A DNA stretch of 63,917 bases. Source: an uncultured Bdellovibrionales bacterium. Its GTDB lineage: Bacteria; Patescibacteriota; Minisyncoccia; Moranbacterales; GWC2-37-73. This document shows, in pieces, positions 1 through 63,917 of the stretch (position 1 is the first letter of the stretch; each line of letters starts with the position of its first letter). The position numbers were made by a program, and so were the translations under genes. Location of the stretch: positions 1-63,917 of the forward strand of contig CAYVME010000001.1 of the NCBI GenBank assembly GCA_964452415.1. The letters run 5' to 3'. The notes beneath the pieces are model-generated. The model did not search any database. It was not told where the DNA came from and saw only the letters and a program-made list of their open reading frames with translations.

Positions 1-87
1 TCTAAATGAGATGTTATTAAATCTATATATGTAAATGTTCCATTACGTTTATTAGTTAATATATAAACATAATAACTCTTTTTCATA

Positions 88-119
88 AATCCTGGATTCC
101 CGCCTACGCGGGAATGACA
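88..119. repeat. REP-like palindromic element (copy 1)
   Basis: aatcctggattcccgc ctac gcgggaatgaca. The stem sequence differs from copies 2 and 3, but the 8-bp pairing is kept by compensatory changes. Confidence 0.7.
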
Positions 120-153
120 ACAAATTAAAACTCCGCAGTGACAAAACGAATAT

Positions 154-178
154 AAAAAAAGCACTCCTTTCGGAGTGC
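154..178 (-). terminator. rho-independent terminator after rpsI
   Basis: Minus strand: GCACTCC GAAA GGAGTGC, followed by TTTTTTT. Confidence 0.8.
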
Positions 179-188
179 TTTGCAATAT

Positions 189-770
189 TTATCGTTTCGC
201 CCACTGTGGAGCTTTTCGAGCTTTCTTGAGTCCGGCTTTCTTTCGTTCAACCTCTCTGGCATCTCGAGTCATGAATCCAAGAACTTTCAAAGATTTCTTG
301 AGCTCAGCGTCAAATTTCACCAAGGCTCGAGCAATTCCAAGTCTGATCGCTTCAGTCTGACCAGTGATTCCACCACCTCGAACAATAACCGTAGCGCGGA
401 AACTGTCTTGCATTCCAACAGCCTTAAGTGGTCCCATCAAGTTGTTCTGAAGAGCTGCAGTTGGAAAATAATCTTTCAATTTCTTATCATTGATAACAAT
501 ATCATTTTCAGTTGCTTTTTCAGCCTTGAAAAGACGAACTTGAGCCACAGAAGCTTTCCTTCTTCCAACAGCGTAAAAGTAGACTTCATTCTTGGCAACT
601 TTCGGAGCCTTTTCCACCTTTTCCACTTTCTCAACCTTTTCAACTTTAACTTCCTTAACAGCTTTCACTGCCTTGGGAGCTTTGACAACCTTTTCAGCTT
701 TTGGCTTTGCAGCCTTCACAGCTTTTGGTTTTGAAACTTTTTCAGTTTTTTCCGCTTTTTTTACTGCCAT
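189..770 (-). CDS. rpsI: 30S ribosomal protein S9 with ~60-aa Lys/Val/Glu-rich N-terminal extension
   Basis: ORF 189..821. The C-terminus GGGITGQTEAIRLGIARALVKFD...TRDAREVERKKAGLKKARKAPQWAKR is the S9 signature. Start placed at MAVKKAEK (770) because rplM stops at 775. Confidence 0.9.
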   Translation of the reverse strand: MAVKKAEKTEKVSKPKAVKAAKPKAEKVVKAPKAVKAVKEVKVEKVEKVEKVEKAPKVAKNEVYFYAVGRRKASVAQVRLFKAEKATENDIVINDKKLKDYFPTAALQNNLMGPLKAVGMQDSFRATVIVRGGGITGQTEAIRLGIARALVKFDAELKKSLKVLGFMTRDAREVERKKAGLKKARKAPQWAKR

Positions 771-774
771 AAAA

Positions 775-1167
775 TTAGTGTGTAACATTAATATTCTTAC
801 ATGTGTGCTCTGCGTCAGCAAAAACGCTTAGTCTGAGCATCATCTTGTCTCTGAGCTTGTTCTTCGGAAGCATTCCGTATACTGCGTTTTGAATCACTTT
901 TCCTGAATCCTTGGCAAGCAAATCTTTCAGAGAGATTGATGAGATACCTCCTGGATATCCAGAATATTTGTGATAAATCTTTCCTTCAAGTTTGTTTCCA
1001 GTAACTTTAATCTTTTGAGCGTTAATCACAACAACGAAATCTCCCCCATCAATATGTGGAACATAATCAACTTTATTGCGACCGCTTAATGTCTTTGCAA
1101 TTTCAGTTGCCAAGCGTCCAAGCACTTTTCCCTGAGCATCAAAGAGGTGATATTGTCTGTTGTTCAT
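775..1167 (-). CDS. rplM: 50S ribosomal protein L13
   Basis: ORF 775..1206. Contains HLFDAQGKVLGRLATEIAKTLSGRNK...DGGDFVVVINAQKIKVTGNK...HKYSGYPGG. Start probably MNNRQY at 1167. Confidence 0.9.
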   Translation of the reverse strand: MNNRQYHLFDAQGKVLGRLATEIAKTLSGRNKVDYVPHIDGGDFVVVINAQKIKVTGNKLEGKIYHKYSGYPGGISSISLKDLLAKDSGKVIQNAVYGMLPKNKLRDKMMLRLSVFADAEHTCKNINVTH

Positions 1168-1192
1168 AAGTTTACTTAATATTATGCGTTTC

Positions 1193-1558
1193 TTATACAA
1201 ATTCAATTACTGCCATCTCAGCTCCATCGCTTTTTCTCTGACCCATTTTGATGATGCGAGTGTATCCACTTGTTCGAGCAGAAAACTTTGCAGAAAATTC
1301 ACCAGAAAGCTTCTTCACTGCGATAAGTGGCAGTTCTTTTCGAAGATCCCTGAGCACCGCAACCTTTTTTGTCTCATCCTTAGATATCTTTTTGATCTTG
1401 GTAATGATTTTGTCAACCATTGGTTTGATCTCTTTGGCTTTCGCTTCAGTCGTGGTGATCTTTTCTTTCATAATGAAGCTGCCCAATAGCGTCTTCAAGA
1501 GAGCTACTCGTTGCTTTTTTACTCTGCTAAATTTTCGGCTTCTTCCAAGATGATTCAT
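1193..1558 (-). CDS. rplQ: 50S ribosomal protein L17
   Basis: MNHLGRSRKFSRVKKQRVALLKTL...TTTEAKAKEIKPMVDKIIT...GYTRIIKMGQRKSDGAEMAVIEF; position after rpoA is as in the alpha operon. Confidence 0.85.
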   Translation of the reverse strand: MNHLGRSRKFSRVKKQRVALLKTLLGSFIMKEKITTTEAKAKEIKPMVDKIITKIKKISKDETKKVAVLRDLRKELPLIAVKKLSGEFSAKFSARTSGYTRIIKMGQRKSDGAEMAVIEFV

Positions 1559-1564
1559 GAGTTT

Positions 1565-1656
1565 AGCTTCTGGCTTTCAGCTTTTAGCTTTCAGCTTTCG
1601 GCTCAGAATTCAAAATTCCGAGCCTAGTAGCTAGTAGCTATAAGCTATAACCTATC
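1565..1656. repeat. heptad-repeat hairpin region between rpoA and rplQ
   Basis: agcttct ggctttc agctttt agctttc agctttc, then the core hairpin ggctcagaatt caa aattccgagcc, then ctagtag ctagtag ctataag ctataac. Confidence 0.8.
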
Positions 1657-1663
1657 AAATTTA

Positions 1664-2629
1664 CTATTGTTTAAGTGTAATTCCAAATTCTCCAATTGAT
1701 TTTTTAATTTCCTTTACTCCCTTGCTTCCCATTCCTTCCAATCCAAGAAGCTCTTCTTCGCTCAATTTCACAATGTCTTTGATCTTTGCAATCTTGCTTG
1801 TCTCAAGAACATTGAGAGTTCGAGTTGAAAGATTTTTAAGTTCTCCAACTTTGATTTTCATTGGGTCAACAGCTTCTTCAACTTCTTTCTTTTCCTCAAC
1901 AATCACAGCTTCTTGAACTTCAACAATTGGAGCCTCCTGGATCATTTCAATTCCTCCAAGCACTGAAAATTGTTCAACAAGAATAGCAACAGCTTTTTTG
2001 AAGGCTTCCTCTGGAGTTATGCTTCCATCAGTCACGATTTCAAGAGTAATTTTGTTGTAGTCTGTTCTTTTTCCAACTCGCATGTTTTCAACTTCATAGT
2101 TCACACGACGAATCGGTGTGTACACTGCATCAATTGCAATAACTCCAATTTCTTTTTCAGGTCGGTTTTGCTGATCAATTGGAACATATCCCAAACCTCT
2201 TGAGATTTCCAATTCCATTTCAAATTCAACTTTTTTATCAGTGATAGTTGCAATGATCTGATCAGTATTCACAACTTCAACATCAGAAGGACATTTGATC
2301 TCTTTTGCAGTCACTTTTCCCTCGCCTTTGAATTTAAGGCTAACCTTCACAGGTTCTTCGCTGTGCATTTTGAAACGAATTTTTTTCAGATTCAAAATGA
2401 TTTGAACTGCGTCTTCCATGACTCCATCCATGGTTGAAAATTCATGAGAAACTCCTTTGATTTTCACCGATGTGATGGCTGCTCCTTCTAGTGATGCCAG
2501 AAGAACACGTCTAAGCGCATTACCAAGAGTCATTCCATAACCTGGATAACAACCCATGATTTCAAATTTACCACTCATCTCGTCGATTGGAGTGTATTTT
2601 GGCTTCTGAGGAAGTGACACGATCTGCAT
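1664..2629 (-). CDS. rpoA: DNA-directed RNA polymerase alpha subunit
   Basis: 321 aa. N-terminal GYGMTLGNALRRVLLASLEGAAITSVKIKGVSHEFS, and a C-terminal helix-hairpin-helix domain (LSTRTLNVLETSKIAKIKDIVKLSEEELLGLEGMGSKGVKEI). Confidence 0.92.
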   Translation of the reverse strand: MQIVSLPQKPKYTPIDEMSGKFEIMGCYPGYGMTLGNALRRVLLASLEGAAITSVKIKGVSHEFSTMDGVMEDAVQIILNLKKIRFKMHSEEPVKVSLKFKGEGKVTAKEIKCPSDVEVVNTDQIIATITDKKVEFEMELEISRGLGYVPIDQQNRPEKEIGVIAIDAVYTPIRRVNYEVENMRVGKRTDYNKITLEIVTDGSITPEEAFKKAVAILVEQFSVLGGIEMIQEAPIVEVQEAVIVEEKKEVEEAVDPMKIKVGELKNLSTRTLNVLETSKIAKIKDIVKLSEEELLGLEGMGSKGVKEIKKSIGEFGITLKQ

Positions 2630-2650
2630 ATCCTCTTTTAAAACGAATTG

Positions 2651-2669
2651 GTCATTCCGCTCAGCGGAA
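2651..2669. repeat. related GTCATTCC-palindrome element in inverted orientation, between rpsD and rpoA
   Basis: gtcattccgc tca gcggaa. Confidence 0.5.
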
Positions 2670-2719
2670 CAAAAAACACGTTTTTAATTAAAAAAGTTAA
2701 ATTAAAAACAAAAACAAAT

Positions 2720-3355
2720 TTATCTTGAGTATGATTCCACAACCATTTGAGGATCAACATGGATTCCAACATCTTCACGAGTCGGCATCGCAATAACCTT
2801 TCCTTCCAGTTTTGAAACATTGAACTGGACCCATCTCGGAAAATCTTTCTTGTTTGCCAATGATTGAGCCTGAATTTTGAAGTATGCATTGTCCTTCTTT
2901 GATTCTTTCACTGCAACCACATCGCCAACTTTCACCCAACAAGAAGGAATTGTCATTTTCTTTCCATTAACCACAAAAGCTCCGTGAGTTACAAGCTGTC
3001 GAGCCTGAATTGGAGATGATGCTAGTCCCATTTTGCGAACCACATTGTCCAAACGCATTTCAAGGCGACTCATTAGCAAATCTCCAGTAACTCCTGGTTT
3101 GTTGCTAATTTCATCATAGTGCTTGCGGAATTGTTTTTCCAAAACTCCATACATTCGTTTGATGCGTTGTTTCATTGCAAGCTGTTTTCCGAACTCACTT
3201 AGTCCGCGAGACATGCTTTTTCCATGAACACCTGGCGCATATGGACGACGACTAACAGCGCACTTTGCGCTATCACATCTATCACCTTTCAAGAAAAGTT
3301 TTTCCTGAGCTCGGCGACATCTCTTACATTTTGACCCTAATAAATCTCTTGCCAT
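2720..3355 (-). CDS. rpsD: 30S ribosomal protein S4
   Basis: MARDLLGSKCKRCRRAQEKLFLKGDRC...YGVLEKQFRKHY...RLDNVVRKMGLASSPIQARQLVTHGAFVVNGKKMTIPS. Confidence 0.92.
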   Translation of the reverse strand: MARDLLGSKCKRCRRAQEKLFLKGDRCDSAKCAVSRRPYAPGVHGKSMSRGLSEFGKQLAMKQRIKRMYGVLEKQFRKHYDEISNKPGVTGDLLMSRLEMRLDNVVRKMGLASSPIQARQLVTHGAFVVNGKKMTIPSCWVKVGDVVAVKESKKDNAYFKIQAQSLANKKDFPRWVQFNVSKLEGKVIAMPTREDVGIHVDPQMVVESYSR

Positions 3356-3393
3356 AACTTCTTATTATAAAAAATTTGAATTTGAATTATCGT

Positions 3394-3870
3394 TTATACT
3401 CTTCTTGGTTTTTTGGCTCGGCATCCATTGTGAGGAATCGGAGTCACATCTTTAATTGCAGTAAGTTCAAAACCTTTGTTTGCCAATGTTCGAATTGAAG
3501 ATTCTCTTCCGCTCCCAACACCTCTAACAAAAACATCCAACTCGCGCACACCATATTTCTTCACTTTTTCACTCACATCATGCACAACTTGAGTTGCAGC
3601 ATATGGAGTTGCTTTCTTGGCACCTTTGAATCCCAAAAGTCCAGAGCTTGACCAACCAAGCATTCCACCATTTGCATCTGAAATCATCACCATGGTGTTG
3701 TTATAGGTGCATTTGATGTGGGCTTGTCCCTTGCTGATCTGCCTTTTCAACTTCTTTTTCTTCTTTTTGGTTTCAGCTTCAGTTTCAACAGCGGTAGCAA
3801 CTGCGCCCTCAACATTTTCAGATGATTCTTCAGCCAACAATTCTTCAATTTTTTTAATTTCGTCTGCCAT
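3394..3870 (-). CDS. rpsK: 30S ribosomal protein S11 with acidic/Lys-rich N-terminal extension
   Basis: Core GQAHIKCTYNNTMVMISDANGGMLGWSSSGLLGFKGAKKATPYAAT...GVGSGRESSIRTL...IKDVTPIPHNGCRAKKPRRV. Confidence 0.92.
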   Translation of the reverse strand: MADEIKKIEELLAEESSENVEGAVATAVETEAETKKKKKKLKRQISKGQAHIKCTYNNTMVMISDANGGMLGWSSSGLLGFKGAKKATPYAATQVVHDVSEKVKKYGVRELDVFVRGVGSGRESSIRTLANKGFELTAIKDVTPIPHNGCRAKKPRRV

Positions 3871-3883
3871 ATTTATCAGGTAT

Positions 3884-3978
3884 CAGCTTTCAGCTTTCAG
3901 CTTTCAGCTTTTTATAAAATATTTATCATTCTAATTAGTTACTAACCTATAAGCTGTAAGCTAGTACCCAGAAGCTGG
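3884..3978. repeat. heptad-repeat region between rpsM and rpsK
   Basis: (cagcttt)x4 perfect at 3884..3911, with a partly complementary aagctgt aagctag tacccag aagctgg at 3951..3978. Confidence 0.85.
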
Positions 3979-3980
3979 GC

Positions 3981-4367
3981 TTATGTCTTTGATTCGCTTC
4001 TTCGTCCGCTTCCCATGGTCTTTCTCACATTTCCTCGAACTGTTCGACTGTTTGTCTTGGTTCGTTGTCCATGAACTGGCATTCCTTTTTGGTGTCGGCT
4101 TCCTCTGTAGCTTCCGATTTCTTTCAAACGCTTGATGTTCATCTTAACTTCATGCTTGAGTTCACCTTCAACCTTGTATTTCTTTTCGATTTCATCTCGA
4201 AGTCTGTTTGCGTCTTCAGCTGAAAGATCCTTCGTGCGAGTATCTTCATTAATTTCAAGAAGCTTCAAAAGCTTTTTGCTAGTTGAAGGTCCAATTCCAA
4301 AAACATATGTTAGGGCGATCACTATTCTTTTTTCATCAGGAAGATTTATTCCGGCAATACGTATCAT
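3981..4367 (-). CDS. rpsM: 30S ribosomal protein S13
   Basis: MIRIAGINLPDEKRIVIALTYVFGIGPSTSKKLL...IGSYRGSRHQKGMPVHGQRTKTNSRT. Confidence 0.92.
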   Translation of the reverse strand: MIRIAGINLPDEKRIVIALTYVFGIGPSTSKKLLKLLEINEDTRTKDLSAEDANRLRDEIEKKYKVEGELKHEVKMNIKRLKEIGSYRGSRHQKGMPVHGQRTKTNSRTVRGNVRKTMGSGRRSESKT

Positions 4368-4438
4368 AATACAAAATAATTTTAAATTTTAACCCTCAGG
4401 GTACAAGCAATTTAAAATTTTAATTAAATAAATTACTC

Positions 4439-4552
4439 TTAACCCTGTCGTTGCTTATGCTTCGGTGTGGAGCAGATAACATACACTTTACCTCTTCTTC
4501 TCACCACTTTACATTTGGCACACATTTTTTTTACTGATGCTCTTACTTTCAT
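4439..4552 (-). CDS. rpmJ: 50S ribosomal protein L36 (37 aa, below the ORF-track cutoff)
   Basis: Hand translation of the minus strand gives [37 protein letters not shown] plus TAA. It sits between infA and rpsM, as expected. Confidence 0.88.
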
Positions 4553-4647
4553 AATTTTGTTTACACTCAAACACTTATAACTTTTTCTCCAAATTATTTT
4601 GAATAATTTGTCATTAGTTGTGAGTCTTTAGTTATATTAAACTTTAT

Positions 4648-4872
4648 TTACATTCTATGAGTAACTCTTCCTTTAGTGAGATCGTATGGGCTCATTTCCA
4701 TCAAAACACGATCTCCTGGCAATAATCTGATATAATGGACCCTCATTCTTCCAGAAATATGAGCCAAAACTTCATGACCATTGTCCAGACGCACACGAAA
4801 AGTCGTGCTTGGCAAGGTTTCAATGATTGTTCCTTCGAGTTTTATCAACTCTTTTTCTTGTTTTGGGGCCAT
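4648..4872 (-). CDS. infA: translation initiation factor IF-1
   Basis: 74 aa; [61 protein letters not shown]. Confidence 0.92.
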
Positions 4873-5002
4873 ATTTTGCTTTGCGTTACAACATAAAAAT
4901 AGAGGCGGTAAACTTTCCGCAAAACTATCCTAATTCATGAAATTCAAATAGTGATTTCCTCTCTGTGGACAATCTATTAAGTTTTTTCAGAAACGTATAA
5001 CA

Positions 5003-5031
5003 ATCTTAACAAAGTATTCTTTTCTTGTCAA
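5003..5031 (-). promoter_or_regulatory. sigma70-like promoter upstream of infA (TTGACA-17-TAAGAT)
   Basis: The minus strand reads TTGACA agaaaagaatactttgt TAAGAT, about 130 nt upstream of the infA ATG. Confidence 0.5.
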
Positions 5032-5161
5032 CTGTCCCCAGGGGCCAATTTTATTAATAATCTAAAATACCCCTTTGACCCCAGAAAACACAGATTTGCC
5101 CTTTTTCACTCAGCCTAAGTCAAAAAGGGTCATTTTGGCCACCACATTGCCAAAGTTTGGC

Positions 5162-7018
5162 TTATTCAAGAGATTCTTTGTCAATTTCAATGTTCACCCT
5201 TGAAGAATATTGAGGAATTTGAGATATAAAAGGCATTGAGAATTCAACATTGGCATTTTTTATACCTTTATTGTTCTTGAAAACTTCATCAATTTCATCA
5301 CCGTTTTTGCCCAAAAGTTCCTTCTTTATCTTCTCAGTATCAATATTTTGAATCACTGAAAAATCCCCCCTAATTTTCAACTCCAAAGTGTTTTTCTCAA
5401 AATCAGCAACAGCAAGACCATAGGTCAATTTAGAGATTTCAAATTTAATATCTTTAATATCGGATCTTTTCTCAAATTCTCGGATTAACACTTTTTTAAT
5501 GTCATCCTCGGCAAAGACAAGGGCTTTTATTTTTGCGCTCACGACATAATCAAATTTATCTGCAACAATTCCAGCCTTTGCTCTTGTGCTACTCTTGGAA
5601 ATTGAAATTTTCTCACATTGTTCAAGAATTATTTCACCTTCAGCCAATTCCACAGCAAGAAGACCTTTCAGCTCTTCACTAATTGCTTTTTCGGTTTTTT
5701 GCTTGGCACTGTCAATGTCTTGCTGACTAACCGAGCTTGAATTTTCCCCGCCCTCCAAGGATCCTCCTGCAAAATTCTCAGTTGATTTTGCGCTGAATTT
5801 GTCATATTTGGGACTACCCTTGAAGCCAGGTATTTTGAAGGATGAAGGTTGCAAATTAAAATCTTCACCTGCCTGATCAGCAACAATTTCTGCTTCAATA
5901 GCTCCGGGTTTTGTCTCGCCTCCAATCAAAGTTGTCCCAGGAACAATCACGTTCTTGATCAGTCGAAAAATTTTTCCATCTGCCGACTCAAATCTTGTTG
6001 TAGCTACAAGCGTTTGAGGTGAGCTGTCATATTCATTATAGATAATGATACTGCCATGAGCTTTCTTTCCTGGACCTCCTTGAGAACCTTGGGCATCGTA
6101 TGACATGGAAATTTCTTTTTCTTTTTCAATAACCCTAATTTTAATATTGTTTTGACCATCAGTTGCTATTTCTGACGAACCTTGAACCACCACATCAACT
6201 TTCTCACTGAGCGCACTTTGAACTATTGTAACCTTGGCGCTTGGCAAAAAAAGATACCCCGCAATAAATACAAGAAAAACCGTGCACAAAGAAATGAAGC
6301 TTACGAATATTTTTTTAGATGTTCCGCTTACTATATGACTTTTTTCATTATTGATATTTTTCTGATTAGTTTTAACCGAAGAATACATTTTTTCCAAAAT
6401 TCTTGTTTTGTCCTGATCCATGGATCCTTCAAACAAAGACTTGCCTGAATTTTTTTGTTCCTTGTTTGCATGCAAAGAATGACTGATGCCTCCTGAGCTT
6501 GAAATCTTGGATTTGCCTCTCATGTCAAAAATTCCATTCATCTTAACCCTTTTGGTTTCAATTTTTTTATCCACACTTGAAATGACAGGAATCTTTTTTT
6601 CAAAATCTCCAGCTTCCACATAGAAATCATTTGTGCCAACTCCCTTGAGTCTGTTTTTTTTATCTTGCAATTCATCAGAATACTCCTGAGACTCCTTAAG
6701 GACAATATCTTCTTCAATCACATCCTCTTGATATGTCGTCAAAGATTGATCTTTCGATTCAACATCGTCAATTGTTCTTTTGACCTCAAGTCCAGCTCTT
6801 TCCGCCATGGAGGCGCCGAGTTCATCTTGGGTCACAATGACTATTTTTTTGCCAAACTTTTCAGCCTCACTTTTCAAAAGTTTCAAATTAATAATGCTCA
6901 GCAAAAAAATTGCGCGCTTTGGCACAACAAAATAATTAACAGAAGACATTGACCTGTTGAGCCTGTCTATCACTGAGGATATTTCCTCATCTGCATCAAT
7001 GTAAAATGTTTGGTGCAT
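5162..7018 (-). CDS. hypothetical single-pass membrane protein (618 aa), downstream of the ftsA-like gene
   Basis: Long ORF. It has a cytoplasmic N-terminal domain, one hydrophobic helix (IFVSFISLCTVFLVFIAGYLFL) and a large C-terminal extracytoplasmic region. No motif recognised. Confidence 0.6.
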   Translation of the reverse strand: MHQTFYIDADEEISSVIDRLNRSMSSVNYFVVPKRAIFLLSIINLKLLKSEAEKFGKKIVIVTQDELGASMAERAGLEVKRTIDDVESKDQSLTTYQEDVIEEDIVLKESQEYSDELQDKKNRLKGVGTNDFYVEAGDFEKKIPVISSVDKKIETKRVKMNGIFDMRGKSKISSSGGISHSLHANKEQKNSGKSLFEGSMDQDKTRILEKMYSSVKTNQKNINNEKSHIVSGTSKKIFVSFISLCTVFLVFIAGYLFLPSAKVTIVQSALSEKVDVVVQGSSEIATDGQNNIKIRVIEKEKEISMSYDAQGSQGGPGKKAHGSIIIYNEYDSSPQTLVATTRFESADGKIFRLIKNVIVPGTTLIGGETKPGAIEAEIVADQAGEDFNLQPSSFKIPGFKGSPKYDKFSAKSTENFAGGSLEGGENSSSVSQQDIDSAKQKTEKAISEELKGLLAVELAEGEIILEQCEKISISKSSTRAKAGIVADKFDYVVSAKIKALVFAEDDIKKVLIREFEKRSDIKDIKFEISKLTYGLAVADFEKNTLELKIRGDFSVIQNIDTEKIKKELLGKNGDEIDEVFKNNKGIKNANVEFSMPFISQIPQYSSRVNIEIDKESLE

Positions 7019-7053
7019 AATAATTTTAAGTCAAAAGTTTATATGCTTAATTA

Positions 7054-8313
7054 TCAATCTTGCATTGTCTGCAAAACTCTGCGCAAAATTCCTGACATGA
7101 CTTTTTCTTCACCAGTAACATCCAAGACCAAATTCGCCAATCCCATCGGCGTGACATCTTGAGGATTCTTGAGTTCCCCTGTATTGTCAACAATCCTCAC
7201 CACATCTCTCGGCTGAAGATAACTGACACTTGGAGTTTTTGCGAAAGCCAATTTTTTTGACCAAGCCGAAGACAATAATATCTTCTTGATTCCCGGCAAA
7301 CCACTGCCTCCTCCGCAAAGCAAAATTTTTGAAGGCAAAACATCACTGCCAGCAAATTCTTCAAGAGAAAGACTCACTCCTCCAAGCCAAACCTCCACAT
7401 CGTTTTGCAAAATTTGATCAATTTTTGAACTCACATCATCATTCAATTTTCCTTCGGCATATTTTATTTTCAATTCTTCAGCTTCATCAAAATCAATCCT
7501 GAGTTCTTGCGCCAACTTTTTCGTGAATGCCTTTCCTCCAAAAGCAAACATTTTTGTTCCTTCCAGCCCTCCATTTCTCACCACAGCAATATCTGTTGTT
7601 CCACCTCCAATATCAATAAATATTGCACTAAAATCAACGGCGTCTTCATAATCAACACTACGAGCAACCGCATATGGCTCAGCAGCAATACTGAGCAAAT
7701 CAATATTAAGTTCATCAGCAATTGCCTGAAGTGCTCCCAAGTGAATCATTGGAGCATAAGCATTAAAGATACTAACTGAAACATCTTTTCCTTGAAAACC
7801 AATCGGGTTTGTCACCTGATATCCATCTATTCTAACATCGACAATGGCCGCATTGATCAGCTTAACATCGATATCCTGTCCGGTTTCCCAAGAGATTTGT
7901 TCTTGAATTCTTTCATATGCTTTAGCTTGAACTTTTTGAATTATATTTTTCAATTCAGCAAAATCAATTCTACTGTCAGGATTTCCTCTTTCATAATGAA
8001 CAGTTGTTGTTGTTCCCTTGACCAATTCCCCAGCTATGCCCACAATGGCCTTCTTAACTTTTTTCACACCAGCTTGCTCGAGTGCCTTATTAATTGAAAT
8101 CTGACAAGTTTCAATAACGCCAGAAATATCAGAGACAGCTCCACTTTGCATGTTTCCCTTTTTTTGATGCTCTTTGCCCACGCCTATAACAATCCCGCCT
8201 TTTTTCTCTTTATCCACCTCAAAAACAAGAGTCTTTGCAACCTCTGTTCCAATATCAAGTGCCAAATAATATTCAGCATTGTCACTTGAAAATAATTTTG
8301 AAAAAATAGACAT
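7054..8313 (-). CDS. ftsA: FtsA-like actin/HSP70-fold ATPase (cell division protein FtsA family)
   Basis: Phosphate-binding motifs ALDIGTEVAKTLVF, FIDIGGGTTDIAVV and LLCGGGSGLPGI; size 419 aa. Confidence 0.7.
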   Translation of the reverse strand: MSIFSKLFSSDNAEYYLALDIGTEVAKTLVFEVDKEKKGGIVIGVGKEHQKKGNMQSGAVSDISGVIETCQISINKALEQAGVKKVKKAIVGIAGELVKGTTTTVHYERGNPDSRIDFAELKNIIQKVQAKAYERIQEQISWETGQDIDVKLINAAIVDVRIDGYQVTNPIGFQGKDVSVSIFNAYAPMIHLGALQAIADELNIDLLSIAAEPYAVARSVDYEDAVDFSAIFIDIGGGTTDIAVVRNGGLEGTKMFAFGGKAFTKKLAQELRIDFDEAEELKIKYAEGKLNDDVSSKIDQILQNDVEVWLGGVSLSLEEFAGSDVLPSKILLCGGGSGLPGIKKILLSSAWSKKLAFAKTPSVSYLQPRDVVRIVDNTGELKNPQDVTPMGLANLVLDVTGEEKVMSGILRRVLQTMQD

Positions 8314-8345
8314 ATTTTAATGAAAATTTCTAATACAATAAAACA

Positions 8346-9362
8346 CTATAATAAATCTTTAACGCCAATTTTTAAGATTATATTTTCAATTTCCTTTTCA
8401 TCCAAAAGTCCTGCTTGCCCGCCATATTCCGTGACTGAACTGCTACTGTTTGCACTACCCCATCTCAGTGATGTTGCCAAATCTTTTCTCTTCATGTGTG
8501 CAGCCAAAAATCCACTCGTGAAAGCATCCCCAGCCCCCGTTGAATCAACAGCTTTTCTGAGCAAGGCATCCACATGAATCATTTGATTTCCATCATATCC
8601 CCAGCCTCCATGCTCGCCATCCGTAATAACCACAGTCTTGGCTCCAAGCCTATGTAGAACTTTCAACAAATATTCTTCATTTTCAAGCAATTCCGAAATC
8701 GTATTATCCCCGAGCCCAACAACAATCTCAATCGCCTCATCCTTATTAACAAAAAACACTTCACTAACAGTTATTGCATACGCAATTTCGGAAAGACCAG
8801 TTTTGATGTTTTTTTGTCCAGGATTAAAAGCAACGCGAATTTTTTTTTCTTTTGCTATCAACAACAATTCCCTCAGATGCTCACGCCAATCCCCATTCAA
8901 TGAACTTACAAAAAACCAATGCGCATGAGAAAGTTTCTCAGCTATTATGGTCAACTTATCATTTGCATCTCTGTCTGAAAAAATAGTTCTTTCTCCGGTG
9001 CGTTGATCAACAAGAATCAAAGACAGGTCGCTCTTGCAATCTTTCTCGATTTCAAGGGCAGACACGCCAACCCCACCACTAACAAGTGTTTTCCTAATCC
9101 AATGACCAAGATCATCATCGCCAATCTTGGAATAGCATTCAGAAATTTCACCGAGCTTTGTTAGTCCCTGAGCAACATTTGCAGCGCACCCACCAAGAGA
9201 TTCAAATCTTTCCTTGACTTGATATTTTGCGCCCAACTCAAAAGCAATCTTTTTTTGCGAGGTCACATCTTCAGGAGTATCCAAAATCAAACCCTCACTG
9301 GTCGGAAAGAAAATATCTTTAGATGTGGAACCAATACAAATTATTTTATGCATTTTTATCAC
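8346..9362 (-). CDS. PfkB-family carbohydrate kinase (ribokinase-like)
   Basis: Contains LGGCAANVAQGL and the C-terminal PfkB signature VDSTGAGDAFTSGFLAA. Overlaps the eno stop by 4 nt. Confidence 0.75.
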   Translation of the reverse strand: MIKMHKIICIGSTSKDIFFPTSEGLILDTPEDVTSQKKIAFELGAKYQVKERFESLGGCAANVAQGLTKLGEISECYSKIGDDDLGHWIRKTLVSGGVGVSALEIEKDCKSDLSLILVDQRTGERTIFSDRDANDKLTIIAEKLSHAHWFFVSSLNGDWREHLRELLLIAKEKKIRVAFNPGQKNIKTGLSEIAYAITVSEVFFVNKDEAIEIVVGLGDNTISELLENEEYLLKVLHRLGAKTVVITDGEHGGWGYDGNQMIHVDALLRKAVDSTGAGDAFTSGFLAAHMKRKDLATSLRWGSANSSSSVTEYGGQAGLLDEKEIENIILKIGVKDLL

Positions 9363-10654
9363 TTTAATTCCTGCTCTATTTTCATAAGTCTATTGTATTT
9401 GCAAAGTCTTTCACCTCTGGAAAGAGAACCTGATTTGATGAATTCCGCAGCAGTTCCAGCGGCCAAATCAGCAATGAAATCGTCCGTTGTTTCTCCACTC
9501 CTATGAGAAATCATGATCTTTAATTTATTTTTCTTGGCCAAACGGATACATTCAAGAGTCTCAGAAAGACTTCCGATTTGATTAACCTTAATAAGAACGG
9601 CGTTGCAAGCTCTCTCCTTGATTGCACGCTCAACCTTTCTTGGATTTGTCACCAACAAATCATCTCCGACCAACAAATTTTCACCTAGGACATTTTTTGG
9701 AATCCCAGGTAAGATTTGCTTGCCGGCAATTTTTTCAGTCAAAATTCCCCAGCCCTCCCAATCATCCTCCGTCAAACCATCCTCAATTGAAACCACATGA
9801 TATTTATCAATCCATTCTTTGTACATACTAATCAAGCGTTCTCGTTCCAATTGGGCACCTTCTGGCTTCAAGATGTAATGCTTTTCTTGTTCGTCATAAA
9901 AATTTGTGGCCGCAGCATCAATACCAAGATTTATTTGTGTTCCCAATTCATATCCACCTTCGGTTATTGCCTGATTAATAAGTTCCAGAGCTTGAATATT
10001 ACTTTCCAGTTTTGGAGAAAAACCACCCTCATCACCAACACCACTACTATGATTATTAGCTTCAAGTATTTTTTTCAAGCGATGAAAAACTTCACTTCCA
10101 GCTCTTAATTGTTCAGCAAAAGATTTGATTCCGGTTGGAATAACCTTGAATTCTTGAATGCTTAATCCACTATCACTATGCATGCCACCATTAAGAACAT
10201 TAAACATCGGAACTGGAATCTTTGGCTTGACTCCAAGTCTTGAAATTTCATTGATATATTGATAAAGTGGAATTTTTTTTGTCATGGCCACCGCGCGACA
10301 AACTGCCAATGAAACACCCAAAATTGCATTAGCGCCAAGATGAGATTTGTTTTCCGTTCCATCAAGCTGAAGCATGATTTCATCAATCTCATGTTGCGAG
10401 CTAGCATCTTTTCCAATGAGCGCATCCCTGATAAGAGTGTTAACATTCTTCACAGCAGTAAGCACACCCAATCCGCCATATCTATCCTTGTCACCATCTC
10501 GAAGTTCCAAAGCTTCAAATTTTCCAGTTGAAGCTCCCGATGGAACAGCCGCCACAGCGATGTGACCACCACTAAGCGAAACTTGGACTTCTATTGTTGG
10601 ATTGCCTCGAGAATCCAGGATCTCCCTGGCAATAATATTTGAAATTTTTAACAT
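9359..10654 (-). CDS. eno: enolase
   Basis: IIAREILDSRGNPTIEVQV...SGASTGKFEALELRDGD...IKVNQIGSLSETLECI...SHRSGETTDDFIADLA. Start probably MLKISN (10654) within ORF 9359..10693. Confidence 0.92.
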   Translation of the reverse strand: MLKISNIIAREILDSRGNPTIEVQVSLSGGHIAVAAVPSGASTGKFEALELRDGDKDRYGGLGVLTAVKNVNTLIRDALIGKDASSQHEIDEIMLQLDGTENKSHLGANAILGVSLAVCRAVAMTKKIPLYQYINEISRLGVKPKIPVPMFNVLNGGMHSDSGLSIQEFKVIPTGIKSFAEQLRAGSEVFHRLKKILEANNHSSGVGDEGGFSPKLESNIQALELINQAITEGGYELGTQINLGIDAAATNFYDEQEKHYILKPEGAQLERERLISMYKEWIDKYHVVSIEDGLTEDDWEGWGILTEKIAGKQILPGIPKNVLGENLLVGDDLLVTNPRKVERAIKERACNAVLIKVNQIGSLSETLECIRLAKKNKLKIMISHRSGETTDDFIADLAAGTAAEFIKSGSLSRGERLCKYNRLMKIEQELK

Positions 10655-10699
10655 ATTTTTTATTTTATTATATTTTTTTATAACTACCGACAACTAAGC

Positions 10700-11311
10700 T
10701 TAGATATTCATACGAAACCAGAAAAACATATGCTCCAATGGATTGTAAGTAACCAAAAACAATAGAACCATTAAATAATAAACTGTTAAATATTTTAGAG
10801 TTACAAAATATTGATCACAATCAGTAAACTTAACTTCAATATCTTTCAATAGCATTTTCCTTGCCTCCAAGATGAAATTAACATGCACCAGGGCAACCAC
10901 CAAAACAGAAAAAATTGATAGTTGAGTGGCAATTAAAATATCAGCACTATACAAGAAAAATATCCCAAAGAAAAATAAAGGTAGGATCCAAAAGGTCTGC
11001 TTATCCCAAAAAGAATTCTCTTGTTTGAAATTTTTAAAGCTTGTTATATATAAGATTGGGATAAAAATAAAATTGAGCAAAATTCCAATCGTAAAAACAA
11101 TAAATGTAACCCAACTAAATTTTCCAAAATAACTTCCGGGAGCTATGATATTAAAATTATTCAAAAAAATAAGAACAACACCAAAAAAAAGCAAAGATTT
11201 AGAGAAAAACAAAGCAAGAAACGAAGTAGCATCCGTAGCTTTAATTTGATTCAGGTATATTCGCTTATTAAACAAGGAAGAGTTTCCACCAGTAGGCCCA
11301 AAATTAACCAT
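10700..11311 (-). CDS. hypothetical polytopic membrane protein
   Basis: 203-aa ORF with about 5 hydrophobic helices; no recognisable motif. Confidence 0.5.
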   Translation of the reverse strand: MVNFGPTGGNSSLFNKRIYLNQIKATDATSFLALFFSKSLLFFGVVLIFLNNFNIIAPGSYFGKFSWVTFIVFTIGILLNFIFIPILYITSFKNFKQENSFWDKQTFWILPLFFFGIFFLYSADILIATQLSIFSVLVVALVHVNFILEARKMLLKDIEVKFTDCDQYFVTLKYLTVYYLMVLLFLVTYNPLEHMFFWFRMNI

Positions 11312-11386
11312 ACTTTTTTGTTTTCATTATAAATTCTTCACCTCTGCAATTATAACACAAAATACATCATCAACCCAAACAAAAAG

Positions 11387-12433
11387 CTATTCTACTTTTA
11401 ATGATTCTATTCCAGGCATCAAATTTCCACTCAAATACTCGAGCATTGCCCCCCCGCCTGTTGAAACAAAAGAAATGCTTCCCATTAAATTATTTTCTTC
11501 AAGAACTTGAACGGATTCTCCTCCACCGATAACCGTGAACATATCACCATCAGCAATAATATCCAAAACTTGTCTGGTTCCTTTGTCATATGGAGACTCC
11601 TCAAATTTTCCCATTGGACCATTCCAAACAACCATTTTTGAAGTTGAAATAATTTCCTTGAATCTCTGAATTGTTTTTGGTCCAATATCAAGCCGATCAT
11701 TGGCAAAATCAATCGGCAAAATAACCTTGGAAGAAAATTCCACTTTTTGATCAATAGCTTCATTGGCAACCCTTCCTCCAACCAAGATATAATCATAAAT
11801 TTTTTCAAATTTTTGAATCAAAGGAAGTTTGGTTTCAATTTTTGCTCCCCCAATCACCGCCACCGCTGGATGCAAAGGCTCATGAATTAATTTGCTCAAA
11901 TTTTCAATTTCTTTTTGGAGCCATATTCCAGCATAACTTGGCAAAAATTTTGCCACACCAGTCACTGAGGCCTGATTGCGATGACAAACACTAAAAGCAT
12001 CATTCACAAAAACATCAAAATTTTCTGAAAGTTTCCTAGAAAAATCTGCGTCATTTTTTTCATCACCATCATGAAATCTCACATTTTCCAAAAGCAAAAT
12101 TTCTCCTTGGTTCAAGTTTTCCAATGCTTCTTTGACTTTTTCTCCAATACAATCATCAATGAAAACAATTTTTCTGCCCAAGATATTTTCAAGCTCATCT
12201 TTCACTTGCGCCAGTGAGAATTCAGCATCAACCTTTCCCTCTGGCCTTCCAAGATGAGAACAGAGCGCAATTCTTGTTCCAACCTTTTCAACCAAAAAGT
12301 CCACGGTTTTTTTGCAAGCTTCAATTTTAAATCTTTCTTTCACATTCCCCTCTGATATTGCCACATTAAAATCAGCACGAATCAAAACTTTTTTATTTTC
12401 AACTTCTGCATCCTGAATTTTTTTCATTTCCAT
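11387..12433 (-). CDS. pgk: phosphoglycerate kinase (short form, 348 aa)
   Basis: KKVLIRADFNVAI...CSHLGRPEGK...FVNDAFSVCHR...STGGGAMLEYLSG. Confidence 0.85.
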   Translation of the reverse strand: MEMKKIQDAEVENKKVLIRADFNVAISEGNVKERFKIEACKKTVDFLVEKVGTRIALCSHLGRPEGKVDAEFSLAQVKDELENILGRKIVFIDDCIGEKVKEALENLNQGEILLLENVRFHDGDEKNDADFSRKLSENFDVFVNDAFSVCHRNQASVTGVAKFLPSYAGIWLQKEIENLSKLIHEPLHPAVAVIGGAKIETKLPLIQKFEKIYDYILVGGRVANEAIDQKVEFSSKVILPIDFANDRLDIGPKTIQRFKEIISTSKMVVWNGPMGKFEESPYDKGTRQVLDIIADGDMFTVIGGGESVQVLEENNLMGSISFVSTGGGAMLEYLSGNLMPGIESLKVE

Positions 12434-12549
12434 AATGAATTATTTTTTTATTATTGTAAAAGTTTTGCTATGTAGCATGTTACGCAGCAAATTACGTAAT
12501 TTTTAATTCGGAATTATTTAGAAATTAGAAATTTGCACGAAGTGCATTT

Positions 12550-13692
12550 TCATTTCCCCATTCCGAAAATTGCAATTATAACACCAATAAGTGCTGTGAC
12601 CATGGTAAAAATCCAAGCGCGCATCACAATTTTACATTCAGGCCAACCCTTTGCCTCAAAGTGATGATGCAATGGCGCTGCCAAAAAAACCTTACGATGA
12701 AAAAGTTTTTTGCTAGTTAATTGAATAACAACACTTCCAGATTCCATCACATAAATAAAAACAATCACAAGCAAAGCCAAGGCTGAATTTGTGAGCATTG
12801 CAACCACTCCCAGCGTTGTGCCAAGTGCCATAGCCCCAGTGTCCCCCATCATGAAACGAGCAGGGGAAATATTAAACCAAAGAAATGCCAACAATGTCCC
12901 CGCGATGGCCGCGCAAAAAGATGCCAAGTCCATCTTGTTTTGAAAAAAGGCAATGATCGCAAAGGAAAGGAACGCTGAAAGCAAAACTCCGCCATTGAGA
13001 CCATCCAACCCGTCTGTCTCATTTGAAGAAACTGCAGAAAATAAAATCACGAAAATAAAAAGAGGGATGTACCAAAATCCAATATTGAAATCTCCAACAG
13101 CAGGAACATGAAAGACATCCCAGCCAAGTTTACTGAAAAACCACCAAGCACCAGCACCTGCAATCACAAAAAGCCAACCAAAACGCATTGCAAAACGCAT
13201 TCCACCACCTTTGTTTTTTCCCCAACCACGAACACTCATCACATCATCAAACAAGCCGAGAATTCCAGCAGCAATCAATGCAAAAAGTGGAAGCCAAACT
13301 TGTCTGCGACTCAAAAAATCAAGTCGTGCCAAAAAATCAACACCAAACATCTTACCAAGCCATGGAAAGATAAAATGTGAAGCAAAAACCAGAGCCAAAA
13401 CAGAAAACCACATAATCACACCTCCCATTGTTGGTGTTCCAGATTTGTGAGCATGAAGCTTACTAATAAATGTCAGTGTTTCACCATTAACATCACTTTT
13501 TTTAATCTTAATACCGATTTTATATTTATATAAAACATGCGTCCAAAGTGGCGTGATCGCAAAAGCCAAAGCAAATGCCAAAATTCCCGTAGTGAGAACC
13601 TTGAGCACATTAAGAATTTCAGGGATGGTTTGAATTTGAGCAAATTGCATGATAGTACTATGCAAATCTACGAATAAATGCCAATCCGCCAA
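12550..13692 (-). CDS. mraY: phospho-N-acetylmuramoyl-pentapeptide transferase
   Basis: KSGTPTMGG, NETDGLDGL, MGDTGAMALG, APLHHHFE motifs; about 10 TM helices. The start may be at the internal MQFAQ (13650). Confidence 0.88.
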   Translation of the reverse strand: MADWHLFVDLHSTIMQFAQIQTIPEILNVLKVLTTGILAFALAFAITPLWTHVLYKYKIGIKIKKSDVNGETLTFISKLHAHKSGTPTMGGVIMWFSVLALVFASHFIFPWLGKMFGVDFLARLDFLSRRQVWLPLFALIAAGILGLFDDVMSVRGWGKNKGGGMRFAMRFGWLFVIAGAGAWWFFSKLGWDVFHVPAVGDFNIGFWYIPLFIFVILFSAVSSNETDGLDGLNGGVLLSAFLSFAIIAFFQNKMDLASFCAAIAGTLLAFLWFNISPARFMMGDTGAMALGTTLGVVAMLTNSALALLVIVFIYVMESGSVVIQLTSKKLFHRKVFLAAPLHHHFEAKGWPECKIVMRAWIFTMVTALIGVIIAIFGMGK

Positions 13693-13761
13693 TAACTAAT
13701 GGATTTCATTTTATGTTTTCGTAATTCGTTGATTAGCATTTATTAGTGGATTAGTGTAACA

Positions 13762-14802
13762 TCACTTCCAATCATAGGAACCAAATGTCCAACTAGTCAT
13801 TGTTTTGATGTCTTGCCACCTGGTCGGATCATCCAAAACAACTGCGACAATTCTATGCTTTGTTGTTGGATCAGAAACTGCCATAAGAAGTGAATATCCG
13901 GCCATTGGCGTGAATCCCGTTTTAGCTCCAATCATGTTCGGCATTTGATCGAGCAATTGGTCCGTATTTAAAATTGTGTGCTGAATTCTTCCATCGGATG
14001 AATATACAAATGAATTACTTGGCATTCTGGAAATTTTCCAAATAGTATCAAAGCGCAAAGAATACGCTGCGATTCTGGCAATGTCATACGCTGAAGAATA
14101 ACATCCGGCCGCTGCAATTTCATCATCAAGATCAAGCCCCGATGCTGTGCAAAAATTTGAATCGCTCAATCCCAAATCTCTTGCCTTTTCATTCATCAAC
14201 TTGGCAAATTCTTCTTGGCTACCAGCAATATGCTTTGCCAAGGCCAGTGCTGCATCATTGGCACTATTCATCAGCATGGCCTGAAGCAAGTTGCGGACAC
14301 TTATTTGTTCACCGATTTTCAATCTTGGTGAAATACAATATCCACTTCTTGGACATCCAATTTTAGTGCCCTCGATGTACACAGCCTCTTCATCAATAGT
14401 AACAAGCTCGTCAAGATTTTTAACTTTTTCCATCACAAGCACAGCGGTCATAATTTTGGTCAAAGATGCAATCTGCCTTTGTTGTCTTCCATTATTGTAA
14501 TGAAAAATCGTTCCGGTGTCAGCATCAATAATCACTGAAGCGTGGGCGCCGGGAATAACCAAATCATTTATTCCCCCCTTTCGATATGGCTGATATTGAG
14601 GCATATCAACAGCTTGAGCTTTTGGCTTTGGCTTTTCAGCCTTGGCAATCTCAACACCTTTAACCAAACCTTCGATACTCTTATTTTCAACAGAAGAATC
14701 AGCCTTAACTTCGTTACCACCAACAAAACCCTCTTGAAAAACCAAGAAGGAATTTAATGGAAAAAATACTATCATCAATATTGTTGGCAAAATTGCAGCC
14801 AT
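13762..14802 (-). CDS. D-alanyl-D-alanine carboxypeptidase (peptidase S11 / PBP5 type)
   Basis: SxxK (ASLTKIMT), SxN (NSANDAA) and KTG (GAKTGFT) motifs; N-terminal signal/anchor. Confidence 0.78.
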   Translation of the reverse strand: MAAILPTILMIVFFPLNSFLVFQEGFVGGNEVKADSSVENKSIEGLVKGVEIAKAEKPKPKAQAVDMPQYQPYRKGGINDLVIPGAHASVIIDADTGTIFHYNNGRQQRQIASLTKIMTAVLVMEKVKNLDELVTIDEEAVYIEGTKIGCPRSGYCISPRLKIGEQISVRNLLQAMLMNSANDAALALAKHIAGSQEEFAKLMNEKARDLGLSDSNFCTASGLDLDDEIAAAGCYSSAYDIARIAAYSLRFDTIWKISRMPSNSFVYSSDGRIQHTILNTDQLLDQMPNMIGAKTGFTPMAGYSLLMAVSDPTTKHRIVAVVLDDPTRWQDIKTMTSWTFGSYDWK

Positions 14803-14881
14803 TTTCTAAATTTTTGATAAAATTTAATGCTAAAACATGTTCAAATTACCCTAAAAAGATCACCTTTTAAAAATAATCGAA

Positions 14882-15430
14882 CTACACTTCCTTTGCCACT
14901 GAATTGATTCTTTCATCCACTGAAAGTATACCATATTCTGGAAGTTTTTTCACATCATCAATTCCAAGCTTTTTCAGAAAATCAAATGAAATGACATAGA
15001 CATATCCTCGAGAATCTCTTGGGTTATCATTTCGCTCAATCAAGCCTCGAAGAAGCAGATTTCTCAAAGTATAGGAGCAATTAACACCTCGAATGGCTTC
15101 AATTTCCGCTTTTGAAATCGGTCCACGATACGCAATGATCGAAATCACCTCCATGGCAGCATTTGAGAGTGAGTCTTGGAGTTCATTTTTCACCAAACTT
15201 TCCACAAACTGTGCATTTTCAGGATTTGAGACAAGTTGAACTTCTTCACCCTTGGTAATTAAAGCCAGTCCACTGGAAGAATTTTGATATTTTTCAGTCA
15301 AAGCATTCAAGACATCTTCAAGTGCCTCTTTTTCAATTGCTAAAATTTTCAATAATTTAAGCTTCTTGATTGGCTCCCCACTAACAAACAAAATGCTTTC
15401 AATGACTGAGATTATTTTTTCTTGCTCCAT
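14882..15430 (-). CDS. scpB: segregation and condensation protein B
   Basis: VIESILFVSGEPI...IIAYRGPISKAEIEAIRGVNCSYTLRNLLLRGLI; follows scpA. Confidence 0.8.
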   Translation of the reverse strand: MEQEKIISVIESILFVSGEPIKKLKLLKILAIEKEALEDVLNALTEKYQNSSSGLALITKGEEVQLVSNPENAQFVESLVKNELQDSLSNAAMEVISIIAYRGPISKAEIEAIRGVNCSYTLRNLLLRGLIERNDNPRDSRGYVYVISFDFLKKLGIDDVKKLPEYGILSVDERINSVAKEV

Positions 15431-15456
15431 ATTTTTGAATTATAACATTATAAACT

Positions 15457-16182
15457 TTATGAATTTTTCTGATCTTTGTGTTTCAAATGAATCTCACTGA
15501 ATAACTCACCTTGCTCAACATGAATTATTCTCTGCTTCACCAACTCAAGCATGGCCAAAAATGAAACCACCACTTCAACCTTATCTTTTGCATTGGCAAC
15601 CAATTGTGAAAATGAAGTGGTCACGCGCTCCCTGAGAGTTTCTTGCAAATGTACAATCCTGTCTTCCAAAGTCAAAACTTCTTTCACCATTTCTTCCTCC
15701 AACTTTTCCACAATTGGAATTTCTCCCAAAACTTTTTCAAAAGCTTTTTTCAAATCGGAAGCTTCAATATTTTCTGGTGGATAAAAAACACTCCCCAACC
15801 CCAAAAATCCTTCGCGAGAAAAACAAACCTGTGGCGAATCAAAAATTTGAGCCAACCTCACAGAAGCCTCCTTGAATTTCTTGTACTCAGCCAATTGGTG
15901 TTCAAGATCCTTGATCTCCTCTTCTTCCTCTTCAGTAAACTCCAACATCGGCAAAAGAGCTTTGGACTTGATCAAGATGAGCCTTGAAGCAATCGTCAAA
16001 AAATCAGCCAGATGAGCCAGGTCAATATTTTTAGCCTCAGCGATGTATTGCAAATATTGATCGGTGATCTGCGCCAAGCTGACGCGAGTAATGTCCAATT
16101 TTTCCTGCTCAGTCAATTGCAAAAGCAAATCAAGAGGTCCTTCAAATTGTTCCAGTTTAATATGATATGCCATAGGTTTCAT
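15457..16182 (-). CDS. scpA: segregation and condensation protein A
   Basis: LEQFEGPLDLLLQLTEQEKLDITRVSLAQITDQYL...FLAMLELVKQ. Confidence 0.8.
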   Translation of the reverse strand: MKPMAYHIKLEQFEGPLDLLLQLTEQEKLDITRVSLAQITDQYLQYIAEAKNIDLAHLADFLTIASRLILIKSKALLPMLEFTEEEEEEIKDLEHQLAEYKKFKEASVRLAQIFDSPQVCFSREGFLGLGSVFYPPENIEASDLKKAFEKVLGEIPIVEKLEEEMVKEVLTLEDRIVHLQETLRERVTTSFSQLVANAKDKVEVVVSFLAMLELVKQRIIHVEQGELFSEIHLKHKDQKNS

Positions 16183-16190
16183 TTTTGCAG

Positions 16191-17414
16191 TTAAGCTCTT
16201 GCGCGTGAATTTCTCCTGCTGTTTGCAATTTCCATTTCACTTTTATTATCAACCAAATTAAACGCAGGATACAATGCCAACAAAATCACCCCCGTCAAAA
16301 AAACAAAAACAATTTTAACTGGGAAAACAACCAAAATCATCGCCGAAATCGCAGTGGCGGCAATATATGCCACACTTCGAGAAGTTCGAAAGAAGCTGAT
16401 AATGTCCATATCATCTCCATCAATTTTCTTGTAAAAATAAGAGTCTCGCAAAGTTTCAATCATGGCAGCTCCGACTCTTGTCATGAACAGAACAAATCCC
16501 CAAACCATAACCGAGTTTGTTTTCACAAACAAAATGCTGAGTGTTGAAATTGCCATCACAAACAGAGCAAAAATAATCATCTCTTTTTCTCCCAATTTCT
16601 TATCAGCAAGCAAACCAACAGGATAGTTGATAATAACAAATGGAATGAGCATGATTGTGAAAATAAGTCCGATTTGACTCCAGCTCATGCCCAAGTCAAG
16701 CAGATACAACGGCGTATACACAGTCATCATCGCATAAAAAAATTCCAGCACAAAAGAAACCCAATAAATTCTCATCAGATTTTTGTTCACGAAGATTTTC
16801 TTCACCAAATCTCGAATGGTAATGTTTCCATTGAAATGATTATTCCCACCTCGAAGTCCAATCAATCCAATCACGAAAATGACCATTGAGATGACCATCG
16901 ACAAAAAGAAAAGTCCGGAATAATCATACTGCTCCAAAATACGAGTTGAAAGAATTGGCCCAAGCATGAAACCAGCGCTGATCACCATCAAATGCAAACC
17001 CCGGATTCTTCCGGATTTTTTATCCTCAGAATATGATTCCATAATAATATCCAAAATCACATACATCAGATATGCTGTGATGATGTTTATCATTAGCAAA
17101 AATATTCCAAAGATTGATGGTTTGACCATTGTCAAAATTGCCATGGCAAAAATCTGCAAAAAGAAAAACAAAAAGAAGGTCGTGGCCTTCCCCAATTTCT
17201 TGATGATTTTGTGCATATTCAAAAGTCCGATCAGCGCAATCACATATGACAAAAAATAAAAGACACCAACATTTTCACTTCCCAATGACAATTTGAAATA
17301 TGAAGATTCAATATACACCAAGAGAGATTGCGAAAAACCAAGCAAGAAAGAAATGCCAGTGATCAATTTCAATTTTCCTTCATTGAGATTTTCTTTGTGT
17401 TTTTTGTTTGCCAT
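16191..17414 (-). CDS. MFS-type transporter
   Basis: 407 aa, about 12 TM helices in a 6+6 arrangement, with a GRIRG-like loop (KKSGRIRGLHL) between TM2 and TM3. Confidence 0.65.
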   Translation of the reverse strand: MANKKHKENLNEGKLKLITGISFLLGFSQSLLVYIESSYFKLSLGSENVGVFYFLSYVIALIGLLNMHKIIKKLGKATTFFLFFFLQIFAMAILTMVKPSIFGIFLLMINIITAYLMYVILDIIMESYSEDKKSGRIRGLHLMVISAGFMLGPILSTRILEQYDYSGLFFLSMVISMVIFVIGLIGLRGGNNHFNGNITIRDLVKKIFVNKNLMRIYWVSFVLEFFYAMMTVYTPLYLLDLGMSWSQIGLIFTIMLIPFVIINYPVGLLADKKLGEKEMIIFALFVMAISTLSILFVKTNSVMVWGFVLFMTRVGAAMIETLRDSYFYKKIDGDDMDIISFFRTSRSVAYIAATAISAMILVVFPVKIVFVFLTGVILLALYPAFNLVDNKSEMEIANSRRNSRARA

Positions 17415-17449
17415 TTTTTTATTTTTCAGTGCTTATGTGTTTGATTTTT

Positions 17450-17562
17450 ACTGCCCAGATGTTTTTCCTTTCTGGCCCATATGCAACGAGAGTGAATCGG
17501 AGCTTTTGGATATTGAGAATTTATCCAAAAGCGTGCCAGAAACGGGAAAACGGCTGGGCAGT
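17450..17562 (-). other. 113-nt rod-like structured element between the aspS stop and the MFS start (candidate 5' leader RNA)
   Basis: Perfect nested helices: actgcccag/ctgggcagt (9 bp), ttttcc/ggaaaa (6 bp), tttctggc/gccagaaa (8 bp), gcttttggata/tatccaaaagc (11 bp). They enclose a 25-nt asymmetric internal loop. Confidence 0.45.
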
Positions 17563-17589
17563 TATAAAGTTCCTCAATAGAATTTACCA

Positions 17590-19005
17590 TTAGACAACTT
17601 TTTTCTTTTTTGTGACAACTTTAATTCCAGCTTCAATAAGTTGTTTTTCATCAAGAACACTAGGAGCTTCCATCATTGGATCTTCAGCTTCGCCTGTTTT
17701 TGCAAAAGCAATCACCTCTCGAATGTTTGGTTCGCCTTGCAGAATCATCACGATGCGATCAACTCCAGGTGCAATTCCACCATGTGGAGGAGCGCCATAT
17801 TTGAAAGCTTCAAGCATGTGACCATAGTCTCGCTGAATTTTCTCTTCAGGAATTCCCATGATTTCAACAACTTTTCTGAGGGCCTCAGGTTCATGATTTC
17901 TGATGCTACCACCGCCAATTTCAAAACCATTCAAAACGATGTCATATTGAGTTGTCAAAATGTCTGCAATGTTTTCTTTCTTCATCAAACTTTCCATAAA
18001 CTCAGGTTTTGGACGAGAAAATGGATTGTGTGTGAATGTCCAACCAGTCGAAGATTCTTCATCTTTTTCAAAAAATGGAAAATCGATCACCCAACAGAAA
18101 GCCAAAAGATTTGGATCATTTTTGTCCTCTCTGATGTCAGGTCTGTCATTGCCATATTTTTCCATCGATTCAGCATATGAAATTCGTGGAAAAGGAAGGG
18201 TTTGAATTTTCTTTTCTGGAAATTGGGTTTGCACAAGTTTAATGAGCATCTCCTCAACAACATTCATCACATCTTCTTGTTCAACAAAACTCATTTCCAT
18301 GTCCAATTGAGTGAATTCAGGCTGACGATCACCACGAGTGTCTTCATCTCTAAAACATCTTGCAATCTGGAAATATTTTTCAATGCCAGCGACCATCAAC
18401 AATTGTTTGTATTGTTGCGGTGATTGAGGCAAAGCATAAAACTTTCCCTTATAAATTCGAGATGGCACAACATAGTCTCTTGATCCTTCAGCGGTTGATT
18501 TTCCCAAAATTGGAGTCTCCACTTCAATAAAATCTTGCGCCCCAAGAAAGTCTCTGAAAAATTTCACCACCTTGTGTCTTGTGATGATATTGTTTCTCAT
18601 TCGCTCAGTTCGAAGATCAAGATAGCGATATTTCAATCTCAATTTTTCATCAGTTTCTTTTGTATCTTTGGTAATTTCAAATGGAGTTGTCTTGGCTTCA
18701 TTCAAGATCTTTATTGAAGCCACTTCCAATTCAACACCTCCAGTTGCACTGTCCTCTTTTTTTGCGCTCAAAGGTCGTTCCTTCACAATTCCCTCCATCT
18801 CAATCACAAACTCACTTCGAAGTCGTTTGGCATTGTCATGAGCTTCAACATGATCAGGAATAACAACTGTTTGAATGATTCCACTTCGGTCGCGAAGATC
18901 AACAAAAATCAATTTTCCATGATCTCTTCGAATGTGAACCCAACCTGCCAATTTCACAGTTTGTCCAACAAATTTAGGTGTGTCTGCAATGCTAATTCGC
19001 TTCAT
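17590..19005 (-). CDS. aspS: aspartyl-tRNA synthetase, bacterial-type core lacking the GAD insertion domain
   Basis: OB fold VKLAGWVHIRRDHGKLIFVDLRD; QSPQQYKQLLM; FRDEDTRGDRQPEFTQLDMEMSF; GGIAPGVDR. At 471 aa it is shorter than the roughly 590 aa I recall for typical bacterial AspRS. Confidence 0.9.
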   Translation of the reverse strand: MKRISIADTPKFVGQTVKLAGWVHIRRDHGKLIFVDLRDRSGIIQTVVIPDHVEAHDNAKRLRSEFVIEMEGIVKERPLSAKKEDSATGGVELEVASIKILNEAKTTPFEITKDTKETDEKLRLKYRYLDLRTERMRNNIITRHKVVKFFRDFLGAQDFIEVETPILGKSTAEGSRDYVVPSRIYKGKFYALPQSPQQYKQLLMVAGIEKYFQIARCFRDEDTRGDRQPEFTQLDMEMSFVEQEDVMNVVEEMLIKLVQTQFPEKKIQTLPFPRISYAESMEKYGNDRPDIREDKNDPNLLAFCWVIDFPFFEKDEESSTGWTFTHNPFSRPKPEFMESLMKKENIADILTTQYDIVLNGFEIGGGSIRNHEPEALRKVVEIMGIPEEKIQRDYGHMLEAFKYGAPPHGGIAPGVDRIVMILQGEPNIREVIAFAKTGEAEDPMMEAPSVLDEKQLIEAGIKVVTKKKKVV

Positions 19006-19021
19006 ATATTTTTATAGTAAA

Positions 19022-19822
19022 TTAATTCAAAATTTCATTGACTCGCCGGGCAAGATCACTGGGCACCAATCGTGTTTTTTCATAGAAGTCACTAATTCCC
19101 ATTTCTCGCACCGGCTGAATATCTTCCTCGATCAATGATGCTGACAGGACAATAATTGGAGTGTCCTTGGTCTTTTCATCAAGCTTGATTCTTCTGATGA
19201 TTTCTTCTCCTCCCATTGCCGGCATCACCATGTCAGTGATAATCAAATCGTATTGATTTTCTCCTGCCATCTTGGATCCCCAGGCACCATTCTTGGCATA
19301 TTCCACACAAAATCCTTCGTTTTCAAGTTTTTGACCAAACATTTCCAGAAAAATTTCTTCATCCTCAATGAAAAGAATTTTTTTGCCTTCACACTCAACT
19401 CTTTTCTCGTCTCCACCATTCAAACGATTCTTGTTTTTGTCCTGCTCAACATATTCATTCAAGAGTCTCTGGATTTCAACCACCAAATCAGATGGACTGA
19501 ATTGAGTTTTTCCGATATATCCATTGGCTCCGTTCTCTCTGGCAATCTTTTCATTTTCAGTCTTGTCCAAATTGCTGAAGATAATGACTTTCAAGTCCTT
19601 GCCATATTCCTCATTGCTTCGAAGTTCCTTGAGCACATCCATCCCGCTCATTTCAGGCAAAACCATGTCCAAAAGCACAAGATCAAACTTGTCTTCTTTG
19701 GCAAATTTCAAAACTTCCTTTCCTGTGACAGCATTAACAACCTCAAATCCAGCGGATTCGAATTTTTTCACATAAATATCGGCAATCATTTGATCGTCCT
19801 CAACCAGCATTATCTTGGCCAT
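19022..19822 (-). CDS. response regulator made of two receiver (REC) domains, no output domain
   Basis: REC1 KIMLVEDD...DLVLLDMVLPEMSG...IIFSNL..K; REC2 KILFIEDE...DLIITDMVMPAMGG...IIVLSAS. No histidine kinase in the window. Confidence 0.8.
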   Translation of the reverse strand: MAKIMLVEDDQMIADIYVKKFESAGFEVVNAVTGKEVLKFAKEDKFDLVLLDMVLPEMSGMDVLKELRSNEEYGKDLKVIIFSNLDKTENEKIARENGANGYIGKTQFSPSDLVVEIQRLLNEYVEQDKNKNRLNGGDEKRVECEGKKILFIEDEEIFLEMFGQKLENEGFCVEYAKNGAWGSKMAGENQYDLIITDMVMPAMGGEEIIRRIKLDEKTKDTPIIVLSASLIEEDIQPVREMGISDFYEKTRLVPSDLARRVNEILN

Positions 19823-19911
19823 ATTTGATCTTTTTTAATAATTTCTACTTTCCAAGTATATCCAAAACAAGGGAAAAAAGCAAGAAAAGGCTCAGGTTTG
19901 AATAATTTTGA

Positions 19912-19949
19912 AAAATATAAAAGGGATTTCTCATTCAGAGAAATCCCTT
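19912..19949 (-). terminator. rho-independent terminator after the 177-aa hypothetical gene
   Basis: Perfect 12-bp stem aagggatttctc/gagaaatccctt with a 5-nt loop, followed on the minus strand by TTTTATATTTTT. Confidence 0.7.
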
Positions 19950-19972
19950 TTGGCCCGCGATGTCCAAAAAAC

Positions 19973-20482
19973 TCACTCTTCAGCCTTTTTAATGGTCTCA
20001 TCGATGGCCCGTGCATTTGTGCAGGCATCTGTTTCTTTGTCGAAAAACTTGCAACGATACTCAGGCGTTTTGTCATCTTCATAATATCGACAAATCTCCT
20101 GATTACCGGCATATCTGACACAAAGAAAAACTTGTCTGCATTCACCACCACCTTTAAGTGTCAATAAAATTTCATGCTCGAGAAATTTTGTTACCGTCAT
20201 AAGGGATGTCCCAATTGACTGAATCCCCTCAACCCTGAAAAAGCCTTTGTTCAGATTCACATGTTCCTGCATGCTTTTGAAAAGATCACTTTCCCCATTG
20301 GGACATTCTTCCATCTTTTTGCAAAGCCAGATGAAATATTCCCTTAATCCTGGGAAAGATGGTGCGCCAGCAAAATCTTCCTGCTGAGCAAAAAATTCAG
20401 GATACTTCTCCACGAGTTTCAAAATCTTTTCCTGCTCTCTTTTTATTGCAACTTCCTCAGAAGCTTCCGCCAAATCAAGCAT
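19973..20482 (-). CDS. hypothetical Cys-rich protein
   Basis: ORF 19973..20506. Start placed at MLDLAE, which lies 5 nt after a G7 run that could act as the RBS. No recognised domain. Confidence 0.5.
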   Translation of the reverse strand: MLDLAEASEEVAIKREQEKILKLVEKYPEFFAQQEDFAGAPSFPGLREYFIWLCKKMEECPNGESDLFKSMQEHVNLNKGFFRVEGIQSIGTSLMTVTKFLEHEILLTLKGGGECRQVFLCVRYAGNQEICRYYEDDKTPEYRCKFFDKETDACTNARAIDETIKKAEE

Positions 20483-20640
20483 AAGACCCCCCCTTTTTTT
20501 TTGCAATCTATTTATTGCATCATTTTTTTGTTAAGGTAGTTTTCCATCATACACAGCAAAATATTAATTGTAAAGGTTCAACAAAAAAATACCCCTAACA
20601 GATTTATGCTTGTTACGCAGCATGCTGCGTAACAAAAAAA

Positions 20641-21108
20641 CTATTTAGATTTAATTTTTGGAAACAATTTTGGCACCTTTCGTTTGTATTCCGAATACTC
20701 ATCTCCAAATTTTTCAATCAAAGCTTTTTCCTCCAATCTTATCCAAAACAAAAACACAAACATCGCAAGATGCGCGCCAATCAAGAACCTAACATCGGGA
20801 TAGAAAAAGAAAAGTGACCAACCCAGCACAATGTCCGCTGAATATATTGGATGGCGAACTTTACCATAAACACCCTCGACAACAAGCCGATCAATTTTGT
20901 CCGCGCTAAGTGGCGCTTTGCGATGAACACTGATTGCGCCAAGAAAAAAATACAGCCACCAACCCAAGGCTGGAACAATCAAAAATGAGGTCAGCACATT
21001 TCTTGGCCACACCAACCTTGCAGGCACAAGCTGGAAGACAACGAACAAGCCTGCCAGGATTATTGCCCACATCAGCACCGGACTTACCAATTTTTTGTTA
21101 ATCTTCAT
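20641..21108 (-). CDS. isoprenylcysteine carboxyl methyltransferase (ICMT/PEMT)-family membrane methyltransferase
   Basis: 4-5 TM helices plus GVYGKVRHPIYSADIVLGWSLFF, typical of the ICMT family. Confidence 0.65.
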   Translation of the reverse strand: MKINKKLVSPVLMWAIILAGLFVVFQLVPARLVWPRNVLTSFLIVPALGWWLYFFLGAISVHRKAPLSADKIDRLVVEGVYGKVRHPIYSADIVLGWSLFFFYPDVRFLIGAHLAMFVFLFWIRLEEKALIEKFGDEYSEYKRKVPKLFPKIKSK

Positions 21109-21118
21109 AGATGAAATT

Positions 21119-21421
21119 TTAAATCAAGATATCAATAGTAAGTGAAACCATGTCGCCAGCTTTGATGTTTTCTTTTCTGCGCACTTCAGCTTTGAGCAAA
21201 AGCAAAAATGGGCCGTCTTTGCCTTCTGGAAAAAGTGAGGTTCTCCAAGTTGTTTTGCCAATTGAAACTTGAACAGGAAGTGAACCGAATCCACCAGTCA
21301 AATCCTGGAAGAATTTTTTCAAATCCCGCGAAAGACCCTTGGGGAGAAAAATCATATGCCAGACAATCTTCTTGCCTTCATACAATTGGACTTTTCTTCG
21401 CATTTTGAGTTCCATGGACAT
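21119..21421 (-). CDS. DUF1905-domain protein
   Basis: VQVSIGKTTWRTSLFPEGKDGPFLLLLKAEVRRKENIKAGDMVSLTIDI. Start moved to M28 so that it abuts the upstream HTH ORF. Confidence 0.5.
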   Translation of the reverse strand: MSMELKMRRKVQLYEGKKIVWHMIFLPKGLSRDLKKFFQDLTGGFGSLPVQVSIGKTTWRTSLFPEGKDGPFLLLLKAEVRRKENIKAGDMVSLTIDILI

Positions 21422-21425
21422 AAAT

Positions 21426-21620
21426 CTATTTTCGCTTGGAAACACTGGCCTTGATTTTGTCCAATTCCTCCTTGGGAACATTTTCCTCAATTCTTCTGAC
21501 AATCTGATGAGCCCGCGTGGCGGAAATTTTCATCTCTTTTGCAATATCGCGAAAAAACTTCCCCTCCGCGTGAAGTTGATAAACCTTCTTTCTTTGTTTT
21601 GTGAAATTATATGACCCCAT
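21426..21620 (-). CDS. small helix-turn-helix protein (sigma-70 region 4 / LuxR-like HTH)
   Basis: 64 aa; FRDIAKEMKISATRAHQIVRRIEE resembles a region-4 HTH. Confidence 0.45.
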   Translation of the reverse strand: MGSYNFTKQRKKVYQLHAEGKFFRDIAKEMKISATRAHQIVRRIEENVPKEELDKIKASVSKRK

Positions 21621-21642
21621 AATCTTTTTTCAGTTTAAATTA

Positions 21643-21948
21643 TCACACTACCAATATAGTTAAGAGCAAAAGAAAGATAAGCACAAGCCAACCGATCATC
21701 AAAGAGAAAAAGGTAATGCTATCTTTTTTCTTGCCTTCAAGATACAAAAGAACGGGCCTGCCAAAAATCAAAGCTGCTGACACGGCGGCGGAAATGACAA
21801 ACATCGTGAGAAACGCGATGCCCTTCAAGATTTCAGGTTTGTCACCAAACAATCTCTCAGCATTGTTCATAACCAAAACCACCAAGCCCACATAGGAAAC
21901 TTCGCAAACAGCCGTAACCAATGACTGCCAAATTAATGTTTTTTTCAT
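21643..21948 (-). CDS. small membrane protein (3 TM)
   Basis: 101-aa hydrophobic ORF. Confidence 0.45.
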   Translation of the reverse strand: MKKTLIWQSLVTAVCEVSYVGLVVLVMNNAERLFGDKPEILKGIAFLTMFVISAAVSAALIFGRPVLLYLEGKKKDSITFFSLMIGWLVLIFLLLLTILVV

Positions 21949-21964
21949 ATTTTTTTGTTTATAA

Positions 21965-21986
21965 TTATTTCCAATCTGAAATTATT
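21965..21986. repeat. 22-nt exact repeat TTATTTCCAATCTGAAATTATT (copy A)
   Basis: Identical to 23741..23762; partial third copy at 22757..22771 (caatctgaaattatt). Confidence 0.8.
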
Positions 21987-22028
21987 TATCCAGTTAAAAT
22001 TGAGGTACTCCTCACTATTCAACCAGGA

Positions 22029-22667
22029 TTATTTTCCAATCTTTATTTCTTCAATCAATCCGATAATGTCACTGAATTTTTCCGCTTTCCATTTGATGTC
22101 ATCCAGACCGTAATCATATTCAGAATAAAGAATGAACGGAATACCAGCAGCTTCGGCCGATTCAAGATCAGTCTTTTGGTCACCGATATACACAGCCTCC
22201 CCAGGGGAAATTCCAAGTTTTTCCAAAGCGACCAAGAGAGGTTCAGGATGAGGTTTAGGATTCTCATAATGCCCATAATGGACAACTTCTTTGAAACATT
22301 CTTTCAATGTGGAATGCTCGAGATAACTCTCCGTTCCATTTTCGTGCCGCCCTGTCACGATTCCCAGGTGATATTTTTTCGAAAGTTTCTTGATCGTTTC
22401 CACCGATCCTTCTGTCGGTTTCATTTTTTCAATTGGATATTTTATACCGTTGCTGATTTCCCTTATTCTTTGAAATTCCCTCTCCCCTGGATTTTTCGCA
22501 ACAAGTCTAATCATGTCGTCGAGAGAAATGTGAAACATATGACGATACTCGTCACGCGTTGGAGCCACATATCCAGACTCCTCAAATATATCCTTGAAAT
22601 ATCCATGGTTCGCCTCGAAGGAATCAACCAACACTCCATCCACATCAAATAATATAGCTTTTATCAT
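22029..22667 (-). CDS. HAD-superfamily hydrolase (phosphatase, subfamily IA)
   Basis: MIKAILFDVDGVLVDS (DxDG motif I), GIVTGR (motif II), YIGDQKTDLESA (motif IV). Confidence 0.8.
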   Translation of the reverse strand: MIKAILFDVDGVLVDSFEANHGYFKDIFEESGYVAPTRDEYRHMFHISLDDMIRLVAKNPGEREFQRIREISNGIKYPIEKMKPTEGSVETIKKLSKKYHLGIVTGRHENGTESYLEHSTLKECFKEVVHYGHYENPKPHPEPLLVALEKLGISPGEAVYIGDQKTDLESAEAAGIPFILYSEYDYGLDDIKWKAEKFSDIIGLIEEIKIGK

Positions 22668-22847
22668 ATTTTTACAATTGCTAATGAGTCAGCAAATGAA
22701 GATGATTTTTCATTTGTGTCGAGTGACGCAATTTCAAGCACGAAGTGCTTATATTGCAATCTGAAATTATTATCTCACTATTCGCCAAGTTCATCACTGA
22801 GCCATTCAGTTCTGACCCAATCAATATACTTTCGATGAAGTTCCCCG

Positions 22848-23738
22848 TCAAACTGTTTTACCGCCTCCAACCAGTCCTTTACGGTTTCGATCTCTTCTTG
22901 CCAATTCAGCCATTTTTGAATGATGACCAGCAACAGGATCGCCGACACCCAACCAAAGCTTGGCGTGTGTGGAGATTTCATCTCCTTCAATCAAAAGGTC
23001 TTCTTTGCCTTTGAAGGTTTCCTCATTGATTTCCTGTTGCAAGGAATAAATTTTGGGCATCTCATTGTTGTGCGGACGAGCAATATCAAAAGCATATTGT
23101 TTTCCATTTTCATCATTCACCACCAAAAAGCTATGACTTTCAGGAAATTCTTCATTGTCTTCCACATTATTCATGACGATGCCACTCATATAGCTGGATT
23201 GGATGCCTATTTTTTGCAAAATATATTGACCCATTGCAGCGCGCTCCGCACATTCGGTCTTGCCAACCAATTCAGACAATTTGGGCGCTGTTTCTCCGCC
23301 ATACTTTTTCATTCTTTCAAAAGAAGCTCCGGGCTCCGCATCAGCCGTTTTCAAGATCCCTGCCATTTTCTTTTGAGTTTGCAAACAAGCAAAAAATAAA
23401 AGTGGGTCAATGTCGGATTTCAACTTATCAAGATATTCGATAATGCTATCTTTGCCAGTTATCTCAAGCACCTCTTGAAGTCTTTGCGGGCTCAATGTCG
23501 AAAGATCCTTTTCAAAAGCATCAAAATCAAGCTCCAAAAAAGTGTCCATTTTTTCATTAAAAATAGATCCTCCCACTGGAAGCATCTGCCCGGCATCAAG
23601 CCTGTTCGCCCAGACGCCACGATACAATTCGTGAATCGCAGGTGTCTTTTCTTGCTCGCTTCCAATTTCAACAGAATCTTTCATTTTCTCTTCACCGTTG
23701 CCAGAGATTGAATTGTCAAATATTTTCAATTCTCCCAT
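22848..23738 (-). CDS. hypothetical protein with a transglutaminase/papain-like Cys-His-Asp spacing; 3' end possibly frameshifted
   Basis: KTECAERAAMGQYILQKIG...ESHSFLVV...YAFDIARP gives C-x38-H-x15-D. The ATG at 23738 lies 2 nt after the AbrB-like stop. The overlapping ORF 22778..22990 looks like the true C-terminus in another frame. Confidence 0.4.
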   Translation of the reverse strand: MGELKIFDNSISGNGEEKMKDSVEIGSEQEKTPAIHELYRGVWANRLDAGQMLPVGGSIFNEKMDTFLELDFDAFEKDLSTLSPQRLQEVLEITGKDSIIEYLDKLKSDIDPLLFFACLQTQKKMAGILKTADAEPGASFERMKKYGGETAPKLSELVGKTECAERAAMGQYILQKIGIQSSYMSGIVMNNVEDNEEFPESHSFLVVNDENGKQYAFDIARPHNNEMPKIYSLQQEINEETFKGKEDLLIEGDEISTHAKLWLGVGDPVAGHHSKMAELARRDRNRKGLVGGGKTV

Positions 23739-23740
23739 AT

Positions 23741-23762
23741 TTATTTCCAATCTGAAATTATT
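23741..23762. repeat. 22-nt exact repeat TTATTTCCAATCTGAAATTATT (copy C)
   Basis: Identical to 21965..21986. Here it encodes the C-terminus (IIISDWK stop) of the AbrB-like ORF. Confidence 0.8.
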
Positions 23763-23905
23763 ATTTTCTTTCTTTCAACCTTGAAAACCATTTTTTGGCG
23801 TTCGCGGATGCCGAGCTCCTGAACAATCTCAGATGGGATTGTGATTGAAAGACTTCGTTTTCCTTGGCGAGTTACCTTGCGAACAAGTTCTTCTTTTTTT
23901 TTCAT
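23741..23905 (-). CDS. AbrB/SpoVT/MazE-type small DNA-binding protein (54 aa, below the ORF-track cutoff)
   Basis: Hand translation: MKKKEELVRKVTRQGKRSLSITIPSEIVQELGIRERQKMVFKVERKKIIISDWK. SLSITIPSEIV..LGI...KMVF is the swapped-hairpin motif. Confidence 0.55.
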   Translation of the reverse strand: MKKKEELVRKVTRQGKRSLSITIPSEIVQELGIRERQKMVFKVERKKIIISDWK

Positions 23906-23920
23906 ATTTTTTTATTTTAA

Positions 23921-24106
23921 TTATTTTTCACCACCATAACGCTTTTCAATTTCTCCATCTTTTAATTCTTTTCCTGACCATCTTCCAACTCTGAAGCCAC
24001 AGTCAAGGCAGACCCATTCACTAATTCCATCGTAGCGTTCTGGACTTGTATAATTATATTCTACTCCACCAATATTCTTGCTACCACATTTCGAACATTT
24101 TTCCAT
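23921..24106 (-). CDS. small zinc-ribbon protein
   Basis: 61 aa with CSKCGS...CLDCG (CxxC-x27-CxxC). Confidence 0.5.
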   Translation of the reverse strand: MEKCSKCGSKNIGGVEYNYTSPERYDGISEWVCLDCGFRVGRWSGKELKDGEIEKRYGGEK

Positions 24107-24128
24107 ATTATTAAACTTTAATAATTAA

Positions 24129-24683
24129 CTATAAACTATTAATTTCTTTAATAATTTCCCTGTATTGTGGTATTCCCCTTTCTACCAAGTTCCAGAATTT
24201 TCGAGAATGATTAAACTCTTTCAGGTGACACAGCTCATGCACAATAACATAATCAGCAATTTTTTTGGGCAACAAGATAATTTTATAATTGAAATTCAAA
24301 TTTCCTTTTCGAGAGCAACTTCCCCATCTGGTTTTTTGATTCTTGATTGAAATTTTATTTATCTCATATTTATAAACCTGGTTAAAATGTGCCACTCTTT
24401 TTTCGGCAAATTTCAGCGCGTCATCTTTATATTTTTTATAGTCAGATTCACTTCTTTTTAGAAATATTTTATTTTTGATACTTTTGAAATAGGCAACTTT
24501 GTCCAAAATCCAAACAGCTTTTTCCTTGATTAATTTTTGAGCGAAACTTTCATTCATTTGATGTGGCAATGTAACCACAAAAGTTCCTTCACAATAAACA
24601 GCCAAGCGCATCCTTTTTGCACGCTTGCTTTTTTTGATTTCGTATTCAACCACCTTATTTTGTAGGGTTATTTTCTTTTTCAT
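24129..24683 (-). CDS. DUF45 / YgjP-like (M48-type) zinc metallopeptidase, R-M associated
   Basis: YVIVHELCHLKEFNHSRKFW (HExxH...H). Starts 2 nt after the hsdR stop. Confidence 0.75.
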   Translation of the reverse strand: MKKKITLQNKVVEYEIKKSKRAKRMRLAVYCEGTFVVTLPHQMNESFAQKLIKEKAVWILDKVAYFKSIKNKIFLKRSESDYKKYKDDALKFAEKRVAHFNQVYKYEINKISIKNQKTRWGSCSRKGNLNFNYKIILLPKKIADYVIVHELCHLKEFNHSRKFWNLVERGIPQYREIIKEINSL

Positions 24684-24685
24684 TG

Positions 24686-27619
24686 TTAGAATTTTTTAAT
24701 CACAATATCCACAATGCGATTAAGATATTTTGAAAAATCAGACACTGAAATTTTTTCCCTGTATTCACTCAAAACAATTTTTTGAACTTCCTTTTTAACT
24801 TCCTTGAGAATTTCTTCCCTGCGAGTGGTGCTCTGCCAATTAAAACCATAAAGAGAGGTTACTGCTTCAATTTTTGATGTCAGATCAATAACGAACTCTT
24901 TCAAATTTTCATCGTTGCCGGTAACAAATTCCTGAGAAATAACAAACACGCCATATTCTCTTAAATTATATCCCAACTCGCCAGCCTCTGAGTTTTTTGC
25001 TTTTATCTCTTTGAGAAGTTCATAATATTTCTTGATTCTTTCTGCAAGTTCAATTTGGCTTTTTTCAAATTCACTCCTGATGGCTGCCAGTCTTTCGCTG
25101 AATTTTTGAAAAATTGGATTAAGATCCAGATTTATTGAAATTTCTCTTTTTAATAATTTTTCCAAAGCGCGCGCTTTTTCTTCATCACTGGAAAAATATT
25201 GATTATCCAAAGTCGCCAAATCATGAATGGTCAACTCTCGGAAATTTTTCGTGATTCCTTCGTAGTCAATTTTTTCCTGGATAAGTTTTTTTACCTTTTC
25301 TCCATATTCAGCCAGCACACTCATGTCATCATCTTGGGATTTGAACTCCTTGGAAAATGCCAAATAGAAACTCGTGATCCATTCAAATTTTCTCAAATAT
25401 TGTTTCAAAAAAGGATCCGGAGAAAGAATTTCAAACAACAATTTCAAGCGTCCATATTTTTCTGAAAATTTCTGTTGCAATTCCTCCTTGCCAGCAAAAA
25501 TTCCAAGACACTTTCTCAAATTGATTATTGTCGGATCCTCAATATTCACGCCATTAAAAATTTGCATGATATCATTTAGCAAGGATGTGAATTCTTTTTT
25601 CACTTTTTCAATATCAATCATGGCGCTCTCCACCACGCTCTCATCGAAATTCAAGGCTTCATAAAGATTTCTGGTAACTCCATAATAATCAATAATTTTT
25701 CCACAACCTTTGTTTTGATAAACCCTGTTTGTTCTGGCAATTGCCTGCAAAAGATTGTGATCACGAAGTGGCTTGTCCAGGTACATCACCTGTTCCAATG
25801 GAGCGTCAAAGCCAGTTAGGAGCATGTCACACACAATCAAAAATTTTAATGGATCATTTGGATCCTTGAAACGAGCAATAATATTTTCGCGCTCTGCTTT
25901 GTTGGTGTTGTATTTTTTCAAATCATCCGCGTCGCTGTTTGGATCACCGGGAGAAAAAACAACTTCAGACCATTCGGATGGCACAAGTTTGTCAAAAAAT
26001 TCTTTATACTTTGCAGCTGCCATGCGATCATAGCAAACAACTTGTGCCTTGAATCCATTTGGCTCAACATACAACCTGTAATGTTCAATAATGTCTTGAG
26101 CCACTGCTTCCATGCGACTATCAAGCTTAATTAAAGCTTCTTTTTTACCATATTTTTTGATCAATTTATTTTTTTCTTCTTCTGTCAGCCCAACCGTTAA
26201 AGCGTCGAATTGAGCCTCAATTGCGGTCTCATCAATGAAAAACTTAGACAAACGAGCTTCATAGGTTACTGGCAGTGTCGCACCGTCATCGATTGCTTGC
26301 TTGATGGAATAGTAATCAAGATATCGTTCGCCGTCTTGTCCGAAATTTCTGTGAGTGTTGGTAGGATTTTTATCAATCGGTGTTCCCGTGAAGCCAAAGA
26401 AGAAGGCGTTTTTCATGGCACTTCTCAAATTTATTGCGGAAACACCTTCATTATCGCGGTGAGCTTCATCAGAAAGCACGATCACATTTTCATCCAGGTT
26501 TTCGATTGCACTGCCCAATTCGGAAAACTTTTGGATTGTAGAAATGTAAATTCCACGCTCGGATGATTTTATTTTCTTTTCAAGCTCTCTTCGCGATGTG
26601 ATTCGCTCAACATTTTTTCCTCCGCAATTTATGAAAGTGTTATAAATCTGATCATCCAAATCAATGCGATCAACCAAGATGAAGATTTTTGGATTGTTCA
26701 ATGTTTTTTCAAAGCGCAATTTCCAAGCAGTGAAAAACATTGTCAAACTTTTGCCGCTTCCTTGTGTGTGCCAGATCAACCCCCTTTTTTCTTCTCCTTT
26801 TTTCACACGCTCAAGAATTTTGTTGGTCGCGCGCATTTGCTGATAGCGACAAATTTTCTTTATTGTTCTCACGATGCCATCAGAATCTTTTTCATTTTCA
26901 AACAAGATGAAATTCTCAATCACATCTAGAATATTCTTCTTGCTCAGAAGTGCGGTCAATGTCATTTCCAACTCTCCGCCAAGTTCTTTTTCCAATTCCT
27001 CATCTCGCCATTGCAAGAAATATTGCTTCGATGCATAAGTTGCACCATACATGGTCTTGAGTCCATCAGTCACGATATTGAAACAGTTTGGCAAAAACAG
27101 TCGCTGAGCATTTTTTTCATATCGCTTGATCTGGCCGATCGCATTTTCATAGCTCACACTGCTTGAAGCTGTTGGGCTTTTGGCCTCAATGTCCACCACA
27201 GGAACTCCATTGAGAAAAATCAGCACATCAGGACGAATGTTTTCGGAGCTGCCTTCAAAATAGAATTGGTTCGTGACGACAAATTGATTGTTTTCAAAGT
27301 TATCAAAATCAACAATCAAATAGTCTTGCATTTTTCCTGTTTCAGGATCTTTCAGATTCACACCATCGCGAAGAACATTCAAAAATCCCTCATTGGTATC
27401 AACCTTTTTAATTTCACGAATGATATTTTGAACTTGCATGTCATCATCAAACTTGTTGATTTTTTTGATCGCCTCAGCCAAAAGTGGCACAATCAAAAAT
27501 TCACTCTCAAATTCCCGCAGCTTTGAAAATTCTTCTGGCTTAATATATTTATATCCAAGTTTTTCTTGGATGAATTTAATGATGTGATTTTCAACCGTGT
27601 ACTGTTCGTTAAATTTCAT
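24686..27619 (-). CDS. hsdR: type I restriction enzyme, R (endonuclease/helicase) subunit
   Basis: 977 aa. N-terminal nuclease region (PDVLIFLNGVPVVDIEAK), helicase motif I HTQGSGKSLTM, motif II VLSDEAHRD, motif VI QAIARTNR. Confidence 0.92.
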   Translation of the reverse strand: MKFNEQYTVENHIIKFIQEKLGYKYIKPEEFSKLREFESEFLIVPLLAEAIKKINKFDDDMQVQNIIREIKKVDTNEGFLNVLRDGVNLKDPETGKMQDYLIVDFDNFENNQFVVTNQFYFEGSSENIRPDVLIFLNGVPVVDIEAKSPTASSSVSYENAIGQIKRYEKNAQRLFLPNCFNIVTDGLKTMYGATYASKQYFLQWRDEELEKELGGELEMTLTALLSKKNILDVIENFILFENEKDSDGIVRTIKKICRYQQMRATNKILERVKKGEEKRGLIWHTQGSGKSLTMFFTAWKLRFEKTLNNPKIFILVDRIDLDDQIYNTFINCGGKNVERITSRRELEKKIKSSERGIYISTIQKFSELGSAIENLDENVIVLSDEAHRDNEGVSAINLRSAMKNAFFFGFTGTPIDKNPTNTHRNFGQDGERYLDYYSIKQAIDDGATLPVTYEARLSKFFIDETAIEAQFDALTVGLTEEEKNKLIKKYGKKEALIKLDSRMEAVAQDIIEHYRLYVEPNGFKAQVVCYDRMAAAKYKEFFDKLVPSEWSEVVFSPGDPNSDADDLKKYNTNKAERENIIARFKDPNDPLKFLIVCDMLLTGFDAPLEQVMYLDKPLRDHNLLQAIARTNRVYQNKGCGKIIDYYGVTRNLYEALNFDESVVESAMIDIEKVKKEFTSLLNDIMQIFNGVNIEDPTIINLRKCLGIFAGKEELQQKFSEKYGRLKLLFEILSPDPFLKQYLRKFEWITSFYLAFSKEFKSQDDDMSVLAEYGEKVKKLIQEKIDYEGITKNFRELTIHDLATLDNQYFSSDEEKARALEKLLKREISINLDLNPIFQKFSERLAAIRSEFEKSQIELAERIKKYYELLKEIKAKNSEAGELGYNLREYGVFVISQEFVTGNDENLKEFVIDLTSKIEAVTSLYGFNWQSTTRREEILKEVKKEVQKIVLSEYREKISVSDFSKYLNRIVDIVIKKF

Positions 27620-27634
27620 AATGATTTCTTTAAT

Positions 27635-28228
27635 TTAATTTTGTTCCAAATCTTCACCCACTGTTTTAAGAATATCAGATACCTTCCTTGCGAAAATATC
27701 TATTTTTTTACTAAATTCTGTGATACTCGCTGCTATTTCACCTTTATCATGATCACTTATTGTTATTGGAAAACATCTCATTCCCTCAAATTCAAGTGGT
27801 TGCGTATATTGTCCCTTAGTTAAGGGGAAAAACTTATTACTTATATTAATAAAACTTTTTGCTATATCGTTATAATCCCCCTCTAAGCTAGGAAACCACA
27901 CAATGGTTTCGTTAAATAAGTTTTGTTGATGACTCCCATATTTTTCTTTATTAGTTTTAGGATCAAATTCTGTTAAATCATACAAACCATTATTTAAAGA
28001 TATTTGTATATTCCCAACAATCATTTTATACGATTCGAGAGAATTAAAAATTAATCTTGTTGATTTCTGCAACTCTAAATATTTCTCTTTCTTATATAAA
28101 AATTTGCGCTCCTTATCAAACCTCCTTGAGGTAAATACTTCACTGACGACCAAGGTTGCAATACTAGACACTAATGATAGCAATACTCCTAAAATTATTT
28201 GGGCATTCTGTATAAAAAATCCTTCCAT
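27635..28228 (-). CDS. hypothetical N-terminally membrane-anchored protein inserted between hsdS and hsdR
   Basis: 197 aa. One TM helix (IILGVLLSLVSSIATLVVSEVF) followed by a soluble domain with no recognised motif. Gaps of 4 nt and 15 nt to its neighbours. Confidence 0.55.
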   Translation of the reverse strand: MEGFFIQNAQIILGVLLSLVSSIATLVVSEVFTSRRFDKERKFLYKKEKYLELQKSTRLIFNSLESYKMIVGNIQISLNNGLYDLTEFDPKTNKEKYGSHQQNLFNETIVWFPSLEGDYNDIAKSFINISNKFFPLTKGQYTQPLEFEGMRCFPITISDHDKGEIAASITEFSKKIDIFARKVSDILKTVGEDLEQN

Positions 28229-28232
28229 AAGT

Positions 28233-29492
28233 TTAGCTACTTACTCTCACTTTCCCACTCAAGAGATCTCGCATAAGACCTTTTTTGAGTTCAGTGAGTT
28301 TTTCTTTTATTTGCTTATTTATTGAAATTTTTTCATCAATATTCGAAAGAATTTCTGCAATCTTGATTTGTTCTGCGACAGAAGGCATAGCAAAAATAAA
28401 TCTTCCAATTTTTTGAGGAGATGTATGCCTAACTGTAGTGCCTGCTGCAGTAGAAAGAATCATGTCCCTATAATCGCTAGCTCTTAACCTCCAATATAAA
28501 AACTCCTTATAAATTTGCTCATTCAAAAAAGACACTTTCCCCAATCGTTGATTATGCAAGAAAGTATTTTCTGGACTGTTTGGCGCCAAGGCAGGATATC
28601 CAAGAGTATCTCCAGCTTTACTTAAATCAGTCATCGTTAATAACATTTGTCCAGCATCCAGAATGTATTCTCGTGGCAATTCACCTTTGCCTCCTAAATA
28701 ATATTTGAATTTACTGTCATTGAAACCGCCACCAATTTTGAAATTTCCAGGTGTTAATAATATGTATGATGTTTTTACATCAGTAAAATAAACTCCCTTA
28801 AATGCATAACCGTGTTTTATTTGGATAATATTAGACAACCCTACAATATCCCACTCATACGGAATCATCCCTAGTTTAGTTTTTTTGAATTTCGTGTGTC
28901 CAATGCCTTTTGTGAAAAGTTCTTGCATTAATCCTTTTTTCAATTCTTCTGTCTTTTTGATCACCTCATCAACTCTTTCAATTTCAGCATCTGCACCACC
29001 CAAAATCCCAGCAATTTTATTTTGTTCTTCAAGTGATTTTGGTTTTACTGTTTTTATTTTTCTTAGACTATCGGAATTAATAGCTGTAAATGTCGATCCT
29101 TGAGATAATTTATTAAATTCATCTTTTAGATTTTGCAAACAATAATATAAGAACTCTTGCGAATTTCCCTTTTTAATATTAAAACTTGCCAATCCTCTCC
29201 CAATACATGCCTTAGTATTATTCAAAAATACATCCCCAACTGGCGCTCGCACTGAAAACAAAATGCTACCATTTTCTGAAATTTTTGTTGGCGCAGTAGT
29301 CCATTGTCTAACTCTCGGATATTTATTTCCTTTTATAAAGTCTGCATTTCCTTGAAGAAATGGCAGACCTTCGCCATTCTGATTATAACTCGCTGAAGAA
29401 GGAGACTGACCCATAATCAAATCAGCGAAATCTTGCAATTCCACTTCCTCCCATCCCTCTGGAATATTTTTTTGTAATTTATTATTTTTCAT
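28233..29492 (-). CDS. hsdS: type I R-M specificity subunit
   Basis: 419 aa. Two target-recognition halves, each followed by the conserved coiled-coil repeat (KKTEELKKGLMQELFTKG / KEKLTELKKGLMRDLLSGKVRV). N-terminal LPEGWEE-type start. Confidence 0.88.
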   Translation of the reverse strand: MKNNKLQKNIPEGWEEVELQDFADLIMGQSPSSASYNQNGEGLPFLQGNADFIKGNKYPRVRQWTTAPTKISENGSILFSVRAPVGDVFLNNTKACIGRGLASFNIKKGNSQEFLYYCLQNLKDEFNKLSQGSTFTAINSDSLRKIKTVKPKSLEEQNKIAGILGGADAEIERVDEVIKKTEELKKGLMQELFTKGIGHTKFKKTKLGMIPYEWDIVGLSNIIQIKHGYAFKGVYFTDVKTSYILLTPGNFKIGGGFNDSKFKYYLGGKGELPREYILDAGQMLLTMTDLSKAGDTLGYPALAPNSPENTFLHNQRLGKVSFLNEQIYKEFLYWRLRASDYRDMILSTAAGTTVRHTSPQKIGRFIFAMPSVAEQIKIAEILSNIDEKISINKQIKEKLTELKKGLMRDLLSGKVRVSS

Positions 29493-29503
29493 TATTAAAA
29501 ATT

Positions 29504-29875
29504 CTAATTTAGTAAGGGGTTTAATTCAAAAAATTTATTTTTTATTTTCGATAAGTCATTAATCTTCATTTCAAAATATTTCTTAATATATGCATCGTAT
29601 TTATGATTTTTAATAGTAGAAATATTTTCCAAACTTTCAATGCTAAACTTTTGATCAATATTTCGTTGATTTGAAATGATGTGAAAATGTGGTGGATTAT
29701 GATCTCCGGAGCGAACAAAGACCATTAAATTTTTGCTAATACCAGTTTTTACAAATCCCTTAGTTATCATCTCACCCATTTCTATCTGAAAGCATCTGTC
29801 CATTCCCAAGGATATGTCCTCGAATTCAAAAATTTCTTCTTCTGAATTATTTTTTTGTAATTTATTGATTTCCAT
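29504..29875 (-). CDS. DUF4160-domain protein carrying a duplicated hsdS 5' end
   Basis: VFVRSGDHNPPHFHII matches the DUF4160 HxPPHFH motif. The first ~12 codons (MEINKLQKNNSEE) repeat the hsdS start (MKNNKLQKNIPEG). Confidence 0.6.
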   Translation of the reverse strand: MEINKLQKNNSEEEIFEFEDISLGMDRCFQIEMGEMITKGFVKTGISKNLMVFVRSGDHNPPHFHIISNQRNIDQKFSIESLENISTIKNHKYDAYIKKYFEMKINDLSKIKNKFFELNPLLN

Positions 29876-29880
29876 AAAAT

Positions 29881-30567
29881 TTAATTGTGGACTCTTGTAA
29901 TTTCAAATTCTTCCAAATTTTCTCTGAGAGACAATGCATGATTTATATAAAAGTCATGATTGCCAATGAAGTCTGCCCACTTAACAGGATGCACATACGA
30001 ATGATCTTCTCCATAATGATGATGTCCACCACATGAATCACATTTTTTCTGATTTTTATTTTTTCTATTAAACATATTTTTATTCAAAATCGAAAAATAT
30101 GTATGTGTTTGCCAATTTGTTACGCAATTTTTATGCGCAACAGCATATTCATAGCTGCCACTCATATCCGGCAAAACAACAGCAAGCATCGCGTTTGTCC
30201 TACTAATCCTGTCACCCCTCGTTTTATTGCGCAAAGAATATACGACCTCCCTAGGAATCCATTGTTCTTTCTCTAATTTTAATCTATCCCGCATATTTGG
30301 AGAAATTAAAACTATTGTGACAGAGCTATCAAAAATTTTCTGTTTCAACTTTGAGTCTATTGTATCATCTGACAAATCATCCATAGCCTCATCGCCCAGC
30401 TCTCCCTTGTATATATGATTGCTGCCAACAACATCAATTATTTTGTCCACATAATGCCTGGGCGTATGAAGATATCCAGTATCTGCTGACGGAGTGTATT
30501 CACTCAAAGGAAAAACATTTGAATCTTTATACTTATAACTTACAAAAATTTTTCTTGAAGTATCCAT
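29881..30567 (-). CDS. TIR-like domain protein (DUF1863 / ThsB-type) with Cys/His-rich C-terminal region
   Basis: N-terminal RKIFVSYKYKD strand motif; VTIVLISPN; QWIPREVVYSL, a W-x3-E motif where TIR enzymes carry the catalytic Glu; C-terminal CDSCGGHHHYGEDH. Confidence 0.55.
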   Translation of the reverse strand: MDTSRKIFVSYKYKDSNVFPLSEYTPSADTGYLHTPRHYVDKIIDVVGSNHIYKGELGDEAMDDLSDDTIDSKLKQKIFDSSVTIVLISPNMRDRLKLEKEQWIPREVVYSLRNKTRGDRISRTNAMLAVVLPDMSGSYEYAVAHKNCVTNWQTHTYFSILNKNMFNRKNKNQKKCDSCGGHHHYGEDHSYVHPVKWADFIGNHDFYINHALSLRENLEEFEITRVHN

Positions 30568-30569
30568 GA

Positions 30570-30974
30570 TTAAAATATGCTAATTAGAAATATTATTATC
30601 AATGTCGGGATATAAAAATATGCCAATGTATTAGAAAACATACAATAGCAAATCGATGTTTTTCGTAGACTATTAAACTCGTCCGTATTCATTGAAAAAT
30701 CAATATCATCTTCTTTTAACTTTCTAACTTTATCATATAAGCATCTGTAACTGCGCTCCAAAGACAAAAAGTAAGCGTCATGAATCCAAAATATCAAAAC
30801 AACGAGCACCAATATTACCTGCAACTCATTGCGGCCAACTTCCAAGAATGCAACCGAGAGACCAACTACAAGTGTAATCATCCAGCCGCGCAATGTGAAT
30901 AAATTACCACTCATTCTGGTGATCACTCCCTGAATTAATTCAAGGTGCTTTAATCTTTTTTCATTTTCACTCAT
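30570..30974 (-). CDS. small 3-TM membrane protein (SLATT/DUF4231-like effector candidate)
   Basis: 134 aa. Amphipathic N-terminal helix LELIQGVITRMSGNLFTLRGW, a TM hairpin (MITLVVGLSVAFLEV / LQVILVLVVLIFWIHDAYFL), a charged helix and a C-terminal TM. Stops 2 nt before the TIR-like ATG. Confidence 0.5.
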   Translation of the reverse strand: MSENEKRLKHLELIQGVITRMSGNLFTLRGWMITLVVGLSVAFLEVGRNELQVILVLVVLIFWIHDAYFLSLERSYRCLYDKVRKLKEDDIDFSMNTDEFNSLRKTSICYCMFSNTLAYFYIPTLIIIFLISIF

Positions 30975-31072
30975 AAATTTTTAGTTATTACTTGCTATTT
31001 TTTAGCCTTAATCTTTTTCACGCTTTTCTTTCTTAATTTAAACTTGTGCATTTTTTGCACTAGTTGATTTTT

Positions 31073-31972
31073 TTATGATAATAATTTTTGAATATCTTCC
31101 TGACTAAATTCCTTTCTATAATCAATCAACTTTGGATGTTTGATTTTTCTGAGCTCTTCATCATATGTTGCCATGATATTTCTTGCTCTTTTTTGATAGA
31201 CCAACCAATTTCTTTGAGATGAAAATTCTTCAAATATTTTTTCAAACTCCCTCTGTGTCAACATTCTGCCCAATTTTTTGAATTCTTTTTCAACTTCCCC
31301 TGCCAAGCCAGTTTCAAATGCTCCAATAATCAAAACGATCTCCTCATACATTGAATTTCTGGTCAAATCTTTTTTGACAAGATTCAAAAGCTTTCGATAT
31401 TCTTTGGCTCTTTCCAGGAACAAAAAATTATACAACATGTCGGTGTATGTTCCATAAATTTTTACGGCTACGAAATCTTTTATGCAATCAGTAAAATCTC
31501 TGCGGTATTCCTTTGTTTCTTCTCTGGTTTCAAAAAATTGACTAGCAAGTTGATTGATGAATTTCGGATCCATGGTTGCGATCTGCATGACCTTTTTGAA
31601 ATCACTTTCAACTCTGATGAAATATTTTCTGACTTTTTTACCTATCTCACTATTTTCAATCATCGCAAGCTCCTTGGCCATGTCCACGGAAATAATATAG
31701 TCTTTAGCAACAACTTTTCCGGTTTTTGGGTCTTTAGCTTTTGCTTTATTTGAGGCAATTTTTCCATCCCCCGATTTGGTGATGGATGCAGGAATGGATG
31801 TAAAATAATCCAAATTTTCCACAAAATCATACTTCTTAATTCTGTCTTTTATCCATGTAGAAAAGTCCCTACCAACATTCAACCATGAGTGCAACTCCCT
31901 GGCATTTACAAATCGCTTCTTATCCCCATTGAAATCTTTTTGGATTACTTTTATATTTATAAGTTCATTCAT
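31073..31972 (-). CDS. AntA/AntB-type phage antirepressor-domain protein
   Basis: FVNARELHSWLNVGRDFSTWIKDRIKKYDFVENLDYF...DYIISVDMAKELAMIENSEIGKKVRKYFI matches the AntA domain. C-terminal ~170 aa unassigned. Confidence 0.55.
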   Translation of the reverse strand: MNELINIKVIQKDFNGDKKRFVNARELHSWLNVGRDFSTWIKDRIKKYDFVENLDYFTSIPASITKSGDGKIASNKAKAKDPKTGKVVAKDYIISVDMAKELAMIENSEIGKKVRKYFIRVESDFKKVMQIATMDPKFINQLASQFFETREETKEYRRDFTDCIKDFVAVKIYGTYTDMLYNFLFLERAKEYRKLLNLVKKDLTRNSMYEEIVLIIGAFETGLAGEVEKEFKKLGRMLTQREFEKIFEEFSSQRNWLVYQKRARNIMATYDEELRKIKHPKLIDYRKEFSQEDIQKLLS

Positions 31973-31985
31973 ATTTTTATTTTAG

Positions 31986-33668
31986 TTAGTATTTCAACTC
32001 CTTCAAAAATCCCTCCACTTTTTTGTCAGCTTCCATTCGTTGTTTTTCCAATTCTTTCAGTTCAGTGTAAACTTTTTTCACATCGATTTGAATCTCTTCT
32101 TCACTTGAATCAATGTATCTGCGCACATTCAAGCTGTAGTCATTTTCTGCAATCTCAGTCTCATCAACCACGCGAGCATATTTTTCAACATCTTGATATG
32201 TGTCATATGAGCTGACAATTTTTTCAATGTCTTGGTTTCTGAGTGTGTTTTGATTTTTTCCTTCTTGAAATTCTTTTTCAGCATCAATAATGAGAATTTT
32301 GCCTTTCCTTTCTTTTGGCTTATTTTTGTTAAATATAATTACAGCCACTGGGATGCCAGTGCCATAAAAAAGTTTTGCTGGCATCGCAATCACTGCCTCA
32401 ATCAAATCATTTTTGATGATCTGCTCCCTGAGTCGTCCTTCTGCACCACCACGAAACAACACACCGTGCGGAAGCACAATGCCAGCCCTTCCATTTGGCG
32501 CAATTGATTTGAGCATGTGCAAGACAAATGCGAAATCAGCATTTTTTTCAGGTGGCATCTCATAACCTTCAATTCTGCCATATCTATCACCTCTAAAAGT
32601 TTCGTATTCGTAATCTTTAATCGAGTAGGGCGGATTCGAAACCGCGATTGAAAACTGTTGAAGCCCGCCAAGCTCATTCAAAAATTGCGGATTGGCAATT
32701 GTGTCGCCTCTTCTGATGTCAGCACTGTCAAGCCCATGAAGGAACATATTGATTTTGCAAATCGCATAGGTTCCAATGTTTAATTCTTGTCCATATAAAT
32801 AGAGCGACTGCGCAATTTTTTCTCCAGCTTTTTCTTTGAGATAATGATACGCCTCCAAAAGAAAACCTCCTGAGCCCACGCACATGTCATATATGTGGTC
32901 TTTTTGGTGAGGTTTCAATATTTGAATGATGACACGCTCGACCTCGCGAGGACTGTAGAACTCGCCACCCTTTTTACCTGCATCAGCAGCAAACATTTTT
33001 ATAATATATTCATAAGCATCACCCAGAAGATCAGAACTGATGTATGAGTTGTTGAAATTGTATTGTGAAAAGTGATTAATTAGTCGCTGCAATGTTTCAT
33101 TTGAAAATTTGTCCTTGTTTGCAAAATCAAGGTCATCAAAAATTTTGTCCAGTTTTGGACTGTTTGCATTGCTAAGTTTGTCAAAAATTCCATTGAGACT
33201 TTGGCCAATGTTTTCAGCTTGCTCTTCAATGATTTTCCAGCGACAATCTTTTGGAACCTGAAATTTGTGATTATAGTCAGCCCGAGCAATTGCATCATCG
33301 CCAAACTCTTTCAAAAGTTTTTCATATTCTTCATCCCAAACATCACTGATGCGCTTGAAGAACAAAAGTCCAAATATGTATTTTTTGTAATCACCACTGT
33401 CGATTTTTCCGCGCAGAATGTCCGCACTTTTCCAAAGAAATTTTTCCAACTGCGAGAGTGTCAATTTGTTTCCCAATTGAGCTTTTATGATTTCAACATG
33501 CTTTTCAGTGTATCTCCTGTCTTTTCTGTCACCAACCCGAAGAGGAACGATGATTCCATTTTTTTCCCAATTGCGCAAAGTGTCCTGATGGATATTGAAT
33601 TCCTCGGAAATTTCTTTTATTGTATAATTCTTTTTTTCCTTTTTTGAGGCTGTTGACAAGTTTTTCAT
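31986..33668 (-). CDS. hsdM: type I R-M N6-adenine DNA methyltransferase subunit with N-terminal MerR-like HTH
   Basis: HsdM_N-like FLWKSADILRG, AdoMet motif DMCVGSGGFLLEA, catalytic SNPPYS. The N-terminus YTIKEISEEFNIHQDTLRNWEKNGIIVPLRVGDRKDRRYTEKHV is MerR/excisionase HTH-like. Confidence 0.9.
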   Translation of the reverse strand: MKNLSTASKKEKKNYTIKEISEEFNIHQDTLRNWEKNGIIVPLRVGDRKDRRYTEKHVEIIKAQLGNKLTLSQLEKFLWKSADILRGKIDSGDYKKYIFGLLFFKRISDVWDEEYEKLLKEFGDDAIARADYNHKFQVPKDCRWKIIEEQAENIGQSLNGIFDKLSNANSPKLDKIFDDLDFANKDKFSNETLQRLINHFSQYNFNNSYISSDLLGDAYEYIIKMFAADAGKKGGEFYSPREVERVIIQILKPHQKDHIYDMCVGSGGFLLEAYHYLKEKAGEKIAQSLYLYGQELNIGTYAICKINMFLHGLDSADIRRGDTIANPQFLNELGGLQQFSIAVSNPPYSIKDYEYETFRGDRYGRIEGYEMPPEKNADFAFVLHMLKSIAPNGRAGIVLPHGVLFRGGAEGRLREQIIKNDLIEAVIAMPAKLFYGTGIPVAVIIFNKNKPKERKGKILIIDAEKEFQEGKNQNTLRNQDIEKIVSSYDTYQDVEKYARVVDETEIAENDYSLNVRRYIDSSEEEIQIDVKKVYTELKELEKQRMEADKKVEGFLKELKY

Positions 33669-33702
33669 GTTTTTGATAACTTTAATATTTTCCTTTTACT
33701 AA

Positions 33703-33731
33703 AGTATATATCAAGCTTTTAAAATTGTCAA
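33703..33731 (-). promoter_or_regulatory. sigma70-like promoter of hsdM (TTGACA-17-TATACT)
   Basis: The minus strand reads TTGACA attttaaaagcttgata TATACT, about 35 nt upstream of the hsdM ATG. Confidence 0.6.
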
Positions 33732-33851
33732 GCCTTCATAGGTTATCATATAAAGTCAAGCACATAACTTCTTGATTTATGGCTTAATATGGCCAAGATA
33801 TCAAATTTTACATCTCAAGTTATTGAGTATTTTGTAAGCAGGATAATACTT

Positions 33852-33885
33852 GAAATGTAACTAACTACGCAATTAGTTACATTTC
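33852..33885. repeat. perfect 13-bp inverted repeat gaaatgtaactaa-N8-ttagttacatttc just downstream of radC
   Basis: Read directly. No U-tract follows on the minus strand. Confidence 0.6.
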
Positions 33886-33907
33886 ACACAGCCAAAGTGA
33901 ACTAATT

Positions 33908-34567
33908 TCAAAAAATACGGTTTTTAATGCTACTGTAATCATTTTTCGTGACAATAACATGATCAATCACCTCAATCCCCAGGATCTTCCCTGCTTCCAC
34001 GAGGCGCTTGGTGATGGCCAGGTCATCATCTGAAGGTTCTGGATTACCCGAAGGGTGGTTGTGAGCCACGATGATCTGAGCAGCGGTGTGTTTGATGGCT
34101 GGCTCGAAAACTTCCCGCGGATGCACCAAATTAGCATTGAGCGTGCCGACAGAGATTATTTCTCGTTGGATTTCTTGATTGCGAGTGTCCAAAAAGAAAA
34201 CCACGAAATGTTCTTTCTTGTGGTCGCGGATGTCTTTGCAATTTTCCCAAACATCTTTCGGTGACAAAATAAGTGCTGACTTTTTGTCTTTCAAAATTCT
34301 TTTTCCAAATTCAAGACATGCCAGAATTTCAGAGGCTTTTGCTTTTCCCAACCCATGAATTTCACTCAATTCTTTTATGGTTGCGCTGAGCAATTTTTCG
34401 TTGGGAAATTTTTTCAGAATTTTTTTGGAAAGTTCAATCACATTGCAGTCTTTCGTGCCAGTGCGAAGCAGGATTGCCAACAACTGAGCATCCGTCAATT
34501 TTTCTGGTCCGTATTTTTCCAAAATTTCTCTTGGTCTATCAACTTTTGCAATGTCTTTTATTTTCAT
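33908..34567 (-). CDS. radC: RadC-like JAB-domain protein (UPF0758)
   Basis: N-terminal HhH region plus the JAMM motif IIVAHNHPSGNPEPSDDDLAITKRL. Confidence 0.85.
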   Translation of the reverse strand: MKIKDIAKVDRPREILEKYGPEKLTDAQLLAILLRTGTKDCNVIELSKKILKKFPNEKLLSATIKELSEIHGLGKAKASEILACLEFGKRILKDKKSALILSPKDVWENCKDIRDHKKEHFVVFFLDTRNQEIQREIISVGTLNANLVHPREVFEPAIKHTAAQIIVAHNHPSGNPEPSDDDLAITKRLVEAGKILGIEVIDHVIVTKNDYSSIKNRIF

Positions 34568-34700
34568 AGTATCAATCTTTGTTTATAGATTAATTCTACC
34601 ACGACCAAAAAGTCGTGAATAGTGATATGGTCAAACGATCATCGCTCAATCAAAACCAAAAACCCCTCACCGCAAGGGCAAAGGGTTCTTTTTGAAATCG

Positions 34701-35120
34701 TCACATCATCTCTCCCATCTTTTTCATTTCCTCTCCTGGCTCCAGGATGCCGAAGATGTTGCCATCGGTGTCGGCGAAATATCCATGCGTTCCAACTTGT
34801 GGGATCTCATATTTCTCCTTTTTCACTTTTCCTCCGGCAGCCAGAATCTTTTGTTGGTATTCGTCAAAATTGTCGACTGCCATTGTACATACAAATGCAT
34901 TGGCGCCTCCCTCGCTGGAAGCCATGATCCTTTTGCCTATGCCGCCGTCGATACCCATGGTTCCCTTTTCACCAGTCATGACCATCCAATAATCCATATT
35001 ATTGGAATCAGGTTTCTGCCATTTTTCAATTTTCCAGCCAAAAACATCACCGTAAAACTTGCCGACCCGCTCCGGATCGTCCGCGAAGACTTCAAAATGT
35101 ACTGGTCTTGGATTTTTCAT
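34701..35120 (-). CDS. VOC/glyoxalase-family protein
   Basis: HFEVFADDPERVGKFYGDVFGWKIEKW...GYFADTDGNIFGILE. Start moved to MKNPRP because the upstream gene stops at 35183. Confidence 0.7.
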   Translation of the reverse strand: MKNPRPVHFEVFADDPERVGKFYGDVFGWKIEKWQKPDSNNMDYWMVMTGEKGTMGIDGGIGKRIMASSEGGANAFVCTMAVDNFDEYQQKILAAGGKVKKEKYEIPQVGTHGYFADTDGNIFGILEPGEEMKKMGEMM

Positions 35121-35182
35121 ATGATTTTGCCCAGTTAAATTGCGAAACTTCGCGCCATTTAACTTGGACTTATTCTTAATGA

Positions 35183-35638
35183 TTAGGCTTCGCACATTTC
35201 CTTCAGCTTCTTGAGAGCTCTTGGCCACATGTCACCAAACACGACGGTCATTTCCTTGATTCCTTCTGAGGACTTCAATTCAAGATCGATTTTCAAAAGT
35301 GTTTGGGAACCCTTTTCAACAAAGGTGTAGTTTTCAGTTCCTTGGCTCCACTTTTTGGCTTCCTCGCTGATTGTGTCTTCCACTCCATTTGTCACAAGTC
35401 CAAGATGCCTGATGGAGATGAATTTTTGCGGAATGTTCTCAGCGATTTCAGAAAGCATGCCACTTTCACCCTTGCCCAAGAATTTCATCTTACTGCCTTT
35501 TTCCCAAGATCCTTCATAATATGAAGTTGGTTCAAAAGCCTTGGTCCATTGCTTGTAGGTTTCCAAATCAAGCATGGTGTCCCAAACTTTTTGCACCGGC
35601 GCATTGATGACTTCTTCAAAGTGTAGTTTTTCACTCAT
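35183..35638 (-). CDS. SRPBCC-superfamily (AHSA1/START-like) protein
   Basis: EEVINAPVQKVWDTMLDLETYKQWTKAF, typical of the Aha1/BPI-like family. Confidence 0.6.
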   Translation of the reverse strand: MSEKLHFEEVINAPVQKVWDTMLDLETYKQWTKAFEPTSYYEGSWEKGSKMKFLGKGESGMLSEIAENIPQKFISIRHLGLVTNGVEDTISEEAKKWSQGTENYTFVEKGSQTLLKIDLELKSSEGIKEMTVVFGDMWPRALKKLKEMCEA

Positions 35639-35767
35639 ATGTTTATGTTTTAATTAATTATTATCACTACATTTGGCCATGTCTTTTGGCGACGCTCTCA
35701 CCTCTTTTAATTAATACACAAAACTCAACAACTTCTTCCTGCTCGAAAAACAGAAATTTTGAACATG

Positions 35768-35794
35768 AAAAAAGCTCCCGAGGGAGCTTTTTTA
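35768..35794 (-). terminator. rho-independent (bidirectional-looking) terminator after ispH
   Basis: aaaaaagctcc cgag ggagctttttt: GC-rich stem flanked by A6 and T6. Confidence 0.75.
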
Positions 35795-36667
35795 TCAGAG
35801 GCTTTTAATCTTTTTGATAACATCTTCAATAATCCAGCCTGGGGTGCTGGCACCTGCGGTGACAGCCACTTTCTTGGCTTTGGCAAACCATTTGTCTTCA
35901 AGTTCTGAAGCTCGCTGAATGAAGTGCGATTTTGGATTGACTCTCTGAGCAATTTCAAACAAACGATTTGAATTGGCACTTTCCGGACTTCCAATGGCAA
36001 TCACCACATCATTTTCTTTGGCGAGTTGCTTGATTTCAGTTTGGCGATGATGTGTGGTCAGACAGATTGAATCAATAATTTCAGCGTGTGGATATTTTTT
36101 GGCAATTTCCTTTGAGGCTCGCTCCACAAATTCTTGGTCTTGAGTTGTTTGAGAAATCACAGCAATTTTTCTGCTCGCATCAACATCGAAACCGCAAAGA
36201 TCTTCTTCAGTTTCAATGAAGATTGCTTTTTTGCCTGCCCATTCAAAAATTCCTTTCACCTCCTTGTGATTCTTTTCACCAATAATCACAAGTTGGGTTT
36301 CACGATCAAAGAAAGTTTTGGCCAGTCTTTGCACCTTGATCACTCTTGGACAAGTTGTGTCAATCAAATCAACTTTGTGCTTTTTAGCCAAGTCATAGAT
36401 CTGCGGACCAATTCCATGTGCCGTGATCACCAAAGTTCCAACTTCGTTTTTTATCTGTTGGAAAAAATCTTCCAGGGGTCCTTCCACATGAACCTTCTTG
36501 ACTCCCATCTTTTCAATTCGATTGACCACATCATCATTGTGAACCAAGGAACCCAACACAAAAATTGGCCTCTTGATTTTGGGGTCTTTTGTGATTTTTT
36601 CAACAATATCATAGGCCCTCTGCACTCCCTCGCAGAAACCCGCATACTGACTAAGTGTTATTTCCAT
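35795..36667 (-). CDS. ispH: 4-hydroxy-3-methylbut-2-enyl diphosphate reductase
   Basis: GFCEGVQRA, LGSLVHN, ITAHG, TCPRVIKV, SQTT, VIAIGSPESANSNRL. Confidence 0.9.
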   Translation of the reverse strand: MEITLSQYAGFCEGVQRAYDIVEKITKDPKIKRPIFVLGSLVHNDDVVNRIEKMGVKKVHVEGPLEDFFQQIKNEVGTLVITAHGIGPQIYDLAKKHKVDLIDTTCPRVIKVQRLAKTFFDRETQLVIIGEKNHKEVKGIFEWAGKKAIFIETEEDLCGFDVDASRKIAVISQTTQDQEFVERASKEIAKKYPHAEIIDSICLTTHHRQTEIKQLAKENDVVIAIGSPESANSNRLFEIAQRVNPKSHFIQRASELEDKWFAKAKKVAVTAGASTPGWIIEDVIKKIKSL

Positions 36668-36730
36668 AAATTATCTTTACGGGTTAATAGCTGTCATTAT
36701 ACCCATTAAAACCCAGAAAAGCAATCACTT

Positions 36731-37540
36731 CTAACTGCTGGCACTTGAATAATGTTTCAGTGAAAATTTCCAGAAAGCTCTTGCTCCAAAAAAGAAAATG
36801 AACATCATCAAGAAAGACAGCGCCGTGAATTTCCAATCAATATTAATATTGGTCAAAATCTTGGCCGGAACAGTGGCAACGAAAGCCAGTGGCACAATGA
36901 AAGTCAAGATTCCACGCACAACTTTGTGATAATAGATGTCAATCGGATATTGAGAATTTCCAATCACTCTTTCCATTAAAATCCAAAGGCCACTACCTTC
37001 AGTTATCCAGAAACTGACAGACCTCAGAGCTAAATTAAAACTATAAAACATCAAAAAACCATTAAACAAGAGCATGCAAAACAGAAGAAAATGAACCAAA
37101 TCAAAACCAATCGTGTTTTTTATCGCGATTCCCACAAGAACACTCCCCGTGACAATCCGCGCAAAATCCTCACTGTCGCCTCGCCAAAATGAAACCAAAA
37201 ATTGGTCATCAACGGGCTTGAGCAAGATTCCATCCATTGTTCCGTCGATGATGTGCTTGTTGATTGGGTTTAGCTGTGCAAACAAGATCCACATGAGACC
37301 TTCCACAATCATATATGAACCAACCACGGCCAACATCTGATGAAATGTCCAACCAGCCAATGAATCAATATATCCAAAACTAACTTTAATAAAAAATATA
37401 TTGAAAAACATCACCAAGAAAACAGTTCCGAATCCAACAGTAAAAGCCATCGGATAGGCTGCCCTCCGCATGATGTTTATTTTTTGCAATTGCAAAAAAA
37501 TTGAGAAATATTTTTTAATTCTATATACCATAGCCTTCAT
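36731..37540 (-). CDS. ABC-2 type transporter permease
   Basis: 269 aa, about 6 TM; follows a paralogous permease and an ABC ATPase. Confidence 0.6.
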   Translation of the reverse strand: MKAMVYRIKKYFSIFLQLQKINIMRRAAYPMAFTVGFGTVFLVMFFNIFFIKVSFGYIDSLAGWTFHQMLAVVGSYMIVEGLMWILFAQLNPINKHIIDGTMDGILLKPVDDQFLVSFWRGDSEDFARIVTGSVLVGIAIKNTIGFDLVHFLLFCMLLFNGFLMFYSFNLALRSVSFWITEGSGLWILMERVIGNSQYPIDIYYHKVVRGILTFIVPLAFVATVPAKILTNINIDWKFTALSFLMMFIFFFGARAFWKFSLKHYSSASS

Positions 37541-38312
37541 ATTTTTTTAATCCTTTTTTGTATAAAAAATTCGCAAACAAATACAGGCCAACGCACCACA
37601 ACACTGGAATCAAAATGAAAGACCAATCAAAAACAGTTCTTCCAGTCACCACGCCTATCGGCACGAAAAACAAATATTTGAATGGCAGATAATTGCTGAG
37701 TGTCATGAATCCCGGCGAAAGCAAGTCCAAAGGAAGCAATCCTCCTTGCATAAAATGTATGATCGAAAAAGCTGCAAAGAAAAATCCATACGAATCAATG
37801 GTCCAGAAAGAAATTATTCCCACAACGAAATAGATTAAAAAGTACAACGCATAACTTATGAGGGACATCAAAGCAAAAAAGAAATATACTGTTTTATCAT
37901 CAGGTGTCGAGAGATAATTTCTCAACAAGAAAAATATTGCAGCAATCACTGGCATGAAAATGGCAACACGAAAGAGCAAACTACCAATTGCTTGCGAAAA
38001 TTTGTATTCAAGATATTTGATTGGCTTGAGAACGGTTCCTGTTATTTGTCCACCCTTAATCTCTTCACCAACACTCCAGGCCGTATTATCTCCAACCACC
38101 AACAATTCAAAGATGGTTATGAAAACATAATAAGAAATGATTTGCGCTAAAGAATAATTCCCAATTTGATTTCCTTGAGCATAAATGGAATTCCAAAAAT
38201 AAAAAAGGATAGCAAAAGAGAAGCATACCGAAAAAGACATGATCAAGGTATTAGCTCTGTAAATCAAGTTTTTCTTTATACTGTTGACTGCAACTGCCAG
38301 ATACTTTCCCAT
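37521..38312 (-). CDS. ABC-2 type transporter permease
   Basis: About 6 TM. Start moved to MGKYLAV (38312), next to the ATPase stop at 38314. Confidence 0.6.
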   Translation of the reverse strand: MGKYLAVAVNSIKKNLIYRANTLIMSFSVCFSFAILFYFWNSIYAQGNQIGNYSLAQIISYYVFITIFELLVVGDNTAWSVGEEIKGGQITGTVLKPIKYLEYKFSQAIGSLLFRVAIFMPVIAAIFFLLRNYLSTPDDKTVYFFFALMSLISYALYFLIYFVVGIISFWTIDSYGFFFAAFSIIHFMQGGLLPLDLLSPGFMTLSNYLPFKYLFFVPIGVVTGRTVFDWSFILIPVLWCVGLYLFANFLYKKGLKKYEGYGI

Positions 38313-38313
38313 A

Positions 38314-39297
38314 TTACTTCGTAAAAATATTTCTAATAATACTTTCAACATCCTCCTCCTCAATTTCAATATCCTTGATTTCAAAATCAGAGGAAAGAAT
38401 TTTTCCTGCCACATCCTTCACTGAATTTCGAGGAACTTCAAAAACTGCTCTGAGCGAATCGAATTCTGAAACTTTTCCAAATTTTTCAACCTCAGCCCTT
38501 GTCACCTCTTTTTCGAAAAAGATGGTAACTTTTTTATTTAACACATATTTTGAAACCAAGTCCTCCAACTGTCCATCAAAAATTATCTTTCCCTGGTCAA
38601 TGATGACAATTCTTTTGCAAAGTTGCTCAATGTCATCCATGTAATGCGAGGTCAAAATTATTGTGGTTTTTCTTTCTTGATTATATTTCCTGATGAAATC
38701 TCGGATATTTTTTTGCGCCACCACATCCAAGCCGATTGTCGGCTCATCCAAGAAAAGAACTTTTGGATTGTGAAGCAAGGCTGCAATCAATTCGCATTTC
38801 ATTCTTTCTCCCAGTGAAAGCTGACGAACTTGCTTGTTCACGATTTCTTTCACATCAAGAATTTCAATCATTTCATTGAGATTTTTTTCAAACTCAACAT
38901 CCTCAACTTCATATATTTTTTTGTTCAGCAAAAAACTTTCCATTGGCGGAAGGTCCCACCAAAGCTGAGATTTCTGACCCATCACAAAAGCAAATTGCAT
39001 TTTGTATTCCTTCTGCCTTTTGATTGGCTCATATCCCAAAACTTTCACTGTTCCACTTGTCGGTGTCAGCACACCTGAAAGCATTTTCAAAGTCGTGGTT
39101 TTTCCAGCCCCATTTGGTCCCAAAAAACCAATCAGTTCTCCTTCTTCAATCTTGAAGCTGATGTTTTTCACAGCTTCTTTAAGTTTTTTTTCGGATTTGA
39201 AAAGATTCCTGATTGAATGTTTGAGCCCAGGTTTTTTGTCGACATATTCATATGTCTTGCACAAATTTTTCACCTCAACAATTATTTTCTTTTTCAT
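38314..39297 (-). CDS. ABC transporter ATP-binding protein
   Basis: Walker A GPNGAGKTTT, signature LSLGERMK, Walker B VLFLDEPTIGLD. Confidence 0.88.
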   Translation of the reverse strand: MKKKIIVEVKNLCKTYEYVDKKPGLKHSIRNLFKSEKKLKEAVKNISFKIEEGELIGFLGPNGAGKTTTLKMLSGVLTPTSGTVKVLGYEPIKRQKEYKMQFAFVMGQKSQLWWDLPPMESFLLNKKIYEVEDVEFEKNLNEMIEILDVKEIVNKQVRQLSLGERMKCELIAALLHNPKVLFLDEPTIGLDVVAQKNIRDFIRKYNQERKTTIILTSHYMDDIEQLCKRIVIIDQGKIIFDGQLEDLVSKYVLNKKVTIFFEKEVTRAEVEKFGKVSEFDSLRAVFEVPRNSVKDVAGKILSSDFEIKDIEIEEEDVESIIRNIFTK

Positions 39298-39312
39298 ATT
39301 TTTAATTTATAG

Positions 39313-40434
39313 TTAATCTACAATTATCAATTCTTTTGGATAATTTGTAAGATTCTTGCAACCATTCTTGATTACACAAACAACATCTTCAATTCTTACT
39401 CCGCCAAATTCTGAATAATAAAGACCTGGCTCTACTGTGACAACATTTCCAATTTCAAAAACTTTTTCTCCGCCAGATTTATTGATGTATGGCTCTTCAT
39501 GCAAATCCAAACCAAGCCCATGACCAGTTCCATGCGTAAAACCCTTTTCTCCCACATCAAAACCATCGCTCAAAAAAATCTGCTGAACTTTAGCATGTAC
39601 ATCTGCAATTTTTACACCTGGCTTAATTGAATCAATTGCCATTTCTTGCGCTTTCTTTACCGACATATACATTTTAGCAATTTTTTTTGATGGAACTCCT
39701 TTTACATAAGTCCTTGTCATATCAGCAAAGTATCCGCTTTCCCTGTGCCAAGGAAATAAATCGCAAATTATTGCCTGATTTGGACGAATGAGTCCATGCC
39801 CTCTATGGTGTGGCATTGCACTTTGTGGACCACAAGAAATGATCATTCCTTCAATATCAAGAAGGCCTTGTTCAAGAAATATTTTCTCACATTCTTTTTT
39901 CAAAAATTCACTAGTTAAAGCTCGCTCTTGATAAATAATTTCTTCGTTCCTTATAACGCCCTCTCTTAATATTTTTTCAATATATTCAAATGCAAGCTTT
40001 GTTCCTGAAATTGCATTTTGAATAATTTCAACTTCATGTGGGTTTTTCTTTAAGCGCTCAGGCAAGAGCAACGACATGGGATTCAATAAAACCCCTTTTT
40101 TTCTTAGATAATCTGCCATGCTTAATGGAAATACTCCCGGAACTTCAATGCTCTCATTCAACAAGTCGTGCCTCTTAATGATTTCAAATCCAACCTTTTG
40201 CATGGTTGTTGCGTCATCTGCATCCACCGCAACCTCATTCAAAACTGATTCCAAAGTAAAGCATTCAATTGAATCGTCTTTATTATGCTCTAGAAATGCT
40301 CCGATTTCTCTCTGGTCTAGATAAATATACTTCTTACCCTCTTTTTCAATAAGGAAAAAATTATCAGGGATTTCAGCACTAACCAAATATCTCATATCAG
40401 TATTGCGAGTATTTGCGAAAAATAATTTAGCCAT
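39313..40434 (-). CDS. M24-family Xaa-Pro aminopeptidase/dipeptidase
   Basis: Metal ligands in CDLFP...DMTRT...HGTGHGLGLDLHEEP...TVEPG...RIEDVV. Confidence 0.8.
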   Translation of the reverse strand: MAKLFFANTRNTDMRYLVSAEIPDNFFLIEKEGKKYIYLDQREIGAFLEHNKDDSIECFTLESVLNEVAVDADDATTMQKVGFEIIKRHDLLNESIEVPGVFPLSMADYLRKKGVLLNPMSLLLPERLKKNPHEVEIIQNAISGTKLAFEYIEKILREGVIRNEEIIYQERALTSEFLKKECEKIFLEQGLLDIEGMIISCGPQSAMPHHRGHGLIRPNQAIICDLFPWHRESGYFADMTRTYVKGVPSKKIAKMYMSVKKAQEMAIDSIKPGVKIADVHAKVQQIFLSDGFDVGEKGFTHGTGHGLGLDLHEEPYINKSGGEKVFEIGNVVTVEPGLYYSEFGGVRIEDVVCVIKNGCKNLTNYPKELIIVD

Positions 40435-40498
40435 ATTGAACTTACAATTTAAATTTTATAAAAATCCCCCACCAAAAAGTGAGGGATTTGCAATACTA

Positions 40499-41734
40499 TT
40501 ATTTCTTGAGCAAGTTAATCAATTCTTCAACTGTCATTATTTTACTTTCTGATTCATTTCTTCTTCTTACTTCAATTCCACCAGCTTCGATTGATTTTTT
40601 GCTGATCACAACGCGAAGAGGAATTCCGATCAAATCAGAGTCAGCAAATTTTTCTCCAGCAGATGCATCTCGATCATCGAGCAAAACTTCAATTCCATTT
40701 TGCGAAAGCTGAGCATAAATTTTTTCAGCCTCTTCGTCTTGTCCAAGATTCAAAAGATGAACTGCAAACGGCGCAATATTTTCAGGCCATACAATCCCCT
40801 TTTCATCATGAAAAAGTTCAACTGCTGTTCCCATCAAACGATTAAGTCCAATTCCATAGCATCCCATGATGACTTCTTTTTCGCTTCCATCCTGATCCTT
40901 GTATTTCAGCTCAAAAGGAGCAGAAAATTTCGTCATCAATTTGAAAATATTTCCAACTTCCACCGCCTTCTCAGTTCTGAGCTGGGCATTTCCACACCTG
41001 GGACATTTGTGCTCAAGATCTTCAATGATTTCGTCATTGATTGCAATTTTGCATTTTTCACAAATATAGATCGTGTCTTCTCCGGCAGATGTCACAGTCT
41101 GAAATTCATGAGAATATTTTGTGAATGATCCACCAGATGCATAGGTCAGATATGTTTTTTCACCAATTCCAGCTCGATTGAAAACATTAACGTATGCTTG
41201 AGTTGCTTTTTCATAATATTCATCCAAGTCTTCAACATTTGCATGAAAAGAATACAGGTCTTTCATGAAAAATTCTCTTCCGCGCAAAATTCCAGACTTG
41301 GCTCTTTTTTCATCGCGAAATTTGTTTTGAATTTGAAATGTTGCTGTTGGCAAATCCTTGTATGAAAAAACAAATTTTCGAAGTGTTGGCGAAACAATTT
41401 CTTCATGAGTTGCACCAAGCGCATATTCATTTTTAGAATAGAAGCTCGTGAAACGAAAAAGATTATCCAAACTGTCCCATCTGCCAGTCTTGGTCCAATT
41501 TTCTTTTGGGCTTAGCGACGGCATGAGCAATTCGCTTGCACCCAAGGCTTCCATCTCCTCTCGAATAATGTTCTCAACTTTCTTGAAAACCTTCAACCCC
41601 AATGGCAAAAAAGTGTAGACTCCAGCCATTACTTTGTCGACATATCCGGCCCTGATCAAGAGTTGGGCATTAAGAGCTTCCTCATCTTTTGGGGCGTCCT
41701 TTCTGGTTTTGGTGAATAATTGTGATTGTTTCAT
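40499..41734 (-). CDS. proS: prolyl-tRNA synthetase without INS editing domain, with a Cys4 zinc-ribbon insert
   Basis: MKQSQLFTKTRKDAP...LLIRAGYVDKVMAGVYTFLPLG, FRDEKRAKSGILRGREFFMKD, CEKCK...CPRCG, and a C-terminal anticodon-binding domain. Confidence 0.85.
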   Translation of the reverse strand: MKQSQLFTKTRKDAPKDEEALNAQLLIRAGYVDKVMAGVYTFLPLGLKVFKKVENIIREEMEALGASELLMPSLSPKENWTKTGRWDSLDNLFRFTSFYSKNEYALGATHEEIVSPTLRKFVFSYKDLPTATFQIQNKFRDEKRAKSGILRGREFFMKDLYSFHANVEDLDEYYEKATQAYVNVFNRAGIGEKTYLTYASGGSFTKYSHEFQTVTSAGEDTIYICEKCKIAINDEIIEDLEHKCPRCGNAQLRTEKAVEVGNIFKLMTKFSAPFELKYKDQDGSEKEVIMGCYGIGLNRLMGTAVELFHDEKGIVWPENIAPFAVHLLNLGQDEEAEKIYAQLSQNGIEVLLDDRDASAGEKFADSDLIGIPLRVVISKKSIEAGGIEVRRRNESESKIMTVEELINLLKK

Positions 41735-41848
41735 ATGTATAAGTTCAAGAATTTATAAGGCTTTATATGTATATTAGCAATTTTTAATACTGTTTGTCCA
41801 ATTGGGTTTTGCATGAGTGCCTTGAATTTTCAAGGCACTCACTGCGCA

Positions 41849-42505
41849 TCAGTAAAACATATAGGGTAGACCGGTCACTCTCATTGGATTTGAAATCTGC
41901 AGGGTTTCCGGATCAATTCCAATTTTTTTTGAAATTGCCCTAATCAAGAAGTGTGGCTCATGATGGAATCTCATGTCATACGGACAATGCTCAAAGAGTG
42001 TCGAATACAATTGATCCCTATGTTTGCAACTATAATAATTTCCAGCAAAAACACCCATCTGAGCATTTGCTGTTTTGCACAAGAATGCAAAGTATGCATC
42101 TTCGAGCGTCCAATGCTCAATTCCCCCAGATTCAAAACCATCTTTTTCCAACTGTCCGGCAATAATCGGAACTATTGAAAAATCAACAACTTCCTTAATC
42201 AACTGTCCAGCAGATGAAGTGCTGTCCAAAACGCATGTGACCATTCTTTTTTTCTTGAATGCGTCAGCAAAAAGCTCTGAAACTTTATTTTTCCCCAGAA
42301 TACAGCGCAAATTTGTGTTTGCAATGTTCCCCTGATAATATTCCCAGGGATTGAAGATGTTGATAAAAACATCAACACCAGCCAAATGTAATCTTTGAAC
42401 TTGCCACGCCAATGAATTGATAATTTCATGCTTGACAACTCCCTTTTTGCCAATGATTGCTGATGTTCCCAGAGCGACTCCGACGATTGGTCTTTTTTTA
42501 CTCAT
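41849..42505 (-). CDS. hypothetical protein
   Basis: ORF 41849..42595, with the start more likely at MSKKRP (42505). No motif recognised. Confidence 0.45.
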   Translation of the reverse strand: MSKKRPIVGVALGTSAIIGKKGVVKHEIINSLAWQVQRLHLAGVDVFINIFNPWEYYQGNIANTNLRCILGKNKVSELFADAFKKKRMVTCVLDSTSSAGQLIKEVVDFSIVPIIAGQLEKDGFESGGIEHWTLEDAYFAFLCKTANAQMGVFAGNYYSCKHRDQLYSTLFEHCPYDMRFHHEPHFLIRAISKKIGIDPETLQISNPMRVTGLPYMFY

Positions 42506-42775
42506 AACATTCTCCTTTTTTGTTTGTTTTGAAAACGCATCAAAAAGATTTCCACCAGCCAATCCCCACCTCCTTTTATGTTTTTTAATGAACAAAAAAC
42601 AGCCCTTTTTATTAGGCTGCTTGGGAATATATACAAGATTTCTAGCTTAGAATATTCTATACACACATAAACAGCCTAATTTTCTAGGGTTTGCGGGCTG
42701 CGGAATATTAATTATGTGTTGAATATTTTTCATATAATTATCTTGCCATTCTGATCCATTTTTGTCAATACTTTT

Positions 42776-43228
42776 CTATTTTCGAATCTTTTCGGCGGTT
42801 TTCACCAGGGATTCATTGTCGGCAAGCTTTGCGTCATGCGATGAAATATAGCCAGGGTATTTTTCAAAATATGTTTCGATGTCGCTGTGAACAGCTTCCC
42901 ATTTTTCTTGTTTCGTTCCATGCATCGGAAAAAGTTTGGCATGCACATGATCAACCCCAAAGCCTTCGAAAACCAAAGCTGTTCTTCCCACATCTTCAAA
43001 TTTAGAATCGATAAGCTTGGCAACAGTTCGCGCAGCCTCAATCAACTCGCATCGCACATCCTGAGGCAAATCAAAAACATAGCTTGAATAATGTTTTTTG
43101 GGAATCACCACGCTGACACCTTCGGTGTTTGGAAAAATTGAAAGGAAGGCCAAAAAGTTTTCATCTTCCCAAATCTTGTGACTTGGAATTTCTCCTGCAA
43201 CAATTTTACAAAAAATACAATCGTTCAT
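42776..43228 (-). CDS. HIT-family (histidine triad) protein
   Basis: CIFCKIVAGEIPSHKIWEDENFLAFL... and the triad VDHVHAKLFP. Confidence 0.8.
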   Translation of the reverse strand: MNDCIFCKIVAGEIPSHKIWEDENFLAFLSIFPNTEGVSVVIPKKHYSSYVFDLPQDVRCELIEAARTVAKLIDSKFEDVGRTALVFEGFGVDHVHAKLFPMHGTKQEKWEAVHSDIETYFEKYPGYISSHDAKLADNESLVKTAEKIRK

Positions 43229-43255
43229 ATTTTTTTGTTTAAAAAATATTTCTTA

Positions 43256-44632
43256 TTATTTCAATTTTTCAGCGAAGAATTTTGGAAGCTCTGCGATTGC
43301 AATTCTTTCCTGCTCCATGGTATCGCGATCTCGCACTGTCACTGTTTGATTTTCAAGCGAATCAAAATCAACGGTCACGCAATATGGTGTTCCGATTTCA
43401 TCTTGTCGGCGATATCTTTTTCCAACATTTCCATTGTCATCAAATTCGCACATGAAATCCTCACTGAGATTTGCAAAAATTTCTTTGGCCTTGGCAACAA
43501 GCTCAGGCTTGTTTTTCATCAGCGGGAAAACTGCAACTTTGATCGGTGCCACAGCGCTTGGAAATTTCAAAACAATTCTTTCTTCCCCACCTTCCAAAGT
43601 TTCTTCAGTGTAACCTGCGCAAATCGCAGTCAAAATCAAACGATCCAAGCCAACAGTCGGCTCAAGCACATGCGGAGTGTATCTTTCATTTGTCACAGCA
43701 TCAAAATATTCAAGTTTTTGTCCTGAGAATTTTGAGTGCTGAGTCAAATCAAAATCACCGCGATGTGCCAATCCGAAAAGTTCGCCAAATCCAAATGGAA
43801 AATTGTATTCAGTATCAATGGTCTTTTTTGAATAGTGAGAAAGTTTGGCTTTTGGATGTTCATATCTTCGAAGATCTTCTTTCTTGGCGCCAAGTGAAAG
43901 GGCAAATTCTTCTTGTTCGTCCAACCATTTTTCAAACAAAGGTTCCCAATCAGTTTCAGGCTTGATGAAATATTCAATTTCCATTTGTTCAAATTCTCTA
44001 ATTCGGAAGATGAAGTTTCGAGCCACGATTTCATTTCGAAAAGCTTTTCCGATTTGCGCAATTCCAAAGGGAATTTTCACGCGCATTGAATCAACCACAT
44101 TTTTGTAGTCTGAAAAAATTGCACCAGCAGTTTCCGGTCGAAGATAGATTGGTCCCTCCACACCATTCATTTCAGTTTGAAACATTTGAGAAATGTTTCG
44201 CACCTCAGTCCAATCAGATCCTCCACACTCAGGACATTTGAGTCCGGCTTGCAAAGTCTTGGTCATTCTTTCCAATTCTCCCTCCATGTCTTCACCCGTC
44301 AGTTCTTTGACCACATGATCAGCACGAAATCTTTTCTGACATTTTTTGCAATCAACTGAAGCATCATTGAATCCTCCAACATGTCCAGAAGCTTCCCAAA
44401 GTTTGGTGTTGAGCAAAATTGGTCCATCCATTCCGATGATGTCTTCGCGTTTTTGCACGAATTTTTTCCACCACATCTTTTTGATGTTGTTTTTCAGTTC
44501 TGCTCCATATGGACCATAGCTATATGAATTTGCAAGTCCTCCATAAATCTCAGAGGTCGGAAAAACAAATCCCCTTCTTTTGCAAAATGAAACGATTTTC
44601 TCCATTCGATTGTCCTTTTTTTCTTCAGCCAT
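43256..44632 (-). CDS. glyQS: glycyl-tRNA synthetase (alpha2 GlyQS type)
   Basis: IVSFCKRRGFVFPTSEIYGGLANSYSYGPYG, FRNEIVARNFIFRIREFEQMEIEYF, GLDRL. The true start MAEEKK (44632) lies downstream of the T-box leader contained in ORF 43256..44821. Confidence 0.9.
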   Translation of the reverse strand: MAEEKKDNRMEKIVSFCKRRGFVFPTSEIYGGLANSYSYGPYGAELKNNIKKMWWKKFVQKREDIIGMDGPILLNTKLWEASGHVGGFNDASVDCKKCQKRFRADHVVKELTGEDMEGELERMTKTLQAGLKCPECGGSDWTEVRNISQMFQTEMNGVEGPIYLRPETAGAIFSDYKNVVDSMRVKIPFGIAQIGKAFRNEIVARNFIFRIREFEQMEIEYFIKPETDWEPLFEKWLDEQEEFALSLGAKKEDLRRYEHPKAKLSHYSKKTIDTEYNFPFGFGELFGLAHRGDFDLTQHSKFSGQKLEYFDAVTNERYTPHVLEPTVGLDRLILTAICAGYTEETLEGGEERIVLKFPSAVAPIKVAVFPLMKNKPELVAKAKEIFANLSEDFMCEFDDNGNVGKRYRRQDEIGTPYCVTVDFDSLENQTVTVRDRDTMEQERIAIAELPKFFAEKLK

Positions 44633-44651
44633 ATGTTTAAAATAAAAATTA

Positions 44652-44825
44652 TTAGAAAAACAAAAAACTCGTCCTGAACATATCAATTGCTTGATATATT
44701 CGGGACGAGTTTCAATTACCCGCGGTTCCACCCGATTTCCCACCTCTTCGGCAGGCATCTTTATGCGAGGCGATTTTCCTTTATATAAGGGAAAAGGTGC
44801 CAACCTCTTCATCTCACTCACATAG
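44652..44825 (-). promoter_or_regulatory. T-box riboswitch leader of glyQS
   Basis: The minus strand carries the T-box sequence AAAUCGGGUGGAACCGCGGG with a UGGA bulge. An alternative terminator CUCGUCC...GGACGAG plus U6 (44660..44711) follows. The antiterminator pairs UCGGG/CCCGA and GCGGG/CUCGU. Confidence 0.8.
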
Positions 44826-44829
44826 CTAC

Positions 44830-44858
44830 ATTATACTCCTTTTGAAGCCGAAAGTCAA
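44830..44858 (-). promoter_or_regulatory. sigma70-like promoter of the glyQS T-box leader (TTGACT-17-TATAAT)
   Basis: The minus strand reads TTGACT ttcggcttcaaaaggag TATAAT. Confidence 0.65.
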
Positions 44859-44865
44859 TAACCCC

Positions 44866-44894
44866 TTGACAACCAGGCATATTCATACTACAAT
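44866..44894 (+). promoter_or_regulatory. divergent sigma70-like promoter of the DEAD-box helicase (TTGACA-17-TACAAT)
   Basis: The plus strand reads TTGACA accaggcatattcatac TACAAT; about 165-nt leader to the ATG at 45060. Confidence 0.65.
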
Positions 44895-45059
44895 TGATTT
44901 TTATGTTAATACCTTCAGTTGTTAGGTCATCAAGCGTATCTATACATAAAATTTGTTCTCTGCCTCACCTGCTAGTGAGCTTAGGATAAAAATTTAATTT
45001 TTTATGTATACGATTCTTGCTTGGAAGCTTCTTCCCAGTTTGTTTTGTTTAAAATATAC

Positions 45060-46286
45060 ATGCATAGCAGAAACTTTAAGGCGGGTTCTTCGCGCCCACC
45101 TCGCTCAAGAGCGCCATTTCAAGGCGGAAAGAAAAACCCATTCAACAATGGTGGTGGAGGCGGTCGCAAAAAACGCTTCACTGGAAACTTCATCGATATC
45201 TCAAGATTCATCAACAAGGCAGCTCCTCAAGTTGCCGAAGAAAAATATGTGCCAGACACAATTTTTGCTGATTTCAAAATTGAGGAATCAATCAAGAAAA
45301 ATATTGCAGCTCGTGGATTTGAGCATCCAACTCCAATTCAAGACAAAACCATCCCCCACATTTTGGCAGGGAAAGATTTGATTGGACTTGCCAACACTGG
45401 AACTGGAAAAACTGGAGCATTCCTTCTTCCGATGCTGGACAAGATTATCAAAAACCCAAGCGAGAAATTGTTGGTGGTTGTGCCAACTCGAGAATTGGCC
45501 ATTCAGATTCAAGAAGAATTCCGCGCTTTTGCTGCTGGACTTCGCATCGGATCAGTGGTAGTGGTCGGTGGAGCAAACATTCGAAGCCAAATTGAATGTC
45601 TTCGCAGTCGGTACAATGTTGTAATCGGAACTCCAGGACGACTCAAAGATTTGATTCAACGAAAAAATTTGCACCTCAATCAATTTGCAAATGTGGTTCT
45701 TGATGAAGCTGACCGAATGCTCGACATGGGATTCATGCCTGATGTTCGATATCTTCTTTCATTGGTGAAACCAGAAAGACAGACATTGTTTTTCTCTGCC
45801 ACACTTGCGCCTGAAATTGAAAGATTGATTCAGGAATTTTTGAAAGACCCTGTGAAAATTTCCATCAAGACCCGAGAAACTTCTGCCAACATCGACCAAG
45901 ATGTTGTTCGAGTGAAACCAGGTGAAGACAAAATTGAAGTTCTTCAAGATCTTCTTCGCAAAGCTCACTTCTCAAAAGTTTTGATTTTCTCTCGAACCAA
46001 ACACGGAGCAGAAAAACTTTCAATCATTTTGAGCAAGAACGGATTCAAAGCTCAGTCAATTCATGGAGACAAATCTCACGCCAAAAGACAAAAAGCTTTG
46101 AAACTTTTCAAGGAAAACTATGTTGAAATTTTGGTGGCAACTGATGTGGCCGCTCGTGGATTGGACATCCCTGATGTTTCTCATGTGATCAACTTCGATG
46201 TTCCTGCAACATATGACGACTATGTCCACCGAATCGGAAGAACCGGACGCGCCGGCAAAACCGGAACCGCGCTGACATTTGTGTAG
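45060..46286 (+). CDS. DEAD-box ATP-dependent RNA helicase with Arg/Gly-rich N-terminal tail
   Basis: Q motif FEHPTPIQ, motif I ANTGTGKT, motif II VLDEADRMLDMGF, SAT, HRIGRTGRAG. ATG at 45060 inside ORF 45021..46286. Confidence 0.9.
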   Translation: MHSRNFKAGSSRPPRSRAPFQGGKKNPFNNGGGGGRKKRFTGNFIDISRFINKAAPQVAEEKYVPDTIFADFKIEESIKKNIAARGFEHPTPIQDKTIPHILAGKDLIGLANTGTGKTGAFLLPMLDKIIKNPSEKLLVVVPTRELAIQIQEEFRAFAAGLRIGSVVVVGGANIRSQIECLRSRYNVVIGTPGRLKDLIQRKNLHLNQFANVVLDEADRMLDMGFMPDVRYLLSLVKPERQTLFFSATLAPEIERLIQEFLKDPVKISIKTRETSANIDQDVVRVKPGEDKIEVLQDLLRKAHFSKVLIFSRTKHGAEKLSIILSKNGFKAQSIHGDKSHAKRQKALKLFKENYVEILVATDVAARGLDIPDVSHVINFDVPATYDDYVHRIGRTGRAGKTGTALTFV

Positions 46287-46289
46287 AAT

Positions 46290-46317
46290 AGCTTACAGCT
46301 TATAGCTTGCAGCTTAT
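46290..46317. repeat. heptad tandem repeat (AGCTTNN)x4
   Basis: agcttac agcttat agcttgc agcttat, directly after the helicase stop. Confidence 0.8.
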
Positions 46318-46322
46318 AATTT

Positions 46323-46353
46323 AAAAACGAGACTTTTTTGGTCTCGTTTTTTT
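46323..46353. terminator. bidirectional rho-independent terminator between the helicase and parB
   Basis: aaaaa cgagac ttttttg gtctcg ttttttt. Confidence 0.7.
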
Positions 46354-46365
46354 GTTTGTGATTTT

Positions 46366-47301
46366 TTAATGTGAAAATTTTTCAAGCAATGAATCCAAAT
46401 CTTCCTTGGAATAATATTCGATCACAATTTTTCCGCCACCTCCAGACTTTGTCACTTTCACTTTTGTTCCAAGCGCGCCAACCAACATGTTTTCAAGTTC
46501 GCTGAGTTCCGGATCGGAAACTTTTTTTCCAGCATAGGTTTTGGTTGAAATTTCCCTGGTTTTTTCTTCGATTTGTCTGACAGTCAAACTATTTTTCAAA
46601 ATCAATTCATACAAAGCTCTTTGTTTTTCAGGATTTTCAATTGAAAGAATTGCTTTGGCATGTCCTTCAGTTATTTTCCCATCAATCAAACCTTTTTGAA
46701 TTTCAATCGGCAAAGTTAGGAGTCTCATCTTGTTGGCAACCAAACTTCGGCTCTTACCCATTTTCACTGCAACTTCCTCCTGGCTGAATTGAAAATCATC
46801 AGCCAATTTCTGATAAGCCTTTCCTTCCTCGATTGCATTAAGATCATGACGTTGAACATTTTCAATGATTGCCAATTCCAATTTCTGAAGCTCGGAAGCT
46901 TCACGAATAATCACTGGAACTTTTTTGAGTCCTGCAAGTTTTGAAGCTTGAAAGCGTCGCTCGCCTGCGATCAATTCATACAAATTTCCTTTTCGAGTCA
47001 CAATCAATGGCTGGATGACTCCGTGCATCTTGATCGATTGAGAAAGATTCTGCAGTTTTTCATCGTCAAAAAGATTTCTTGGCTGATGAGGATTGGCCAC
47101 GATTTGATTGACATCAACCTCAATCACAAAATTGTCACCACGAATTGAATCATCACTTGCACTCACCGTGCGCTTGGCAAATTCCTCAGCATTTTGGAAT
47201 GTTTGAGGCTGAGTTTGAGCTTGATCTTGCGCTTGATTTTGTGATTGCTTGTTTGGAATAAGTGAAGAAAGTCCTCTTCCAAGACCGAATTGTTGAGTCA
47301 T
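46366..47301 (-). CDS. parB: chromosome partitioning protein ParB/Spo0J
   Basis: ANPHQPRNLFDDEKLQNLSQSIKMHGVIQPLIV, ELIAGERRFQASKLAGL, HTH FSQEEVAVKMGKSRSLVANKMRLL. Confidence 0.88.
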   Translation of the reverse strand: MTQQFGLGRGLSSLIPNKQSQNQAQDQAQTQPQTFQNAEEFAKRTVSASDDSIRGDNFVIEVDVNQIVANPHQPRNLFDDEKLQNLSQSIKMHGVIQPLIVTRKGNLYELIAGERRFQASKLAGLKKVPVIIREASELQKLELAIIENVQRHDLNAIEEGKAYQKLADDFQFSQEEVAVKMGKSRSLVANKMRLLTLPIEIQKGLIDGKITEGHAKAILSIENPEKQRALYELILKNSLTVRQIEEKTREISTKTYAGKKVSDPELSELENMLVGALGTKVKVTKSGGGGKIVIEYYSKEDLDSLLEKFSH

Positions 47302-47401
47302 AATTCAAATAGTTAGAAATTTTTTATTATCTAGTGAAACGAGCGAAATGATTCGTCAGCAGACGAGCATTTCCGAGTGAGCGACGATAACAAAAGGTTT
47401 G

Positions 47402-47456
47402 ATACCTCGAGGCTTGCCTCGAAAGCCCAAAGGGTCCAGGGCTTGCCCTGGGGTAT
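47402..47456. other. GC-rich twin-hairpin element in the parA-parB spacer
   Basis: Closing helix atacc/ggtat around two 6-bp hairpins that share the same CTTG loop (tcgagg cttg cctcga; ccaggg cttg ccctgg). Confidence 0.45.
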
Positions 47457-47468
47457 TAAACTCTTTTA

Positions 47469-48257
47469 TTACATTGCGTTTTTTATTTTCTCCGCGTCAT
47501 CTCTCTCAATCATCTCCTTGACCAAATTTTTGTATGACCTTGCACCCTTAGAAAGACCATCGAAACTCAAGATTGATTTTCCATAACTTGGGGCCTCAGC
47601 GAGACGAACACTGCGAGGAATAACACTATCGAAAACATGTCCCGGAAAATGATTTCTCATTTCCTTGACCACCTGTCTGGCAAGTCTGTTTCTTCTGTCA
47701 TACATCGTGAGCACCGCTCCCATAATTTTCAGATTTGGTTGCAGATGTTTTTGAACAAGCTCAATTGTTTCCAAGAGCTGACTGAGTCCCTCAAGAGCAT
47801 AGTATTCAGTCTGAACGGGAATTAGAACCGCATCACTGGCCACAAGACCATTGATCGTGAGAAGTCCCAAACTTGGCGGACTATCAATGATAATGTAGTC
47901 ATAGTCAGTTCTCACCTGGCGAAGCACATCATACAATTTAAATTCTCGATTGTCAAAATGGACCATTTCAACTCCAGCCCCCGCCAAATCTTGCGAACTT
48001 GGCAAAAGATCATGACCGGCGTCATGCATTCGAATGATCACATTTCTTGGGTGTTCTCCTCCAACCAAAGTGCTGTACAATCCCTTTTCCAAATTGCGCA
48101 CATCAAGTCCAAGCCCAGAGGAAGCATTTCCTTGCGGATCAAGATCAACCAAAAGCACCAATTTCCCAAAACTGGCCAGATATGTGGCGATATTGATGGC
48201 GGTCGTGGTCTTGCCCACACCACCCTTTTGATTTATAAGTGAAATTATCTTAGCCAT
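47469..48257 (-). CDS. parA: chromosome partitioning ATPase ParA/Soj
   Basis: Deviant Walker A INQKGGVGKTTTAINIA, DLDPQGN, IIIDSPPSLG. Confidence 0.9.
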   Translation of the reverse strand: MAKIISLINQKGGVGKTTTAINIATYLASFGKLVLLVDLDPQGNASSGLGLDVRNLEKGLYSTLVGGEHPRNVIIRMHDAGHDLLPSSQDLAGAGVEMVHFDNREFKLYDVLRQVRTDYDYIIIDSPPSLGLLTINGLVASDAVLIPVQTEYYALEGLSQLLETIELVQKHLQPNLKIMGAVLTMYDRRNRLARQVVKEMRNHFPGHVFDSVIPRSVRLAEAPSYGKSILSFDGLSKGARSYKNLVKEMIERDDAEKIKNAM

Positions 48258-48362
48258 CTATTTTTATTGTAATACTGATAAATTGTTACATTATTTTTCA
48301 GATTCAAAACAAAATCCATGGCATTTAACAATATAGCCATATGACAATGTAATGATAGCACA

Positions 48363-48391
48363 TTGACAATTCCTTTTCAATATACTATCAT
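48363..48391 (+). promoter_or_regulatory. sigma70-like promoter of tRNA-Leu (TTGACA-17-TATCAT)
   Basis: TTGACA attccttttcaatatac TATCAT, about 35 nt upstream of the tRNA 5' end. Confidence 0.55.
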
Positions 48392-48425
48392 TTATAAGTA
48401 AAAAGGCTCCAGATGGCCATAATAT

Positions 48426-48509
48426 GCCCGGGTGATGGAATTGGTATTCATGCGCGACTCAAAATCGTGTGGCAGTAATGTCGTGGGAGTTCGAGTCTCC
48501 CCCCGGGCA
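48426..48509 (+). tRNA. tRNA-Leu (anticodon CAA), class II long variable arm, no encoded CCA
   Basis: Hand fold: acceptor GCCCGGG/CCCGGGC plus discriminator A; D arm ATGG..TCAT; anticodon stem CGCGA/TCGTG with loop CTCAAAA; variable arm TGGCAGTAATGTCGT; T arm GGGAG TTCGAGT CTCCC. Confidence 0.85.
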
Positions 48510-48525
48510 CATCAACAAAAACAAA

Positions 48526-49092
48526 ATGGATAAAAACAACCTTGCATACCTTGTTGGTGTTGCGATGGGTGATGGAAATTTATCAAACCCAAATGGAAGA
48601 GCTGTGCGTCTTCGGGTTACTTGTGACAAAAAATACAAAAAATTGATTGATAATATAATTTCATCAATCAGTAAACTTCTTCCAAACAATAAAGTCAGCG
48701 AAGTTATCCGAAAGGATAATTGCACAGATATAAGTTGTTATTCAAATAAGTGGGAAAATTTTCTTGGCTGGAGTGCAAAAGGAGGTTCGAAAGAAAAACA
48801 AGAAATAACCATTCCCGAATGGATAAAGAAAAATGAGAAATATTCCATATCATGTCTGAAAGGATTATTCGAAACTGATGGATCAATTTATACTGACAGA
48901 AAATATTTGATGGCAAATTTTGTAACGATAATACCAACATTGGCAGCTGATGTCATGGAAATAATAACAGGTCTCGGATTCAAGCCAAATATGCAATTGC
49001 GTAAAGAAAAAAATGAAAAAATAAAGCATACTATCAGAATATCCAAAGATACTGAAGAGTTTATAAAACTAGTAAATATAGATAAAAGTTAA
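48526..49092 (+). CDS. free-standing LAGLIDADG homing endonuclease (double-motif)
   Basis: Motif 1 LAYLVGVAMGDGNL and motif 2 LKGLFETDGSI. Start MDKNN lies 17 nt after the tRNA-Leu 3' end, inside ORF 48469..49092. Confidence 0.8.
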   Translation: MDKNNLAYLVGVAMGDGNLSNPNGRAVRLRVTCDKKYKKLIDNIISSISKLLPNNKVSEVIRKDNCTDISCYSNKWENFLGWSAKGGSKEKQEITIPEWIKKNEKYSISCLKGLFETDGSIYTDRKYLMANFVTIIPTLAADVMEIITGLGFKPNMQLRKEKNEKIKHTIRISKDTEEFIKLVNIDKS

Positions 49093-49123
49093 AATTGAAC
49101 CTTAACAATATAAGGAGAATTTC

Positions 49124-49246
49124 ATGGAAAATTGTATAAATGAAATTTATAAAGCCATCAAAGAGAACAAAGTAACCACGCAAGATTCTCCATTTATACA
49201 CACCGACACACATGCTTATCTTGCACGAATTGAAAATATGCAATAA
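49124..49246 (+). CDS. possible 40-aa ORF downstream of the endonuclease
   Basis: AGGAG lies 7 nt upstream of the ATG. Product MENCINEIYKAIKENKVTTQDSPFIHTDTHAYLARIENMQ, followed by a terminator. Confidence 0.3.
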   Translation: MENCINEIYKAIKENKVTTQDSPFIHTDTHAYLARIENMQ

Positions 49247-49253
49247 AAGAAAC

Positions 49254-49292
49254 TTCAAAAAAAGCCCGCGCTAAATGCACGGGCTTTTGAAT
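49254..49292. terminator. rho-independent terminator (agcccg...cgggct + TTTTGAATTTT), usable from both strands
   Basis: aaaaaaa agcccg cgctaaatgca cgggct tttgaatttt. Confidence 0.6.
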
Positions 49293-49334
49293 TTTGTATT
49301 CACCTGCAAGCCGTACCTTGTCAGCTGTAAGCTA

Positions 49335-50333
49335 TTACACTTTTTTCTTTTTCTTGGTTGCAATTTTCACCACTCGCTTATTGATCTTTGTCATTTGACG
49401 AACCACATGAATTTTTGTTATCTTTGCTTTTCTGTCTTTGAGTGTCTTAAAAATCTTCTTAGAGAGAACGAATAAAATTCCGAAAGATGCGACAAGAAAA
49501 ATGAACTTCACACCGAGAACAATGAACATGTTGTTTTTCACGTTTTGACTTGTTGAATTTCCTTGACCAAAAAAGCTTCCTGCAAAATTGCCTCTTTCAT
49601 TTTTCTCACTCCTTTTTCCGACGGTTACATAATCTGCAAAAATAATCTTGATGTATCCTTTGTCTTGAGCAAGTTGAGTTGGTGCTGGATAGATTGCAAT
49701 TTCAGGTTTTGCTTCTGGAGATTGATCCTCTTCTGAAATATCAACATCTTCCTGAGCCGAAACTGAACTTGAAGCATCAGCGGCAGTTGCAGCCATCGGA
49801 TAATAAAAATTGTTCGCTGGAATTTTTTGAGTTGACTCCTGAATAACTTGGGTTCCGATTTTTTTCAATTCAGCGAATGTCTTGTCAAAATTTACAGCTG
49901 GAATCTGCACCACCATTGAACCTTTTTTCAAATTTTTCGACGCATATGAAATGAAAGTTGCATACACGCTTCCACCATTTTTAGTGCTGGAATCTGCCAC
50001 TGCTTTTTTCGCAGATTCAAGATCGCCAACAACCACAGCAATTTCTCCACTCATGAGAGCGTCCTGAGGCAAAACAAATTGATCAATTGGATCTGGCGTG
50101 ACTGGGCCTGGACAATATTTGTTGCCATATCCAGCCATGACTGAACATCTTGAATAATCTCCACCACGCATCATGCCAGCGCCATTTCCGAGTTGACGCA
50201 TTCTCCAGCCAACTGAGGCAATCACCAACAAGAAAACCATGAGTGCTATCACAGCAACCCCAATCACAAAAACTTTTTTATGTTTCGGACCAAAACCTTT
50301 GCAACAACTTTGTGAATTTTCTTTTGTTTCCAT
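49335..50333 (-). CDS. hypothetical protein with N- and C-terminal TM anchors
   Basis: 332 aa. TM near the N-terminus (VFVIGVAVIALMVFLLVIASV) and near the C-terminus (MFIVLGVKFIFLVASFGILFVL), with a Lys-rich tail. Confidence 0.5.
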   Translation of the reverse strand: METKENSQSCCKGFGPKHKKVFVIGVAVIALMVFLLVIASVGWRMRQLGNGAGMMRGGDYSRCSVMAGYGNKYCPGPVTPDPIDQFVLPQDALMSGEIAVVVGDLESAKKAVADSSTKNGGSVYATFISYASKNLKKGSMVVQIPAVNFDKTFAELKKIGTQVIQESTQKIPANNFYYPMAATAADASSSVSAQEDVDISEEDQSPEAKPEIAIYPAPTQLAQDKGYIKIIFADYVTVGKRSEKNERGNFAGSFFGQGNSTSQNVKNNMFIVLGVKFIFLVASFGILFVLSKKIFKTLKDRKAKITKIHVVRQMTKINKRVVKIATKKKKKV

Positions 50334-50460
50334 ATTTTTATTTTTAATTTATCAATATGAAAATTATAGCACATTTTTATGAAAAATAAAAAAAGAAGGG
50401 TATCACAAATAGTGATACCCTCAAAATTAACACTCGCGAAAATTAACCAGCTCATTGAAT

Positions 50461-51696
50461 TCAATGATTTTTTTTGCGCGGTCTTATCATCTCGAAAAGT
50501 TTTGTTTCGTTGTTAACTAGCAATGGTAACGGATACATGAACTTTTTTAGTTCAGGATACCAGCCAGAATCTGGAGATCTGTACTCAGAAGCTTGTTCCA
50601 TTGCAAGCCTGCTATAATATTTTGCCTCCTGCCTGGCAGATGTTTCAGTTTCATCCCCTCCATAACAAGCTGCAGTTAAAAGCAAAAATCCTTTTGGAGC
50701 ATTAGGTTTTATTACATCCAACCCAATCCTTATAACCTTCGACAACTCTGGGTTCAAAAGACCAACCAGCACTGCCGTATTTGGCACCGTTATTGATTCA
50801 GATGGCCTTGATTTGCAAATTCCTAAAATCCATTCACCATGTGTCATTTCCTCAATAGGGCGCTTGGATTTCCTAATCGCAGATCCATGTTTAATGTTTC
50901 CTTGCAATATCGGAAGCAAATCCAATTTCATCTGAAGCGACATACTTGGATACAATTCACATATCAAAGCAAAAAGTTCACCCACTGAGACATTCTCAGG
51001 CTGATTAGCCAAATCGCGTTTTTGCCCATTTTCACCATGAAGCACAAAAAACTCATCATCTGTGTCCATGCCAAATACAATTGCAAAAACCTTGTGCCTG
51101 GATCCCTGATAGGCTTTTTCGATGTTCATCCTGAAACCCTTAGCATCCCTGATGGATTGTTCAATATCAAAATTAGACGCCTTACATCCCCTTGTTTTGT
51201 TATCCCCCCTGGAAAAATGATAGGTGCAAATTATTAAAGTGGAAAATTCCACTTGCTTCAGCAATTCAGTATTGCCACCTTGTTTATAATTTTTCTCAGA
51301 ACATCTCAATGAATCAAGCAAGTTTTGACGCTTCGCCATTAACCGCAATTGCTCGTCTATTGATTGCAAACTTCTACGCTCCAAAAATTTTATATACCCA
51401 TCGCGTATTAAGCCCTTGACTGATTCGTTTAAACCATTCCATCCCCAGTTAAACTTTCCACCCAGATTTCTGAAGGTTTCCAAAAAGCCAAGTGGCATTT
51501 CCGCAAAACGAGAAACCATAAGTCGACCATCACTGCACTTAAACACTATTACTTGAGTAGGATGTTCAGCTTTATACAGGTCAAGAGAGTCGAGATCTGC
51601 AAGGTATTTCTCTGAATACTGCCTGTTAATATCAAACAGCTCTTCAACCTTTTCCCTGAAAAAGACAGGTATGTGCGAAAAAATATTTTCTGACAT
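50461..51696 (-). CDS. hypothetical protein with a beta-carbonic-anhydrase-like (CsoSCA-like) metal-site motif
   Basis: 411 aa. C54-S-D56-G-R58 (the CxDxR motif of beta-CAs), then H160-x10-C171 (YHFSRGDNKTRGC). Adjacent to a SulP transporter. Confidence 0.35.
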   Translation of the reverse strand: MSENIFSHIPVFFREKVEELFDINRQYSEKYLADLDSLDLYKAEHPTQVIVFKCSDGRLMVSRFAEMPLGFLETFRNLGGKFNWGWNGLNESVKGLIRDGYIKFLERRSLQSIDEQLRLMAKRQNLLDSLRCSEKNYKQGGNTELLKQVEFSTLIICTYHFSRGDNKTRGCKASNFDIEQSIRDAKGFRMNIEKAYQGSRHKVFAIVFGMDTDDEFFVLHGENGQKRDLANQPENVSVGELFALICELYPSMSLQMKLDLLPILQGNIKHGSAIRKSKRPIEEMTHGEWILGICKSRPSESITVPNTAVLVGLLNPELSKVIRIGLDVIKPNAPKGFLLLTAACYGGDETETSARQEAKYYSRLAMEQASEYRSPDSGWYPELKKFMYPLPLLVNNETKLFEMIRPRKKNH

Positions 51697-51843
51697 GCGA
51701 TAATACCTCCAATTTTAGATAGTGATCAATCTTAGAATTATTTCTTTATGATGTTGTAAAAAAACTAGCACGCTTCTTTCATGTAGCACACCATCATTTT
51801 CTCGAAATGCATTTTTAATATCACACCAAAAATACATTTCTTC

Positions 51844-51875
51844 GAAAAGAAAAGCGCACACAAAGATGTGTCGCT
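51844..51875 (-). terminator. rho-independent terminator after the SulP gene
   Basis: Minus strand: AGCGACACA TCTT TGTGTGCGCT (one bulge), followed by TTTCTTTTC. Confidence 0.65.
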
Positions 51876-51891
51876 TTTCAAAAACAAAAAC

Positions 51892-53508
51892 CTATTTCAC
51901 CACTAGCGCTTCCTTTGTGCTTTCAAAAACATTTCCATCCTTAACCATCAAATTGAACCACTTTTCTTTTTTCAATGCTCTTTCCAGCGCAGCACTAATG
52001 GAAGACATGCGCACCTTTTTTCCCTTAATTTTCATGCCTTCGACCATCTCTTTTATTGAATCCAATCCATCCATGTCAAAGAAAAATAAATTTCGAAAAC
52101 TGAGCACAACCAATTTTGTCTCATCGCTAATCTTTGCAATATTATCCATGTGCGATTGCGCATTGACATATGTCAATTGACCAGCAAAACGATATGTCAA
52201 AGTGTCCCCATGATCTTTTGTTCTGTTAAATTCTTTGGCATTTAATCTTTTGAGAAGTTTTCCATCCCTGTTAATGTTTATCTCAGTCTTGGCTCGAGAC
52301 ATCTTGTTTGCAAACACAAGCAAAGCAACCATGGATCCAATCAAAATTCCCATGATTGGGTCTTCGATGATGGTTATGATTGCCACCATTATTGCCAGAA
52401 GAAAAGCTGATTTGTCATTTTTCCAAATTTTTTCAAAATGCTCTTTTTCGACCATTTGAGTTGCAGTGAAAATCAAAATCGAAGCCACCACTGGAAGTGG
52501 AAGATATTTAAAAATAGAAAGAAGAGCCACTGAAATTATGACAATAAAAAGACTGCTAATTGTGGCTGACATTTTGTCATTTGCTCCACTTTTCACATTT
52601 AACGATGTTCGAGCCAACGCTGCCGTTGCTGGAATTCCACCAAATAGTCCGGAAAAAATGTTTGCCAATCCAGTGCCCAGAACTTCTTTTCTAGTGTTAT
52701 GTTTTGTTTTTGTCATGTTGTCAGCAATCTTTGCAGACATCAAAGTCTCGAGAATTCCAACCACTGCGATCGCAACAGCGCCGAGAAAAACATCTTGACT
52801 GAGCACAAATGAAATTTTTGGAACAGCCCAAAAACTTCCAGAAATGTCGCCAAACTTTGAAAACAATGTTTGGAATTGCACATTTATAATTCCCGCCTGA
52901 GAAAGAAACCCAAGCAAAATTCCGATTGGTGCAAGCACAATCACTCCTGGGATTTTTGCGAAAAATATTCTCCAAACAAAAAGAAATGCAAATCCCACAG
53001 CAAAAAGCACAACAGTTGCCCAATGCACAGCACCAATGTGAGCAATGCTTTCCATCAGGTTTTCAGTCAGTTTTTCATGAACTGCAAGATTCTTGAGACC
53101 AAGAGCAAAATTCAATTGTCCAAGTCCGATAATGAAAGCCACTCCCAAGGTGAAACCATGCACAACGCTTGATGGAATAAAAACAATATACTTTTCCCAT
53201 TTAAGGATATATACAAGCAAAATCATCAAGCCAGAAACGATTGCCAACATTGGCAAAATTGAAACTCCATATTTGATTGCAAAAACAACCAAAATTCCAG
53301 ACAATGCTCCAGTTGGTCCAACAATATTAAAATTGCTTCCACCGAAAAAAGATGCGATCAATCCAGCCCAAATCGCAGTAATTACACCCATGAGCGGTGT
53401 CGCACCGGCCGCCACAGCCAATGAAATTGAAAGTGGAATCGAAACAAATGCAACCGTCAAACCTGACTGCCAATTTTCCCTAATTCTTTGCATTACTGTT
53501 TTGCGCAT
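51892..53508 (-). CDS. SulP-family anion transporter with C-terminal STAS domain
   Basis: 538 aa. GLTVAFVSIPLSISLAVAAG, FGGSNFNIVGPTGALS, about 11 TM helices, and a STAS-like C-terminus (VVLSFRNLFFFDMDGLDSIKEMV). Confidence 0.85.
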   Translation of the reverse strand: MRKTVMQRIRENWQSGLTVAFVSIPLSISLAVAAGATPLMGVITAIWAGLIASFFGGSNFNIVGPTGALSGILVVFAIKYGVSILPMLAIVSGLMILLVYILKWEKYIVFIPSSVVHGFTLGVAFIIGLGQLNFALGLKNLAVHEKLTENLMESIAHIGAVHWATVVLFAVGFAFLFVWRIFFAKIPGVIVLAPIGILLGFLSQAGIINVQFQTLFSKFGDISGSFWAVPKISFVLSQDVFLGAVAIAVVGILETLMSAKIADNMTKTKHNTRKEVLGTGLANIFSGLFGGIPATAALARTSLNVKSGANDKMSATISSLFIVIISVALLSIFKYLPLPVVASILIFTATQMVEKEHFEKIWKNDKSAFLLAIMVAIITIIEDPIMGILIGSMVALLVFANKMSRAKTEININRDGKLLKRLNAKEFNRTKDHGDTLTYRFAGQLTYVNAQSHMDNIAKISDETKLVVLSFRNLFFFDMDGLDSIKEMVEGMKIKGKKVRMSSISAALERALKKEKWFNLMVKDGNVFESTKEALVVK

Positions 53509-53672
53509 ATTTTTTTAAAAAAATAGATTTTATTAAAACAAACAAAAAAGCACACGCCGAGGCGTATACTTTTCTTTTTTGGACTATGGAAAAAGGACCG
53601 AGAAAAGTCAGAGCATCCTTTTAAAATATTTATCTTCAAAGCTACAAGTTCAATAACTGAACCAACCCAGAA

Positions 53673-53701
53673 ATTTTACTCCTGAGGAAAATTCTTGTCA
53701 A
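53673..53701 (-). promoter_or_regulatory. sigma70-like promoter of the SulP gene (TTGACA-17-TAAAAT)
   Basis: The minus strand reads TTGACA agaattttcctcaggag TAAAAT, immediately after the atpC stop; about 160-nt leader. Confidence 0.6.
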
Positions 53702-53709
53702 TACCAAAT

Positions 53710-54144
53710 TTAATCAATCTTGATGCCATGTTTTGAGTGATGTTTTTTTGCCACCCGAACACGAATCATCTCTTTTTCAATGGCAGCAGCCACCTTGGCA
53801 TATTCCATGTCACTCATTGAAATCTTTTCATCTTTGAGTTTCTCTGCTCTCTTTCTGGCCTCTTCAGCACGCTCAATGTCAATTTCATGAGCAGCTTCAG
53901 CAGTATCAGCAAGCACAACCAAACTGTTCTTGTGAAACTCAACAAAGCCTCCAGAGGTCGCAAGAAGCGTCTCCTTCCCTCCATTTTTAATGATAATTTC
54001 ACCAGCCTTCAATGCTCCGATATATGAACGATGATTCGGAAGTATTGTCACGATACCCTGAAGCACAGGCAAAGTGACCTGATCAATCTCTTGCTCAGAA
54101 ACTGTTCTTTCGGGAGTTACAATTTTAAAATTAATTTTCTTCAT
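53710..54144 (-). CDS. atpC: F1 ATP synthase epsilon subunit
   Basis: FKIVTPERTVSEQEIDQVTLP...GILPNH...GGFVEF; follows atpD. Confidence 0.85.
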   Translation of the reverse strand: MKKINFKIVTPERTVSEQEIDQVTLPVLQGIVTILPNHRSYIGALKAGEIIIKNGGKETLLATSGGFVEFHKNSLVVLADTAEAAHEIDIERAEEARKRAEKLKDEKISMSDMEYAKVAAAIEKEMIRVRVAKKHHSKHGIKID

Positions 54145-54174
54145 ATGAATATATTGTAGAAAGCGAACAAAAGA

Positions 54175-55569
<1,395 letters not shown>

Positions 55570-55787
55570 TTACAAAATTTTTACGAATTTACAAATATAC
55601 AAAATGGAGATTCGTACACTTGCAAATTTGTAATCAATTCGCACCCTGCAGAAATTAATTAAATTCTTATTGATAAATACTGGCTCAAATAAGGCAATAT
55701 TTATCATCAGGAATTCAAGGCTTGACTTTTTGCACTTTTTGTGACACACTCATAGCACAAATTCAACACTTTCATTGGAGGTTTCCC

Positions 55788-55898
55788 ATGCAGTTCCTTA
55801 CTATACCCCTTGCAACTTTCGCAACAATCATTCTTGTAATACAACTATTGTGCTACAAGTCATGGCGATCAAGAAAATCAAAGGAGACAAGTTCATGA
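55788..55898 (+). CDS. possible 36-aa hydrophobic peptide with basic tail
   Basis: GGAGG lies 7 nt upstream. Product MQFLTIPLATFATIILVIQLLCYKSWRSRKSKETSS. Its TGA stop overlaps the next ATG (ATGA). Confidence 0.3.
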   Translation: MQFLTIPLATFATIILVIQLLCYKSWRSRKSKETSS

Positions 55899-56089
55899 AA
55901 AAAATCACCGCATTTCTCTTTCTCATGTTCTCAACTGCCGCGACCGCATTTGCCCACAACATGCGTGGCAATTTGGCACACACCAATCCACATTGGCTCC
56001 CTGGAGTCCTCTGTATTGGTGCACTCGCTGTCTTTATTGTTGCCTTTGCAATTTCATTAGCAATCAATAATAGAAAGAACAAGGGTTAG
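55895..56089 (+). CDS. small exported/membrane-anchored protein (64 aa)
   Basis: AGGAG lies 8 nt upstream. Signal peptide MKKITAFLFLMFSTAATAFA, a His-rich segment HNMRGNLAHTNPHW and a C-terminal TM helix, followed by a terminator. Confidence 0.4.
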   Translation: MKKITAFLFLMFSTAATAFAHNMRGNLAHTNPHWLPGVLCIGALAVFIVAFAISLAINNRKNKG

Positions 56090-56118
56090 CATCGTCGACC
56101 AGCGAATCTTCTCACAAA

Positions 56119-56156
56119 GCCCGACGCACAGCAACTGTGCCGAGGGTTTTCTTTTT
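56119..56156 (+). terminator. rho-independent terminator of the plus-strand mini-operon
   Basis: gcccgacGCACAG caa CTGTGCcgaggg, followed by TTTTCTTTTT. Confidence 0.55.
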
Positions 56157-56186
56157 GCAAATTTTTCAAAAACACTATCAGAATTA

Positions 56187-56219
56187 AATCCTAGATTCCG
56201 GATCAAGTCCGGAATGACA
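56187..56219. repeat. REP-like palindromic element AATCCTrGATTCC-stem-loop-GGAATGACA (copy 2)
   Basis: attccgga tcaag tccggaat, an 8-bp stem. Followed by the shared box ctgaattNNatttttgaatt and heptads. Confidence 0.75.
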
Positions 56220-56262
56220 CATTATCGAATTCTGAATTATATTTTTGAATTCTGCATTTCTT

Positions 56263-56290
56263 GAAAGCTGAAAGCTACAAGCTATCAGCT
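56263..56290. repeat. heptad tandem repeat (NNAAGCT)x4 abutting the atpG stop
   Basis: gaaagct gaaagct acaagct atcagct. Confidence 0.8.
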
Positions 56291-57248
56291 ATTCAAGTGC
56301 TGCTCTTCCTGCCGAAATCTCTGCAATTTCTTGTGTAATCTTTCCTTGTCTAATCTGATTGTACGCCAAGGTTAAATCTTCACTCATTTCTCCCGCTGCA
56401 TCAGTTGCATTTCTCATTGCCATCATGCGAGCAGATTGTTCAGATGCTTGAGATTCCAAAACTGCATGAAACAGTTGCATCTCAATCAGGCGAGGAACAA
56501 TGAGCTCCAAAACCTCCTTTGGACTCGGTTCAATCTTGTATTCCAGAACTGGTTCTTCCAATCCATATTCTTGAGCCAAAATATCCATTTCAGCGATTTG
56601 TTTTTCAATATCAATTTTTGAAATCGGCAAAACTTGTCGAATCCTTGTCTGTTGATTCACAGCGGAAATATAGTCGGTATACACGACCACAACTTTATCA
56701 TATTTCTTGGCCAAATAATCATCAATCACAATTTTTGAAAGTGGTTTAATGTCGGCAACTGTTGCAAACTTTGCCCCATCCTCAAAGGCCGCAATGATGC
56801 CTTTGCCAAGTTTTCGCACAATTCCCTCGCCCTTTTTTCCAATCGTAATGAAATCAATTTTCAAATCTTCATTTTTAATCGTTGAAACGATTTTCTTTTT
56901 TCCAATCCTGTTTATTCTCAATTTCTCCGGACTTGCAATTTCTTCTTTGATTTTCTTGGCAACTTGAGTGTTGAATGATCCGCAAAGACCACGATTTGAA
57001 GTCACCACAACCATCAAAACACTTCTCACCTCACGCACTTCCAAAAATCCAAACCCCCTGGACAATTCAAAGGCTCTGGCCAGGTTTGTCAAAACGCTCC
57101 AAGCTGCATGCGCATAGCCTCGAATTCCCAAAACGCTTGCCACAGCTCGACGCATTTTGGCAGCCGAAACCATCTCCATTGCCTTGGTGATTTTTTTTGT
57201 CGAATTTATCGATCGTATTCGTCTTTTTATATCAAGTGAAGATGCCAT
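56289..57248 (-). CDS. atpG: F1 ATP synthase gamma subunit
   Basis: IKRRIRSINSTKKITKAMEMVSAAKMRRA...MRNATDAAGEMSEDLTLAYNQIRQGKITQEIAEI. Confidence 0.92.
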   Translation of the reverse strand: MASSLDIKRRIRSINSTKKITKAMEMVSAAKMRRAVASVLGIRGYAHAAWSVLTNLARAFELSRGFGFLEVREVRSVLMVVVTSNRGLCGSFNTQVAKKIKEEIASPEKLRINRIGKKKIVSTIKNEDLKIDFITIGKKGEGIVRKLGKGIIAAFEDGAKFATVADIKPLSKIVIDDYLAKKYDKVVVVYTDYISAVNQQTRIRQVLPISKIDIEKQIAEMDILAQEYGLEEPVLEYKIEPSPKEVLELIVPRLIEMQLFHAVLESQASEQSARMMAMRNATDAAGEMSEDLTLAYNQIRQGKITQEIAEISAGRAALE

Positions 57249-57305
57249 AAATATTTTTTACAAAAATAAATCTCAATGTCAAAATCTCAAATCCAAACAA
57301 GCAAG

Positions 57306-58826
57306 TTATTTCTGATAAATTTCCTTGAATTCCTTGATTGCTTTTTCAATTGAGGCCACCACTTCATCGGAAAGTTCTTTCTTGTCAGCAATCAAAGACA
57401 ATGTTTCTTTTGCTTGAGAGTCCAGATATTTGTGAAAATCAGCTTCCCAATTTCTAATTTCAACAACTTCAACATCATCAAGAAATCCATTGACCAGCGC
57501 ATACAAAATTGAAACTTGATGTTCAACAGCCATTGGCTCGTATTGACCTTGCTTAAGAACTTCAACAGATCTTCTTCCTCGCTCGATTTGATTTCTGGTT
57601 TTTTCGTCCAAGTCTGATCCAAACTGCGCAAAAGCTTCGAGCTCTCTGAATTGTGCCAATTCCAATCGCATCTTTCCAGCAACTTTTTTCATTGCTTTGA
57701 TTTGAGCAGATCCTCCCACTCGAGAAACTGAAAGACCAACATTAACCGCTGGACGAATTCCCTTGTAGAACAAGTCTGATTCCAAGAAAATTTGACCGTC
57801 AGTAATTGAAATAACATTGGTTGGAATGTATGCTGACACATCTCCAGCTTGAGTTTCAATGATTGGAAGCGCTGTCATTGATCCTCCTCCAAAATCTTCA
57901 TTGAGTTTTGCGCTTCTTTCCAAAAGACGAGAATGCAAATAAAAAACATCTCCAGGATATGCCTCTCGTCCTGGTGGTCGCTTCAAAATCAATGATGTTT
58001 GACGATATGCCCAAGCGTGTCTCGAAAGATCATCGAAAACGATAAGCACATCTTCTCCTTTGTCCATGAAATATTCTCCCAAAGCACATCCTGAATATGG
58101 AGCAATATATGAAAGAGAGGCGCTATCTGAAGCTCCAGCCACAATCACTGTCGTATATTCCATGGCACCTTTCTTTTCAAGTTCACCCACAATGCGAGCA
58201 ATTTTTGATTCTTTCTGTCCAATCGCAACATAGATACATTTCATGTTCTGACCTTTCTGGTTGATGATTGTATCAATTGCAATTGCAGTTTTTCCGGTCT
58301 GACGGTCACCAATAATCAATTCTCGTTGTCCTCGTCCAATTGGAATCATTGCATCAATAGCTTTGATTCCAGTTTGAACAGGCTGATGCACACTTTTTCG
58401 AGTAATAACACCAGGAGCAATTTTTTCCACAGGATAATACACATCAGTTTTAATTTCCTCCCTTCCATCAATAACATTTCCAAGTGGGTCAATAACGCGT
58501 CCAATCATTTTTTCTGAAACCGGAATTGAAAGAATTTTTCCAGTGGAAGTTACATTTTCTCCTTCTTTCACTGATGTATAGTCGCCCATGATCATAACTC
58601 CAACCTCATCCAACTCAAGATTAAGAGCCACACCCATAACACCGCTTTGAAATTCAACAATTTCAGATGCCATCACATCAGACAATCCAGAAACTTTAGC
58701 AACACCATCTCCAACTTCCAAAACTTTTCCGACTTTTTCTGTCTTGGCTTCAGCTTTGAAATTCTCAATCTGCGCTTTCAATTGCTCGATGATATAGTTT
58801 TTATCGCTCATATTTTTTATTATCAA
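57306..58826 (-). CDS. atpA: F1 ATP synthase alpha subunit
   Basis: [62 protein letters not shown]. Confidence 0.95.
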
Positions 58827-58850
58827 TTAATAATTTCTAAAATGTTAAAC

Positions 58851-59255
58851 TTATTTACTTAGTTGTTTCTTTAGTTGTGAGAGCATGCCTTCAATGCTCA
58901 TGTCTATCATTTCATCTCCGACCTTGATTACTATCCCTCCCTTAATCTTCTTTTCTATCTGATTCTCAATATTGACCGTTTCAGCTTCATATTTAAGCTT
59001 TACATAATTCTTGATTTTTTCCACCACAGCCCCCTCCAATTTCTGAGCACTGAGCACAACACAATCAACTGACCTGTTTTCATCATTCCAAATCTTGGAA
59101 AATTTTTCACTTATCTTGGAAACATTGTTTGCCTGCTTCTTTTTGATTAAAAATTTTGCAAATTCCAAAACAACGCCATCGATTTCGCTTTGAGATTTTC
59201 CCTTTGTCATTTCATGCAAAGTTTTTGCGTAGTCGGTATTGCTAATTTTCATCAC
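58851..59255 (-). CDS. atpH: ATP synthase delta (OSCP) subunit, short form
   Basis: 134 aa. The C-terminus KIKGGIVIKVGDEMIDMSIEGMLSQLKKQL is OSCP-like; position between atpF and atpA. Confidence 0.7.
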   Translation of the reverse strand: MMKISNTDYAKTLHEMTKGKSQSEIDGVVLEFAKFLIKKKQANNVSKISEKFSKIWNDENRSVDCVVLSAQKLEGAVVEKIKNYVKLKYEAETVNIENQIEKKIKGGIVIKVGDEMIDMSIEGMLSQLKKQLSK

Positions 59256-59276
59256 TTTTTAAATTAATATTTTTGA

Positions 59277-59771
59277 TTATTTGATTGAAACAATCATGTC
59301 TTCAACCAGTTTCTTGTCTTTATCATTGTCCAGTTTCTCATTGATAATTTTTTCGGTCACAGTGAGAATCAATCCTGAGATTTCACCTTTGATTTCTCCC
59401 ATTATTTTCTCCCTTTCTTGTTCAATCTTTTTCTGAGTGTTCGCCATAATGTTGGCAGCTTCCTGCTTTGTGGTTTCAATAATTTGAGCTTTTCCACTTT
59501 CTGCAATTTCCTGAGCTTTTTTTATGATTTCTTGAGCCTCTTTTTTAGCTTCAGCAAGAACAAGTTTTTCCTTTTCTTCAATTTGCACCAATTTCTTCCC
59601 GGCCTCATTGGCATTGCTGATTCCTTTTTCAATCTTTTCCTGTCTTTCATCAAGCACCTTCATGATTGGACCATAGGCAAATTTATAGATCACAAAAACA
59701 AGCACACCAAAATTTATCAACTGCGCTAAAAGAATTTTAACATTAAGACCCAGGGCATTTATCAATTCCAT
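59277..59771 (-). CDS. atpF: Fo ATP synthase subunit b (copy 1)
   Basis: N-terminal TM helix LLAQLINFGVLVFVIYKFAYGPIMKVLDERQEKI followed by a long charged helix. Confidence 0.82.
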   Translation of the reverse strand: MELINALGLNVKILLAQLINFGVLVFVIYKFAYGPIMKVLDERQEKIEKGISNANEAGKKLVQIEEKEKLVLAEAKKEAQEIIKKAQEIAESGKAQIIETTKQEAANIMANTQKKIEQEREKIMGEIKGEISGLILTVTEKIINEKLDNDKDKKLVEDMIVSIK

Positions 59772-59837
59772 ATAAATTATTTGAATTTAAAAATCACAAG
59801 GATCCAGCCCTCGAAAGAGCTGAACTACTCGCATCTT

Positions 59838-60068
<231 letters not shown>

Positions 60069-60106
60069 TTATTGTTACTTATTAACTTATTAAAAAATTT
60101 AACCAC

Positions 60107-60868
60107 CTATATTGATGCTGCTTCCACCATTTCATCTTCTTCAACCTCAGCAGCCAGATTTATGAACACCACAGTCAGAACCGAAAATACAAACGCCTGC
60201 ACCAATGCTCCCAACAATCCCAAAAACAAAAACGGCAATGGGACAATGAAAGGAGCCAACGCAAGCATTACAGCACCCAAAACCTCTCCGGCAAAAATAT
60301 TTCCAAACAAACGGAATGAGAGCGAGATAACCTTCGCAAATTCACCAATGATATCCATTAGTCCCAAAAAGAAACTGAGTGGACTTTTGAAATTTATAAA
60401 TTTTCCAACATATCCAAATGGTCCGTGCACAAATATGGCGACAATCTGTATTGTTATTGCTGTTACAAGTGTCATGACAAGCACCATTCCATAGTCGGCC
60501 ATCACAGCTCTGAAAACTGCAACATCGTGACCCTCACGAAGCAATGTCACAGCAGATTGACCCGGAATAAAAGAGATCAGATTTGCCACCAAGATAAAAA
60601 CAAACATCGTGAAAGCAAGTGGGAAAATTTTCTTGGTCTTTTTCTCTGATCCCATTATTGAAAGGATAAACTTGTAAGCCTCCTCCATCAACATTTCAAT
60701 AAAATTTTGAAGTTTTCCTGGCTTGTCCTTGCTCAAATTTTTATTGGCAATAAAAATAATTGCCATAATAAAAAAACTGATACCAAAAGAACCTATGAGC
60801 GTGTTAGTCACAGGAAAAGAACCTATATTAAACAATACATCTGGAGCTAGTGATATGTCGAGCTTCAT
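60107..60868 (-). CDS. atpB: Fo ATP synthase subunit a (copy 1)
   Basis: LSFRLFGNIFAGEVL (essential Arg); 5-6 TM helices. Confidence 0.9.
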   Translation of the reverse strand: MKLDISLAPDVLFNIGSFPVTNTLIGSFGISFFIMAIIFIANKNLSKDKPGKLQNFIEMLMEEAYKFILSIMGSEKKTKKIFPLAFTMFVFILVANLISFIPGQSAVTLLREGHDVAVFRAVMADYGMVLVMTLVTAITIQIVAIFVHGPFGYVGKFINFKSPLSFFLGLMDIIGEFAKVISLSFRLFGNIFAGEVLGAVMLALAPFIVPLPFLFLGLLGALVQAFVFSVLTVVFINLAAEVEEDEMVEAASI

Positions 60869-60898
60869 ATTGGTAACACTAATGTTTTCTTTTTAATG

Positions 60899-61189
60899 TC
60901 ATTTTTGCAAATTCTTCAACTTCAATTTTTCTTCCTTTTCTTTTTTCTTCTCCAATCCATATTGCTCCATCATGACATTCAATTTTCTAACCTTTTTGAA
61001 CAATAAGATATTTGTGAGAAAAAAAGCCAAACCCAATCCGACAAATTTATACAAAAGTCTTGTTCCTGAAGCCTTGTCCACGGCATGTCCAATTAGCAAA
61101 AAAATAACAAGCGGTCCCAAGATGGAAGCGCTCGTATAGGCAGCCATGCCCAATACCAACTGTTTCATGTTTTTTTCGTCTTTTTCCAT
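60899..61189 (-). CDS. AtpZ/AtpI-like small membrane protein
   Basis: 96 aa, two TM helices (ILGPLVIFLLIGHAVDK..; VGLGLAFFLTNILLF), first gene of the main atp operon. Confidence 0.45.
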   Translation of the reverse strand: MEKDEKNMKQLVLGMAAYTSASILGPLVIFLLIGHAVDKASGTRLLYKFVGLGLAFFLTNILLFKKVRKLNVMMEQYGLEKKKEKEEKLKLKNLQK

Positions 61190-61214
61190 AGAGAAGTTTC
61201 AAGAGCCATCTAAT

Positions 61215-61243
61215 ATCTTACGCTTCAAAGTCAGATGTGTCAA
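61215..61243 (-). promoter_or_regulatory. sigma70-like promoter of the main atp operon (TTGACA-17-TAAGAT)
   Basis: The minus strand reads TTGACA catctgactttgaagcg TAAGAT, between the atpF copy 2 stop and the atpZ-like start. Confidence 0.6.
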
Positions 61244-61305
61244 TAAGCCCAAAAATAAAGGCTTTCTGAAGGTATTATTCACCCCAAATAAGCACACGAA
61301 ACAAA

Positions 61306-61794
61306 TTATTGAATCGACTTTGCAATCAATTCAGCATCTTTTTTGGCGTCAATTTTTTCATCAATCAACTTGCCTGTTGCAGCCACCACCAAGTCCGCAA
61401 TTTCACCTTTCACTTCTTGCATCATCTTGCTTTTTTCATGTTCAATTTTCTTGATGCCGTCTGTCAAAATTCTTTCTGCTTGAGATTTTGCCTCGACAAT
61501 AATTTCCTCCTTATTCTTCATTGCAACACCCTCAGCTTTTGAAACAATTTCCTGAGCAGCTTTTCTTGCTTCCACCAGAACTTCTTTTTCTTTCTGCGTT
61601 ATCTCTTCCAGTTTTTTTCCTGCTTTTTCAGCATCCTTAATTCCTTTCTCAATTTTTGCAGTTCTCTCGTTCATCATTTTCAACATTGGACCATAAGCAA
61701 ATTGCTTGAGCACAAAAAGCACAATTCCGAAGTTCACCAGTTGAGCAATGATCAGTTTCCAGTCAATGTGAAATGTAGATATTAATTCGTTCAT
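61306..61794 (-). CDS. atpF: Fo ATP synthase subunit b (copy 2)
   Basis: LIIAQLVNFGIVLFVLKQFAYGPMLKMMNERTAKI...; clear paralogue of copy 1 along its whole length. Confidence 0.82.
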   Translation of the reverse strand: MNELISTFHIDWKLIIAQLVNFGIVLFVLKQFAYGPMLKMMNERTAKIEKGIKDAEKAGKKLEEITQKEKEVLVEARKAAQEIVSKAEGVAMKNKEEIIVEAKSQAERILTDGIKKIEHEKSKMMQEVKGEIADLVVAATGKLIDEKIDAKKDAELIAKSIQ

Positions 61795-61850
61795 AAATGT
61801 ATTTAAATAATAATTGAATCTAGAATTATATATTATCCAACAAACACGAA

Positions 61851-61931
61851 GTCATCAGCAATCAGTAATCGGTCATCTTTTTTAAATTCGTAAACCTTGA
61901 ATTTGATGACTGATGACTAGTGACTGATTAC
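61851..61931. repeat. imperfect long inverted repeat built from heptads (GTCATCA-type x4 / TGATGAC-type x4)
   Basis: gtcatca gcaatca gtaatcg gtcatct ... tgatgac tgatgac tagtgac tgattac. About 20 of 28 positions are complementary. Confidence 0.75.
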
Positions 61932-61999
61932 TTTTTCAATATTCTCATCTCGACTCCCTATTTCTAGGAAGCCAAATGAAAATACTACGGTTTGCAATA

Positions 62000-62239
<240 letters not shown>

Positions 62240-62386
62240 TCATCCATACTTTCTCTCTCTATGGGGAAAATGAATCATGCAAACAAAATTAAATTAATTA
62301 CTGCTAAATTCTTAAATTGTCATATTGCTTTTCTTGGCTAATTATAGCCTTTTCTAGCAATTTGGCAATTTATCGGTTCAGCACAC

Positions 62387-62415
62387 TTGACTTTTTGGTA
62401 ATTTGGGTGTATACT
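62387..62415 (+). promoter_or_regulatory. sigma70-like promoter (TTGACT-17-TATACT) of the plus-strand 85-aa ORF
   Basis: TTGACT ttttggtaatttgggtg TATACT. Confidence 0.6.
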
Positions 62416-62470
62416 ATACGGTTGTAATGGTTTATCAAATCTGCAACAAAATTTCTTAATGGAGGTCACC

Positions 62471-62728
62471 ATGTTGGAATTCAGCTCATTGAAACATTCT
62501 GGTGCCAGGTTCAGAGTAGTAGGACTCGACAAAGTAGCTCAAAGGGATGTCATCCTGAAAAAACTATCCCATCCCATAAGATTCGTAATTCCTTTATTTA
62601 AAAAAGAGTCACCGTCTCTTAATGCTGGGATTATAACCGATATCGACTGCTGCGATATAAATGCAGTTGATGACAATGGGGTATTTTATGCAATTCCCCT
62701 GAACGCAACAATTGAGATTGTGGATTAA
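62471..62728 (+). CDS. hypothetical soluble protein (85 aa), antisense to the second Fo cluster
   Basis: GGAGG lies 5 nt upstream of the ATG at 62471 (ORF 62459..62728). It has its own promoter and terminator. Confidence 0.4.
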   Translation: MLEFSSLKHSGARFRVVGLDKVAQRDVILKKLSHPIRFVIPLFKKESPSLNAGIITDIDCCDINAVDDNGVFYAIPLNATIEIVD

Positions 62729-62758
62729 ATTCGAGTCCATACCTCAAGATTCATCCAT

Positions 62759-62789
62759 AAGCCGACACATTTATGTGCTCGGCTTTTTT
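62759..62789 (+). terminator. rho-independent terminator of the 85-aa ORF
   Basis: aagccgacaca ttta tgtgctcggctt, followed by TTTTT. Confidence 0.7.
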
Positions 62790-62823
62790 ATTTATCTTTT
62801 TTTCAAAGCTACTATCAAAATTT

Positions 62824-62858
62824 AATCCTGGATTCCGGATCTGCTGTCCGGAATGACA
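62824..62858. repeat. REP-like palindromic element (copy 3)
   Basis: aatcctggattccgga tctgctg tccggaatgaca. Followed by ctgaattgcatttttgaatt and degenerate heptads up to the atpB copy 2 stop. Confidence 0.75.
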
Positions 62859-62924
62859 AAGTTTTAAACTCTGAATTGCATTTTTGAATTTTTTGCTTTC
62901 AACTTTCGACTTTATGGACTATTT

Positions 62925-63782
62925 TTAATGTTCCTCTGCGGTTGTCGCTATTGAAATAAACGCCAGAGTCAAAATCGCAAAAACCAAGGCCTGAACAATT
63001 CCCACAATCAATTCCATAAACATGAATGGGAGTGGAAGCAAGAATGCGGAAATTGACATCATGGAAGCCAGCAAAACTTCACCCGCAAAAATGTTTCCGA
63101 AAAGTCGAAGGCTTAGCGAGGCAATCTTGGCAACTTCCCCGATAATTTCAATCAAGCCCACAAAAATTTTGATTGGGTTGACCATCAAAATCATTGGATC
63201 CTTTTTGATTTTTTTCGGAATCGCAATAATCGCCTTGATGTTCACAAACTTATTGAAATGATTCCAAACTCCGATTGAGATGACTCCGAGCACATGCGAA
63301 AGCACCACCGAAAAAAGTCCAATTGCCAAAGTCGTGTTGAGGTCTGCGGTTGCTCCACGAAAAAGTGGCACAAAAACTTTTCCATGCTCTCCAGTTTCCA
63401 CAAACCCAATTGTTCCGACACCAGGTAGAAGCCCCATCCAGTTGCTCATCAAAACAAAAAGAAATAACGCAAGAATTATAGGTAAAAATTTCAAAGTTTT
63501 CTTGCGATCATTTGTTACACTATCAGCCATCACAAGAGCTTGCTCCAAAATTATTTCAAAAAAATTGTGAAGTCCTTTCGGCACACTTTTTGTTGATTTT
63601 TTTGCTTTTTTTCCAGACACAACAAAAAATGTCACCAAAACAGCAACTGTGATCCAACTCATAATCAAAGAGTTTGTAATGTTGAAATTTCCCACATGCA
63701 AAATCGGCTCAGCAAAAAGAGTCGATTCGTGAGAAATTTCAGTCGATTCAGTATTCCTTATTTGTTCAACTGTCTGAGACAT
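62925..63782 (-). CDS. atpB: Fo ATP synthase subunit a (copy 2)
   Basis: LSLRLFGNIFAGEVL with the essential Arg; 285 aa with a longer N-terminus than copy 1. Confidence 0.88.
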   Translation of the reverse strand: MSQTVEQIRNTESTEISHESTLFAEPILHVGNFNITNSLIMSWITVAVLVTFFVVSGKKAKKSTKSVPKGLHNFFEIILEQALVMADSVTNDRKKTLKFLPIILALFLFVLMSNWMGLLPGVGTIGFVETGEHGKVFVPLFRGATADLNTTLAIGLFSVVLSHVLGVISIGVWNHFNKFVNIKAIIAIPKKIKKDPMILMVNPIKIFVGLIEIIGEVAKIASLSLRLFGNIFAGEVLLASMMSISAFLLPLPFMFMELIVGIVQALVFAILTLAFISIATTAEEH

Positions 63783-63917
63783 ATTTTATATAATAACCAA
63801 GATACAAGATACAAACATCAAACAATACCCAAGCACCAATATTCAAAATATTTTTTGAGATTTGAAATTTATTTGATTATTGTTTCTTGTTTTTTGTTTC
63901 TTCTGCTTCTCCGGAAG

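Follow-up and report, generated by a model that had tools for sequence, protein, structure and literature searches.

The window analyzed in this work is a stretch of 63,917 nucleotides from a CPR (Moranbacteria-like) genome, and its minus strand carries a type I restriction-modification (R-M) operon in which a cassette of two genes lies as cargo between hsdM and hsdS. The first gene of the operon is hsdM (31986-33668; PADLOC MTase_I match), followed by a gene encoding a 299-aa AntA-like protein (31073-31972; Pfam AntA, 1.1e-23), the C-terminal half of which matches PADLOC PDC-M59A at 2.6e-23. After a gap of 98 nt the cassette begins; it includes an ORF for a protein of 134 aa (30570-30974) and an ORF for a protein of 228 aa (29881-30567), referred to here as thsF and thsB for the reasons given below. 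The coordinates of these two ORFs and their spacing of 2 nt were exact in the original prediction. The cassette is followed by a gene for a 123-aa DUF4160 protein (29504-29875; Pfam DUF4160, 5e-05, 23.8 bits with the cut-off at 23), hsdS (28233-29492; PADLOC Specificity_I match, with tblastn matches in related loci), an ORF of 197 aa with an N-terminal TM segment (27635-28228) and hsdR (24686-27619; PADLOC REase_I match); a gene encoding a YgjP-like metallopeptidase (24129-24683; Pfam YgjP-like, 1.9e-43), located 2 nt after hsdR, forms the tail of the operon. It had been proposed that the pair continues into hsdS and hsdR with gaps of 5-15 nt; the connection is not direct given that the DUF4160 gene and the 197-aa ORF intervene, and the spacing is about right once both are counted, with gaps of 5, 11, 4 and 15 nt from thsB through to hsdR.

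The backbone of this operon is shared with related loci: hsdM homologues (38-73% identity) are present upstream of thsF in about 20 of them, hsdR is 67-71% identical to that of the window, and the YgjP-like gene is kept after hsdR with 54-63% identity. The AntA-like gene is absent from all 80 related loci and the DUF4160 gene from those compared; both are variable cargo, and the AntA-like gene does not belong to the pair. The 197-aa ORF, for which Pfam, NCBIfam and PADLOC gave no meaningful family E-value and the search for plasmid homologues no match, is a further piece of cargo. The best sigma-70-like promoter match on this strand (33703-33731; TTGACA-17-TATACT, 11/12 positions) is located upstream of hsdM and could be the operon promoter, a lead to be read knowing that the total of promoter-like sites in the region does not exceed that of shuffled sequences. 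The 98 nt preceding thsF hold no convincing promoter of their own by the same scan, which also gave no internal terminator. The thsF and thsB genes are probably co-transcribed with the R-M operon, and would thus add a further layer of defence after restriction.

Judged by its sequence, the 228-aa product belongs to the ThsB-type TIR proteins, in the clade that includes BdThsB1/TIR1, and is putatively a signal synthase. The motifs RKIFVSYKYKD, VTIVLISPN, QWIPREVVYSL and CDSCGGHHHYGEDH, from which a TIR-like protein with a catalytic Glu had been proposed, are all present, and this proposal is borne out by a full-length match to PADLOC ThsB1 (PDLC00428, E 2.3e-69), by a profile match to the PDB entry 9vyl, "BdThsB1 with NAD" (E 2.6e-79), and by residue E107, which is invariant in the family and aligns with the catalytic E85 of Bacillus cereus ThsB. 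When compared with 9vyl using Foldseek, the protein behaves as a full-length homologue (TM 0.88/0.90, 42% identity). The Pfam ThsB_TIR score, 20.5 bits, is slightly below the cut-off of 21.2, and many ThsB homologues carry PF08937. A Cys/His-rich stretch had been placed at the end of the protein; it exists, at residues 176-189 and not at the C-terminus, and the conserved cluster comprises C148, C176, C179, H184 and H189, a part of which, as the 9vyl alignment suggests, is not conserved in BdThsB1. The names '9VYL' and 'BdThsB1' were not found in the literature searched. It has been shown that TIR1 of Bacillus dafuensis makes a ThsA-activating cADPR isomer upon infection (10.1101/2021.01.06.425286). 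The link of the window ThsB to 3'cADPR is drawn through this type I protein, which is 42% identical.

The partner of the TIR protein is a small protein with three TM segments, as anticipated: hydropathy places the hydrophobic segments at about residues 25-46, 51-72 and 113-134, and the AlphaFold2 model (pLDDT 89) shows helices at 5-46, 50-85 and 115-133. [quoted passage not shown] It matches all four PADLOC PDC-M50A models, the best being PDLC04686 (E 1.7e-40), and it is homologous to the 141-aa product of the gene located downstream of the experimentally validated thsB of Bacillus thuringiensis DAR 81934; BLASTP aligns the two proteins over 129 aa with 43% identity (E 2e-34), and hhalign gives a probability of 99.9 (E 7e-38). 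The 141-aa gene lies 13 nt downstream of P0391, whose product is 100% identical to the validated ThsB (Tables S1 and S2 of 10.64898/2025.12.03.692087), and the protein it encodes also matches PDC-M50A (1.8e-48), sharing PDLC04686 with the window ThsF. The polar residues Q15, R20, N24, G30, W31, D66, E73, R77, Y80 and D92 are invariant across the family and in the validated ThsF, and the basic or polar cytoplasmic residues R20, R77, R84, N24, E73 and Y80 are conserved. In addition, SLOG-ThsF fusion proteins exist, which fits ThsF acting as an effector module that responds to a nucleotide-derived ligand.

Other family assignments were considered for the 134-aa protein. The SLATT/DUF4231-type architecture suggested by the original prediction had to be abandoned, since no SLATT Pfam family matched the window protein at E <= 1 or any of 25 relatives at E <= 10, and the protein is instead a direct homologue of ThsF. 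The type V effector has been labelled Pfam DUF2270 (10.64898/2025.12.03.692087); using hmmscan, PF10028 (DUF2270) did not match the window protein, and it was matched weakly by 2 of the 25 relatives (E 0.025). Because the validated ThsF of DAR 81934 likewise has no DUF2270 match, this label does not discriminate type V members under hmmscan, and it was dropped as a basis for identity in favour of the direct homology to the validated protein. Foldseek searches of the PDB with the ThsF model gave no match at E <= 0.001, returning generic helical hairpins, and NCBIfam has no family for either the 134-aa or the 228-aa protein. These comparisons bring together by sequence three names of one effector family: PDC-M50A, the "DUF2270" effector, and ThsF.

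From these analyses we conclude that the pair, in the order thsF-thsB, is very probably a type V Thoeris anti-phage system. This type was described and tested by Yirmiya et al. in a bioRxiv preprint of December 2025 that is not peer reviewed (10.64898/2025.12.03.692087), and it was validated in B. thuringiensis DAR 81934 and in Bacillus sp. 1NLA3E. In the B. thuringiensis system ThsB makes 3'cADPR on infection, the addition of 3'cADPR is toxic to cells carrying the system, and the Tad1 sponge lowers type V defence; the effector, with its three TM helices, has been modelled as a heptameric channel. The validated system of Bacillus sp. 1NLA3E is not triggered by added 3'cADPR, and a type V operon of Vibrio cholerae gave no defence in Escherichia coli (10.64898/2025.12.03.692087). 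The pair had been put forward as a candidate new one; given that the system has been published and that PADLOC-DB 2.0.0 (2023) already held its effector as PDC-M50A, the locus is a new example of type V Thoeris and not a new system. The model put forward with it, in which the TIR protein responds to infection with an NAD-derived signal and the membrane protein acts as the membrane-disrupting executor, agrees with what was demonstrated experimentally for the homologous system, so that the correct mechanism was reached from the sequence alone for a type of system validated only in late 2025.

The window system differs from the B. thuringiensis one in several respects: the gene order is thsF-thsB instead of thsB-thsF, the cassette lies inside the type I R-M operon of a CPR host, and the window ThsB, which is similar to BdTIR1 and carries the Cys/His module, does not share the TIR clade of either validated type V ThsB. 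Nevertheless, both consist of a TIR gene and a small three-TM effector homologous over its full length, and in Table S1 of 10.64898/2025.12.03.692087 TIR proteins with the architecture of the window ThsB, Cys/His region included, are labelled "DUF2270 - Type V".

As had been stated, the pair does not correspond to type I or type II Thoeris. No ThsA with SIR2 and SLOG domains was found beside ThsB by the scans of the operon genes and by tblastn, and the effector has no Macro domain; none was detected in the 134-aa protein, which is too short to hold one, or in its neighbours. The broader claim that no SIR2, SLOG or Macro gene exists anywhere in the window stands for the operon genes other than hsdM, hsdS and hsdR, in which Pfam and PADLOC scans found none of these domains; the rest of the window was covered by a PADLOC scan considered for its best 25 families only, and by a tblastn search with SIR2 and SLOG examples that gave nothing at E < 0.3 and is a weak negative test. 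The window ThsB is a full-length homologue of the type I protein of B. dafuensis (TIR1/9vyl), a phage-triggered producer of a ThsA-activating cADPR isomer; in contrast to that system, the window lacks a SIR2-SLOG ThsA, and its effector is a membrane protein and not an NADase. In type VII (TIR and the SLATT effector ThsH) and type II (TIR and a Macro-TM effector) a TIR signal also triggers a membrane-disrupting effector; however, SLATT and Macro models give no match to the window effector, and the signals of these two types are canonical cADPR and His-ADPR, unlike that of type V.

The association of the two genes is conserved beyond this operon. A TIR gene was found beside thsF in 80 of the 80 related loci fetched, downstream in 75 and upstream in 5 (in one of these at about 0.9 kb), so that both orders, thsF-thsB and thsB-thsF, occur in the family; the pairing is also found on Priestia and Terribacillus plasmids. 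Only 20 of the 80 loci have the cassette in a type I R-M operon, between hsdM and hsdS, and these represent two hsd families, with hsdM about 70% or about 40% identical to that of the window. The other loci, about 60, showed no hsd gene in the flanking sequence fetched, which reached at most about 6 kb per side and was shorter on short contigs. The Bacillus and plasmid cassettes lie outside hsd operons. The pair is thus co-conserved regardless of R-M context. Close homologues (80-93% identity) occur in many samples and in other phyla. A nearly identical thsF (93% at the amino acid level) is accompanied by a TIR gene of an unrelated class. This swapping of thsB beside a nearly unchanged thsF lends support to the view that a single signal and a single effector serve different TIR sensors.

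By analogy with the validated systems, ThsB would remain inactive until a phage cue is detected; once activated, it would use the catalytic residue E107 to turn NAD+ into an isomer of cyclic ADP-ribose, most probably 3'cADPR. ThsF is predicted to be an inner-membrane protein with three TM helices; the AlphaFold3 models published for validated homologues show homo-oligomeric rings in which neighbouring protomers enclose basic pockets, and ThsF may assemble in the same way. The signal would bind in these pockets, for which R20, N24, E73, R77, Y80, R84 and the IDFSM loop are candidate residues, and so open or disrupt the membrane and stop the infected cell, i.e. abortive infection.

The position of the cassette raises the question of whether it is functionally tied to the type I R-M system instead of being independent cargo; for instance, ThsB could respond when restriction fails or is inhibited (anti-restriction proteins, unmethylated DNA, stalled HsdR) and then activate ThsF as a reserve defence. 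The single co-directional operon with its tight packing (gaps of 2-15 nt), the repeated hsdM-hsdS position in 20 of the 80 loci and in two hsd families, and the fact that the PADLOC PDC candidates, PDC-M50A included, go back to genes found inside BREX, DISARM or type I R-M systems speak for such integration. We nonetheless consider it quite unlikely, since about 60 of the 80 loci have no hsd gene detected in the fetched flanks, the Bacillus and plasmid examples lie outside hsd operons, the validated type V systems defend without an R-M partner (10.64898/2025.12.03.692087), and the AntA-like, DUF4160 and 197-aa genes, which differ between loci, give the region the look of a cargo hotspot and not of a co-adapted unit. 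A related idea, which we regard as unlikely, is that thsF-thsB is mobile and has inserted time and again between hsdM and hsdS of unrelated type I R-M operons, into which it may have become wired; it would then be co-transcribed with them, and ThsB variants would be exchanged precisely at the gene border so as to adjust phage sensing, perhaps to phages that escape or inhibit restriction. If this were true, CPR R-M operons would be layered 'restriction plus abortive infection' units and not mere neighbours.

A different division of labour would make the TIR protein itself the NAD+-depleting effector, with the TM protein as sensor, anchor or regulator and no diffusible signal. Many bacterial TIR domains are indeed NADase effectors (CBASS, Pycsar, TIR-pAgo), and the 228-aa protein has an additional C-terminal module rich in Cys and His; however, added 3'cADPR by itself makes the homologous ThsF system toxic, B. 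dafuensis TIR1, the nearest TIR protein that has been characterised, produces a signal for a separate ThsA, the 93%-identical thsF beside an unrelated TIR class favours a shared small molecule over a specific protein-protein interface, and SLOG-ThsF fusions point in the same direction, all of which makes this arrangement very unlikely. The Pfam ThsB_TIR score below the gathering threshold could also be taken as a sign of an inactive remnant, or of a pair with a non-defence membrane function in a reduced CPR genome. This is extremely improbable, given that both ORFs are intact and full length, that every family-invariant residue is retained, including E107, and that homologues of 80-93% identity occur in many samples and also in other phyla.

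The locus leaves the current understanding of Thoeris unchanged, and its remaining interest is modest: the CPR host, the class swap of thsB, and the recurrence of the cassette between hsdM and hsdS in two hsd families. With it, type V Thoeris extends to the ultra-small genomes of CPR bacteria, in which abortive infection would be consequential for an episymbiont lifestyle. The PADLOC PDC candidates, which are genes lying within R-M and other defence systems, were obtained by "guilt-by-embedding" (Payne et al., bioRxiv 10.1101/2024.01.29.577857), and the window ThsF lies in a context of this kind; in contrast to the window pair, PDC-M50, a name not found in the literature searched, is a candidate system without an assigned mechanism. 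Other defence genes embedded in R-M loci, such as PrrC and the TgvAB system of V. cholerae VPI-2 (PMC11411939), are also independent modules between hsd genes that are probably co-expressed with them, whereas the module described here would be a signalling abortive-infection system, and neither a nuclease nor a type IV restriction enzyme.

The 134-aa and 228-aa genes, here named thsF (30570-30974) and thsB (29881-30567), lie on the minus strand 2 nt apart at the coordinates claimed in the original prediction, as the ORF listing confirmed. They belong to a close-packed co-directional row that runs from hsdM (31986-33668) through a 299-aa AntA-like gene (31073-31972, 13 nt after hsdM and 98 nt before thsF), thsF, thsB, a 123-aa DUF4160 gene (29504-29875, 5 nt after thsB), hsdS (28233-29492, 11 nt further), a 197-aa ORF with an N-terminal transmembrane (TM) segment (27635-28228, 4 nt further) and hsdR (24686-27619, after 15 nt) to a gene for a YgjP-like metallopeptidase (24129-24683, after 2 nt), which is followed by a 61-aa zinc-ribbon ORF (23921-24106), all on the minus strand. 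Apart from the 123-aa and 197-aa ORFs, which were overlooked, the operon had been described accurately, including every quoted motif. A RadC-like gene (33908-34567) is located directly upstream of hsdM. The G+C content between 24 and 32 kb (24000-32000) is 0.30-0.34 vs about 0.38 for the remainder, consistent with an R-M operon that arrived with its cargo as a horizontally acquired island. Proteins identical to those encoded by thsF and thsB are recorded from an uncultured bacterium (ACD_8C00124G0016 and G0015), and their nearest relatives belong to Candidatus Moranbacteria; therefore, the host is a CPR (Patescibacteria) bacterium.

The TIR-like reading of the 228-aa protein was borne out. The PADLOC ThsB1 model PDLC00428 covers it end to end (2.3e-69), its score against Pfam ThsB_TIR (20.5 bits) is slightly below the 21.2 cut-off, and PF08937 is present in many close homologues among the matches listed (1,602 homologues in total). 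A profile of 30 homologues matched a single solved structure, 9vyl (E 2.6e-79), with the molecule name "Putative cyclic ADP-D-ribose synthase TIR1" and the title "Crystal structure of BdThsB1 with NAD"; the AlphaFold2 model of ThsB (pLDDT 86) superposes on it with TM-scores of 0.88/0.90 and 42% identity. From these names we infer that the crystallized protein is TIR1 of Bacillus dafuensis. This TIR sets phage specificity and, on infection, makes a cADPR isomer that activates ThsA, the SIR2-SLOG effector of type I Thoeris (10.1101/2021.01.06.425286). E107 of ThsB, in the motif WIPRE, is invariant across the family and aligns to "WVRYE" of B. cereus ThsB, a protein whose E85Q mutant has been used as the inactive control (10.1101/2021.01.06.425286). 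Since C148, C176 and H189 are also invariant, and C179 and H184 almost so, a zinc site is suggested in the C-terminal module.

The 134-aa protein is without a family in Pfam or NCBIfam and matches PADLOC PDC-M50A (1.7e-40) and phrog_19896. It has three hydrophobic segments, and its helical model, of good confidence, has no fold match in the PDB. Its family comprises 5,057 representative clusters (E <= 1e-3), in which polar residues are strikingly conserved in the non-membrane portions of the helices. The proposal of a SLATT-type effector found no support in family searches.

A TIR protein together with a three-TM effector named ThsF, labelled "DUF2270", has been described as type V Thoeris and validated in two Bacillus strains (Yirmiya et al., preprint, bioRxiv 10.64898/2025.12.03.692087). 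In one of them, B. thuringiensis DAR 81934, phage triggers the synthesis of 3'cADPR, added 3'cADPR is toxic and the Tad1 sponge is inhibitory; in an AlphaFold3 model, this effector forms a channel of seven protomers with basic pockets in between (10.64898/2025.12.03.692087). The B. thuringiensis ThsB sequence, as given in Table S1 of the preprint, led to a 100%-identical protein (P0391), and its contig was read. A 141-aa gene begins 13 nt downstream, a position that agrees with the IMG identifier of the effector (ThsB identifier + 1). Its product shares 43% identity over 129 residues with the 134-aa protein (E 2e-34), is found by the family profile of the latter with a probability of 99.9, and matches the same PADLOC model (1.8e-48). 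Common to both proteins are Q15, R20, N24, G30, W31, F62, W63, D66, E73, R77, Y80, D92 and M95; as independent examples, plasmids of Priestia megaterium and Terribacillus carry homologues of thsF and thsB side by side. Judged by sequence, the 134-aa protein is ThsF, and the pair is a further example of type V Thoeris, or PADLOC PDC-M50, not a separate system. By hmmscan against current Pfam-A, neither the 134-aa protein nor the validated ThsF (L084:4773-5198) reached DUF2270 (PF10028); the label used in the preprint must stem from a different annotation route, and the discrepancy deserves the attention of database curators.

The pair had been proposed as a new signalling pair. PADLOC arrived at its PDC candidates, PDC-M50A being one of them, by "guilt-by-embedding", starting from genes that sit inside BREX, DISARM and type I R-M systems (Payne et al., 10.1101/2024.01.29.577857), and TgvAB are experimentally documented defence genes embedded in a type I R-M operon (PMC11411939). 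Given these studies and the type V preprint, both the pair and its R-M context are already described.

With each species represented by one genome, a scan for the 134-aa protein yielded 190 relatives; 80 loci were retained, a sample biased towards relatives of the query. Every one has a TIR gene beside thsF, downstream in 75 (mostly with a gap of 0-13 nt, in a few up to 98 nt) and upstream in five, four directly adjacent and one (L041) about 0.9 kb off. In 20 loci, the cassette lies between hsdM and hsdS/hsdR; the hsd genes there belong to two families, with hsdM about 70% vs about 40% and hsdR about 68% vs about 28% identical to those of the window. In the flanks fetched for the other 60, no hsd gene was seen. 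The pair is thus co-conserved irrespective of R-M context and appears autonomous, the R-M operon being one frequent landing site. About 49 of the 80 loci bear Patescibacteria-type names. The partner TIRs fall into a 228-aa BdTIR1-like class (25 loci), short DUF1863-type proteins of 116-193 aa (about 43), a 123-aa class (five) and a few others; these classes resemble clusters labelled "DUF2270 - Type V" in Table S1 of the preprint (10.64898/2025.12.03.692087). In one related locus, L002, identity to the thsF of the window is 93% at the protein and 85% at the DNA level, and the DNA similarity (L002:5972-6410 vs window 31004-30565) is confined to this stretch and breaks off right at the stop codon of thsF. 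At L002, thsB encodes a 159-aa DUF1863-type TIR of an unrelated class, and the hsd genes of this locus are of the other family (hsdM 40%, hsdR 28% identity); by sequence comparison this is a clean modular exchange at a gene boundary. What remains of interest is the CPR host, the swapping of thsB and the recurrent hsdM-hsdS insertion site.

We consider it very likely that the pair works as type V Thoeris. ThsB would sense infection and make a cADPR isomer, probably 3'cADPR, and ThsF oligomers would bind this signal and then breach the membrane; the predicted scheme of a TIR signal acting on a membrane effector would thus be essentially correct by homology. The identity of the signal as 3'cADPR is favoured with modest confidence, as it rests on the homology to BdTIR1 and, of the two validated systems, on a single one. 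Of three other readings, a functional coupling of the cassette to R-M seems improbable, an arrangement in which the TIR is the effector, by NADase activity, and the TM protein the sensor is quite improbable, and an inactive remnant is hardly credible. Most loci are free of R-M, a small molecule is toxic in the published system, TIR classes are swapped and the conserved residues are intact; together, these points speak against the three readings.

ThsF domains also occur at the C-terminus of fusion proteins. The N-terminus is a SLOG domain in P0323 (LD_cluster2, 1.7e-15), looks similar in P0283, without a significant Pfam match, and is an 8xMP octameric membrane protein domain in P0320 (1.6e-27); the validated ThsF is weakly like 8xMP along its full length (E 0.012). 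The SLOG-ThsF fusions identify ThsF, by an independent line, as an effector module under ligand control.

Regarding the other embedded genes, the 299-aa product has an N-terminal AntA/AntB antirepressor domain (Pfam 1.1e-23) and a C-terminal half that matches PADLOC candidate PDC-M59A (2.6e-23); its gene is missing from all 80 related loci and is therefore variable cargo. The 123-aa protein matches DUF4160 with 23.8 bits (cut-off 23), and no counterpart was found in related loci. For the 197-aa ORF, searches of Pfam, NCBIfam, PADLOC and PHROGs gave nothing above noise and no plasmid homologue was found; it may be a further embedded defence candidate between hsdS and hsdR. The YgjP-like metallopeptidase keeps its position after hsdR in related R-M operons (54-63% identity). 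The validated B. thuringiensis locus adjoins a gene pair, Gabija-like in its domains, that comprises a UvrD-like helicase and an OLD-family ATPase/TOPRIM (L084:5454-8759), and the Priestia plasmid copy adjoins a dcm methyltransferase and an SNF2 protein (L081:1-3572); both are typical defence-island neighbourhoods. Finally, ThsF homologues (40% identity, E 2e-8) are encoded at about 2201-2491 in PQ189363.1, PQ189372.1 and PQ189378.1, 14-kb elements submitted as phages of Vibrio cyclitrophicus; these could be satellites, or small mobile elements, that bear the system.
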